32,000 bases of DNA from an uncultured Chloroflexia bacterium (lineage in GTDB: Bacteria > Chloroflexota > Anaerolineae > Anaerolineales > Anaerolineaceae). This document shows, in pieces, positions 1 through 32,000 of the stretch (within the stretch, counting starts at the first letter, position 1; each line of letters starts with the position of its first letter). A program made the position numbers and the translations under genes. The DNA is taken from positions 2,610,001 to 2,642,000 of the forward strand of contig OY969938.1 in assembly GCA_963704755.1 (NCBI GenBank), written 5' to 3'. A model generated the notes under the pieces. The model was not told the DNA's origin. It did not search any database and worked only from the letters and a program-made list of their open reading frames with translations.

Positions 1-1625
1 GGGTAGCTGACCACCAGTTCGCGAGTGTCGATATCACCGACCCGCATTGTAGCAGTGGAGCTTTTCTTTTCGATTACCGCCTTACGATAATCCTGTAAGG
101 AAACCACGCCGTGCAAACTGCCATCCAGGCTAATCACCGGAAAACCATGCCGCCCGGTGCGGATGAATTCATCCGACAACGCGCTGATCGGCAAATTGAC
201 CGGCACGGTATCCGGCTTGTGATCCATGACTTCCTCCACCCGGACCAATTCCATCACGTCCACGTCCTGGCCGTGATAGAGATGGATGCCCTGGCGGGTC
301 AATTTGAGGGTGTAAATGGAGTCTTTGTGCAGCCGCTCGGCGATAATAAAGCTGATGATCACGCTGGCCATCAACGGCAGGATCATGCGATAGTCGTTGG
401 TCATCTCCAGTACGATCAGAATGGCGGTAAAAGGCGCCCGCGCGGCAGCCGCAAAAACAGCAGCCATACCCACCACGGCAAATGCGCCGGCCCCTGCGGT
501 CGCGCTGGGGAACAAGTGCTCCATCAGGATACCGAAGGCCCCGCCCAAGGCAGCCCCGGAAAACAGCGAGGGGGCAAACACACCGCCCGAGTTTCCGGAC
601 CCCAGGGTAAAGGAAGTGGCTAACGGCTTGAGGAAGATGAGAAACACCAGCAACCAGAAGGAGAGGTTGCCCAGCAGCGCCGGTTGGATGGTGGTGAAAC
701 CTGCTCCAAAAATGTGGGGGAGGTTACTGATAATCGGCAAGCCCGCCATGGCCTGGTCTGGAGGCACCAATCCCTGGCTGAGAATGATGGGATAAATAAA
801 ACCGATCAAACCCAAACCCAGGCCGCCTACGGCGGGTTTAAGGGCATCCGGGAAATTCCAGTTATCGAAAATGTCCTCGAACTTGTACAGAATTTTAATG
901 AAGCCAACACCTACCAGAGCGGCCAGCACACCCAGCAGGGCGTACAAAATCAATTCCCAGGGCGTCTTTACGGTGTAAAGGGGGATCGAAAACGCGGGAT
1001 GATCGCCCAGGAAGATACGCGAAACGGTAGCAGCCGTGACCGACGAGAGCACCACGCTGCCCAGGTCACCCAGGTGAAATTCACCCAGGATGACCTCGGT
1101 CGCAAAAATCGTCCCGGCGATCGGGGCATTGAAGGTCGCCGCAATCCCGGCCGCCGAACCGCAGGCCACCAGGTTTCGGATGCGGTTATCGGATAGTTTT
1201 AACCACTGCCCGATCGTTGACCCGAGGGCTGCACCGACCTGTACGATAGGGCCTTCACGCCCGGCCGAACCGCCACTGCCGATACAAAGGGCAGAAGCCA
1301 CAATCTTGGCAGCCGCAACCCTGGGGCGGATCCGTCCGCCTTCGAGCGCGATGGCCTTCATTACTTCTGGAACGCCATGCCCTTTGGCCTCTTTGGCAAA
1401 GTAAGTGATAATCGGCCCGGCCAGCAAACCGCCTACCACAGGTACGATCACCAGCATCACCCGGCCAAGCGCAGAAAATGTTTCTCCGCCGGTTTGGAAA
1501 AAGAAATGTTGAACGATATCAATTAAACGAATAAAGACGACCGCTCCCAAGCCTGTCAGCAGGCCCAGAATCAATGACATACCCAGCAGGATAGTATGCT
1601 GCGAAAATTGCAGCTTTTCCACCAT
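1..1625 (-). CDS. ClC-family voltage-gated chloride channel with C-terminal CBS pair (3' end runs off the window)
   Basis: My own reverse-strand translation from ATG 1625 (MVEKLQFSQHTILLGMSLILGLLTGLGAVVFIRLID...) stays open to base 1. It contains the ClC signature GSGGSAGREGP (codons near 1250-1290) and GSGNSGGVFAPS. CBS-like modules follow (VMDHKPDTVPVNL...GFPVISLDGSLHGVVSLQDY). It is absent from the ORF track only because its stop lies outside the window. Confidence 0.85.
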   Translation of the reverse strand, partial: MVEKLQFSQHTILLGMSLILGLLTGLGAVVFIRLIDIVQHFFFQTGGETFSALGRVMLVIVPVVGGLLAGPIITYFAKEAKGHGVPEVMKAIALEGGRIRPRVAAAKIVASALCIGSGGSAGREGPIVQVGAALGSTIGQWLKLSDNRIRNLVACGSAAGIAATFNAPIAGTIFATEVILGEFHLGDLGSVVLSSVTAATVSRIFLGDHPAFSIPLYTVKTPWELILYALLGVLAALVGVGFIKILYKFEDIFDNWNFPDALKPAVGGLGLGLIGFIYPIILSQGLVPPDQAMAGLPIISNLPHIFGAGFTTIQPALLGNLSFWLLVFLIFLKPLATSFTLGSGNSGGVFAPSLFSGAALGGAFGILMEHLFPSATAGAGAFAVVGMAAVFAAAARAPFTAILIVLEMTNDYRMILPLMASVIISFIIAERLHKDSIYTLKLTRQGIHLYHGQDVDVMELVRVEEVMDHKPDTVPVNLPISALSDEFIRTGRHGFPVISLDGSLHGVVSLQDYRKAVIEKKSSTATMRVGDIDTRELVVSY

Positions 1626-2098
1626 CCATGCTATCCTTGCCTTTCTTGTTGAGACGCTTGCCTCCATATACTTCCTTTCAAAGCAAGATTGTAACAGAAC
1701 GGAAAAAGTAACTTCCCGGTTTCTTCAAGCTTGTTCTTAATGGTGTAAAAGAAGTCTGATAACTTCTTAGTTTTAAACCTGACCCATAAAATCTTGCCTG
1801 CGATAATATATAGATTCCCCGTCTCATATTCGCGGGCACGGATGCAAGAAAAAAATCTGTTACCATTAAAATCAGTCCTTACGTCCGCACCTGCTAACAT
1901 GAGTCCGGTAGGATTCCGGTTCAAGGTGACTTGCAGACTGTTAAAATATTATAAGACTGTTTGTACACAGTTTAATGCCTGATTTTAGGTTAATTTCGTC
2001 ACTTTTTGGGTAAAACCGGGGGTCCTGAGATAGGTAGTAGTTAATTAACCTATGCTATGACCAGAGGAGTACCGCACATATCCTGTTCCCTTCCCAGG

Positions 2099-2107
2099 TG
2101 ATATAAT
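2099..2107 (+). promoter_or_regulatory. Extended -10 promoter (TGaTATAAT) predicting a leaderless dsbA-like/dNK transcript
   Basis: TGATATAAT lies at 2099-2107, with only 6 nt (cgcgcc) before ATG 2114 and no Shine-Dalgarno in between. A transcription start about 7 nt after the -10 would fall on the ATG. Confidence 0.45.
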
Positions 2108-2113
2108 CGCGCC

Positions 2114-2917
2114 ATGAACGAAAATTTGACTCCTCGCGCTGATTCGACCCATTCACGGCGGTTGATCCGAAAGTCTGCGCCGCTATCCCCAGCAGTGGGT
2201 ATACTTCTTTTGGCCATCTTTTTCGGTTTTGGGGTAGGTACAGGTTACCTGGTCTGGGGCCGGCAGTTGGCCGCTGTCCAACTCCAATTAAGCCAGGCCA
2301 ACGGCAATTCAGCCGATAACCCGGTGGATGTGGCCCAACAAGGCACTGCGGATCCCAATGGAATCCAGCAGGTAACCCGCTACCCGGTCAGCGAGGATGA
2401 CGACCCGGTTTACGGGCCGGCCGATGCGCCTATTACGATCATCGAATTCAGTGACTTCGAATGTCCTTACTGCCTGAAATGGGAAAACGAAGTCTGGCCC
2501 CAGTTGAAAGAACAATACGCCGGGAAGATCCGCCTGGTATACCGCGATTTTCCGCTGGCCGGTCACGCCGATGCCAAACCGGCCGCCCTGGCCGCCGACT
2601 GCGCCAACGAGCAAGGCAAATACTGGGAATATCACGATTTGCTCTTCGATGGCGGCCTGACTCTCAGCCGCACTACGTATGAAACCTATGCCAGCCAGAT
2701 CGGCTTGAACATGGATAGCTTCCGCCAGTGTCTTGACGATCAGCGCTACGCCAGCGAGGTGGAGGGCGACCTGCAATACGCCGAAAACCTGGGGGTCCAG
2801 GCGACTCCCACCTTTTTCGTCAACGGCATCGCTGTAGTTGGCGCCCAACCCTTTGAAATCTTCAAAAATTTGATCGACGCAGAACTGGCCGGCAAACTTT
2901 CAAAGGGGACCAAATGA
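2114..2917 (+). CDS. Membrane-anchored DsbA-family thiol:disulfide oxidoreductase
   Basis: 267 aa. N-terminal TM helix (AVGILLLAIFFGFGVGTGYLVW), thioredoxin CxxC site FECPYC, and DsbA-like C-terminal half (GVQATPTFFVNG). Confidence 0.85.
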   Translation: MNENLTPRADSTHSRRLIRKSAPLSPAVGILLLAIFFGFGVGTGYLVWGRQLAAVQLQLSQANGNSADNPVDVAQQGTADPNGIQQVTRYPVSEDDDPVYGPADAPITIIEFSDFECPYCLKWENEVWPQLKEQYAGKIRLVYRDFPLAGHADAKPAALAADCANEQGKYWEYHDLLFDGGLTLSRTTYETYASQIGLNMDSFRQCLDDQRYASEVEGDLQYAENLGVQATPTFFVNGIAVVGAQPFEIFKNLIDAELAGKLSKGTK

Positions 2918-3576
2918 AAAAATTCATTGCCGTCGCCGGAAATATCGGCGTTGGCAAATCGACCCTGGTGCAGCTCTTGTGCGAACAGCTTGGCTGGGAG
3001 CCCTTTTTCGAGCCGGTCACCGGGAACCCCTACCTGGCTGATTTTTACGACAACATGTCCGCCTGGAGTTTTCATTCCCAGGTATTCTTCCTGACCCATC
3101 GCTTGCGCATCCACCAGCAAATTTTGCGCTTCGAAGGACCGGTCATCCAGGACCGCAGCATCTACGAGGACGCTGAAATCTTCGCTCACAACCTGGCCTT
3201 GCAGGGCAACATGAGCGAGCGTGATTACCAGACCTATTACGCGCTGTACCAGACCATTTCAGATTTTATTCCCCCACCCGACCTGGTGATTTACCTGCGG
3301 GCTTCGGTAAACACCCTCAAACAGCGCATTTCTCAACGCGACCGCTCCTACGAGCGGTCCATTTCTGCCGAATATTTAGGCGGCTTGAATGAGCTTTACG
3401 AGCAATGGATCCGCAACTTCACCATTTGCCCGGTCCTGACCGTGCCGGCCGATGACCTGGATTACGTCGCCCATCCTAATCACCTGGACCTGATCTTGAA
3501 GAAAGTGCAGGACAAACTCACCGGGAAAGAAGAAGTGGTCTTCCTGCCGGAAGAGATGAGCGAGCCGGAGATCTGA
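2914..3576 (+). CDS. Deoxynucleoside kinase (dNK family), paralog 1
   Basis: 220 aa. P-loop GNIGVGKST at the N-terminus, plus dNK-family blocks (FFEPV..NPYL..FY, DRSIYED, YLRASV..RISQRDRSYE). ATG 2914 overlaps the upstream stop (ATGA). Confidence 0.85.
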   Translation: MKKFIAVAGNIGVGKSTLVQLLCEQLGWEPFFEPVTGNPYLADFYDNMSAWSFHSQVFFLTHRLRIHQQILRFEGPVIQDRSIYEDAEIFAHNLALQGNMSERDYQTYYALYQTISDFIPPPDLVIYLRASVNTLKQRISQRDRSYERSISAEYLGGLNELYEQWIRNFTICPVLTVPADDLDYVAHPNHLDLILKKVQDKLTGKEEVVFLPEEMSEPEI

Positions 3577-3640
3577 GACCCAAGCCAGACCTATAGATAT
3601 GTCCTCGTTGAGCTTGCTCGAACCGGTGAAGGTTAACCCT

Positions 3641-3687
3641 AATTAGCGTTGTTTGTGGGCACAGAGAGTCCACAAACAACGCTAATT
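3641..3687. terminator. Long hairpin between convergent genes (probable bidirectional terminator)
   Basis: aattagcgttgtttgtgg (3641-3658) pairs perfectly with ccacaaacaacgctaatt (3670-3687): an 18-bp stem with an 11-nt loop, flanked by partially pairing ggttaacc. It lies between the dNK stop (3576) and the spoVS stop (3741). Confidence 0.5.
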
Positions 3688-3740
3688 GGTTAACTTGTTC
3701 AGGGGGTAAATATCTTGCCCCCTCTTTGATTCGCTACCCC

Positions 3741-4001
3741 TTAGCGAGGTTCGACAGTCAGCTTGATCGCTGTCCGCACTTTCCCATCAATGTCCACATC
3801 TACAAACTCGGGGATACAAACCACCGGTATGCCGTCTTCAGCTAGATAGCCTTTAGCCAACACCAACGCTTTGACAGCCTGATTTACGGCCCCTGCCCCA
3901 ATCGCCTGCACTTCGGCACGTTTATGTTCGCGTATTACGCCTGCTATCGCCCCTGCAACTGCAGCTGTTCGGGAGTTTGCTTTGACCTTGATGACGTCCA
4001 T
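3741..4001 (-). CDS. spoVS: Stage V sporulation protein S (SpoVS) family protein
   Basis: MDVIKVKANSRTAAVAGAIAGVIREHKRAEVQAIGAGAVNQAVKALVLAKGYLAEDGIPVVCIPEFVDVDIDGKVRTAIKLTVEPR is collinear with B. subtilis SpoVS as I recall it. The start was moved from the track's 4037 to ATG 4001 (86 aa), which has AGAAAGGAA upstream. Confidence 0.9.
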   Translation of the reverse strand: MDVIKVKANSRTAAVAGAIAGVIREHKRAEVQAIGAGAVNQAVKALVLAKGYLAEDGIPVVCIPEFVDVDIDGKVRTAIKLTVEPR

Positions 4002-4577
4002 GTCATGAATTCCTTTCTGTGATTGGTTCGATGTCAAGCAAACGATCTACGGAAATGTAATCATCTACTAAGTCTGTCGACATTGTACAAGAATTGCTAG
4101 ATAGTTACAAGTGCGCTGATAATGTACCAAAATATTACTATTCGTGATTCCATATGATGCAATAGGCTGCTTTCGTTCTTTTTTTTCCACAACCAGTAAA
4201 TTCTTAATCGTTTTTGCAGCCAGGCCCCTTTCTGCATAGTCTGGCCGGTATTTGCCTTCAAATCCAGGCAGGCCGGGTTGAAAAAACTGATTTGTTTTTG
4301 ACCAGGTCGATCCGCCAGTTGCAAAGTCCGTTTATCCGCATTTGCGCTGCGCTTCGATCACCAAAAATCCTGCACGTTTTGCTGTATAAGCGAGGTTCCA
4401 ACCCGGTGAACTGTTTTTCAACCAGAAAACAACCGGATCAGTCCAATTTCTGTTTAGAATTCGTCATAGCCGTAGCCATCCTTATCTTTATTTTGAATTT
4501 TAAGTTTGGCGGCCTGCTTTTGGGTTCATTATTCTTTCTCTTTATAAATATAAAGGAGTTGTAAACGTAGTAGGGGC

Positions 4578-4594
4578 TGTGGATATGTGGATAA
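4578..4594 (-). promoter_or_regulatory. Two abutting DnaA boxes (ATATCCACA and TTATCCACA on the minus strand)
   Basis: The plus strand reads tgtggataTgtggataa. It is preceded by GGGGC (4573-4577), TAGTAG (4568-4573) and the AT-rich tract. Confidence 0.6.
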
Positions 4595-4758
4595 AGCTGC
4601 GCAATTCAGTAATACCGGAATATATGGGGATCTCTAAATGGTTTACCCCCACTTCTAGGATAGAAAAACTGTTCCTTTATGAGAGCGAGCCTGTGGAGAA
4701 ATTTTTTCCAGAAAACACATTATCCACCTCCTCCACAGGGAAAATGATATACAGGCCT

Positions 4759-4800
4759 ACAAAGGCAGCGACCCCCATATATGGGGGTCGCTGCCTTTGT
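4759..4800. repeat. Perfect 40-42 bp palindrome inside the DnaA-box region
   Basis: caaaggcagcgaccccca-tata-tgggggtcgctgcctttg. Every position from 4760 to 4799 pairs with its mirror, checked base by base. Confidence 0.9.
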
Positions 4801-4833
4801 CTGGTAAAGAGTTATTCTGTTGTTTTTTCGAAG

Positions 4834-4883
4834 TTATCCACAGATCTACCTGTTTATCCACAGTTTTTGGCGAGTTATCCACA
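4834..4883 (+). promoter_or_regulatory. Three direct perfect DnaA boxes (TTATCCACAG x3) spaced 20 and 21 bp
   Basis: Read directly at 4834-4842, 4854-4862 and 4875-4883. The spacing is about two helical turns. Confidence 0.65.
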
Positions 4884-4940
4884 GGCCCGGGGAAAATAAG
4901 AACCTGGTGGGGAAAAACCGCCAGGCCGTATGTGGGTACC

Positions 4941-5954
4941 TTAAAGGCCATTTTCGCGGCTGAAACGGTCCTGGGTCTCTTCGACCACATCCAGATAAGC
5001 GTCCAGCGAATGGTAACGGGTTTCCATATTCTCAACGGATAGGCCAACTTCCCGGCAGGCATTCTGCCAGGTGGCCTTCAGCGGCGCTGTTTCGTCCAGA
5101 TTGGCGCTGGCATCCGTCCAGGTCCGCAGGATCAGCCACAGGGCCGAGGCAGGGTTCTCCCCCAGCAAAGCATCGGCGCCTTGATAGTAATAGGAATACC
5201 GTACCGCAGAAAGCCGTGGGGAGGCCTCGCTGTTCTCACCGGCTGCTTTGAGTGCATCCGACCAGTTGACCAGCCAGCCGCGGGCCGTCTCAGATTCGAC
5301 CTCACTGCCTTCGCCAGAGGTGAACAGGTCTACCAGTCCAGGCGCCAGTCCGGGCGCGCCGGCGGATTCAGCCCGCTCGGGAAATTGTAAAATGAAGCGC
5401 CTTTCGGTCAACGGTGCACCGCTCAAAAGCGCTACACTGTTGGCGGCATTCTCCAGGCAGGTCAGGTATTTGCTTATCTGGGCCGGGCTGCCCTGCGGCT
5501 TTTCTTCACTCAACTCCTGCCAGGCGCGCCGGGCCGCATCGGCCAACTTGCGCGCACGGGCGGAAATATATTCGGGGTTGTAAAATTGGGAGCTGGCGCT
5601 GGCCTGGATGAATTCGAACCAATGGCCTGCATCGAACAGGCAGACCGGCCCTTCGACCAGGTAAGTGCCCAGCCAGGGATCCTCTCGCAGCCGGCGAGGT
5701 TGGCGAAAGTTGCCCTCCGAGTAATGGGCAATGTCCAGGTGAACTTCATCGTTGAGACGGATGATCTCGCGTGGATAGGGGGGCTCACTGGTGTGAACGA
5801 AAACCAGGTCGATGTCGGTAGTGCCGCCCAGCAGCGGCTCGTCGCTCAGTAAAGAGCCGGTCAAATAGATGCAGACCAACCCTCGATCACGGCGGGCATA
5901 TTTTTCTACCGATTCACGGGCAACTTTGTGGAGAAGTTCTTTGGTGATGCGCAT
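4941..5954 (-). CDS. Nucleotidyltransferase-domain protein (Pol-beta superfamily NTase plus helical C-terminal region)
   Basis: 337 aa. The N-terminal LTGSLLSDEPLLGGTTDIDLVFV fits the G[SG]-x(n)-DxD minimal NTase motif. The rest is not recognised. Confidence 0.55.
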   Translation of the reverse strand: MRITKELLHKVARESVEKYARRDRGLVCIYLTGSLLSDEPLLGGTTDIDLVFVHTSEPPYPREIIRLNDEVHLDIAHYSEGNFRQPRRLREDPWLGTYLVEGPVCLFDAGHWFEFIQASASSQFYNPEYISARARKLADAARRAWQELSEEKPQGSPAQISKYLTCLENAANSVALLSGAPLTERRFILQFPERAESAGAPGLAPGLVDLFTSGEGSEVESETARGWLVNWSDALKAAGENSEASPRLSAVRYSYYYQGADALLGENPASALWLILRTWTDASANLDETAPLKATWQNACREVGLSVENMETRYHSLDAYLDVVEETQDRFSRENGL

Positions 5955-6001
5955 TTTATCCCCTTGACAGTTATATTATACCCGTTGAGAGAGACTGTGG
6001 A

Positions 6002-6658
6002 TTACTCGGCAATCCCATTGGAGGACTGCATAGGCAGTTCGGGTTGGAAAGGCGGCAGCTCAAGGGTTTGGCGGATGCGGTTCTCGATCCAATCCAGGTC
6101 GCGTGAATTGCGGACAAAGTCCAGCTCGTTCGATTCGATGACCAGTACGGGTCGCTTCGGCCGGCCGGTGATGTAAAAATCATCGTAGGCCTGGTTCAGC
6201 TCGACAATATAATCCTGCGCCATATTCCGCTCGTAGGGGCGGTCGCGTAAGGCGATCCGCTGCATGAGCACTTCGGTGCTGGCGCGCAGGTAAACCACCA
6301 GGGCGGGGGTGACCATTTTTTCGGCCAGCGCTTCGTGTACCCGGTAGTACATTTCCAACTCATCGCCCTGCAGGTTGGTCCGGGCGAATAAGGCGTCTTT
6401 TTCAAAGGTGTAGTCGCCGATCAAATTCGGGTTTTGTTCCAGCAGATTGGGGACATTACGGTTTTGCTGGTGGTAGCGGCTGAGCAGAAAGAAGATCTGG
6501 GTCTGGAAGGCGTAGCGGGCCCGATCCGCATAGAAATTGCTCAGGAAAGGGTTTTCTTCAAATACTTCAAGCAGCAGGTTGGATTCAAAACGCGGCTGTA
6601 ACAGGCGGGCCAGGGTTGTTTTACCCACTCCAATTACGCCTTCGATGGCAAAATACAT
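6002..6658 (-). CDS. Deoxynucleoside kinase (dNK family), paralog 2
   Basis: 218 aa. P-loop IEGVIGVGKTT, plus EENPFLSNFY, GDYTFEKD and YLRAS..RIALRDRPYE blocks collinear with paralog 1. Confidence 0.85.
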   Translation of the reverse strand: MYFAIEGVIGVGKTTLARLLQPRFESNLLLEVFEENPFLSNFYADRARYAFQTQIFFLLSRYHQQNRNVPNLLEQNPNLIGDYTFEKDALFARTNLQGDELEMYYRVHEALAEKMVTPALVVYLRASTEVLMQRIALRDRPYERNMAQDYIVELNQAYDDFYITGRPKRPVLVIESNELDFVRNSRDLDWIENRIRQTLELPPFQPELPMQSSNGIAE

Positions 6659-6737
6659 AATGGCTCCGTAACTTCACGACTTATCAGGATAATGGATTAT
6701 TTTTGGGATGCTATGGACCCCAAAACAAAACAACAAA

Positions 6738-7760
6738 TCAGTTGGCGCGGGTGAGCGTGGCCCGCAGAACCTGGCGGTCGATCCCGCCGAAGCGGTATTT
6801 GTATTCCTCGTCGCCGCGCATGAAGTCGAACTGGCAGCGCTTGTTCTCGTTAGCCCATTGCAACTCATAGCCCAATAAAACCCAACCCGGAGAGTAGTCG
6901 TTGAAGCGGCGGTCGAAGCCGGAGTTGTACACCCAGATGCGGTTGAGGTAGTCGAAACTGAGATAAGCGGCCGCTTTCTGCCCTTCGATTTCCAGGAAGG
7001 AAAGGTGCAGGCAGCCCTCATCGAAGGCGCAGTGGATAATTTCTGCGAGTGTCTCCCGCATCGGCGCAGTGAGGAAAGCCGCTTTTTCCTCGTCTTGCTC
7101 CATCAATGACAGGAATCCCTTGATCTCATCGTCCAGGGCGGCTTTGTCCTCGGCAAGGTACCAGCGGGCCGGAACCTCGGCAGCTTCGAAACGGCGCATC
7201 TTACGGCGGATCTCGTGGCGCTGTTTCTTGTCGATCGAGGTAAGGTAAGCCTCCCAGTCCCCCGGCAGGCTAATGTAGGGCGAATGCTGCAGGTCCGCCT
7301 GCTGATAATCCCAGCCCAGACGATTGGCGGTTTGCTGCAGGGCTTGCAGGCTGGGTGAGCTGTCCAGAAAATTGTACAGGTCCAGCGTCTGCCAGTCTGG
7401 CAGGCCGGCGCCTGGAAGGAAATCGAACAAGGCGTCCATGAAAGGCTGCAAATCGTCCGGGCGGACGATGAAATCGAGGTAATCTGAAATCTCGATACTG
7501 CCCAACAGCATCAGGCTGGGACGTTCCTGGTGATCGGGGGTATAGAAGAGGGGCGCGATGCCCACCAACTGCCCGTCCTGCCGCCCGCTGACCAGGGCCA
7601 ACTGGGCCTGCGGCCACTCACCGCCGCCGCGGCTCTTCCACCAGGCTTGCAGATATTCGTGACGCAAAAAAGGAACGTGCGATACGCTCTCTTCAAGCAG
7701 CGCGTTCCATTCCTGGCGGAGTTCATCTGGAAATGTTGTGTGTAAAGTTAGTTGTATCAT
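6738..7760 (-). CDS. GNAT-fold acetyltransferase, CelD/BcsL-like (FemAB-like) family
   Basis: 340 aa. The C-terminal block FDYLNRIWVYNSGFDRRFNDYSPGWVLLGYELQWANENKRCQFDFMRGDEEYKYRFGG matches the CelD-like GNAT family from memory. A TATAAT (plus-strand 7772-7777) lies 11 nt upstream of the ATG. Confidence 0.7.
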   Translation of the reverse strand: MIQLTLHTTFPDELRQEWNALLEESVSHVPFLRHEYLQAWWKSRGGGEWPQAQLALVSGRQDGQLVGIAPLFYTPDHQERPSLMLLGSIEISDYLDFIVRPDDLQPFMDALFDFLPGAGLPDWQTLDLYNFLDSSPSLQALQQTANRLGWDYQQADLQHSPYISLPGDWEAYLTSIDKKQRHEIRRKMRRFEAAEVPARWYLAEDKAALDDEIKGFLSLMEQDEEKAAFLTAPMRETLAEIIHCAFDEGCLHLSFLEIEGQKAAAYLSFDYLNRIWVYNSGFDRRFNDYSPGWVLLGYELQWANENKRCQFDFMRGDEEYKYRFGGIDRQVLRATLTRAN

Positions 7761-7850
7761 ACCAAAGCAAAATTATACCCTTAAGAGCAGGTGTTGAAAA
7801 ACACCTGCTCTTTTACGCCGGCTGGGTAGTTATGATTCGATATCGTATTT

Positions 7851-7884
7851 AAACAAAAAAAGGACGGTTATAAAGCCGTCCTTT
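7851..7884 (-). terminator. Intrinsic terminator of the ferredoxin gene
   Basis: The minus strand reads aaaggacgg-ctttataa-ccgtccttt followed by a T-run (ttttttgttt). It lies 24 nt after the ferredoxin stop. Confidence 0.7.
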
Positions 7885-7907
7885 GGAAACCGAAACAGGT
7901 TTTCAGG

Positions 7908-8078
7908 TTAGTCGGCGTGAACAGCGCCGGTCGGGCAAACAGCCTCGCAGGAGCCGCAATCCTGGCATTTGGAGGCGTCGATCACATATAAACCGTTAAC
8001 CTCAGCAATTGCTCCTTCGGGGCATTCGGGTTCGCAAGCGCCGCACTGGATGCAATCATCGGAAATTACGTATGCCAT
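7908..8078 (-). CDS. 2x[4Fe-4S] ferredoxin
   Basis: MAYVISDDCIQCGACEPECPEGAIAEVNGLYVIDASKCQDCGSCEAVCPTGAVHAD carries two CxxCxxCxxxCP motifs. The start was moved to ATG 8078 (GAAAGGA upstream). The track's N-terminal extension looks non-coding. Confidence 0.85.
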   Translation of the reverse strand: MAYVISDDCIQCGACEPECPEGAIAEVNGLYVIDASKCQDCGSCEAVCPTGAVHAD

Positions 8079-8240
8079 GGCTACTATCCTTTCTTGATGG
8101 TTAATAAATCCTGTCGTAATGTTACGATGCCAAGAATAACATATTCCATCCCCGGGCTGTAGCGGTCGTTTGTCATAAATTCGGGCAGAATAAGTCACAT
8201 TTGTAACAGGAGGAGTTACTACTCAGGTTAATTCGGGAAT

Positions 8241-8303
8241 GAGGGGTGTTTTTTATTGTTTTTCGCGTACGAAGTACGCGAAAAACAATAAAAAACACCC
8301 CTC
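8241..8303. repeat. 63-nt perfect palindrome (30-bp stem, GAA loop), family P1 copy 1
   Basis: gaggggtgttttttattgtttttcgcgtac-gaa-gtacgcgaaaaacaataaaaaacacccctc, with all 30 pairs checked. It lies between mrp-like and ferredoxin genes, both on the minus strand. Confidence 0.9.
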
Positions 8304-8359
8304 TCTTTGTGGCAACTGGGTAGTGACCAGGAGGATTATAAAACCTTTACGAGGAATGG

Positions 8360-9421
8360 TTATCCCGTGCGGATAGCCGCTACCCGCAAAATGCGCTCGA
8401 TCACCGGACCCAGCCCATCCATGTGGGCCTGCTCTACCTGGCCCTGGTCGCACAGGATCGTCAGGGCAGAATTGATCGGCAGCCGGCAGACTACCTCGGT
8501 GCCGGCCATTTCGGCGACTTCGCCGGCGTGGCTGGGACCAAATATCTCGTGCGGTGAGCCGCTATCCGGGCAGGTGTAATAGCTAAAGTTCTCCACGATG
8601 CCCAGGATGGGAATTTGCAAATTTTGCAGCATGTGCACGGCCTTACGCACTACCAGCGCCGCCAAGCCCTGGGGCGAGGTGACCAGCACCACCCCGTTGA
8701 GGGGCAGGTTTTGAATGACCGTAATAGCCGCATCCGAGGTTCCCGGCGGCAAATCCACCAGCAAAACGTCCAGCTTGCCCCACAGCACCTCGTTCCAGAA
8801 CTGGCGGATAACACCCGAGATCATCGGCCCGCGCCAGATCACGGCCGTGTCCTCCTCGGGTACCAGCAGGTTGGAAGAGACCACCCGGATGCCGCCGGGT
8901 GTAATCGCCGGCAGGATGCCCTGGTCGTTGCCGCGCAGCCCGCCGGCCGGCAGGTTGAACAGGCGCGGGATGCTCGGGCCGGTCAGGTCGGCGTCCAGGA
9001 TGCCCACTTTTTTGCCCTGGCGGGCCAGCTCCACGGCCAGCAAAGCGGTCACGGAAGATTTGCCCACCCCGCCTTTGCCGCTCATCACCGCGATGACTCG
9101 CTGGATGCGGTTAAAGATGTTCAATTTGGGTAACTGGGGAGCCGCCATGCCGATCACGGCCCGGCGCTCCTCATCGGTCATTTCGCCGTAGGTCACCTGC
9201 ACCTGGCTCACCCCCGGGTAGGCCTTGAGAAGCTGTTCGGCATTGAAGGCCATCTGGTCCTTGAGCGGGCAGTTCGGCGTAGTCAACGCCAGGGTAAAGT
9301 CAATTTTCCCGGACGGGTCGATTTTCAGGTCACGCACCATCCCCAGCTCGATCACGCTGCGGCCAAGCTCCGGGTCGACCACTTTTTTGAGGACTTCACG
9401 GACTTCCGATTCGCTAATCAT
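8360..9421 (-). CDS. Mrp/NBP35/ApbC-family Fe-S cluster carrier ATPase with N-terminal DUF59-like domain
   Basis: 353 aa. Deviant Walker A SGKGGVGKSS, an N-terminal MIP18/DUF59-like segment (VLKKVVDPELGRSVIELGMV), and family-typical ILDADLTGPSIP. Confidence 0.85.
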   Translation of the reverse strand: MISESEVREVLKKVVDPELGRSVIELGMVRDLKIDPSGKIDFTLALTTPNCPLKDQMAFNAEQLLKAYPGVSQVQVTYGEMTDEERRAVIGMAAPQLPKLNIFNRIQRVIAVMSGKGGVGKSSVTALLAVELARQGKKVGILDADLTGPSIPRLFNLPAGGLRGNDQGILPAITPGGIRVVSSNLLVPEEDTAVIWRGPMISGVIRQFWNEVLWGKLDVLLVDLPPGTSDAAITVIQNLPLNGVVLVTSPQGLAALVVRKAVHMLQNLQIPILGIVENFSYYTCPDSGSPHEIFGPSHAGEVAEMAGTEVVCRLPINSALTILCDQGQVEQAHMDGLGPVIERILRVAAIRTG

Positions 9422-9444
9422 CAGGCACCTCTATCTCTTCAATC

Positions 9445-10125
9445 TTAGCCCTTCATACCTAAAAACACGCCTACGAAGAAGTTCTTGTAAATGCAATCCA
9501 CGTTGTCGAAGCCGGCTTCTTTCATCCAGGCAATTTGATCGGCGAGCAGCGCTTCGCGATCGTAGGTCTGGCGGCGCTGGATGCCGGCCTGGATCCGGTC
9601 TTCGGGCTGGCCGCTGCTGCGCACCTGGTCCAGCCAGTGCTCCCAGTATAGCTTGCGCAGGTAATCGGTTTCACCTAACACCTGGTCGATGTTGACGAAT
9701 ACCCCAGGCGTGCCCAGGGTGGCGTAAACCTTTCGGAAAAGGGCCTGTTTTTCCCCGTCGGAAAGGTGATGGATCGACAGGCTGGATATCACCAGGTCGT
9801 ATTTGCGGCTGGCATCCAATTCGCGGTAATCGCCGAGAATCACCTCGATTTTTTGGGGAGTCGCCTGAAAGCGCAGGCGGGCCACATCCAGCATCTGATC
9901 GGCCAGGTCGTATAAGACGAAATGGGCGTGCGGATACTTTAGGGACACCTGCTGAGAGAACAGGCCGGTTCCGGCGCCCAGGTCGAGGACGGATAGTTTC
10001 GCCTGGGGGTCAAAGGGCAGCACGTCGATGCCGGCCTGGAACAGGTCGTGGAAGTTTGGCAGGGCTGCCTTCATCCAGGTGTCGTAATAGTCGATGGTGG
10101 CATTGAAAGCCTGGTCAATGGTCAT
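9445..10125 (-). CDS. Class I SAM-dependent methyltransferase
   Basis: The start was moved to ATG 10125 (MTIDQAFN..., 226 aa), which overlaps the pip stop as ATGA. Motif I is VLDLGAGTGLF. The track's longer N-terminus overlaps pip and is Arg/Cys-rich junk. Confidence 0.8.
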   Translation of the reverse strand: MTIDQAFNATIDYYDTWMKAALPNFHDLFQAGIDVLPFDPQAKLSVLDLGAGTGLFSQQVSLKYPHAHFVLYDLADQMLDVARLRFQATPQKIEVILGDYRELDASRKYDLVISSLSIHHLSDGEKQALFRKVYATLGTPGVFVNIDQVLGETDYLRKLYWEHWLDQVRSSGQPEDRIQAGIQRRQTYDREALLADQIAWMKEAGFDNVDCIYKNFFVGVFLGMKG

Positions 10126-11081
10126 GCGTTTTCTCCGGTAAAAAGAGCTTTTGAATCGTCCATTGCCTGGATAATCGCAGCGGTCATGCCCGGGTCGCTG
10201 GCAGTGTGGCCACCGTCGGGGACAAAAGTCAGCCTGGAATTGGGCATGGCTTCGTGCAAGGCCCAGGCATTGGCCGGCGGGCAAATCACGTCGTAGCGCC
10301 CATGGATGATGGCGCAGGGGATATGGGCGATCTTGAAAATATTTTCCAGGATGTAATTATCCGAGGGAAAGAACATCTTCTTGGAGATGTACAAATTCTC
10401 GAAACGGGCGATGGCCAGTTTGCTGTAAGGGTCGGCCGGCTCGCTGGGTGGTTGGGGCAGGTGATGCACGATACCGCCTTCCCACTCGCCCCAGGCCAGG
10501 GCAGCCTCCAGGTGGACGGAGGGGTCCGGATCGTTGAGGCGTTTGTAGAAGGCCGAAATCAGGTCACCGCGTTCTTCGGGTGGAATTGGCGCGATGTATT
10601 GTGGGTACCGGTCGGGATAAAAATACGAAGCGCCTTCCTGGAACAGCCAGCGGTTCTCCCATTCACGCCCGAGATAAACGCCGCGCAGCACTAACCCAAC
10701 CACTCGTTCCGGGTAAGCGATGGCGTAGCACAGCGCCAGCGTGCTGCCCCAACTGCCGCCGAACACCAGCCAGCGGTTAATTCCCAGGTGGGTGCGCAGT
10801 TTTTCAAGATCATCTACCAGCGCCCAGGTGTTGTTATCGCGGATCTCGGCGTAGGGGGTGCTCTTGCCGGCCCCGCGCTGATCGAAGAGCACGCTGCGGT
10901 AAAACTGTGGGTCGAAAAAACGGCGCGATTCGGCCGAAATACCTCCGCCAGGCCCGCCGTGTAAGAAAACGGCCGGTTTGCCGTCCGGGTTGCCACATTC
11001 TTCGTAATAGAGCGTGTGCAGCTCGGAGACAGGCAGCCGGCCGGTGTGGAAAGGTTCGATTTCTGGATAATAAGTAAGCAT
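10122..11081 (-). CDS. pip: Prolyl aminopeptidase (proline iminopeptidase, S33 family)
   Basis: 319 aa. Hallmark N-terminus ...LYYEECGNPDGKPAVFLHGGPGGG, nucleophile elbow GGSWGS, and full-length collinearity with Pip as I recall it. Confidence 0.9.
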   Translation of the reverse strand: MLTYYPEIEPFHTGRLPVSELHTLYYEECGNPDGKPAVFLHGGPGGGISAESRRFFDPQFYRSVLFDQRGAGKSTPYAEIRDNNTWALVDDLEKLRTHLGINRWLVFGGSWGSTLALCYAIAYPERVVGLVLRGVYLGREWENRWLFQEGASYFYPDRYPQYIAPIPPEERGDLISAFYKRLNDPDPSVHLEAALAWGEWEGGIVHHLPQPPSEPADPYSKLAIARFENLYISKKMFFPSDNYILENIFKIAHIPCAIIHGRYDVICPPANAWALHEAMPNSRLTFVPDGGHTASDPGMTAAIIQAMDDSKALFTGENA

Positions 11082-11173
11082 ATTGGTATTCCTGTTTGGC
11101 TATAATGAACGAGCGAATGGTCTCTAGGTTGATTTTACTCTTCCAAAATCAATATTGAAGACCATAAAATTTA

Positions 11174-11216
11174 GGGATATCGGATGAGGCGGTTTAGCCG
11201 CCCCATCCGATATCCC
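11174..11216. repeat. 19-bp-stem hairpin between the GGDEF gene stop and the pip start
   Basis: gggatatcggatgaggcgg-tttag-ccgccccatccgatatccc, with one mismatch. Confidence 0.7.
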
Positions 11217-11247
11217 CAATCTAGTTGCTGGAAACAAACCCTTCACT

Positions 11248-12726
11248 TCAGGAATCGATGGGATCCCATTGCAGCGGAGCGCTGATGTGAACCTGGTCTC
11301 CGCCCTGGCTCTTGCTGGTATACAGGGCTTCGTCGGCCCGTTGGATAAATTGGACCGCCATGGTTTCGAAATATTCCCCCGGGATGGGGTGCAGGCCGGC
11401 TTTGTTGGCGAGCAGGTTGGGCTCCAAAACGCACAGGCCGACGCTGCAGCGCAGGTATTCTTCGCCCTGGTGATCGGTCAGGCTTTTCCCGGCCAGTAAC
11501 TGGATAATCCTTTGCCCGACCACTTTGGCCCCTTCTGTCCCGGTTTGGGGCAGGATTACTGCGAATTCATCGCCGCCGTAGCGCCCGCAAACGTCGGTTG
11601 TGCGGGTGGCCTGGCGCAGCACCGAACCCACCGTCCGCAGGGCCTCGTCGCCGACCAGGTGACCGAACATATCGTTGATGCGTTTCAGCTTGTCCACGTC
11701 CACCATCAGCAGCGACATAATCTGGCGCGAGCGGAAAGCCGTCCGCAGCTCGCGGTAAAAGCATTTTTCCAGGAAGGGGCGCATGTATAGCCCGGTCAAC
11801 TGGTCGATGGTGGCCAGTTCGTACAACTGGGTATTTTGGATCGCCACGGCGGCCTGGTTGGCAAAGACCTCCAACAGTTCCTGGTCCTGGGGCAGGACGA
11901 CCTGGCGGTCCAGGTAGATCATCCCGATGGTCATATTGCCCACTTTCAGCGGCACCAGGGTGATATTGGGCAGCAGGCTCACCGTACCATGCCGCAAGGT
12001 TTTGTAAATGGTCTTCAGCCCCTCGTGATCCATGACTTCGCTGATCTTGGATTCGGTGTGGAACCTGCCGGTACTGGCCCGGATGATCAGGTCGGTATCT
12101 TCGTTGATCATCGCCAGAAAGCTTTCGGTTTGCTCATTGCCTCCCGGCAGGCGCACTCCACCTTCGTTGACCACCGCCAGGAAGGAGTTGACCACCCCCA
12201 ACAGGCCGGAGATCTGCCAGAGAATCCCCTGGAGCAGCTCGTTCAGGGACTGGATCTTGTGCATATCCGGGGTCACATCCAGGATGTACTGCAAACCCTG
12301 CCGGCTCTTGGTCAACAATTGGACCGTATAGGCTGATTTCAAGCCGACGTCGGTCCATAACAAGAACTTTTCCGGCCCTTCGGATTTATCGTAATAGCCC
12401 TGGATATCCAGCCGTTTCAACAGCTCGCGCGGTGGCTGTTCACTGGCGTAGCCGGTCTGCAAGATCACCTGCACCACCCCATTGAACTGTCTCAAGCGGG
12501 TGACCACGTCTTCTCCGGTCATGCCGGGCATATAGTAATCCAGAAGTAACAGGTCGACCTTTTGGCTCCTCAAGATATCCAAAGCAGCCGACCCGCTGTC
12601 AGCCGTCAGGACGATGTGTCCTTCATGCTCTAATAATTTTTGAGTCGCAAGCAGATATTCCGGATGGTCGTCCACTAACAGGATGGTATATCCGGAGGGG
12701 CTGGAAATATTTGTTTTACGGGCCAA
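11248..12726 (-). CDS. Response regulator with REC, GAF-like and GGDEF (diguanylate cyclase) domains
   Basis: 492 aa. REC domain (LLVDDHPE...LLLDYYMPGMTG), a central GAF-like region, and a GGDEF domain with RYGGDEF. An RxxD I-site (RTTD) sits five residues upstream of GGDEF. Confidence 0.85.
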   Translation of the reverse strand: MARKTNISSPSGYTILLVDDHPEYLLATQKLLEHEGHIVLTADSGSAALDILRSQKVDLLLLDYYMPGMTGEDVVTRLRQFNGVVQVILQTGYASEQPPRELLKRLDIQGYYDKSEGPEKFLLWTDVGLKSAYTVQLLTKSRQGLQYILDVTPDMHKIQSLNELLQGILWQISGLLGVVNSFLAVVNEGGVRLPGGNEQTESFLAMINEDTDLIIRASTGRFHTESKISEVMDHEGLKTIYKTLRHGTVSLLPNITLVPLKVGNMTIGMIYLDRQVVLPQDQELLEVFANQAAVAIQNTQLYELATIDQLTGLYMRPFLEKCFYRELRTAFRSRQIMSLLMVDVDKLKRINDMFGHLVGDEALRTVGSVLRQATRTTDVCGRYGGDEFAVILPQTGTEGAKVVGQRIIQLLAGKSLTDHQGEEYLRCSVGLCVLEPNLLANKAGLHPIPGEYFETMAVQFIQRADEALYTSKSQGGDQVHISAPLQWDPIDS

Positions 12727-14168
12727 TTGGGTTTACTCCTGAATCGGGGAAATGCAGCGTAAAGGTCGTGCCATGGTCAACACGGCTGTCGACCTGGATG
12801 GTGCCCCCGAACACATTGGTCATGATGTCACGGACGATGGTTAATCCCAACCCGGTGCCCATGCCGCTGGGCTTGGTGGTGAAGAGCAGGTCAAAAATCT
12901 TGGGTTGGATTTCAGGTGGGATTCCGGCCCCCCGGTCGGCGACCAACAGATCTATCCCTTCTGCCTGCGGTTCCAGTTGTAAGATGATCAGGGCATCCTC
13001 CTTGCCCGCACTGGCATCGATGGCGTTGGTGAGCAGATTGGTCACAATTTGCGAAAGCTGCCCGGGCAGGCCGAACAGCTCGATGGTATCGAATGGATAG
13101 TCGAACCGGACGGTGCAGTTGGCCGAGCGCAAGGCATGGTTGACGAGCAGCAGCAATTCCTGGATGACCGGCACGGCGTTGAACAGGACCCGGTCTTGGG
13201 GCACCACGTCATGGATTTGAGATTTTATCCCGCGCACGAACCCGGCGATACGCTCCAGCCCATTGCTCACCAGGGCGAGCGACTGGAGCATTTCCTGCCC
13301 AATTTCACGGTGATCCTGTAGATTTACCTGCGGATCCCCGATCGAAATCCAGGTACTCGTTGGCCAACTGGCCGATTTCGACCAGGGCCGCCCGCGAAGC
13401 CGCCAGGGGGGTATTGATTTCGTGTGCGATGCCGGCAGTCAGCCGTCCCAGGGTTGCCAACCGCTCGGACTTCAACAGCTCTTCGTGTTCGACCTGGATG
13501 GTATCGTAGGCTTTCTGAAGCTCTTGCGTGCGGTCCGCGACGCGTTCTTCCAGACGGGCCCGCATCAGCTCGAGATCCTGGTTAGTCTTTGAGAGGCCGG
13601 CCAGGCGGTCCTTTTCCACCTGGTTGCGGTAGAAGCCGGCCACGATGACTAGAGAGGAAATGGACAGGTTCAGGATGACCGGCGCAATTTGGCTGGCGAT
13701 GGTCATACCCTGGAAGGTGATAATTAATATATTGACCAGCAGGTTGAAAATACCCAGGCCGAACAAGACCTGGATAGAGAAAAACATGATGCAGACCTGT
13801 AAAGCGACGCAATTTGAAATGAGAATGATCGCCATCTCGCCGCTAACGAGCGGACCGCCGAACAACGTCAGTAAAACCGGTGCAATCGCCTGCAGGAAGA
13901 TCAACGCGCCGGCAGCCCAATGATAGCGGCGCGAACGGCTGATGCCATAGAGGATCAGGTAGGCAATTTCAACGAAAATAAGAAATTGCGGGGACGGAAA
14001 CGCCTCAATTTTAAAGGCAAAGATTAGCGGGAGGATTAAAACGATTAAAACCAGCAGGATAGTAGATATCAGGCGTGCCTGCCGGCGTTCGCCGGGCTGT
14101 TGGACTGCTTTGCCCGGTTCGACAGCCAGGTTCACCAGAAGCCGGGTCAGGCGGCTAGCAGAATCCAT
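12716..14168 (-). pseudogene. Membrane sensor histidine kinase interrupted by a +1 frameshift (or sequencing error) between the DHp and ATPase domains
   Basis: ORF 13305-14168 encodes multi-TM, coiled-coil and H-box (IAHEINTPL) segments and then ends. ORF 12716-13291 encodes HATPase_c (N-box TNLLTNAIDA, G-boxes DRGAGI and GMGTGLGL). Shifting one frame at the T3 run (plus-strand 13345-13347) gives a continuous ...LANEYLD/SIGDPQVNLQDHREIGQEMLQSLALVSNG... reading. Confidence 0.7.
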
Positions 14169-14290
14169 TGATTAAATTCCTGTAATCGGGCGGGGGAGCG
14201 GAGATAGGGCTAAATGATGAAGAGGATAAGCAGCGATCTCTCTATATTATATACATATAGTATAGGAAATATCTTGTTATTCTTGGCTCC

Positions 14291-14358
14291 ATCGAAGCAG
14301 AGGGATAAAAAAAATCGGGCGGTTATTCCGCCCGATTTTTTTATCCCTCTGCTTCGAT
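14291..14358. repeat. About 31-bp-stem palindrome whose right arm is the 3' end of the HAD hydrolase CDS
   Basis: atcgaagcagagggataaaaaaaatcgggcgg-ttatt-ccgcccgatttttttatccctctgcttcgat (A8 versus T7, so one bulge). The right arm encodes ...IEAEG-stop of the 14341-15048 gene. Confidence 0.85.
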
Positions 14359-15048
14359 TTTTTCTAGCAAATCAGGCAGCCCAAGCAAATTGGAAATCTC
14401 GAAGAAACGTGAGCGGTCTTCGGGTAAATCGGCCGCGGATTCGTGCGCCCAGCCGTTGGCGTAAGGGACATACACGGCGTAGGCGCCCAGCGCCAGCACC
14501 GGGGCGATGTCAGAGCGCAGGGAATTGCCGATCATCAAAAAGTGGGCCGGGTCGATGGCGTGCCGGGCCAGCATAGCAGCGTAGATCGGCTCGGTCTTAT
14601 CCACCAGGATTTCCACCGAGGGGAAATAGCCGGCCAATCCCGAGCGCTGCAGCTTACTCTCCTGGTCGAGCGTGTCGCCTTTGGTCACCAGCAGCAGACG
14701 GTGGTCCTGCAGGCGAGTCAGCGTTTCCTGCACCCCCTCCAGCAGGCGGATCTCGTGGCTGGTCATTTTGCGGCCCAATTCCACCATGGCCTGGATGTCG
14801 GTCGCGCGGACCTTTTCGCCCGTGACCTGGATGGCAGTTTCGATCAGCGAAAGGATAAATCCGCGGATGCCATACCCGAAATAGGCCAGGTTATCCACTT
14901 CGATGCGGTGCAGCACGTCCATGGCTGCTTCGGCCGAGACGCCGTAGGGTGACAGCAAAGCCGTAAAGTTCCGTTCTGTCTCACGATAATAAGGTTCGGT
15001 GTGCCAGAGGGTGTCGTCGGCATCGAACGCGATCGCATCAATTTTCAT
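14341..15048 (-). CDS. HAD-superfamily hydrolase
   Basis: 235 aa. Motif I FDADDTLWH (DxDxT), LVTKGD, and motif IV-like MIGNSLRSD. Confidence 0.8.
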   Translation of the reverse strand: MKIDAIAFDADDTLWHTEPYYRETERNFTALLSPYGVSAEAAMDVLHRIEVDNLAYFGYGIRGFILSLIETAIQVTGEKVRATDIQAMVELGRKMTSHEIRLLEGVQETLTRLQDHRLLLVTKGDTLDQESKLQRSGLAGYFPSVEILVDKTEPIYAAMLARHAIDPAHFLMIGNSLRSDIAPVLALGAYAVYVPYANGWAHESAADLPEDRSRFFEISNLLGLPDLLEKIEAEG

Positions 15049-15075
15049 TCGCCAAACCTCCTATTCGAAAATTAC

Positions 15076-15124
15076 TTTGGGTGTTTGTTTTGGGCGGCGT
15101 AGCCGCCCAAAACAAACACCCAAA
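15076..15124. repeat. 23-bp-stem perfect palindrome centred on GCGTAGC (family P2 copy 1)
   Basis: tttgggtgtttgttttgggcggc-gta-gccgcccaaaacaaacacccaaa. It lies directly upstream of the HAD gene start. Confidence 0.9.
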
Positions 15125-15190
15125 AATATTTTTGACCAAGCGCCAAGGTTTATTTTACCTCGAGAGCCGGGCGATTTTAGGCCATACGAG

Positions 15191-15362
15191 GGCGGATCAT
15201 CTATGTAGGGTGCGTTGATAACGCACCAATTTGTTTGGCTCCAAGCTGCTTCTTGGTTGAAAAAACCGTTTGGCCGAAATTTATCCGCTACCCCGTATAA
15301 ATAATTACAAAGCGTTTTGGTGCGTTGCCAACGCACCCTACATCCGCGCCGCACACGCGCCC
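15191..15362 (+). mobile_element. REPIN/MITE-like element copy 1 (two inverted GTAG-hairpin REPs about 110 nt apart)
   Basis: The left end is ggcggatcatctatGTAGggtgcgtt-gat-aacgcacc. The right end is ggtgcgtt-gcc-aacgcaccCTACatccgcgccgcacacgcgccc. The first 48 nt are identical to copy 2, and the interior is diverged. Confidence 0.65.
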
Positions 15363-15519
15363 GGTCTGAATGGCGTTGCCGGCGAAGCAGGCGGCTATTC
15401 AGCGTAGATGTGGAGATTGCTTTCTGCTTCACTCCTGCGCCGGACAGGGAAAATGTGGACCATGCCGATAAAGGCACCCATGCGGTTTATCTCGTCGCAC
15501 CGGCGAGCAGAACTTAACG

Positions 15520-15557
15520 CCTTATCCCTCCCAGGGAGAAGGCGGGGATGAGGGTGG
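15520..15557 (+). repeat. Solo degenerate copy of the polypyrimidine/polypurine hairpin plus GGATGAGGG motif (family C)
   Basis: ccttatccctcccagggagaaggcggggatgagggtgg. Compare ccttcccccttttagggggaaggccgggatgagggt in the 22-23 kb array. Confidence 0.6.
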
Positions 15558-15625
15558 ATACCTGGTCGGACCAAACCCTGTTTATAAAAAAAGGGGCCTT
15601 CGGTGTGCCGGGGCGAACGTGCATT

Positions 15626-15796
15626 GGCGGATCATCTATGTAGGGTGCGTTGATAACGCACCAATTTGTTTGGCGAAGAACAAAAATCGGGTAACAAAAC
15701 CCGTTTGGCTGCGTTTCCTTCCAACCCGGCACACATGATTACAAAGCGTTTTGGTGCGTTGCCAACGCACCTTACATCCGCGCCGCACACGCGCCC
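15626..15796 (+). mobile_element. REPIN/MITE-like element copy 2
   Basis: It has the same 48-nt left end and the same approximately 59-nt right end (one C/T difference in ...aacgcacc[c/t]tacat...) as copy 1, in the same orientation, 435 bp downstream. Confidence 0.65.
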
Positions 15797-15916
15797 CAAC
15801 GGTCGGGAGAAAAGCCGCCTCATTTCCGGTGGACATTGAAATCAGGCGGCGAATCCACGAGAGTGAATCATTCCTATAGGGCGCCGGCCAAAAGATAGCC
15901 ATTCTCCCCCGGTGGG

Positions 15917-15945
15917 TTGACTTTGACTAAACCGATCACTAAAAT
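15917..15945 (+). promoter_or_regulatory. Sigma70-like promoter upstream of ndh
   Basis: TTGACT (15917-15922), a 17-nt spacer, then TAAAAT (15940-15945). A small hairpin (cggggagg-cata-ccttccccg) lies in the predicted leader. Confidence 0.4.
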
Positions 15946-16001
15946 CTAATATAGATATACGAATACAATAATTCTCGGGGAGGCATACCTTCCCCGTAAA
16001 A

Positions 16002-17387
16002 TTGAAGAGTTGGAGATTAGCTGTGAAGGAGCACCATCGCGTAGTGATCGTTGGGGGTGGTTTTGGGGGGCTGTATGCCGCCAAGTCGTTGGGGCGAGCC
16101 CCGGTGCAGGTGACCTTGTTGGACCGCCATAACTATCATCTGTTCCAACCGCTGCTGTACCAGGTGGCTACCGGTTTTCTCTCTCCCGCGGACGTGGCTT
16201 CGCCGCTGCGGGCCGAGCTACACGCCTACCGCAATACCCGCGTGCTGCTGGGCGAGGTCAGCGACGTGGATGTGGATGGCCATAAGGTCATTGCCGAAGG
16301 GGAAGAAATCCCCTACGATACCCTCATCCTGGCGACCGGCTCCAGCCATTCTTACTTTGGGCACAAGGATTGGGAAGCCTATGCGCCCGGTTTGAAATCC
16401 ATCGATAACGCCCTGGACGTGTGCAGCCGGGTATTCCTGGCTTTCGAGATGGCCGAAAGGGTCCAGGATGCGGTCCAACGCCAGATGTGGCTGACCTTCG
16501 TGATCGTGGGCGGCGGCCCAACCGGCGTGGAGGTGGCCGGGGCCCTGGGTGAGACCGTTCTGCACACCCTGCGCAGCGACTACCGCTCGATCAGCCGGGC
16601 GGAGGTCAACATTCTGCTGCTGGAAGGCGGTGAACGGATCCTGCCGGCCTACACGCCGCGCCTGTCTGAGCGGGCGGTTGGATCGCTGAAACGGCTGCGC
16701 GTCACCGTGCGGACCGGCAACCTGGTGACCCATGTGGAGAGCAATTCGGTTAATGTACGCATCGGCGAACAGGAGGATTACATTTCGGCCGGGACGATCC
16801 TGTGGGCGGCGGGTGTGCAGGCCTCGCCTTTGGGAAGGATCCTGCACGAACGGACCCATGCCCAGTTGGACCGCACCGGGCGCCTGGTCGTCGAGCCGGA
16901 TATGAGCCTGGCCGGCTATCCGGAGATTTTCGTGATCGGCGACCTGGCCAATTTTTCGCACCAGACCGGGCAGCCCCTGCCGGGGGTGGCCCAGCCCGCC
17001 ATGCAGGAAGGCGCTTACGTGGCCCGCCTGATCCAACGGCGCTTAAATGGCAAGTCGCTGCCCCCTTTCCACTACCGCGACAAGGGCATTCTGGCGACCA
17101 TCGGGCGCACCACCGCGGTGGCCGACCTGGGCAAGATCAAGTTCTCCGGTTTTTTGGCCAAGCTGATTTGGATCTTCGTCCACCTGTGGTACATCACCGA
17201 ATTCGAGAACAAAGCCCTGGTCTTCCTGCAGTGGGCCTGGAATTACCTGACACTCAGCCAACCCGCCCGCATTATCCTGAACGCCTTTCCGCCGCCGGTG
17301 GCCCACCCCGAGGTGAAAACGGGCGGGGATGGCAGCTTCGTTTCCGCCGGGCAAAAGGTTTTCAACAAAGACCCGTCGAAAGAATAA
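16002..17387 (+). CDS. ndh: Type II NADH:quinone oxidoreductase (NDH-2)
   Basis: Two Rossmann motifs (VVIVGGGFGGLY and FVIVGGGPTGVE) and GDLA near the C-terminus. The track start is TTG 16002. GTG 16023, with GGAG 7 nt upstream, is at least as likely. Confidence 0.85.
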   Translation: MKSWRLAVKEHHRVVIVGGGFGGLYAAKSLGRAPVQVTLLDRHNYHLFQPLLYQVATGFLSPADVASPLRAELHAYRNTRVLLGEVSDVDVDGHKVIAEGEEIPYDTLILATGSSHSYFGHKDWEAYAPGLKSIDNALDVCSRVFLAFEMAERVQDAVQRQMWLTFVIVGGGPTGVEVAGALGETVLHTLRSDYRSISRAEVNILLLEGGERILPAYTPRLSERAVGSLKRLRVTVRTGNLVTHVESNSVNVRIGEQEDYISAGTILWAAGVQASPLGRILHERTHAQLDRTGRLVVEPDMSLAGYPEIFVIGDLANFSHQTGQPLPGVAQPAMQEGAYVARLIQRRLNGKSLPPFHYRDKGILATIGRTTAVADLGKIKFSGFLAKLIWIFVHLWYITEFENKALVFLQWAWNYLTLSQPARIILNAFPPPVAHPEVKTGGDGSFVSAGQKVFNKDPSKE

Positions 17388-17459
17388 CCTCAGGCTGTCT
17401 CGCAGGCAGTGCAGCCTTCTAAAGCGAAGGGCATGTGGATGAGCCCATTGGCCAATCGT

Positions 17460-19493
17460 CTATTGGCCGAACGGGATGGTAAACTGCACCTTCGTCCCCC
17501 GGCCGGGTGCACTTTCGATCTGGATCTGGCCCCGGTTTTGGGCGGCCCGTTCGCGCATGGTGCGCAGCCCGAGGTGACCGGGGTAATCCGCGCCGGCATC
17601 AAAGCCGCTTCCATTATCGACGACTTCCAGGCATAGCTGCTGGCCATCGCAGGTCAAGGCCAGGCTCACCTGGGTGGCATGCGCATGCCGGATGATGTTT
17701 TGGGTCGCTTCCTGGGCGACCCGGTACACCGCTTCCTTGACGGCCAGCGGCACCGGCGGTTCCTGGCCCAGGTCCACCTGCACGTCCAGGTCATAGCGCG
17801 CCCGCAGCACGGCGGCTTGCTTTTCCAGCGCCACTACCAGCCCGTCGATGCGCAGCGATTCGGGCCGCAGCTCGAAGATCAGGGCGCGCATTTCCACCTG
17901 ACCGGCCTCGGCCAGGTGGCTGACGTAATCCAGCGCGTCCGCGGTCTGGGCCGGGTCGCGGGTGGTATCCAGCGCGGCGCGGGCAGCCTTGGCGCCCAGC
18001 CCGATGCTGTACAGCACCTGCGAGACCGAGTCGTGCAGTTCACGCGCCAGCCGCTGGCGCTCTTCCAGCACGGCCAGTTGGCCGGCCTGCTCGTACAGGC
18101 GCGCGTTTTCGATGGCGGTGGCTACCTGCTGGGCAAAGGCCAGGGCCAGGTGGGCGTCTTCGGGCTGGTAATACTGCGGGTCACGATGGACGAAGGCGAA
18201 CATGCCCATGGCCTGGTCCTTGACTACCAGCGGGATACCCATCCAGCAGGTCCTGGCGGCATACAGCCCGTCGGCGTTCCAGTCGTGGACGATCACCGGC
18301 TGGCGCGAAACGATCGCCTGGTCCATGTGAAACTCATCCAGCAGCGAAAACAGGCGCCCGTCTCCGGCCGGCGGCATCGAGCCGGCCTGGCTGACCAGCA
18401 CCAGCCGGCCGGCATCGTCCAGCCGGAAAATATTGGCCGCGTTGTAATCGATCACGTTTTTCATTTCGGCCAGGATCTGCGCTAACAGCGGCTCCAGGGC
18501 CAGGGTCGAACTGACCCGCTGGGAGACGGCCAGCAGGGTGGATAGCTCGCGGGTGCGTTCCTCCACGCGCTGCTCCAATTCCTGGCGAGCGGCGGCGATC
18601 TCACGGGTGCGCTGAGCCACAGCCTGGGCCAGGCGGCCCTGCCGGTTGACGGTCAGGTAAACCACCCCGGTGGCCAGCAAGAGGATGGCCAGGCTGCCCA
18701 GGCGAAAAAGCGTTTCCTGGGGCTGGACCGGCGCTTCCCATCCGCCTTGGGGCACCCCGCCTAACTGCCAGGCGCCCTCCGGCAGCTCGATTTGCTGGCT
18801 GGCCGGATCCTGCTGCCACAGGTCGTTCGGGCCGAAAAAGGTATGGCCGTTATTATCTTGCAAAGCCACGTTCAGCCCGCTCAGCGGGTCGCTCAGGCCC
18901 GAATCGGCCAGGATGGTGTGCATATCCAGGGCAATCGAGACCAGCCCCCACAGGTCCTTGCCGCGATAGACAGCCCGCCAGGCGGTCAGGCCGAAACCGC
19001 CCTGGCGCAACTGGCCTGGCTGGCTCATGGTGATCTGGCGGGTATGGATGGCGCGCTGCACGTCGGCGCGGGTGTCCGGGTCGGGGTCGTTGAGGATGTC
19101 GTAGCCGCTTAGCGTTTGGGTATCAAAGAGCGGGTAGATATAGCGGGCGATACCTTCCGGGGCGATCATCAGTGTGCGCAGGCCGGTCGAGTTGAAGTAC
19201 AACCCGGATGAGTAAATTTCGAAAGGTTCGTCGAAATGGGTATCCGGCCATTCGGTGCGGGTAAAAGCGTACAGCCCCTGCAGCAGGGCGATGCGCTGGT
19301 TAACGGCCGAGGTCAGCGCGTTGGCACGGGCCGAAATCTGCTCGGCCACCTTGGCCCGTTCCTGTTTGATCAGGCTGCCGCGGTACCAGTTGCCCAGCCA
19401 CAACCAGGCCGGCAGCAGGACCAGCAGGGTGAGCAGTGCAGCCAGCAGGGCTCCTCCGCGCGGAGTGTGGAACGCTTTCAACAGCCGTTTCAT
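17460..19493 (-). CDS. Sensor histidine kinase: TM, CHASE-like periplasmic domain, TM, coiled coil, GAF, HisKA_3, HATPase_c
   Basis: 677 aa. NarL-type H-box LARELHDSVSQVLYSI, ATPase motifs (VVDNGSGF, GLRTMRERA), a GAF-like block before the H-box, and an extracytoplasmic region between two hydrophobic helices. Confidence 0.85.
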   Translation of the reverse strand: MKRLLKAFHTPRGGALLAALLTLLVLLPAWLWLGNWYRGSLIKQERAKVAEQISARANALTSAVNQRIALLQGLYAFTRTEWPDTHFDEPFEIYSSGLYFNSTGLRTLMIAPEGIARYIYPLFDTQTLSGYDILNDPDPDTRADVQRAIHTRQITMSQPGQLRQGGFGLTAWRAVYRGKDLWGLVSIALDMHTILADSGLSDPLSGLNVALQDNNGHTFFGPNDLWQQDPASQQIELPEGAWQLGGVPQGGWEAPVQPQETLFRLGSLAILLLATGVVYLTVNRQGRLAQAVAQRTREIAAARQELEQRVEERTRELSTLLAVSQRVSSTLALEPLLAQILAEMKNVIDYNAANIFRLDDAGRLVLVSQAGSMPPAGDGRLFSLLDEFHMDQAIVSRQPVIVHDWNADGLYAARTCWMGIPLVVKDQAMGMFAFVHRDPQYYQPEDAHLALAFAQQVATAIENARLYEQAGQLAVLEERQRLARELHDSVSQVLYSIGLGAKAARAALDTTRDPAQTADALDYVSHLAEAGQVEMRALIFELRPESLRIDGLVVALEKQAAVLRARYDLDVQVDLGQEPPVPLAVKEAVYRVAQEATQNIIRHAHATQVSLALTCDGQQLCLEVVDNGSGFDAGADYPGHLGLRTMRERAAQNRGQIQIESAPGRGTKVQFTIPFGQ

Positions 19494-20137
19494 AGCGGCG
19501 GTTCTTCTTCCGTTTTCACCAGCCCGTTACGTACGGCGATGAGAGCCGCCTGGGTGCGGCTGGTCACGCCGAGTTTAATGAAAATGTTGCTCACGTGTAC
19601 TTTGACCGTCTTTTCAGCGATGGATAACTCCAGGGCGATTTCCTTGTTGGAGCGGCCGCGGGCGATCTGGTGCAGAACGGCGGACTCGCGCTCGGTCAGG
19701 CTGTCGATGGAGGAGGCTTGCTCCTCACCGGCCGTCAGGCGCAGCGCCACCTGCCTGGAAAGCTGCACCTGCCCCGCGGCGGCGGCGTGAATCGCCCGGC
19801 ACAGTTCGTCCGAGCCGGTGTCTTTTAACAGGTACCCGGATGCCCCGGCGTGAATGGCCTGGTGAATGATGGCGTCGTCGAGTACGCTGGTCAGGATAAT
19901 GACTTCGCAGTCCGGCAGCGTCCGGCGGATGGCAGCGGTGGCTTCCAGCCCGTCCATAACCGGCATCAAAATGTCCATCAAGATGACGTCCGGGTGCAGC
20001 TTTTCGGCCTGCTCCAGCGCTTCTTTACCATTCGAAGCCTCTCCCACCACCGTTAAATCCGGATCGAATTTGAGATACATGCGCAGACCCTGGCGCACGA
20101 TGCCGTGGTCGTCTGCAATCAAGATACGGATCGCCAT
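19490..20137 (-). CDS. NarL/LuxR-family response regulator
   Basis: 215 aa. REC domain (ILIADDHGIVR...ILMDILMP) and LuxR HTH (LTERESAVLHQIARGRSNKEIALELSIAEKTVKVHVSNIFIKLGV). AAGGAG lies 6 nt upstream. There is an ATGA overlap with the kinase gene. Confidence 0.9.
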   Translation of the reverse strand: MAIRILIADDHGIVRQGLRMYLKFDPDLTVVGEASNGKEALEQAEKLHPDVILMDILMPVMDGLEATAAIRRTLPDCEVIILTSVLDDAIIHQAIHAGASGYLLKDTGSDELCRAIHAAAAGQVQLSRQVALRLTAGEEQASSIDSLTERESAVLHQIARGRSNKEIALELSIAEKTVKVHVSNIFIKLGVTSRTQAALIAVRNGLVKTEEEPPL

Positions 20138-20169
20138 TTTGGCTCCTTACTAAGCGATTATAACTTGCG

Positions 20170-21137
20170 TTTCCTCGGTTTAGAAACCCGAGCTACACAA
20201 TACCGTAGCCCGGCTTTCAAAGCCGGGGTCTGGAGACAGGCTTGGGTCTCGAATCCTGGTGATACCCCTCGGGTTAGAAACCCGAGCTACGTGCGGGTAC
20301 GTAGCCCGGCTTTCAAAGCCGGGGGGTCTGGAGACAGGCCTGGGACTCGAATCCCAGTGATACCCCTCGGGTTAGAAACCCGAGCTACGTGCCGGTACCG
20401 TAGCCCGGCTTTCAAAGCCGGGGGGTCTGGAGGCTGGCCCGGATGCCACCTTTCTGAGACGAGATTTCTGCAATTGTTAAACGCAAATCCTGGTGATACT
20501 ACACAATACCGTAGCCCGGCTTTCAAAGCCGGGGGGTCTGGAGGCGAGCCTGGGTCTCGAATCCCGGTGATACCTCTCGGGTTAGAAACCCGAGCTACGT
20601 GCGGGTACGTAGCCCGGCTTTCAAAGCCGGGGGGTCTGGAGGCGGGCCTGGATGCCACCATTCCGAGACGAGAAATCAAAAATTGTTAAACGCGAATCCC
20701 GGTGATACCTCTCGGGTTAGAAACCCGAGCTACGTGCGGGTACGTAGCCCGGCTTTCAAAGCCGGGGGGTCTGGAGGCGGGCCTGGATGCCACCATTCCG
20801 AGACGAGAAATCAAAAATTGTTAAACGCAAATCCCGGTGATACCTCTCGGGTTAGAAACCCGAGCTACACAATACCGTAGCCCGGCTTTCAAAGCCGGGG
20901 GGTCTGGAGGCTGGCCCGGATGTCACCTTTCTGAGACGAGATTTCTGCAATTGTTAAACGCAAATCCTGGTGATACCTCTCGGGTTAGAAACCCGAGCTA
21001 CATACCAATATCGTAGCCCGGCTTTCAAAGCCGGGGGGTCTGGAGACGGGCCTGGATGCCACCATTCCGAGACGAGAAGTCAACAATTGTTAAACTCGAA
21101 TCCTGGTGATACCTCTCGGGTTAGAAACCCGAGCTAC
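20170..21137. repeat. BIME-like mosaic array: 8 head-to-head REP-like hairpin doublets (…CTAC-N8-11-GTAG…) joined by short or long linkers
   Basis: Hairpin H2 (GTAG-cccggctt-tca-aagccggg) starts at 20205, 20301, 20400, 20511, 20609, 20744, 20877 and 21013. Hairpin H1 (ctcgggtt-aga-aacccgag-CTAC) precedes seven of these (it is absent before 20511) and one extra copy closes the array at about 21115. Unit lengths are 96-136 nt, not multiples of 3. Units 20576-20710 and 20711-20845 differ at 1 nt. Confidence 0.85.
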
Positions 21138-21347
21138 CCTTTCCAGACATTTTCTGATCGTACTGGCTAGCTACAAATCATTATAGTGTCTATTGGGGGC
21201 AGAACGACTAGGACCAAAGGCTTAGGCCGCTATAGACCTTCTCCAGTTGTACCGCCGGCCGGGCGCGACTATACTGCATATACAGTCTTTTCCCTTTACG
21301 AGAATCGCCCTTTTAAGGGAATTGCTAATCAACACAGGAGAGAACGC

Positions 21348-22007
21348 ATGAAAAAAGCTTCTATTGGTTTTATTTGGGTTTTGATCGCAGTCTTTTCAAT
21401 CGTCTTATCGGCTTGCGCAACGCAGGCTAATGCCAGCAACCCGACCGCAGCCCCCACCCAGGCGGATACGCCCGTCCCGGCGGCGACAACCGCCCCCCAG
21501 GCGACCGACATTGTCTCAACCCCGACCGCACCGGTAACCAGCCAACCCACCACGTTGGATAGCTACTCGGACCCGTTTTCCTACTGCGCGGCGGTCGGGA
21601 CGATCGATGCACCGGACGCGCGCTATACCGGCGATGCGGTACCGGATGTGGTCATCCAGGGCTACCTTAAGGCAGCCGGCCTGGAGAACAACGGCGAGCC
21701 GATTGAAATCCTGCAAAAGACGACCATCTGGCGCTGTATGGACAAATCGGTATATGTGTGCAATTTTGGCGCGAACCTGCCTTGCAATTCCAAGGCCAAT
21801 ACCGACAAAACGCCTACCCAGGCCATGAACGATTTCTGCACGGCTAACCCCGATTCGGATAGCATCCCGATGAGCGTGACCGGCCATTCGACGATCTATG
21901 ACTGGCACTGCGTCAAGGATACCCCCGAGCTGCTCGACCAGATCGACCAGGTCGATGCCGCCGGTTACCTGACGCGGATCTGGTACCAGCTCCAACCCGG
22001 GTCATAA
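21348..22007 (+). CDS. Secreted lipoprotein of unknown family (Thr/Pro/Ala linker plus 6-Cys C-terminal domain)
   Basis: The start was moved to ATG 21348 (AGGAGAG upstream). Signal peptide MKKASIGFIWVLIAVFSIVLSAC with lipobox L-S-A-C. A low-complexity linker is followed by a domain with 6 Cys. No homolog recognised. Confidence 0.7.
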   Translation: MKKASIGFIWVLIAVFSIVLSACATQANASNPTAAPTQADTPVPAATTAPQATDIVSTPTAPVTSQPTTLDSYSDPFSYCAAVGTIDAPDARYTGDAVPDVVIQGYLKAAGLENNGEPIEILQKTTIWRCMDKSVYVCNFGANLPCNSKANTDKTPTQAMNDFCTANPDSDSIPMSVTGHSTIYDWHCVKDTPELLDQIDQVDAAGYLTRIWYQLQPGS

Positions 22008-22022
22008 AAGTCCCCTCACCCC

Positions 22023-22056
22023 AAAACCTCTTCCGGAAACGGGAGAGGTTTTTTTA
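22023..22056 (+). terminator. Intrinsic terminator of the lipoprotein gene, built from a family-C hairpin
   Basis: aaaacctcttccg-gaaa-cgggagaggtttt followed by a T-run. It is preceded by cccctcacccc, the reverse orientation of the hairpin plus GGGTGAGGG module. Confidence 0.7.
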
Positions 22057-22059
22057 ACA

Positions 22060-23225
22060 ATGTTCCAAGCCTCATCCTAATCCGCCAGGGCGTTTGCCTG
22101 CCTGCCGCGCCCCTCACCTGACCTCTCCCCGCCGGGAATAGGAATTTTGCCGCGAAGGTGAGGCCAATGACCGATGAACGCGCGAAGCCAACAAATTCTT
22201 GCTCCTTCCCCCTTTTAGGGGGAAGGCCGGGATGAGGGTCTGCGCCGGCCCGCCAGGGCGTTTGCCTGCCTGCCGCGCCCCTCACCTGACCGCTCCCCGC
22301 CGGGAACTTTTCCGCGAAGGCGAGGCCAATGACCGGTGAACGCGCGAAGCCAACAAATTCTTGCTCCTTCCCCCTTTTAGGGGGAAGGCCGGGATGAGGG
22401 TCTGCGCAGGCCCGCCAGAGCGTTCGCCTGCCGGCTGCGCCCCTCACCTGACCTCTCCCCGCCGGGGACTTTTCCGCGAAGGTGAGGCCAATGACCGATG
22501 AACGCGCGAAGCCAACAAATTCTTGCTCCTTCCCCCTTTTAGGGGGAAGGCCGGGATGAGGGTCTGCGCCGGCCCGCCAGGGCGTTCGCCTGCCGGCTGC
22601 GCCCCTCACCTGACCTCTCCCCGCCGGGAACTTTTCCGCGAAGGTGAGGCCAATGACCGATGAACGCGCGAAGCCAACAAATTCTTGCTCCTTCCCCCTT
22701 TTAGGGGGAAGGCCGGGATGAGGGTCTGCGCCGGCCCGCCAGAGCGTTTGCCTGCCTGCCGCGCCCTTCACCTGACCTCTCCCCGCCGGGAATAGGAATT
22801 TTGCCGCGAAGGTGAGGCCAATGACCGATGAACGCGCGAAGCCAACAAATTCTTGCTCCTTCCCCCTTTTAGGGGGAAGGCCGGGATGAGGGTCTGCGCC
22901 GGCCCGCCAGGGCGTTTGCCTGCCGGCCGCGCCCCTCACCTGACCTCTCCCCGCCGGGGACTTTTCCGCGAAGGTGAGGCCAATGACCGATGAACGCGCG
23001 AAGCCAACAAATTCTTGCTCCTTCCCCCTTTTAGGGTGAAGGCCGGGATGAGGGTCTGCGCAGGCCCGCCAGGGCGTTTGCCTGCTGGCCGCGCCCCTCA
23101 CCTGACCTCGCCCCGCCGGGGACTTTTCCACGAAGGTGAGGCCAATGATTGATGCATGGGTAACGCCTACAAATTCTTACTCCTTCCCCCTTTTAGGGGG
23201 AAGGCCGGGATGAGGGTCAACGCAG
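22060..23225. repeat. Seven tandem copies of a 162/168-bp structured repeat
   Basis: Units start (ccgccag...) at 22082, 22250, 22412, 22574, 22736, 22904 and 23066. Each contains the hairpin ccttccccct-ttt-agggggaagg, the motif ccgggatgagggt, and an 8-bp long-range stem cctcacct...aggtgagg that encloses tcccc-gcc-gggga. Confidence 0.9.
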
Positions 23226-23269
23226 GCCGAACGAAGCAGATGTGGCTCGAACCAGGACCTTTGTGGAAT

Positions 23270-23309
23270 AAAAAGCCCTCATCCTAAATTATTGGGATGA
23301 GGGCTTTTT
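23270..23309 (-). terminator. Intrinsic (bidirectional) terminator after the MFS gene
   Basis: aaaaagccctcatcc-taaattattg-ggatgagggcttttt. The A/T runs on both sides make it usable on either strand. It begins 15 nt after the MFS stop. Confidence 0.7.
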
Positions 23310-23323
23310 AAATCCGTTCAGGA

Positions 23324-24823
23324 TTACTGTTTTTGTACTTCTGCTTCCTGGATGATGGGAACATCGGCCAGGGCGCTGCGGTCTTCTTTACCGCGCACGA
23401 ACGAGATCCCGGCCGCAATGATGACCAGCACCAGCGAGACCAGGAAAGCGTTGTGCATCCCGGCGACGAAGGCCTGCATCGGCGCCGAGCCCAGGCTGAC
23501 GTTGGTGCCGACGAACAACTGCATCATCACGTCTTTGGGCAGGCTGCTGGCGGCCACCGCCAGCGATAAGGCAAAGCTGGTAACCATACCGGCCTGGCGT
23601 AAGGTGGCCAGCGTACCCGAGGCGATCCCCAGACAATTCTTTGGTGAGGCGTTCATGACGGCGCTGGTGTTCGGAGGGAAGAACAGCCCGCCCCCAAAGC
23701 CCATGATGGCCAGGCCGGCGGCCAACTGCCAGTACGGGGTGGTGGGGGAGATGCGCATAAACCAGGCCAGCGCCACACCCTGGATCAACAGGCCAACGGT
23801 GGCAGGGATACGCGCGCCGATCCGGTCGGAGAGATTACCGCTCAACGGCGCTACGAAAGAGGTCACAATCGGCAGGGGAATCAGCAGCATCGCCGCTTTG
23901 AGCGGGTCGAACCCGCGTACGCCTTGCAGGTAAAACACGATCAGGAAGTTGACCGAGAACAGTGCCAGCGACTGCATCATTGCCGAGAGCACCGAGAAGT
24001 TGAAGATACGGTTGTTGAACAGCGACAGGTCCAACACCGGGTTCGTCGCGCGCCGTTCCCACCACAGGAAAACGATGATGCAGACCAGGAACACGAAGAA
24101 CATCACCACGATCGGGGTGGAGCTGAAGCTGTACTGGATGCCCAGGGTCAGGGCGGCCAGCAGGGCAGTGAGCCCGACACTGAAGCTGATGGCGCCGAGC
24201 ACGTCGAAAAACTCGCCGGCTTTATGCTGGGACATTTCTTTCAACGATATATAGCCCCACAGGGCGCCGAAGATACCCACCGGGACGTTGATGAAGAAGA
24301 TCCAGCGCCAGTCGGCGAAGGTCAGGATCACGCCGCCCAGGATAGGGCCAAGTACGCCCCCGATGGAAAAGGTAATGGCGTTGATGCCCAGGGCCTTGCC
24401 GCGCTCGTTGGCCGGGAAGACCTCGGTCAGCAAAGCCACGCTGTTGACCACCATCATGGCCGCGCCGCTGCCCTGGATAAGCCGGAAAATGATCAGGTGG
24501 GCGGCCGTGGTGGAAAAACCACACAACGCCGAGCCAACGGTGAAGATCACAAAGCCAAGGTTGTACAGCCGCACCCGGCCGAGCATATCGGCCACGCGAC
24601 CGAATGTCAGCAGGAAGACCGTGCTGATCAAGATATAGCCCATAATCACCCAGATCATTTCGATCAGGTTGGCGTGCAGCTTGACCATCATATCCGGCAG
24701 GCCAAGGATCACAATCGTGCTGTCGATCGAAGCCATCAGCGCACCGATGGTCGTTACGCTCAGGACGATCCATTTATATTCAACCACTTTACCAAATAAT
24801 TTATAAGTTTTGGTTGCTTCCAT
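23324..24823 (-). CDS. MFS transporter, DHA2 (EmrB/QacA-like, 14-TM) drug:H+ antiporter family
   Basis: 499 aa, hydrophobic throughout. Motif-A-like GRVADMLGRVRLY after TM2 and a length typical of 14-TM DHA2 members. Confidence 0.85.
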   Translation of the reverse strand: MEATKTYKLFGKVVEYKWIVLSVTTIGALMASIDSTIVILGLPDMMVKLHANLIEMIWVIMGYILISTVFLLTFGRVADMLGRVRLYNLGFVIFTVGSALCGFSTTAAHLIIFRLIQGSGAAMMVVNSVALLTEVFPANERGKALGINAITFSIGGVLGPILGGVILTFADWRWIFFINVPVGIFGALWGYISLKEMSQHKAGEFFDVLGAISFSVGLTALLAALTLGIQYSFSSTPIVVMFFVFLVCIIVFLWWERRATNPVLDLSLFNNRIFNFSVLSAMMQSLALFSVNFLIVFYLQGVRGFDPLKAAMLLIPLPIVTSFVAPLSGNLSDRIGARIPATVGLLIQGVALAWFMRISPTTPYWQLAAGLAIMGFGGGLFFPPNTSAVMNASPKNCLGIASGTLATLRQAGMVTSFALSLAVAASSLPKDVMMQLFVGTNVSLGSAPMQAFVAGMHNAFLVSLVLVIIAAGISFVRGKEDRSALADVPIIQEAEVQKQ

Positions 24824-24885
24824 AAAAATTCGCTTTACTCCTAAAGTATTTTTTTCCGTGAGTACTCAAGCTAGTCCGGTAATTA

Positions 24886-24942
24886 GGGGTGTTTTTATTG
24901 TTTTTCGCGTGCGAAGCACGCGAAAAACAATAAAAACACCCT
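24886..24942. repeat. Palindrome family P1 copy 2 (26-bp stem, GAA loop)
   Basis: gggtgtttttattgtttttcgcgtgc-gaa-gcacgcgaaaaacaataaaaacaccc. It is homologous to 8241-8303 with mirrored differences. Confidence 0.9.
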
Positions 24943-25039
24943 CTTTTTTGCGGTAGCTAAGTAATTACGTTTTTCCTATCAAGACGAACTGACTCATCAG
25001 ACTTTCTTGTCCAGGGACTACCCGGAGGCAAATCCCCGG

Positions 25040-25891
25040 CTAGATGACAACTTTGGGGTACATTTTGCTGCCGATCAAGATCAAGGCCGCTCCGCTGAGA
25101 ACGAGAATAAGAAAATCCATCCCGACCCCATACGTGCTGGTTCCGCCGGCCAGCATCAAGGCCCGCAGCGCATCCACCTCGTAAGTGAGCGGGTTGAAGC
25201 GCGAGATCACCTGAAGCCAGCCTGGCATCATGGAGATCGGGTAAATCGCATTGCTGGCGAAGAACAATGGCATGGTCAATACCTGGCCGATGCCCATGAA
25301 CTTTTCGCGGGTTTTGACGATGCAGGCGATAATCAGCGAGAAGGTGGAGAACAAGGCCGCCCCCAGCAGCACCGCCACCAGTACCCCGATCAAAGCCAGT
25401 GGGTTCCAATTGATCTTGACACCCAGGACCAGGGCCAGCAGGTAAATGATGATTGCCTGCGAAAGGCCGCGGATCCCGGCGGAGAGCGCCTTGCCTAATA
25501 CCAGCGCGGTCCGGGGGGTGGGGCTGGCAATCAGCTTGTGCACAATCCCCAGGTCGCGCTCCCAGATGATAGCGATGCCGTAGAAGATCGAGATGAACAG
25601 CACGCTCTGGGCTAAAATACCGGGGGACATGTAGTCGATGTAATTCAGGCCACCGGTGGGAATGGCCCGGCTGCGGGCGAGCACCTCGCCGAAGATCAGC
25701 AGCCACAATACCGGTTGCAAGGCGCGCGTGAAGAGATCGGTCGGCTCGTGGCGCAGCTTGCGGATCTCGAGCTCGACGATCACGAACGTCTTGCGAAAAA
25801 ACTGTCCGATCGAATTAAAGACATCCACCGGCCCCGCCAGGGTAGGGCTACCCCATACGGCGCGCGGTACGTCTTGTCCTTGAGATTTCAC
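25040..25891 (-). CDS. ABC-2 type transporter permease
   Basis: The start was moved to GTG 25891 (GCAGGAGGT 8 nt upstream), giving 283 aa with six hydrophobic segments. The track's upstream extension overlaps the ATPase gene out of context. Confidence 0.8.
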   Translation of the reverse strand: MKSQGQDVPRAVWGSPTLAGPVDVFNSIGQFFRKTFVIVELEIRKLRHEPTDLFTRALQPVLWLLIFGEVLARSRAIPTGGLNYIDYMSPGILAQSVLFISIFYGIAIIWERDLGIVHKLIASPTPRTALVLGKALSAGIRGLSQAIIIYLLALVLGVKINWNPLALIGVLVAVLLGAALFSTFSLIIACIVKTREKFMGIGQVLTMPLFFASNAIYPISMMPGWLQVISRFNPLTYEVDALRALMLAGGTSTYGVGMDFLILVLSGAALILIGSKMYPKVVI

Positions 25892-26645
25892 GATAGTTAC
25901 CTCCTGCTTCGAGTTCCGCTCCGGCATAGTGAGCGAAGACATCGTCGAGGGTGATTTCATCCCCACCGATCGAAGCCTTGAGTTCATCCGGCGAGCCAAT
26001 GGCCGCCAGTTTGCCCTCGTGCATAATTGCCACACGGTTGCACAAGAAATCGGCTTCTTCCATATAGTGGGTGGTTAGCAGGATGGTTGTGCCATACCTG
26101 GATTTAAGCTGTTGGATCTGTTCCCAGACGGAATTGCGCGCCAGCGGGTCGAGCCCGACGGTCGGTTCGTCCAGGAAAAGGACATAGGGATGGTGAAGCA
26201 TCGACTGGGCGATTTCCAACCGGCGGATCATTCCACCCGAGTAGGTTTTCACCAGCTTCCCGGCGGAACTTTCCAGGTGCATCAATTCCAGCGCCTGCTG
26301 GATGCGGTCCTCACGCTCGGCCCTGGGCACCCCGTACAGCTTGGAAAAGATCAGCAGATTTTCATAGCCGGTTAAGGCGCTATCGGCCGAGAGGAGTTGC
26401 GGCACGTAGCCGATGACTTCGCGTACCTGCCGGGCCTGGTGGACGATGTCGTAGCCGGCCACCCGGGCCGTGCCGCTGCTGGGGGGCAGCAGTGTGGTCA
26501 GCATTTTGAGCGTGGTCGATTTACCGGCTCCGTTAGGGCCCAGCAAGCCGAATATTTCACCTTCCTGTAAGTTAATGTCGATCTCGTCAACGGCGGTTAA
26601 TTCGCCAAATTGACGAGAAAGATGGTCGATCTCTAAGATGCTCAT
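25848..26645 (-). CDS. ABC transporter ATP-binding protein (DrrA-like exporter ATPase)
   Basis: 265 aa. Walker A GPNGAGKST, signature YSGGMIRRLEIA, Walker B LFLDEPTVGLD, and H-loop TTHYMEE. Confidence 0.9.
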   Translation of the reverse strand: MSILEIDHLSRQFGELTAVDEIDINLQEGEIFGLLGPNGAGKSTTLKMLTTLLPPSSGTARVAGYDIVHQARQVREVIGYVPQLLSADSALTGYENLLIFSKLYGVPRAEREDRIQQALELMHLESSAGKLVKTYSGGMIRRLEIAQSMLHHPYVLFLDEPTVGLDPLARNSVWEQIQQLKSRYGTTILLTTHYMEEADFLCNRVAIMHEGKLAAIGSPDELKASIGGDEITLDDVFAHYAGAELEAGGNYREISRTRRTARRMG

Positions 26646-26676
26646 ACTTTCGTTCGCTATCTTGTAAAGCCAGTGC

Positions 26677-27120
26677 TTACTGGCGATCGGTTACAAATAT
26701 GTCTTCCAGAATGGTCATGGCCGCGGAGATGGTGCCCAATTCTTTTTCGGATAATCCGGATAATTGGGCGGCCAGGTACGCATGGGTGCGTTGATTGGCT
26801 ATCTCGAGCAGCTCCTGCCCTTTCGGTGTGATTTTGAGGCAGATTCTGCGCCGGTCTTCGGCGTGACCTTCCCGTTGGAGCAACCCGCGATCCACCAGTC
26901 CATCCACCAGCTTCGACATCGAGGGCAGAGTCAGCCCAATATGACAGGCCATTTCCGAAAGGGACGTGCCCTCGTTATTTTTAGTAAATTTAAGCGATCG
27001 AAACTGCGGTACCGACAGGTCTGAGGATCGTTGTTTGCGGAATTCGGTTCGAATCGCCCGCATGACGAGGGGTACGACATCCAGTACCTGGCGGGCGGAA
27101 TCTTCAACAGTTTCTGACAT
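26677..27120 (-). CDS. MarR-family transcriptional regulator
   Basis: 147 aa. Winged-helix core (SLSEMACHIGLTLPSMSKLVDGLVDRGLLQREGHAEDRRRICLKITPKG). It is the first gene of the MarR / ABC / ABC-2 run. Confidence 0.85.
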   Translation of the reverse strand: MSETVEDSARQVLDVVPLVMRAIRTEFRKQRSSDLSVPQFRSLKFTKNNEGTSLSEMACHIGLTLPSMSKLVDGLVDRGLLQREGHAEDRRRICLKITPKGQELLEIANQRTHAYLAAQLSGLSEKELGTISAAMTILEDIFVTDRQ

Positions 27121-27250
27121 ATATTTCCTTATCTAATAGTTTCAAAATCAAATTATATTATTTAGAAACCATTTGTCAAGGGCCATTTTAAAAGTGACAG
27201 GGCGATAGCAACCTGCCTGCTTTTCGAGGGCAATTCCCCAAAGAATGGGT

Positions 27251-27295
27251 TTTTGAGTGTTATTGTGGGGCGTAGCCCCACAATAACACTCAAAA
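27251..27295. repeat. 21-bp-stem perfect palindrome centred on GCGTAGC (family P2 copy 2)
   Basis: ttttgagtgttattgtggggc-gta-gccccacaataacactcaaaa, in the divergent MarR/MCP intergenic region. Confidence 0.9.
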
Positions 27296-27619
27296 TTATC
27301 TCTCTGTTGGGACTAAATTGGCATGATGCGTTTGCCCTGTAAAAGTGATTTTGCGACCGCACATGGGAAAAACCCCGAATTTCGTTTTTTTTAGCAGAGA
27401 AGAGTGTTTTTTGGGAATTTGTAAATAAAACCAGAAGTTAACTTTTAATTTACGGAAAGTATTTCTTAAATAAGTATGATTAATTTAGCCGGTTTGTGTT
27501 AATTTTCTCAAGAAATTACAGACACCGGTTAAATTTGCCTGAGCTCAAAGGGCGTGTACAAGGGGATCGCTCCAATCCCTGGCTGCACATCGAAACCGAC
27601 CTTTTGAAGGAGAACTGGG

Positions 27620-29818
27620 ATGCAGGTCGATTACTACATTTTCATTGGGATTGTTGTGCTGGTAGCCGTACTGACTACCTCGGGTATGGTCTTGCTCTAT
27701 CGACGAGGAATTGCTATCCGGATGGCCGGGATAGTCGTGGGGATGACCGGGGCGGCTGCAATCGCCGGATTTATGTTCGGCAAACAGGGATTGAACCTCA
27801 TTTCTTTTTTGGTGGCGGCAGTGATTATCTTGCCGGCCTATTTATTGATGCTCCTGCTGCTGAGGCGAATTATTGTTCCTATTAAACAGGTTTCACAGGT
27901 TGCGCTTCAGATTGCCGAAGGCGATATCAACCAGGAGACCAATGTCAAAAGCTGGGACGAGATCCAGGACTTATTGACGGCCTTTGCCCAAATGCGCACG
28001 TACTTGCTCGGTATCGCCGCAACGGCCGAGAAAATCGCCGTCGGCAACCTGGCGGTAGAGGTCACCCCGGCCTCGGATCGGGATGTGCTGGGGAAAGCCT
28101 TCCTGGATATGACCCAGAATCTGCGCCAGTCGATCAACCGTGTGACCGAGAGCGCCGATACTATCGGGGCCGATTATGGCAAGATCTCGACCGCTTCTAC
28201 CCAGGCCAGCCTGGCGGTCGAAAAAATCAATTCAGAGCTGCAACAAATTGCCCAGGACACCTCCAAACAAATGAACGACCTGTCTGCCACGACCGAAGCT
28301 GTGGAGCAGATGATCCGGGCACTCGACGAAGTAAGCCAGGGTGCCCAGGAACAAGCCGGGGCCGTTTCCAAGGCGTTCACCATCACGTCTCAAATTACCC
28401 AAAAGGTTACCCAGATGGCTGAAAATGCCCAATCCGGCGCCAAGGGGGCTAACGAGGCAGGCCAGGCGGCTCACCTGGGGGCCAAGACGATCGAATCCAG
28501 CGTCAAGCGCATGGAACACATTCGCCAATCTACCCTCAAGGTGCAGGAAAAGATCGATTTGATGGGCCAGCGCTCGATCAAGATCGGCTCGATCCTGGAG
28601 ACGACCGAGGAGATCGCTTCGCAGACCAACCTGCTGGCCTTGAATGCGGCCATTGAAGCGGCCCGGGCGGGTGAAGCCGGCAAAGGCTTTGCCGTGGTGG
28701 CCGATGAGGTGCGCAAGCTGGCTGAAAAGTCGGCCAGGGCCACCAAAGAGATCGCCGACCTGATCCAGGGCATTCAAGAAACCATGACGGAAACCGCCAG
28801 CGCCATTCAAGAGGAAGCGGATGAAGTCGAGGCCGGGGCCGCGCAAAGCAACGAGGCCGTGCGGGCCCTGGACGGGATCATCCATACCGTGGACAGCATC
28901 GGCCAGCAGATGGGTGAGATTTCCCATTCGACCCAGGAAATCAGCGGGATTACCAACGCCCTCTCCACGGCCGTGGATACCGTTTCGGCAGTGGTGGAAG
29001 AGAATACTGCCTCGATCGAAGAAATTACGGCCAGTTCGGCGGAAGTGGAAACCGCGATCAAGAACTTCCAGGCTTTGAGCTTGCAAAATAATCGTTCGGT
29101 AGAAGAAGTCAGCACGGCCGCCCGGCAGGTTAATGAGCAGGTGTCGCAAGTGGTCAGCTCGATCCGCAACATGAGCGAGATGTCGGTCAACTTGCAGCAG
29201 CATGTGCTCAAATTGTCTACAGCCAAAATCAGCGGCAAGGTCAGCCGTGGGAACGCCTTGTTGGGACGGATCGATTTCGTCAAAGAAAAGTACGGCCCCT
29301 CCGCTTTTGAGCGGGTGCTGCGCCGGATGGAGCCGGAAGCCCAGCGCATCCTGCGCGGGCGCATCGACTCCGAGGGTTCGTATCCGCCAGAGCTGTTGGG
29401 CGCCTTTACCCACGCCATCCGCCTGGAACTGGCCGGAGGCAGCAACGATATTCTGCGCGAGATGACCCGCTTCCGCGCCAAACTGGATATCCAGCCCGGC
29501 GCTCCGCTGGCGCAATATTTCAAGCCGGGTGACCCGGGTTATATCATCCGGCGGATGGACCTGTGCCTGCGCTTTAACTGGGGCGAAGGTGTGGTGGTGC
29601 GGGTCTTCGACCTGGCCGCCAATCACGTCCGCATGGAAGTGGATATGGGCAAAAAGCAGCCGCGCGAACGCTGCACCTATAACCACGTGGGCTGGATGGA
29701 GGGGGTCATCGATGCTTCTGGAGGCATCCCGTACATCACCAAGACCAAGTGTATGCACGATGGCGCCCCTTACTGCGAGTACGACGTGCGCTGGGAGATA
29801 CAGAAAAAAGCGGCATAA
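27620..29818 (+). CDS. Methyl-accepting chemotaxis protein with membrane-embedded N-terminus, HAMP, MA domain and an extra ~200-aa C-terminal Cys/His domain
   Basis: 732 aa. AAGGAG lies upstream. Four hydrophobic helices without a periplasmic loop, a HAMP-like region, and the MCP hairpin core ([36 protein letters not shown]). The C-terminal tail ends ...[43 protein letters not shown]. Confidence 0.85.
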
Positions 29819-29861
29819 ATAACCAGGGCTTGAGGGTACTACTCAGCTTCTAGAAAAGAAT

Positions 29862-29925
29862 GAGGTGGTTTGATTGTTTATCGCGTGTTTTTACGCGACA
29901 AACAATCAAACCACCTCTGTTTTTT
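29862..29925 (+). terminator. Palindrome (diverged P1 family member) acting as terminator for convergent MCP and pirin genes
   Basis: gaggtggtttgattgtttatcgcgt-gttttt-acgcgacaaacaatcaaaccacctc (one A/C mismatch), followed by tgtttttt. T-rich sequence also follows it on the minus strand. Confidence 0.7.
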
Positions 29926-29967
29926 GAACTGGATTAATCGGTTACGTTTCCGGATCGGGCAGATGGC

Positions 29968-30837
29968 TTACACCCGCACAAAATTGCCGTTGCGCAGATC
30001 CGTCAGGGTCTGTTGGATTTCTTCCAGGGTGTTCATGACGAACGGGCCGTAGGGGTAGATCGGTTCCTTGAAGGGCGCCCCGGTCATGAGCATGAAACGC
30101 ACCGGTGAAGCGGCGCCGGCCTGCACGCGCACCAGGTCGCCATCCTCGAAGACGAGCATGCTCAGCGAGCGGACAAACTTACCCTGGCCGTCCTCATCCC
30201 CGCCAAAGAGACCTTCGCCCTCGAAAACGTAGGCGATGGCGGTATGGCCGGCCGGGACCGCGACTTCGAATTTCTCGCCGGCATCCACGGTCACGTCCAT
30301 GTACAGCGGCTGGGCAGCGATCTGTTTGACCGGCCCGCTGATACCGCCGTACTCCCCGGCTACTACGCGCACCTTGACGCCGTCCTTTTCCACGGTTGGG
30401 ATGTTGCCTGAGCCGACCTCCTGGTAGCGCGGCTGGCCCATCTTTTGGGCGGCCGGCAGGTTGACCCACAACTGGAACCCGTAGATCGTTCCTTCGGGCC
30501 CGCGGCGGGGCAGCTCTTCGTGCAAAATGCCGCGCCCGCTGGTCATCCACTGCACGTCGCCCGGCCCAATCACACCCATATTGCCGATGCTGTCGCGATG
30601 ACGCACGTTACCTTCCAGCATGTAGGTTACGGTTTCGATGCCGCGATGCGGGTGGGTGGGAAATCCCTGGATCGGACCCTGGCGCGGATCGTTGAAGGCG
30701 AAATGGTCGAACAGCAGGAAGGGATCGTACAGGTTGGCCCGGCTGGGACCAAACGAGCGGCGCAAACGCACGTCTGCGCCTTCGATGACGGTCTGCGGCT
30801 CGATGATTTGTTTGATTTTTCGGACTTGAGTTGCCAT
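29968..30837 (-). CDS. Pirin-family cupin protein
   Basis: 289 aa. Metal-binding motif FPTHPHRGIETVTYMLEG...HRD and bicupin length. Confidence 0.9.
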   Translation of the reverse strand: MATQVRKIKQIIEPQTVIEGADVRLRRSFGPSRANLYDPFLLFDHFAFNDPRQGPIQGFPTHPHRGIETVTYMLEGNVRHRDSIGNMGVIGPGDVQWMTSGRGILHEELPRRGPEGTIYGFQLWVNLPAAQKMGQPRYQEVGSGNIPTVEKDGVKVRVVAGEYGGISGPVKQIAAQPLYMDVTVDAGEKFEVAVPAGHTAIAYVFEGEGLFGGDEDGQGKFVRSLSMLVFEDGDLVRVQAGAASPVRFMLMTGAPFKEPIYPYGPFVMNTLEEIQQTLTDLRNGNFVRV

Positions 30838-30880
30838 GGCTTACATTCCTTAGGGTAATATTCGGATAAATTATATCTAT

Positions 30881-30889
30881 ATTATACCA
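30881..30889 (-). promoter_or_regulatory. Extended -10 promoter (TGgTATAAT on the minus strand) for pirin
   Basis: The reverse complement of attatacca is tggtataat, about 43 nt upstream of ATG 30837, with AAGGAA as the RBS. Confidence 0.4.
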
Positions 30890-31020
30890 GATGGTTCAAT
30901 ATCAAATGATTGCGGACTGGGGCCAGCCACCTGGGCCAAAACCTCTACCGGCAACAAATCCAATCCTTTGCCCAAACGTTGGATTCTGGCATCGGCCAGC
31001 GCCGCGAATACGCAGGACTC

Positions 31021-31059
31021 GCCCTCCCCCCAACCCCTCTCCCAGAAGCGGGAGAGGGG
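31021..31059 (-). repeat. Solo family-C element (hairpin cccctctccc/gggagagggg plus G-rich tail, reverse orientation)
   Basis: gccctccccccaa-cccctctccc-agaagc-gggagagggg. It gives the typical spurious 'PLPEAGEG' ORF translation. Confidence 0.7.
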
Positions 31060-31115
31060 CTAAGAGCCTCAACTTCAACCGGCAATAGGAACAAATTTTG
31101 CTTGAAAGATTTTAT

Positions 31116-31149
31116 TTGACAAAGTCAATTAAATAGTTGATAATATCAA
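31116..31149 (+). promoter_or_regulatory. Promoter with overlapping operator-like palindromes upstream of the MarR-GNAT gene
   Basis: TTGACA (31116-31121), a 17-nt spacer, then GATAAT (31139-31144). The -35 lies inside the palindrome ttgac-aaa-gtcaa, and the -10 lies inside ttgata-a-tatcaa. Confidence 0.45.
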
Positions 31150-31176
31150 TTAATATCGAGATACAGGAAGGCAGCG

Positions 31177-32000
31177 ATGCAAAACGAAACAATCCACCAG
31201 CGGGCCGAAAAGGTTCGCGAATTTAATCGCTTCTATACCCGCCAGATCGGGCTGCTGGAAGAGGGCCTGCTGTCCAGCCCCTACTCTTTGACCGAGGCGC
31301 GCGTTATTTTTGAAATCGCCCAGCATGAAAGGGTCACGGCCACCACACTGGCCGGCGATCTAAAACTGGATCCCGGCTATTTGAGCCGCATCCTCCAAAA
31401 ATTCACCCGCCTGGGGCTGATCGAGAAGACGCCCTCCCAGTCGGATGGGCGGCAAAGCGATTTGTCTTTAAACGCAGAAGGACAGGCCGCTTTTGGCCAG
31501 CTCAATTCTCGTTCCCAGGCCCAAATCGAGGCCATGCTGGCCGGGCTGGACGCGCCATCCCAGGAGCGCCTGGTCGCGGCGATGACGACGATTATGCGGC
31601 TTGCGGGCGCTGGTCCAGAACAGAAGGTGCCTTATATCCTGCGCCCGCCCCAACCGGGTGACCTGGGCTGGGTCGTTCAACGCCATGGGGCGCTATATTC
31701 ACAGGAATATAAGTGGAATGAGGAATTTGAAGGGCTGGTGGCCGAAATTGTGGCCCACTACATACAAAACTATGATCCCCAGCGAGAGCGCTGTTGGATC
31801 GCTGAACGCGAAGGTGAAAACGCCGGCTCAGTATTCCTGGTCAAGCAAAGCGAGACGGTCGCCAAGCTGCGCCTGTTACTGGTCGAGCCTTCGGCCCGCG
31901 GCTTGGGGATAGGCTCCAGGCTGGTGGCAGAATGTATTCAATTTGCCCGCCAGGCGGGCTACCAGAAGATAACCCTGTGGACCAACAGTGTGCTGGTGGC
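31177..32000 (+). CDS. MarR-type HTH fused to a GNAT acetyltransferase (3' end runs off the window)
   Basis: My own translation from ATG 31177 (AGGAAGG upstream): MQNETIHQRAEKVREFNRFYTRQIGLLEEGLLSSPYSLTEARVIFEIAQHERVTATTLAGDLKLDPGYLSRILQKFTRLGLIEKT... followed by ...VAKLRLLLVEPSARGLGIGSRLVAECIQFARQAGYQKITLWTN (GNAT motif A). It is open to base 32000 and absent from the ORF track. Confidence 0.8.
   Translation, partial: MQNETIHQRAEKVREFNRFYTRQIGLLEEGLLSSPYSLTEARVIFEIAQHERVTATTLAGDLKLDPGYLSRILQKFTRLGLIEKTPSQSDGRQSDLSLNAEGQAAFGQLNSRSQAQIEAMLAGLDAPSQERLVAAMTTIMRLAGAGPEQKVPYILRPPQPGDLGWVVQRHGALYSQEYKWNEEFEGLVAEIVAHYIQNYDPQRERCWIAEREGENAGSVFLVKQSETVAKLRLLLVEPSARGLGIGSRLVAECIQFARQAGYQKITLWTNSVLV

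Follow-up and report, generated by a model that had tools for sequence, protein, structure and literature searches.

The 939-nt gap at positions 4002-4940 of a stretch of DNA from an uncultured Anaerolineae genome holds a dense cluster of DnaA boxes, with neither dnaA nor dnaN nearby. Is it the chromosomal replication origin, placed away from dnaA, or a DnaA-binding site of the datA/DARS type, two possibilities between which the original prediction did not choose? We examined the locus in the window, i.e., the whole 32-kb stretch of DNA that was analysed, together with related loci from other Anaerolineae. With a probability of roughly 0.8, we consider the segment 4480-4885 to be the chromosomal oriC of this bacterium, lying between spoVS and a nucleotidyltransferase-like gene and unlinked to dnaA.

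The gap and its DnaA boxes

Two minus-strand genes, both outside the proposed origin, border the gap. On the left lies spoVS (3741-4001; Pfam SpoVS, E 1e-34), a neighbour that is retained in 46 of 80 loci from relatives, and on the right a conserved gene for a 337-aa protein (4941-5954). This protein has no Pfam match and a PDB profile search with its family gave nothing; its AlphaFold model (pLDDT 88) finds its best Foldseek matches in kanamycin nucleotidyltransferase (E 5e-5, TM 0.4-0.5), and by this fold comparison we describe it as nucleotidyltransferase-like. It has 1758 homologues, every named one of which comes from Anaerolineae or Chloroflexota. Deoxynucleoside-kinase genes are found on both sides of the gap. 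The gap itself contains no credible coding sequence, as had been proposed: the open reading frames at 4097-4324, 4214-4564 and 4579-4899 match no Pfam family and are without counterparts in relatives, and the last of them, with 106 residues, was rejected as coding on these grounds. Searches with ARAGORN and with Rfam, the latter run both at the gathering threshold and with a permissive E-value, detected no RNA genes. A consensus scan locates a promoter-like site for spoVS at 4082-4110 on the minus strand (TTGTAA-17 nt-TACAAT, 9/12 matches), and 18-20 of the 46 homologous intergenic regions share its ATTGTACAAG motif. From this putative promoter to the A+T-rich tract described below runs a lineage-specific spacer of ~370 nt (4111-4479) with two one-mismatch DnaA boxes, at 4183-4191 and 4332-4340, both on the plus strand; the whole intergenic region measures 939 nt in the window versus ~500-600 nt in relatives. 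A decayed gene was considered for this spacer, which has a long frame with few stops, and was set aside for lack of support, there being no DNA or translated match in the 80 loci and no Pfam match.

Perfect TTATCCACA boxes stand at 4586-4594 on the minus strand and at 4834-4842, 4854-4862 and 4875-4883 on the plus strand, and no others occur across the 32 kb; one-mismatch boxes start at 4183, 4332, 4578, 4692 and 4720. The original prediction had placed four perfect boxes (three direct, one inverted) and five 8/9 matches at precisely these positions and had called the cluster far from chance, and our statistics agree. Dinucleotide shuffles of the window contain on average 0.14 perfect boxes, with a maximum of 2, compared with the 4 observed, and simulations with the region's own dinucleotide composition yield 0.009 perfect and 0.25 one-mismatch boxes in 4002-4940, where 4 and 5 are present. 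When up to one mismatch is allowed, the whole window holds 16 boxes against 4.46 expected, 9 of which fall inside the 939 nt. The gap thus shows what is looked for in an oriC, several TTATCCACA boxes clustered in a few hundred bp of non-coding DNA.

The arrangement of the boxes is as follows. Two tandem boxes on the minus strand share one base at 4578-4594, an inner one beside the trio repeats (TGTGGATAT, 4578-4586, 8/9) and an outer one (TGTGGATAA, 4586-4594, 9/9). Further right, two middle boxes with one mismatch each face each other at 4692-4700 (minus strand, TTCTCCACA) and 4720-4728 (plus strand, TTATCCACC), and boxes are present at equivalent middle positions in relatives. The three perfect direct boxes on the plus strand (4834-4883; starts at 4834, 4854 and 4875) are spaced by 20 and 21 nt and oriented to face the tandem boxes. 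Boxes in a 19-23-nt register are kept in relatives, with at least three in 39 of 46 and at least two in all 46, and most related loci carry 2-7 perfect boxes just past the 337-aa gene and before spoVS. In some relatives, a second, denser box array is found 5 kb away; that of L031, for instance, has 12 boxes.

A perfect 21+21-nt palindrome with the core CCCCCATATATGGGGG occupies 4759-4800, with a predicted fold energy of -43.5 kcal/mol. In 14 species, the six core pairs of this hairpin are invariant and the four outer pairs are kept through two-sided changes in 3-7 species; in most relatives, a T-run follows it on the minus strand, the strand of the 337-aa gene. The covarying outer pairs and the T-run on the gene strand argue that the hairpin is probably the intrinsic terminator of the 337-aa gene, located inside the proposed origin, which would place the three boxes at 4834-4883 in the 3' untranslated stretch of that gene. 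The hairpin and the tandem boxes are separated by 170-190 nt. A half-motif, ATATATGGGG, is present on the plus strand at 4620-4629, with 26 nt between it and the tandem boxes to its left. Across 45 homologous intergenic regions, ATATGGGG shows a 42-fold enrichment, and it is repeatedly seen 20-30 nt past the tandem boxes. Conservation of the hairpin core and of this half-site greatly exceeds the requirements of a terminator.

A predicted unwinding module and its conservation

To the left of the tandem boxes, the plus strand carries TAA (4562-4564), ACG (4565-4567), TAG (4568-4570), TAG (4571-4573) and GGGC (4574-4577), the module string at 4562-4594 reading TAA ACG TAG TAG / GGGC / TGTGGATA-TGTGGATAA. 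Its sequence and its relatives identify 4562-4573 as DnaA-trio-like repeats (5'-TAA ACG TAG TAG-3', plus strand; 3'-GAT-5' when read from the boxes) and 4574-4577 as a GC cluster between trios and boxes, which is GGGC, GGCC or GGAC in relatives. Beyond the trios lies an A+T-rich tract (4480-4561), the proposed DNA unwinding element in view of its composition, stability and relatives. The order that had been read from the letters, i.e., boxes, GC cluster, TAG TAG preceded by TAA ACG, and an A+T-rich tract at about 4480-4560, is correct, and 4480-4560 has an A+T content of 70% versus 44% for the window. One detail changes: the cluster reported as GGGGC at 4573-4577 is present, but its first G is the last base of the TAG, leaving GGGC at 4574-4577. 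The stretch 4525-4554, 24 nt from the tandem boxes, is only the seventh least stable 30-bp stretch of the 32 kb, though within the top 0.1% of 30-mers, and in relatives the A+T content reaches 71-80% at 30-50 nt from the trios. At the level of sequence, then, a predicted A+T-rich unwinding element stands beside a DnaA box, as in an oriC.

A published description of such a module is that of the basal unwinding system (PMC8287927), whose definition asks for a DnaA box carrying no more than 2 mismatches, optionally followed by a second box within 3 bp, for no more than 16 bp between the first box and the first trio, and for 3 or more consecutive 3'-NAN-5' trios. In the window, TGTGGATAA has 0 mismatches and TGTGGATAT has 1, the two having one base in common, and the same 9+8 box arrangement occurs in B. 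subtilis and Geobacter (PMC8287927). The spacer, composed of the 8-nt second box and the 4-nt GGGC, amounts to 12 nt, the value listed for B. subtilis. The trios read GAT GAT GCA AAT, of which two, not three, are consecutive: both box-proximal trios are the consensus GAT, and the third, ACG on the plus strand, breaks the NAN pattern. In that paper's notation, the window gives AATAGGTGT ATAGGTGT CGGG GAT GAT GCA AAT, next to AATAGGTGT TTAGGTGT CCGG GAT GAT AAT for B. subtilis (PMC8287927 Table S1). The layout given for Bacillus oriC in the original prediction therefore agrees with the published entry, and the window module is, letter by letter, almost the published B. subtilis unwinding module. 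Among the 40 relatives with the module at 7 mismatches or fewer, 22 have 3-7 consecutive trios and 18, the window included, have 1-2. TAGTAG is nearly invariant in relatives, and in 40 of 46 the 3-nt periodic run continues upstream, for example as GAT TCG TCG TAT TAG TAG, before giving way to DNA of 71-80% A+T.

The comparative set consists of 80 loci, one genome per species, drawn from genomes other than the source genome and scanned with an alignment of the 337-aa family; their proteins are 39-56% identical to that of the window. In 46 loci, the intergenic region is bounded by both the 337-aa gene and spoVS, and every one of these regions contains a perfect box. The 27-nt string TAGTAG-GGGC-TGTGGATA-TGTGGATAA is present within 7 mismatches in 40 of the 46, the other six differing by a 1-nt indel, and the window module equals the family consensus at 27 of 27 positions. 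When whole loci were scanned at 6 mismatches or fewer, 64 of the 80 showed the module, as a single copy per locus. The 16 without it score 7-11 mismatches, with L021 alone at 7 as a near-miss, and seven of these misses are contigs that end less than 800 nt from the 337-aa gene. The module remains beside the 337-aa gene in 15 loci without spoVS, beside spoVS where the 337-aa gene is 4 kb off (L045 and L061), and in locus L081 it lies between entirely different flanking genes. Keeping to either gene when the other is absent or distant, the module therefore belongs to neither neighbour. The order of elements, namely A+T tract, trios, tandem boxes, middle boxes, hairpin and three direct boxes, is kept in relatives, and conservation in the region is strongest for the trio, GC-cluster and A+T module. 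The predicted origin layout is thus common to dozens of related species.

The literature that we searched contains no described Anaerolineae origin; DoriC already predicts one, at what is probably the homologous site. This entry, ORI94030346, belongs to Anaerolinea thermophila UNI-1 (genome positions 420-460) and is listed with a weak unwinding-module call (PMC8287927 Table S1); it is a computed prediction for another species. Its 40-nt string is identical at 39 of 40 positions to 6999-7038 of L081, a metagenome contig found in a metagenome scan with a 23-nt A. thermophila string, a 36-nt string having matched nothing in that scan; part of the 40-nt string also matches the trio stretch of L066. 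In L081, 6999-7038 directly abuts tandem boxes, GC cluster and trios and is preceded by AAATCCACA-TATCCACA-CCCT, the same hairpin and a three-box array follow at a greater distance, and the 337-aa gene has a homologue close by. The flanks of L081 differ from those of the window, with a deoxynucleoside kinase, a restriction-modification-like pair and no spoVS. Since the 39/40 string sits beside the same module, hairpin and array, the DoriC oriC of A. thermophila is probably the homologous locus by sequence comparison. The box chosen by the published finder in A. thermophila has two mismatches, lies on the other strand and is not one of the tandem boxes; the finder seems to have picked the wrong box, which suggests a correction to the published unwinding-module call.

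GC skew, neighbouring genes and rival readings

The cumulative G-C curve of the 32-kb window is lowest at nt 4486, by the edge of the A+T-rich tract. Local skew was followed in the 33 relatives with 6 kb on each side of the module, and in 27 of them the local cumulative minimum falls no more than 1 kb from the module, in 21 of these no more than 500 nt, whereas in the other six it lies away from it; none of the 33 has a cumulative maximum there. The minimum is also displaced in L081, where the skew does not switch, and the local skew of this locus is a counter-example. Left of the module, the mean top-strand skew of open reading frames is -0.039 for plus-strand and -0.035 for minus-strand frames; right of it, the values are +0.013 and +0.040, and the dependence on side is still seen more than 3 kb from the module. 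A composition artefact of the conserved flanking genes was considered as the cause of the switch and rejected, because the sign depends on the side of the module, whichever the gene strand, and the effect still holds beyond 3 kb. Skew whose sign tracks the side and not the direction of transcription is the pattern expected at an origin.

Searches by tblastn with E. coli DnaA, the query sequence of which was checked against Pfam, and with E. coli DnaN detected no dnaA or dnaN in the window, and Pfam annotation of the window genes agrees. The absence of both genes that had been claimed is therefore real within the window, where the stretch free of them reaches 4.6 kb leftward and 27 kb rightward of the site. 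Likewise, dnaA is found in none of the 80 related loci. Twelve relatives have dnaN at 2.5-9 kb from the module, versus ~0.5% expected by chance, with the L045 match confirmed by Pfam; in a 13th relative, L015, dnaN is near the 337-aa gene on a contig that stops before the module. The picture is one of an origin that has lost dnaA and, in the source genome, dnaN too. The caveat raised earlier about gene orientation also holds, in the window and in relatives: the genes from 4941 to 15477 are all on the minus strand, and 72% of the relatives' open reading frames on one side of the site and 57% on the other point toward it. Flanking genes mostly head-on to departing forks are unusual for an origin, yet this does not outweigh the remaining evidence.

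A window without dnaA or dnaN and flanking genes that converge on the site would also suit an origin-like cluster that is secondary or a relic, with initiation taking place elsewhere on the 4.87-Mb chromosome, e.g., next to dnaA; the imperfect third trio and the second, denser box array of some relatives point the same way. However, a relic would not remain conserved at the nucleotide level in 64 of 80 species, nor would its position agree with the local skew minimum, as it does in the window and 27 of 33 relatives, and the probable homologous site is the DoriC origin of a complete genome, so that we regard this explanation as improbable.

Alternatively, the locus may be a DnaA-titration or recycling site that controls initiation elsewhere without unwinding, in the manner of E. 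coli datA or DARS or of the DnaA-box clusters of B. subtilis. With datA and the B. subtilis clusters, the window site has in common dense, high-affinity, intergenic boxes away from dnaA, and its three boxes in a 20-21-nt register resemble a titration array. In contrast to the site in the window, those loci possess no unwinding module of trios and A+T-rich DNA, nor are they located at a skew switch. A titration site has no need for trios, GC cluster or A+T tract, which here form a conserved module and the best-conserved part of the region, and it would not yield a strand-independent skew switch; this makes a titration or recycling locus a very improbable reading. Of the two possibilities in the original prediction, an oriC away from dnaA is accordingly the better supported, favoured by the Bacillus-like module, its class-wide conservation and the local GC-skew minimum, whereas a datA/DARS-like site would explain neither the conserved module nor the skew switch.

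It can hardly be, finally, that the boxes serve DnaA-controlled transcription with no replication role, regulating spoVS and/or blocking read-through from the 337-aa gene: the cluster is indeed flanked by the putative spoVS promoter on one side and by the 3' end of the 337-aa gene on the other, with three boxes between the stop codon of the latter and the probable terminator hairpin, but the module persists in 15 loci lacking spoVS and in L081 with its wholly different neighbours, the promoter is 370 nt from the A+T tract and trios in the window, and neither the skew switch nor the linkage to dnaN is explained.

A model of initiation and comparison with known origins

Taken as oriC, the site is most likely, from its sequence features, a canonical type of DnaA-dependent origin in a little-studied class. 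How it would work can be drawn from the B. subtilis and E. coli models, on which we base DnaA binding, unwinding and firing alike. DnaA-ATP would fill the high-affinity boxes, i.e., the opposed tandem pair at 4578-4594 and the direct boxes at 4834-4883, three in number and with a spacing of two helical turns, and the weaker middle boxes at 4692-4728 would help to build an oligomer. From the tandem pair, this oligomer would extend over GGGC onto one strand of the trios (TAG TAG, 4568-4573). The adjacent A+T-rich tract (4480-4561) would then open, the helicase would be loaded there, and forks would leave both ways.

The hairpin with its core CCCCCATATATGGGGG and the half-site, at their fixed offsets from the tandem boxes, may in addition constitute a lineage-specific control element of the origin, a tentative idea that we consider possible but doubtful. 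Such an element could bind an as yet unnamed origin factor, or it could couple initiation to transcription of the nucleotidyltransferase-like gene, in which case transcription of the 337-aa gene would cross the three-box array and stop inside oriC. Were this true, it would represent, together with genes converging on the origin, a regulatory layout not described for model origins. For origin regulation in the group, testable leads come from the hairpin, from ATATGGGG and from the additional box arrays of some relatives. More generally, the locus provides a likely replication start for an abundant, slow-growing and mostly uncultured class of Chloroflexota, of use for genome orientation, growth-rate estimates from metagenome read depth, and vector design.

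How does the proposed origin compare with known ones? E. coli oriC lies between gidA and mioC, away from dnaA, and mioC is transcribed toward the origin. The window site resembles it in being unlinked from dnaA, with a neighbouring gene transcribed toward it, and in having its unwinding element at one end, beside a box in TGTGGATAA orientation; boxes at the far ends are opposed in both, R1 versus R4 in E. coli and the tandem pair versus the three-box array in the window. The two differ in that E. coli oriC has GATC clusters and 13-mer repeats, neither of which is present in the window, whereas the far end of the window site consists of three boxes in a 20-21-nt register and its box region includes the conserved hairpin, the probable terminator. 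In cyanobacteria such as Synechococcus elongatus, oriC is next to dnaN, with dnaA elsewhere. The Anaerolineae arrangement is similar in that the origin is apart from dnaA, with dnaN 2.5-9 kb away in the 12 related Anaerolineae mentioned above; the window differs in being without dnaN as well.

A close known system is the basal unwinding system of B. subtilis oriC, with its DnaA boxes 6 and 7, GC cluster, DnaA-trios and A+T-rich 27-mer (PMC6669920, PMC8287927). B. subtilis and the window have in common, in the same order and orientation, a perfect outer box and an 8-nt inner box sharing one base, followed by a 4-nt GC cluster, two GAT trios and A+T-rich DNA. The GC cluster is GGGC in the window (CGGG in the notation of the paper) and CCGG in B. 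subtilis; the trio run is longer and uninterrupted in B. subtilis, whereas the third trio is ACG in the window; and B. subtilis oriC is bipartite and flanks dnaA, whereas the window site forms one block and has neither dnaA nor dnaN in its vicinity. A Bacillus-type unwinding module would be kept almost unchanged in sequence in a remote phylum, although the origin there has separated from dnaA.

Elements within and beside the predicted origin

Inside the DnaA-box region, the hairpin at window 4759-4800, a 21+21-nt palindrome that likely terminates the neighbouring 337-aa gene, is built around the core CCCCCATATATGGGGG, which is invariant while its outer pairs covary. The half-site ATATATGGGG lies at window 4620-4629, close to the tandem boxes. 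The motif is enriched 42-fold in homologous regions, with fixed offsets, and its conservation exceeds what a terminator would require. To the left of the A+T-rich tract, about 370 nt of extra DNA (window 4111-4479) separate the tract from the spoVS promoter, a spacer that the relatives are without. A long reading frame broken by one stop codon runs through this DNA, which also carries two one-mismatch DnaA boxes and found no match in any search, whether as DNA or in translation against the 80 related Anaerolineae loci, or against Pfam. Elsewhere in the window, two tandem-repeat arrays are observed: one at 20173-21137, with a period of 98/135 nt, 4-5 copies and GC-rich hairpin-like units, and the other at 22082-23218, with a period of 162 nt and 6.9 copies that are 93% identical; read on the minus strand, this second array is also an ORF of 371 aa, itself repetitive.

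Genes accompanying the predicted origin

The 337-aa protein (window 4941-5954) is a member of a large Anaerolineae family for which Pfam has no model, and linkage of its gene to the origin is kept in most relatives. Its predicted structure, a confident model (pLDDT 88), combines a nucleotidyltransferase fold with a helical domain, with kanamycin nucleotidyltransferase as its nearest structural relative. Deoxynucleoside-kinase paralogues occupy opposite flanks of the origin, at window 2914-3576 (plus strand) and 6002-6658 (minus strand); such genes also adjoin the origin in the related locus L031 (11915-12577) and in L081 (5863-6513), which is the metagenome contig OGCI01000999.1.

Among the relatives, 13 loci bear dnaN, including L045 (18436-19557), L039 (13836-14957), L038 (7701-8822) and 10 others. 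In 12 of these, 2.5-9 kb separate dnaN from the origin module, and both the side and the orientation of the gene vary; in the 13th, L015, the contig ends short of the module and dnaN is near the 337-aa gene. In none of the 13 does dnaA adjoin dnaN; the group has therefore lost the customary pairing of the two genes.

Second box arrays and the predicted Anaerolinea thermophila origin

In some relatives, namely L031 (16691-17134), L050 (16733-17220), L058 (8823-9385) and L064 (12770-13060), another 7-12 perfect TTATCCACA boxes form a second array about 5 kb past spoVS; the window contains no such array. The boxes share one orientation, with a single opposite box in L064, and many are spaced at 21 nt. 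An ArsR-type regulator and a P-type ATPase flank the arrays on one side and a glycosyltransferase on the other. These four arrays may serve for titration, because the tandem-box/GC/TAGTAG module is absent from them.

L081 matches the DoriC oriC string of A. thermophila UNI-1 at 39 of 40 positions, and directly beside that string it carries tandem boxes, CCCT and the trios CTA CGA TTA (all within 6978-7038, string included), with a restriction-modification-like gene pair (7101-8706) directly adjoining the A+T side of the origin. The published unwinding-module call for UNI-1, at positions 420-460, seems to have taken a box with two mismatches on the wrong strand.

Follow-up and report, generated by a model that had tools for sequence, protein, structure and literature searches.

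We asked what kind of element forms the ~965-bp block of tandemly amplified, GTAG-tagged palindromes that lies between a two-component operon and a divergent lipoprotein gene in the DNA analysed here (the whole stretch of 32,000 nucleotides, hereafter the window), how this block came to lie there, and what its presence means for the promoters on either side. The locus is a triad consisting of genes for a CHASE-GAF-HisKA_3 kinase and a NarL-type regulator together with the divergent lipoprotein gene, and the same triad is kept in four independent metagenomic relatives, whose kinases are ~65-70% identical to that of the window. The few lipoprotein homologues with organism names, among the matches listed, were assigned to an Anaerolineales bacterium or a Chloroflexi bacterium. 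As judged from these homologues, the host is Anaerolineae-like (Chloroflexota) and not proteobacterial, in agreement with the original prediction for this DNA.

The array is built from two hairpins, H1 and H2. The 23-mer of H2 (GTAGCCCGGCTTTCAAAGCCGGG) was present in eight copies, all exact and all on the + strand between positions 20174 and 21137, while H1 (CTCGGGTTAGAAACCCGAGCTAC) was present in eight copies on the + strand, seven of them exact and one with a single mismatch. Neither hairpin was found elsewhere in the 32-kb window, where the count expected from 100 shuffles was 0, and the array is a genuine, non-random feature. H1, when read on the - strand, has the format of H2, in that each consists of GTAG followed by a perfect 8-bp stem with a 3-nt loop (23 nt in total). 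Direct reading bore out the earlier statement that H2 agrees with the reverse complement of H1 at 18 of 23 positions and differs from it by two mirrored compensatory stem pairs, and folding reproduced the third stem that had been proposed for CTAC-spacer-GTAG.

The original prediction had divided the array into eight H1-spacer-H2 units. Each hairpin does occur eight times, but only seven of these doublets are complete: the H2 at 20511 lacks its H1, as had been noted for one unit, with TAC left at 20500-20502, and the terminal H1 (21115-21137) has no H2 partner. Since the array starts with a lone H1 and ends exactly at a CTAC, the natural unit is instead GTAG-H2-linker-H1-CTAC, and the 8-11-nt spacers are the junctions between these doublets (Table 1), with ACAATACC and GTGCGGGTAC each occurring at three junctions. 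A short-read Logan contig from the same organism (L002) has its first base exactly at the end of the array, at the boundary of unit 8.

Although the linker order S S L1 S L2 L2 L1 L2' had been read correctly, the linkers measured 40-42 nt (short) and 79 nt (long) rather than the ~38 and ~75 nt given before. A long unit is a short unit whose central linker hairpin has gained ~37 nt at its tip, and half of the units are of this kind. TRF reported periods of 98 and 135 in the array, and cutting it at the TGATACC tail yielded segments of 98, 98, 136, 74 (the one without H1), 135, 135, 133, and 136 nt followed by the terminal H1. Only one base distinguishes the two 135-nt periods that hold units 5 and 6, as had been claimed for the two L2 units, indicating a recent tandem duplication. 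Taken together, the repetition of junction-plus-unit blocks and the near-identity of neighbouring units indicate that the array grew by tandem duplication in place. A consensus scan of positions 19900-21500 detected no promoter-like or terminator-like sites, either inside the array or in the rest of this range. A third tandem array, which is not GTAG-tagged, lies 1 kb away from it.

Table 1. Positions in the window of the array, its units and junctions, the second doublet family, and the neighbouring genes and promoter motifs.
Feature	Position	Strand	Remarks
Family B doublet, copy 1: GTAG-GGTGCGTTGATAACGCACC, 87 nt, GGTGCGTTGCCAACGCACC-CTAC	15205-15343	.	
Family B doublet, copy 2	15640-15777	.	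right tag mutated to TTAC
NarL/LuxR-type response regulator gene	19490-20137	-	left neighbour
Left -10 hexamer copy (TATAAT on - strand), then AGGAG Shine-Dalgarno site	20157-20162	-	ancestral +22 from regulator ATG
Whole cluster: lone H1-CTAC, then eight GTAG...CTAC inverted-doublet units	20174-21137	.	from direct reading, TRF, and 23-mer counts
Lone H1 REP, left edge of cluster	20174-20196	-	1 mismatch; GTAG end faces right
Doublet unit 1, short, 86 nt: GTAG-H2, 40-nt linker, H1-CTAC	20205-20290	+	
Doublet unit 2, short, 88 nt	20301-20388	+	ssDNA fold -24.8 kcal/mol, z -5.3
Doublet unit 3, long linker L1, truncated	20400-20502	+	H1 deleted; TAC remnant
Doublet unit 4, short, 88 nt	20511-20598	+	
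Doublet unit 5, long L2, 125 nt	20609-20733	+	
Doublet unit 6, long L2, 125 nt	20744-20868	+	
Doublet unit 7, long L1, 125 nt	20877-21001	+	
Doublet unit 8, long L2', 125 nt	21013-21137	+	its CTAC is the exact cluster end
Junction (TT) spacer GTGCGGGTAC	20291-20300, 20599-20608, 20734-20743	.	
Junction (TT) spacer ACAATACC	20197-20204, 20503-20510, 20869-20876		
Junction (TT) spacer GTGCCGGTACC	20389-20399		
Junction (TT) spacer ATACCAATATC	21002-21012		
Right -10 hexamer copy (ATTATAG)	21180-21186	-	ancestral 22 nt from operator-like motif
Operator-like motif TAGGACCAAAGGCTTAG	21209-21225	.	conserved in four orthologous loci
TATACT, conserved -10-like hexamer of lipoprotein gene	21270-21275	+	ancestral spacing
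Lipoprotein-like gene	21348-22007	+	right neighbour; no Pfam family, many homologues

A hairpin search of the window revealed a second family of GTAG-tagged doublets (family B), an inverted doublet of ~140 nt that is unrelated in sequence to H1/H2 and is present in two copies 435 bp apart. The family B doublet is predicted to fold into a single long hairpin (copy 1, ssDNA fold of -35 kcal/mol, z -6.7). The GTAG tag adjoins the stem-loop in 16/16 hairpins of the array and in 3/4 family B arms, and both GTAG loci are intergenic and lie between divergent genes. Outside the array, the 32-kb window holds 20 perfect hairpins with stems of at least 8 bp; the only intergenic 8/3/8 hairpins among them are the four family B arms, all of which carry GTAG or GTAA as their tag (4/4). 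GTAG followed by a perfect 8/3/8 hairpin was observed three times outside the array, compared with 0.055 expected from dinucleotide shuffles of the window. When ~126 kb from Anaerolineales-like relatives was searched with one mismatch allowed, no GTAG 8/3/8 hairpin was found. GTAG 8/3/8 palindromes are thus a genome-specific habit.

This 23-nt format has a biochemical counterpart. The group-3 TnpA-REP of Stenotrophomonas maltophilia acts on a 23-nt substrate in which GTAG immediately precedes a perfect 8-bp palindrome closed by a loop of 3 nt (Corneloup et al. 2021, PMC8266576), and the enzyme cleaves at a CT dinucleotide, needs the GTAG, and requires a perfect stem for activity (PMC8266576). 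The S. maltophilia elements (SMAG / REP_Sm) have the identical GTAG + 8/3 format and also form inverted dimers, although they come from another phylum and their stem sequences are unrelated to H1/H2; the array differs further in having eight tandem doublets piled at one locus and no cognate TnpA-REP in the 32-kb window. In a REPtron, the cognate enzyme binds and cuts single-stranded REPs in a strand-specific way at a CT (or CA) dinucleotide. In the array, each H2 is followed by a CT at a distance of 6-7 nt on its 3' side and each partner CTAC contains one, which is compatible with TnpA-REP cleavage without being diagnostic of it.

GTAG REPs have been reported in eight phyla, Chloroflexi and Verrucomicrobia among them (Di Nocera et al. 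2013, PMC3733652). In that survey, REP dimers were frequent and often heterodimeric, with TT dimers (GTAG inside) generally having variable spacers and HH dimers (GTAG outside) conserved ones, and large clusters consisted of dimers plus flanking DNA reiterated in tandem (PMC3733652). The array agrees with these descriptions in all its anatomical features. It obeys the TT/HH rule, in that its GTAG-inside spacers vary while its outside linkers are conserved and fall into two length classes. [quoted passage not shown] The novelty implied in the original prediction, of a REP system apparently with its own sequence family in a genome that does not look proteobacterial, was overstated, since clustered GTAG REPs were already described in Chloroflexi (PMC3733652). 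The array is a known kind of selfish repeat, including in this phylum, and not a new kind of element, which makes it a fairly ordinary finding.

Comparisons with other repeats place the array more closely. E. coli BIMEs and the array have in common alternating REP orientation, two subtypes per dimer, short and long linkers, and tandem reiteration. E. coli REPs (group 2), however, have a conserved bulge that makes their palindromes imperfect, whereas the stems of the array are perfect, and the linker motifs are unrelated, with the long linker of the array carrying a 37-nt insertion. The perfect stems and unrelated linkers exclude it from the E. coli type, and the array is BIME-like in architecture only. 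Pseudomonas fluorescens REPINs are inverted REP doublets with their GTAG ends outside that form one long hairpin, a description that fits family B strongly and the array unit partly, although REPINs are single, RAYT-tied doublets dispersed in hundreds of copies and the array is known from one locus. Two further candidates fit poorly. A CRISPR array has 24-48-bp repeats and unique spacers of about the repeat size, whereas here the repeat units are 86-125 nt long and several of the 8-11-nt spacers are repeated; a MITE is unlikely because inspection by eye showed no terminal inverted repeats at the borders of the insert.

The REP/BIME anatomy put forward in the original prediction was thus upheld, with GTAG beside a perfect palindrome, two inverted subtypes, and a mosaic of short and long linkers, and four features of the GTAG-tagged REP superfamily were found, namely the unpaired tag, a short palindrome (6-13-bp stem and small loop in the superfamily) with complementary stem changes, inverted tandem dimers, and an extragenic site. 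We consider it probable, at roughly 60%, that GTAG-tagged REP heterodimers in the group-3 format make up the block, as a BIME-like cluster that lies in the -10 region of the regulator and has expanded in place. The array sits in a divergent promoter region, whereas REPs are mostly reported downstream of genes. Divergent promoter regions are the least common location for REPs, which counts against the REP reading, and high copy number and dispersal are the classical REP criteria.

The searches for further copies bear directly on these criteria. No Y1/RAYT gene (PF01797), which in a REPtron is flanked by its cognate REPs, was found among the ORFs scanned in the 32-kb window. A pattern matching either subtype (GTAGCYCGGSTTTCWAASCCGRG) was scanned against 185,579 GTDB species genomes and returned one match, a REP-like doublet in a Prosthecobacter MAG (GTAGCTCGGCTTTCAAAGCCGAG ... 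CTAC) that lies between convergent genes with no adjacent RAYT. The 57 matches to CCCGAGCTACN{6,13}GTAGCCCGG in JGI metagenomes were all chance matches to a pattern that was too loose, none of them with hairpins. A scan of viral sequences (IMG/VR) gave 0 matches, blastn against plasmids and phages gave none, and a spurious ORF across the array matched nothing among 5.8 billion proteins. An nhmmer search with a profile of the unit, covering all 0.49 Mb of retrieved loci and the window with the array masked, recovered only the Prosthecobacter hairpin. The proteins of the source genome had no relative at 90% identity or above. Together these results hint that the H1/H2 family is locus-restricted, and H1/H2 would be confined to the array locus if the source genome was among the GTDB genomes scanned with only the window masked.

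Such results would also be expected if the array were an orphan local minisatellite, amplified by recombination or slippage only, with no RAYT and no dispersed family and with a GTAG that is vestigial or coincidental. All searches outside the array locus being negative, the single similar Prosthecobacter hairpin aside, speaks for this explanation, as do the duplicated spacer-plus-unit blocks, the near-identical units 5 and 6, and the equally local duplication of family B (435 bp apart), while the non-GTAG tandem array 1 kb away indicates that this genome readily amplifies intergenic repeats. A minisatellite does not, however, account for three unrelated hairpins (H1/H2 and the two B arms) sharing the exact 23-nt, experimentally defined RAYT substrate format. 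Coincidence is made improbable by the excess of GTAG 8/3/8 hairpins over expectation (3 vs 0.055) and by their absence from the 126 kb of relatives, and we therefore regard a purely local minisatellite as unlikely, if still deserving serious weight.

Across five distinct 23-mers, 5/8 stem pairs had changed on both sides, 100% of cells were paired, and no G-T pair occurred, a comparison in which only H1 versus H2 is unbiased as a test of covariation, the family B and Prosthecobacter hairpins having been picked as perfect hairpins. An alternative is an array of structured ncRNA genes on the + strand, e.g. tRNA-Sec-like or tRNA-derived units. CTAC-spacer-GTAG would then be the D-arm and H2 the anticodon arm, with the anticodon UCA in a UUUCAAA loop; next would come a variable arm of great length, a hairpin resembling a T-arm, and UGAUACC as the tail. 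Several units gave weak matches to the tRNA-Sec covariance model (best 28.2 bits, E = 0.0044, in a 1.4-kb search), and the + strand folded slightly better than the - strand (-48.4 vs -44.7 kcal/mol) owing to G-U pairs in the linker hairpin. The likeness to tRNA-Sec (RF01852) lies in a series of elements: a 6-7-bp hairpin, a hairpin in which a 6-bp stem carries the loop UUUCAAA, an extra arm that is long, and a hairpin containing UCGAAUCC; it is a resemblance only, as the array has no acceptor stem, eight tandem copies, and T-loop-like insertions.

The best of these scores falls far short of the 47 bits needed to reach gathering level for tRNA-Sec, no acceptor stem forms (5/9 pairs non-standard), 37 nt are inserted into the "T-loop" of half the units, and ARAGORN reported 0 genes. 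The folding z-score is ~-3.9 on both strands, as DNA palindromes would give, and the REP stems hold no G-T pair. Furthermore, the + strand showed no promoter-like site, either within the array or upstream of it, the sole conserved promoter that faces the array would transcribe its - strand, and the collections searched contained no homologue from which cross-species covariation could be obtained. We consider ncRNA genes a very improbable explanation of the array. Rfam returned nothing at gathering score over the whole window, and permissive E-values gave sub-threshold tRNA-Sec, Acido-Lenti-1, and microRNA hits.

In the four relatives, the intergenic region is strictly 169-172 bp long, with a fixed layout and no array. 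Counted from the regulator start codon, ATTATA, which reads TATAAT on the strand of the regulator, is at +22/23; the operator-like TAGGACCAAAGRCYTAG follows at +51/52, with its core GACCAAAG from +54/55 (inexact in L071), and TATACT is at +112/113. In the right flank of the array, GACCAAAG lies 32 nt and TATACT 90 nt after ATTATAG, exactly as in the relatives, while the left flank retains the ancestral distance from the regulator start codon to its -10 hexamer (Table 1). Since the ancestral spacings are kept but are split across the two sides of the block, the block was inserted into a conserved promoter region. The two ATTATA -10 copies are now separated by ~1023 bp (11 nt + array + 43 nt).

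The original prediction that the array must contain or displace both promoters was only partly correct. To the right of the array, both the lipoprotein promoter, including its -10 hexamer, and the operator-like motif have stayed intact, and the regulator gene keeps a -10 box and a Shine-Dalgarno site, but nothing else, and lies ~1 kb from its presumed operator. What stands of the claimed displacement is that the link from operator to regulator has been stretched by ~1 kb.

The proximity of the array to a LuxR/NarL-type regulator operon and a conserved operator-like motif raises the alternative that it is a set of protein-binding sites, for the NarL-type regulator, a nucleoid protein or gyrase (as in E. 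coli BIMEs), or a partition protein, kept by selection for its role in regulation or in organising the chromosome. Several proteins are reported to bind E. coli BIMEs (PMC2817692), and GGTCT/AGACC pentamers occur once or twice per unit as well as in the operator-like motif, although this match is weak and was spotted after the fact. The operator-like TAGGACCAAAGRCYTAG itself is absent from the units, and the orthologous loci function with a 170-bp spacer and no array. Nor are partition genes found nearby, as the ParA-family gene at 8360-9421 is of the Mrp/NUBPL Fe-S type. Selection for protein binding therefore appears a most improbable origin for the array.

Returning to a REP cluster that expanded in place, the building block would be the heterodimeric inverted doublet GTAG-H2-linker-H1-CTAC, which corresponds to what has been called an "HH dimer" or a REPIN. 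A single doublet of this kind, or a small DNA fragment that included it, may have entered the -10 region of the regulator, presumably after a Y1/HUH RAYT, whose gene would lie elsewhere in the genome, had mobilised it in single-stranded form. The block then grew in place by tandem duplication of unit-plus-junction, via unequal recombination or replication slippage. To our knowledge, duplication of a border hexamer is not a product of IS200/IS605-type single-strand transposition, which counts against this explanation.

This course of events would have left the operator-like site and the ancestral -10 ~1 kb from the two-component operon. Transcription of the operon may start at the left -10, which has no operator, or at the right copy, in which case it would run through a ~1-kb hairpin-rich leader made of the - strand of the array; the promoter of the lipoprotein gene would be untouched by the insertion. 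A bolder version, in which a REP cluster of variable copy number is more than selfish DNA and has been co-opted as a structured ~1-kb leader or insulator that rewires or tunes two-component autoregulation, with GTAG palindromes multiplying locus by locus, strikes us as decidedly doubtful. If it were true, operator and ancestral -10 would be split from the CHASE-GAF kinase / NarL operon, and the palindromes would differ in sequence at each locus instead of forming one dispersed family.

The REP reading would extend the host range of GTAG-tagged REPs to an Anaerolineae-like lineage, and the biochemically defined 23-nt "GTAG + 8/3/8" format of Stenotrophomonas would recur in that lineage. Comparison with the conserved orthologous loci gives the empty site with single-base precision, so that the locus would provide a clean natural example of promoter invasion by REPs, one that could be used to study how a REP cluster starts, how it grows, and how it affects regulation.

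Demonstrably, only the ATTATA hexamer is present on both flanks. A longer flank duplication was not significant, as 162/500 shuffles scored as well as the local alignment of the left with the right flank. In a separate post-hoc comparison, the right-flank sequence GCTACAAATCATTATAGTGT and the junction GCTACATACCAATATCGTAG were alike at 15/20 positions, which hints that flank DNA may have been co-amplified with the array.

Between the divergent genes for the NarL-type regulator and the lipoprotein-like protein lies a conserved operator-like motif. Four distant relatives strictly preserve the spacing that separates it from each of the two -10 boxes. This motif is probably the binding site of the NarL-type regulator.

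Features outside the main REP/BIME-like array (window coordinates unless a relative's locus or another genome is named)
Feature	Location	Details
Operator-like motif	21209-21245; 5877-5912 in orthologous locus L060; also orthologous loci L061, L069 and L071	TAGGACCAAAGRCYTAG plus AGACCTTCTCC
Third tandem array	22082-23218	unit length 162 bp; copy number 6.9; 93% matches between copies
Solitary hairpin + GGGATGAGGGT module	15517-15555	77% identical to that of the 162-bp array
Family B inverted doublet	15191-15362; 15626-15796	two copies, 435 bp apart
REP-like inverted doublet	2667-2757 of locus L001, Prosthecobacter MAG JBILYB010000028.1	GTAG-CTCGGCTTTCAAAGCCGAG ... CTCGGCTCTGGAGAGCCAAG-CTAC
Long intergenic perfect palindromes	4759-4800; 7783-7812; 8241-8303; 14308-14342; 15076-15124; 24887-24941; 27251-27295	

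The 162-bp array adjoins the lipoprotein gene directly on its 3' side, and each unit carries a hairpin with a 10-bp stem, CCTTCCCCCTTTTAGGGGGAAGG, followed by CCGGGATGAGGGT. A 371-aa ORF spans this array on the minus strand, and it looks spurious because its repeat is rich in Arg, Gly and Ala and a Pfam match for the ORF was not found. The hairpin module also occurs as a solitary copy positioned between both doublets of family B, the second GTAG-tagged hairpin family, and is therefore present at at least two loci.

The family B doublets, in which the GTAG ends face outward around an 87-nt spacer, occupy a 950-bp divergent region with a HAD hydrolase gene on one side and an NDH-2 gene on the other. 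Their two copies are 100% identical over the first 49 nt and 79% identical over the remainder.

The Prosthecobacter doublet, from a verrucomicrobial genome, is flanked by convergent genes, and its left arm matches H2, one of the two 23-nt hairpins of the main array, at 21 of 23 positions. This likeness could reflect cross-phylum similarity of REP sequences, or it could be due to chance.

The intergenic palindromes are unusually long, with stems of 13-30 bp and loops of 3-5 nt, and look like either bidirectional terminators or a further repeat family. Three of them (at 8250, 24892 and 27251) form one sequence family, being AT-rich with a GC-rich tip, e.g. GGCGGCGTAGCCGCC.

Elsewhere in the window, a low-GC stretch at 3580-4940 (43% GC versus about 56% for the window) holds a spoVS homologue (3741-4037, minus strand) along with several short ORFs lacking a Pfam match. 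Two deoxynucleoside kinase (dNK) paralogues are encoded on opposite strands less than 3 kb apart (2914-3576 and 6002-6658).

Follow-up and report, generated by a model that had tools for sequence, protein, structure and literature searches.

The genome of an Anaerolineales-like member of the Chloroflexota contains, between two convergent genes, an array of seven near-identical repeats. The array is a non-coding minisatellite, probably formed by lineage-specific amplification of a pair of triplex motifs in tandem, in the manner of a BIME. The array was analysed within a window of 32 000 nt, the whole stretch of DNA available, to which all positions refer.

Organization of the array and its flanks

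Seven head-to-tail repeats occupy positions 22076-23221, with lengths of 168, 162, 162, 162, 168, 162 and approximately 162 bp. Tandem Repeats Finder (TRF) placed the array at 22082-23218 with a period of 162, 6.9 copies and 93% matches. Together with the unit alignments, this bore out a previous reading made from the letters alone (the sequence-only reading), which had described a tandem array of seven 162/168-bp repeats. The aligned units span 22076-22243 (u1, 168 bp), 22244-22405 (u2, 162 bp), 22406-22567 (u3, 162 bp), 22568-22729 (u4, 162 bp), 22730-22897 (u5, 168 bp), 22898-23059 (u6, 162 bp) and 23060-23221 (u7, 162 bp, a diverged edge unit). Pairwise identity was 94.4-98.8% among u1-u6 and 86-90% between u7 and the remaining units, so that an earlier estimate of 93-99% by eye holds for the first six units but not for the seventh. 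The sole length variant is a 6-nt insertion, as previously described, and is carried by u1 and u5. That the period and this indel are both multiples of 3 is treated here as an unexplained coincidence of about 1 in 9. Sequence variants are distributed in a mosaic-like manner and are common to different units.

Two other descriptions of the array were rejected. TRF also offered a period of 492 (three units), but the 168-bp units lie four units apart and the variants are mosaic, leaving no clean higher-order repeat. A CRISPR array is defined by identical repeats with unique spacers of similar length, whereas the intervals between the 36-nt modules described below are 94-99% identical across units.

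To the left of the array lies a conserved lipoprotein-like gene (21348-22007, plus strand; 219 aa, real start MKKAS) with 959 homologues, chiefly from Anaerolineales/Chloroflexi metagenomes. To the right lies an MFS transporter gene (23324-24823, minus strand; Pfam MFS_1, E 5e-49), which is convergent with the lipoprotein-like gene, and the array occupies the gap between the terminators of the two. The lipoprotein-like gene has an intrinsic terminator (22023-22055, plus strand) made of the hairpin of a solo triplex motif at 22013 followed by a T-run. This terminator forms the left border of the array; its RNA fold has a free energy of -20.3 kcal/mol (z -4.4) and is followed by UUUUUUU. The MFS gene is closed by a bidirectional intrinsic terminator (23269-23310, inverted repeat I18) with CCCTCATCC/GGATGAGGG arms and A- and T-runs on both sides, which borders the array on the right and folds at -32.6 and -29.9 kcal/mol (z ~-8). 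An automated terminator scan of 19900-23500 returned 0 candidates and was disregarded because folding shows two textbook terminators in this interval. Our own recount of promoter-like sites gave one weak match in 1.33 kb, compared with a density of 4.5 per kb window-wide, and transcription of the array is probably low.

Triplex-motif modules within each unit

The 162-bp unit has four parts: a 36-nt linker, module B within an 8-bp outer stem, a 40-nt linker and module A. Module A (forward, 36 nt) is the conserved core of every unit and reads CCTTCCCCCT-ttt-AGGGGGAAGG-ccg-GGATGAGGGT: a hairpin and, directly after it, a purine block in mirror symmetry with the purine arm. On the plus strand it is found at 22204-22239 in u1 and, in the further units, at 22366-22401, 22528-22563, 22690-22725, 22858-22893, 23020-23055 and 23182-23217. 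A 10-bp hairpin followed by ccgggatgagggt had been noted in each unit, and both were recovered in 7/7 units, with one G>T mismatch in u6; ccgggatgagggt, however, is not a separate box but a third strand, the mirror image of the hairpin's purine arm. The 23-nt hairpin pattern matched 13 times in the window versus 0 in 100 shuffles.

This is the architecture of the BoxC/PIT/TM triplex motif, a dispersed intergenic repeat in Escherichia coli and other bacteria (Holder et al. 2015, PMC4666352). Class II intrastrand triplex motifs, as defined for ITxF, comprise a Y arm, an R arm and a third block on one strand, with a stem of 6-15, at most one mismatched triad and loops of 1-6, the allowed triads being Watson-Crick plus G.G:C, A.A:T or T.A:T (PMC4666352). 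Because its hairpin is followed by a purine block mirroring the purine arm, module A belongs to this class, as a motif of the BoxC/PIT/TM kind. An ITxF-style triad rule in our own implementation (stem of at least 8, at most one bad triad, loops of 1-6) retrieved exactly 10 motifs from the 32 kb, seven in the array and three solo, where mononucleotide shuffles averaged 0.025. All seven copies of module A were among them, each with a stem of 10, one mismatch and loops of 3 and 3; in u1, 9/10 triads are allowed and the mismatch is A.G:C. This A.G:C mismatch may weaken the predicted triplex.

Module B, on the minus strand, is a second triplex motif, inverted and truncated at its 5' end, and was delimited by box and hairpin listing, folding and pair counts. 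It lies at 22111-22163 in u1 and at 22279-22325, 22441-22487, 22603-22649, 22765-22817, 22933-22979 and 23095-23141 in the units that follow. Read on the minus strand, it is CCTCACCT...TCCCC-ggc-GGGGAGAGG-tca-GGTGAGGGG, with a purine mirror repeat of 9/9 (read off the sequence) and a pyrimidine arm reduced to 5 bp. The third block of module B pairs with the upstream CCTCACCT, which accounts for the 8-bp outer stem (cctcacct...aggtgagg) of the sequence-only reading, and this stem appeared in the minimum-free-energy fold. The inner hairpin described with it (tcccc-gcc-gggga) was also present in that fold, but one of its pairs is lost in 4/7 units (GGGAA for GGGGA). Modules B (minus) and A (plus) alternate seven times along the array.

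Variable columns numbered 1/36 in module A versus 32/126 in the rest of the unit (p=0.0018), and the changes of u7 followed the same direction, with 0/36 in module A versus 18/126 elsewhere (p=0.014). The low variability of module A could mean functional selection instead of conversion or recent origin.

Solo motifs and other repeats in the window

The three solo motifs from the triad scan comprise one of the module A subtype at 15520-15555 (plus strand; CCTTATCCCT-ccc-AGGGAGAAGG-cgg-GGATGAGGGT), with 10/10 Hoogsteen positions allowed and one Watson-Crick mismatch, one at 22013-22048 (minus strand; CCTCTCCC-gtttcc-GGAAGAGG-ttttgg-GGTGAGGG) and one of the canonical subtype at 31022-31059 (minus strand; CCCCTCTCCC-gcttct-GGGAGAGGGG-tt-GGGGGGAGGG). 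The array had been proposed to be an expanded satellite of a family-C element with solo copies at 15520, 22010 and 31021. This proposal stands in that the dispersed solos obey the triad rule of the array motif, but the common part is the 36-nt module alone and not the 162-bp unit. Sequence likeness to module A was seen only in the 15520 solo (80.6% over 36 nt), and the 22010 and 31021 solos are of the canonical CCCTCTCCC/GGGAGAGGG/GGGTGAGGG subtype.

The same BoxC-type sequence has been read in E. coli as a G-quadruplex-hairpin-duplex switch (Kaplan et al., NAR 2016, PMC5100583). As in that system, G-rich blocks adjoin the hairpin, and the 31022 solo contains the only canonical G-quadruplex pattern within the window, its positions 31022-31043 fitting the four-G3-tract pattern. 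For the array copies a G-quadruplex reading was rejected, as only three G3 tracts are present on the plus strand.

Genuine GTAG-type REP doublets are also present in the window, at 15203-15343 and 15638-15777, together with an array of REP doublets at 20173-21137, and GTAG/CTAC occurs in the repeats at all three locations.

Distribution of the motif and absence of the unit elsewhere

Searches for the 36-nt motif recovered it from 39 genome stretches, which represent several phyla, and from at least 120 stretches of metagenome sequence, with likeness confined to the motif and the rest of the unit not common to them. A hairpin precedes 76/85 GGG(N)TGAGGG boxes, and 62 different first loops were counted among 177 related motifs. 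Motifs were depleted in long stop-free stretches (37% vs 78% of random positions). A literature search with GGGATGAGGG returned primer noise only.

The 162-bp unit was not found outside this array in the sequences searched. A unit-specific 22-mer had no match in metagenome contigs, megablast of the array against plasmids gave no match, and BLAST of the window against Anaerolineae loci matched the 36-nt motif alone. No tandem repeats were present at syntenic loci (72-77% nucleotide identity; histidine kinase, response regulator and lipoprotein gene), and the best homologue of the flanking lipoprotein-like gene was 63-77% identical. The array is absent from the nearest syntenic relatives and is lineage-specific.

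Other long-period arrays that contain the motif were identified on the plasmid of Leptolinea sp. HRD-7 (periods of ~200, 219 and 337), where the unit recurs at 20 places. Further cases are Bradyrhizobium cenepequi (period 181 bp) and two MAGs, one from the Enterobacterales (123 bp) and the other gammaproteobacterial (86 bp). The repeat unit combines the motif with a GTAG hairpin on the Leptolinea plasmid and in L030. Among metagenome loci, 0/120 showed a long-period array including the motif, a test that is biased since short-read assemblies tend to collapse arrays. Statistically, the motif is weakly linked to tandem amplification.

Comparison with known repeat families

The triplex motif is reported to occur exclusively in intergenic DNA, with stems that are conserved and loops that vary freely, and inverted pairs were reported at 5/18 E. 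coli sites together with raised local genome variability (PMC4666352). Triplex formation was demonstrated in vitro only, a stable triplex gaining no support from in vivo footprinting, and in E. coli no association of the motif with mobile elements was reported (PMC4666352). The array motif resembles the TMECO motifs of that work in its layout of Y arm, loop, R arm, loop and mirror purine block, in being intergenic, dispersed and multi-copy with conserved stems, free loops and inverted pairs, and in that the array locus differs from its relatives. Its second loop CCG and ...TGAGGG third block match TMECO type B, for comparison CCCTCTCCCTGTGGGAGAGGGCCGGGGTGAGGGC (Table 1, PMC4666352). It differs in its 10-nt stem, its other purine pattern (AGGGGGAAGG/GGATGAGGGT) with one A.G:C triad, and its host, which is Anaerolineales-like rather than a proteobacterium or cyanobacterium. 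A further difference is that a motif pair with linkers is here repeated seven times in tandem, whereas only 'tandem inverted' pairs are described in PMC4666352. The strict TMECO/BoxC consensus (CCCTCNCCC N3-6 GGGNGAGGG N3 GGGNGAGGG) did not match the window in either orientation, and a relaxed form matched one site, the solo at 31022-31058.

BIME-2 elements of enterobacteria are extragenic tandem clusters of REPs in alternating orientation, with two alternating linkers, at the 3' ends of genes. BIME-2/REP clusters are also mentioned in PMC4666352. The array is built in the same way, from tandem extragenic modules with alternating orientation and linkers at the 3' ends of genes, but its unit is longer (162 bp) and its modules lack GTAG, the tetranucleotide that defines RAYT-associated REPs. 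It is unlikely, although the layout invites the idea, that the array is a REP/BIME-like cluster spread by a dedicated enzyme (a RAYT- or IS200/IS605-type single-strand transposase) with the hairpin and box serving as a protein recognition site in place of a triplex and the array resulting from the action of that enzyme. Beyond the alternating palindromic modules, the two kinds of linker and the extragenic position, this explanation draws on the REP doublets and REP-doublet array in the same window, on the joint motif and GTAG hairpin units of the Leptolinea plasmid and L030, and on the retention of stems and box across phyla with free loops, which suits a protein-recognized site. Neither GTAG nor CTAC, however, occurs in the 162-bp unit, no transposase-like gene was detected among the 30 window ORFs scanned against Pfam, and the E. 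coli motif is not tied to mobile elements. In addition, the linkers are identical in all units, which indicates duplication of the entire unit rather than repeated insertion.

Bacterial minisatellites or VNTRs, such as the mycobacterial MIRUs, are intergenic head-to-tail arrays. The array shares with them its intergenic position, a unit of tens to hundreds of base pairs, near-identical copies and a degenerate edge copy, and its copy number would be expected to vary. It differs from MIRUs in that its units are built on structure-prone triplex/hairpin motifs and are without translational coupling to the flanking genes.

Assessment of RNA and protein products

It is improbable that the repeats are units of a structured non-coding RNA, for instance an sRNA built of repeats or a scaffold RNA, with transcription from one strand and the hairpins acting as RNA structure. 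Several hairpins are present per unit, folding was slightly more favourable than in shuffles (z -1.9 plus, -2.3 minus), and module A is conserved above background, all of which would suit an RNA. Against this, Rfam gave 0 matches at gathering score across the whole window, and at E values up to 10 the array gave a single chance-level match (mir-1227, E 1.9, 22 bits versus a gathering score of 70). No compensatory changes were found in the stems across the seven units, and seven non-paired cells break stems. The hint of a minus-strand RNA that had been drawn from a variant in u2 is cancelled by a C>T change in CCTCACCT of u5, where the pairing becomes G-U on the plus strand but A-C on the minus, so that the two informative variants point to different strands. 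Strong terminators directed towards the array lie at either end, promoter-like sites are scarce and the unit is unique to this genome among the sequences searched. Purine-motif triplexes, moreover, do not form in RNA (PMC4666352). The structured-RNA option of the sequence-only reading is therefore unsupported, with Rfam matches and covariation absent and terminators on both sides.

A GTG-initiated ORF of 371 codons (22016-23131, minus strand) runs through the array, and the source genome carries a gene call (P0001) for a 307-aa form of it. The frame is open in every unit, as had been reported, and the period and indel are multiples of 3, but this is uninformative, as 83% of shuffled units are circularly open. 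Codon-position GC is flat (0.67/0.60/0.66, compared with ~0.6/0.41/0.76 in real genes), and the codon log-likelihood of -4.29 in frame is indistinguishable from that of the other five frames (-4.33 to -4.56; real genes -3.6 to -4.0). The earlier hand count of about a dozen non-synonymous against about four synonymous differences was close to our recount of 12 versus 3, and substitutions between units fall 5:7:6 over codon positions. A search among 5.8 billion proteins returned no homologue of the product except itself, and no family match was obtained in Pfam or NCBIfam. The suspicions previously raised about the start were also upheld: the GTG is created by a u7-specific G>A variant (CCACGAAGG against CCGCGAAGG), and the 19 nt upstream of it, AATCATTGGCCTCACCTTC, are without a Shine-Dalgarno-like stretch. 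The ORF also passes through the terminator hairpin of the neighbouring gene, and in related arrays elsewhere the period is not divisible by 3 (181, 199, 202, 218 and 337). From the openness of shuffled units, the flat GC, the codon likelihood, the substitutions and the absent homologues, we conclude that the 371-codon ORF is spurious and that the array is non-coding. That it nevertheless encodes a real Arg/Gly/Pro/Ala-rich repeat protein of 371 or 307 aa, an option kept by the sequence-only reading and here set aside on coding signatures and homologue search, is highly improbable despite the annotation by a gene caller. The array probably yields no protein, and no specific RNA product is indicated.

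Origin and implications

For the tandem amplification favoured here, we propose that an inverted motif pair originally lay in the gap between two convergent genes, bounded by their terminators, and that this segment was duplicated, with expansion to seven copies through replication slippage, template switching and unequal recombination, processes that hairpin- or triplex-forming DNA would be expected to favour. Exchange between units would then hold the inner copies at 94-99% identity while the edge unit drifts. In single-stranded form the motif could adopt a hairpin whose purine arm is overlaid by the third block (G.G:C, A.A:T and T.A:T triads). Any function of the array would be exerted by the DNA itself, which might for instance serve as a structure-prone spacer or barrier separating the convergent transcription units.

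A broader generalization, which we regard as doubtful, is that BoxC-type motifs nucleate tandem amplification as a general birth route of long-period minisatellites in unrelated phyla, and/or that such arrays are kept as DNA barriers between transcription units. It may apply to the Chloroflexota array described here and the Leptolinea plasmid, to Bradyrhizobium and to Enterobacterales. If it were true, the conservation of the motif in the drifting edge unit would reflect selection on DNA structure.

The result is modest, since dispersed triplex motifs and bacterial minisatellites were each known before. It extends the BoxC/PIT/TM motif to an Anaerolineales-like genome and adds a form new with respect to PMC4666352, in which an inverted motif pair is repeated seven times as a mosaic 162-bp unit, in parallel to what BIME-2 represents for REPs. 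For annotation, the 307/371-aa 'hypothetical protein' over the array should be removed, and similar Arg/Gly/Pro-rich ORFs across BoxC-type motifs elsewhere are probably spurious too. The locus, where seven near-identical units occupy a neutral gap flanked by terminators, would lend itself to measuring rates of expansion and contraction. Were such arrays to prove recurrent, they would provide a concrete and testable mark of the 'genomic instability' with which the motif was connected, without a mechanism, by Holder et al. (PMC4666352).

Structure and setting of the array

Tandem Repeats Finder located an array at 22082–23218 with a period of 162, 6.9 copies and 93 % matches, and anchoring of the unit borders on the hairpin gave seven units: u1 (22076–22243, 168 bp), u2 (22244–22405, 162 bp), u3 (22406–22567, 162 bp), u4 (22568–22729, 162 bp), u5 (22730–22897, 168 bp), u6 (22898–23059, 162 bp) and u7 (23060–23221, 162 bp). 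The seven tandem 162/168-bp repeats of the sequence-only reading are thus real and lie where it placed them. Its estimate that units are 93–99 % alike held for u1 to u6 (pairwise identity 94.4–98.8 %) but not for the last unit, u7, which is only 86–90 % identical to the others. Unit alignment showed, as described, a sole length variant, a 6-nt insertion common to u1 and u5. The 23-nt hairpin CCTTCCCCCTTTTAGGGGGAAGG had 13 matches in the window (≤3 mismatches) compared with 0 in 100 shuffles, and the three stems named in that reading were all found, each in the minimum-free-energy fold.

The array occupies the gap between two convergent genes, a lipoprotein-like gene on the left (real start 21348, end 22007), whose 959 homologs are mostly from Anaerolineales/Chloroflexi metagenomes, and an MFS transporter gene on the right (23324–24823, minus strand). 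It sits exactly between their two textbook intrinsic terminators, at 22023–22055 for the lipoprotein-like gene (−20.3 kcal/mol, z −4.4, then a U-run) and at 23269–23310 for the MFS gene (a bidirectional hairpin, −32.6 and −29.9 kcal/mol, z about −8). A consensus terminator scan of 19900–23500 returned 0 terminator-like sites, with its own shuffles averaging 5.6; this negative is unreliable because folding gives strong hairpins and T-runs at both of these positions. Only one weak sigma-70-like match (8/12) was present in this 1.33 kb, compared with 4.5 per kb in the whole window.

A triplex motif and an inverted partner in each unit

Elements of this kind were named BoxC, later PIT elements, and are the 'TM' or 'TMECO' motif of Holder et al. 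2015 (PMC4666352), who reported 3610 occurrences in 262 proteobacterial genomes and the TMECO consensus CCCTCNCCC N3-6 GGGNGAGGG N3 GGGNGAGGG. All E. coli copies are intergenic; their stems are conserved while their loops vary, and 5 of 18 sites hold inverted pairs. The motif lacks promoter and terminator activity, forms a triplex in vitro with no stable triplex shown in vivo, and is linked to raised variability of the genome around it (PMC4666352).

The forward motif of each array unit (module A) reads, in register, CCTTCCCCCT-ttt-AGGGGGAAGG-ccg-GGATGAGGGT. The hairpin had been described as followed by ccgggatgagggt; hairpin and box are both present, but the box belongs to a third block that mirrors the purine arm. 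Antiparallel to that arm, the third block gives G.G, A.A or T.A at 9/10 positions. A scan by the search rule of PMC4666352 (stem ≥8, ≤1 bad triad, loops 1–6 nt) found exactly ten triplex motifs in the window, where shuffles average 0.025: the seven array modules and three solos at 15520–15555 (plus strand; purine arm AGGGAGAAGG, 10/10 positions fitting), 22013–22048 (minus) and 31022–31059 (minus). The three dispersed copies that had been proposed as relatives of the array thus follow the same triplex rule as its modules. The strict TMECO regular expression had no match in the array, so the module belongs to the family as a variant that departs from the E. coli consensus; the canonical G-quadruplex pattern (Kaplan et al. 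2016) had no match in the array either. Judged by its sequence, the conserved core of the units is a BoxC/PIT/TM-family variant, with triplex-forming capacity predicted from the rule.

A second motif of opposite orientation (module B) was found on the minus strand of each unit, TCCCC-ggc-GGGGAGAGG-tca-GGTGAGGGG. Its purine mirror repeat is perfect (9/9), its pyrimidine arm is reduced to 5 bp, and its third block pairs instead with upstream CCTCACCT; this pairing is the 8-bp 'long-range stem' noticed earlier. Each unit therefore consists, in order, of a linker, the truncated inverted motif, a second linker and the complete forward motif, a layout like that of the inverted TMECO pairs in E. coli.

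Only 1 of 36 columns varied in the forward complete motif, compared with 32 of 126 in the rest of the unit (Fisher P=0.0018), and the differences of the edge unit u7 were distributed likewise (0/36 vs 18/126, P=0.014). This low variability fits the motif's cross-phylum conservation, and may reflect constraint, biased conversion or unit history.

Relatives in other genomes

A pattern scan found the 36-nt motif in 39 reference-genome stretches, from taxa including Anaerolineae (with the plasmid of Leptolinea sp. HRD-7), Beta- and Gammaproteobacteria, Bradyrhizobium, Acetothermia and one Christensenellaceae MAG, and a slightly degenerate pattern found it in at least 120 metagenome stretches. Across all loci, 76 of 85 GGG(N)TGAGGG boxes lay directly 3' of a hairpin, and 177 motifs carried 62 distinct first loops. 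Long stop-free stretches contained 37 % of motifs, compared with 78 % of random positions. By BLAST, the window unit shares only the motif of about 36–40 nt with other loci, and neither protein search, plasmid megablast nor a metagenome scan with a unit-specific 22-mer found the 162-bp unit outside the window. The closest syntenic loci (histidine kinase, response regulator and lipoprotein-like genes at 72–77 % nucleotide identity) have no tandem repeat and different downstream genes. By this comparison the array is a lineage-specific insertion or expansion.

Motif-bearing arrays with long periods (about 200, 219 and 337) were found on the Leptolinea plasmid; one is intergenic, with a unit that matches 20 plasmid places. 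Others were found in Bradyrhizobium cenepequi (181 bp), an Enterobacterales MAG (123 bp) and a gammaproteobacterial MAG (86 bp), and none of long period among 120 metagenome loci. Recurrence is thus real but uncommon, in a sample biased in both directions.

The same plasmid (AP024711) carries, at L015 1480–4483 and about 3 kb from a triplex-motif tandem array, a CRISPR-like array with repeat GTCGCCCCCCACGCGGGGGCGTGGATTGAAAT, a period of 65–67 bp and differing spacers. In a metagenome contig, L146, a tandem repeat of two copies (4448–4766) likewise has a 162-bp period but, by BLAST, no similarity to the window unit at that position; another 39 nt of this contig (1849–1887) are 87 % similar to the module-B region. 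The resemblance is probably coincidence.

Other repeats in the window

A second, unrelated tandem array (20173–21137, about 8 units with periods of 98 and 135 bp) takes up the divergent promoter region that separates the response-regulator and lipoprotein-like genes; this intergenic region is 1210 bp here vs about 170 bp in syntenic relatives. In each of its units, CTAC and GTAG flank two hairpins (…CTCGGGTTAGAAACCCGAGCTAC…GTAGCCCGGCTTTCAAAGCCGGG…), which gives a REP-doublet (BIME-like) build. Rfam gave only weak tRNA-Sec-like matches (28 bits vs a gathering score of 47) and ARAGORN no tRNA in this array. Two REPIN-like doublet copies (15191–15345 and 15626–15780, 435 bp apart) with inverted arms ATGTAGGGTGCGTTGATAACGCACCAA / TTGGTGCGTTGCCAACGCACCCTACAT and 86–87 nt between them flank the solo motif at 15520–15555; the GTAG that adjoins their hairpin marks RAYT-associated REPs. 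Very long near-perfect palindromes (8241–8303, 15065–15135, 24887–24941, 27251–27295 and 29854–29925; stems 21–34 bp, loops 3–6 nt, e.g. GGGTGTTTTTATTGTTTTTCGCGTGC/GCACGCGAAAAACAATAAAAACACCC) lie at or between gene ends, some with a common conserved 5' flank (8215–8262 vs 24858–24905, 75 %), and resemble a further family of dispersed repeats or terminators.

Alternative readings of the array

The weightiest alternative, though of low probability, is that a dedicated transposase serves the array as a REP/BIME-like element. The tandemly repeated unit does parallel BIME-2 clusters of REP sequences; unlike RAYT-type REPs, however, it has neither GTAG nor CTAC. The window ORFs scanned included no RAYT-like gene, and those other than the array ORF were all ordinary chromosomal genes, with no mobile-element genes.

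A repetitive structured RNA, of similarly low probability, ranks second. The three stems had 95.7 % paired cells over the seven units, and whole units folded only modestly better than shuffles (z −1.9 and −2.3). No compensatory changes were found in these stems across the units, and the few changes present break pairs. A minus-strand hint had been drawn from a variant in u2 that gives G-U on that strand only; it is offset by a u5 variant with G-U on the plus strand only, leaving no strand signal. Rfam gave no match at gathering score and, at E up to 10, one chance-level match in the array (mir-1227, E 1.9).

A repeat protein, the weakest alternative, is excluded for practical purposes by negative coding tests and the lack of homologs. 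The 371-codon minus-strand ORF (22016..23131) exists, and, as had been noted, it lacks a Shine–Dalgarno sequence and starts at a GTG created by a G>A change specific to u7. With a tandem period divisible by 3, an open frame carries no weight, since at least one of six frames was open circularly in 83 % of mononucleotide unit shuffles and 87 % of other window 162-mers. GC at codon positions was 0.67/0.60/0.66, compared with about 0.6/0.41/0.76 in eleven real window genes. Under window codon usage, the codon log-likelihood was −4.29 for the ORF's own frame and −4.33 to −4.56 for the five others; for real genes the range was −3.6 to −4.0 when read in frame and about −4.6 to −5.0 when read out of it. 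Differences between units, hand-counted earlier as about 12 non-synonymous and four synonymous and near neutral, were recounted as 12 and 3 (5:7:6 across codon positions; neutral expectation 26 % synonymous). No homologs were found among 5.8 billion proteins beyond the window's own 307-aa gene call, and Pfam and NCBIfam gave no match. The ORF extends through the neighbouring gene's terminator, and the periods of its relatives among arrays of other genomes (181, 199, 202, 218 and 337) are not divisible by 3. This ORF is not a gene.

Origin and significance

The array is best supported as a non-coding minisatellite. The sequence-only reading, an expanded satellite of a dispersed family, holds for a minisatellite carrying the triplex motif of the solo copies, but not for the 162-bp unit, as the solo copies share the 36-nt module only. 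The array probably started with the duplication, between the two terminators, of an intergenic segment that held two BoxC-type triplex motifs in inverted orientation. It would then have grown through slippage, template switching and unequal recombination, a mechanism inferred from the general behaviour of structure-prone repeats and from the instability that PMC4666352 reports. Such dynamics agree with the degenerate state of the edge unit and with the mosaic pattern in which units share variants.

Both the motif family and bacterial minisatellites were known before; this case adds a new host lineage, a variant stem and a motif pair that has been amplified in tandem as a mosaic unit of 162 bp. 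The main practical value is the removal of a spurious gene call, and the array is also a clean site at which to test if such motifs drive repeat expansion.
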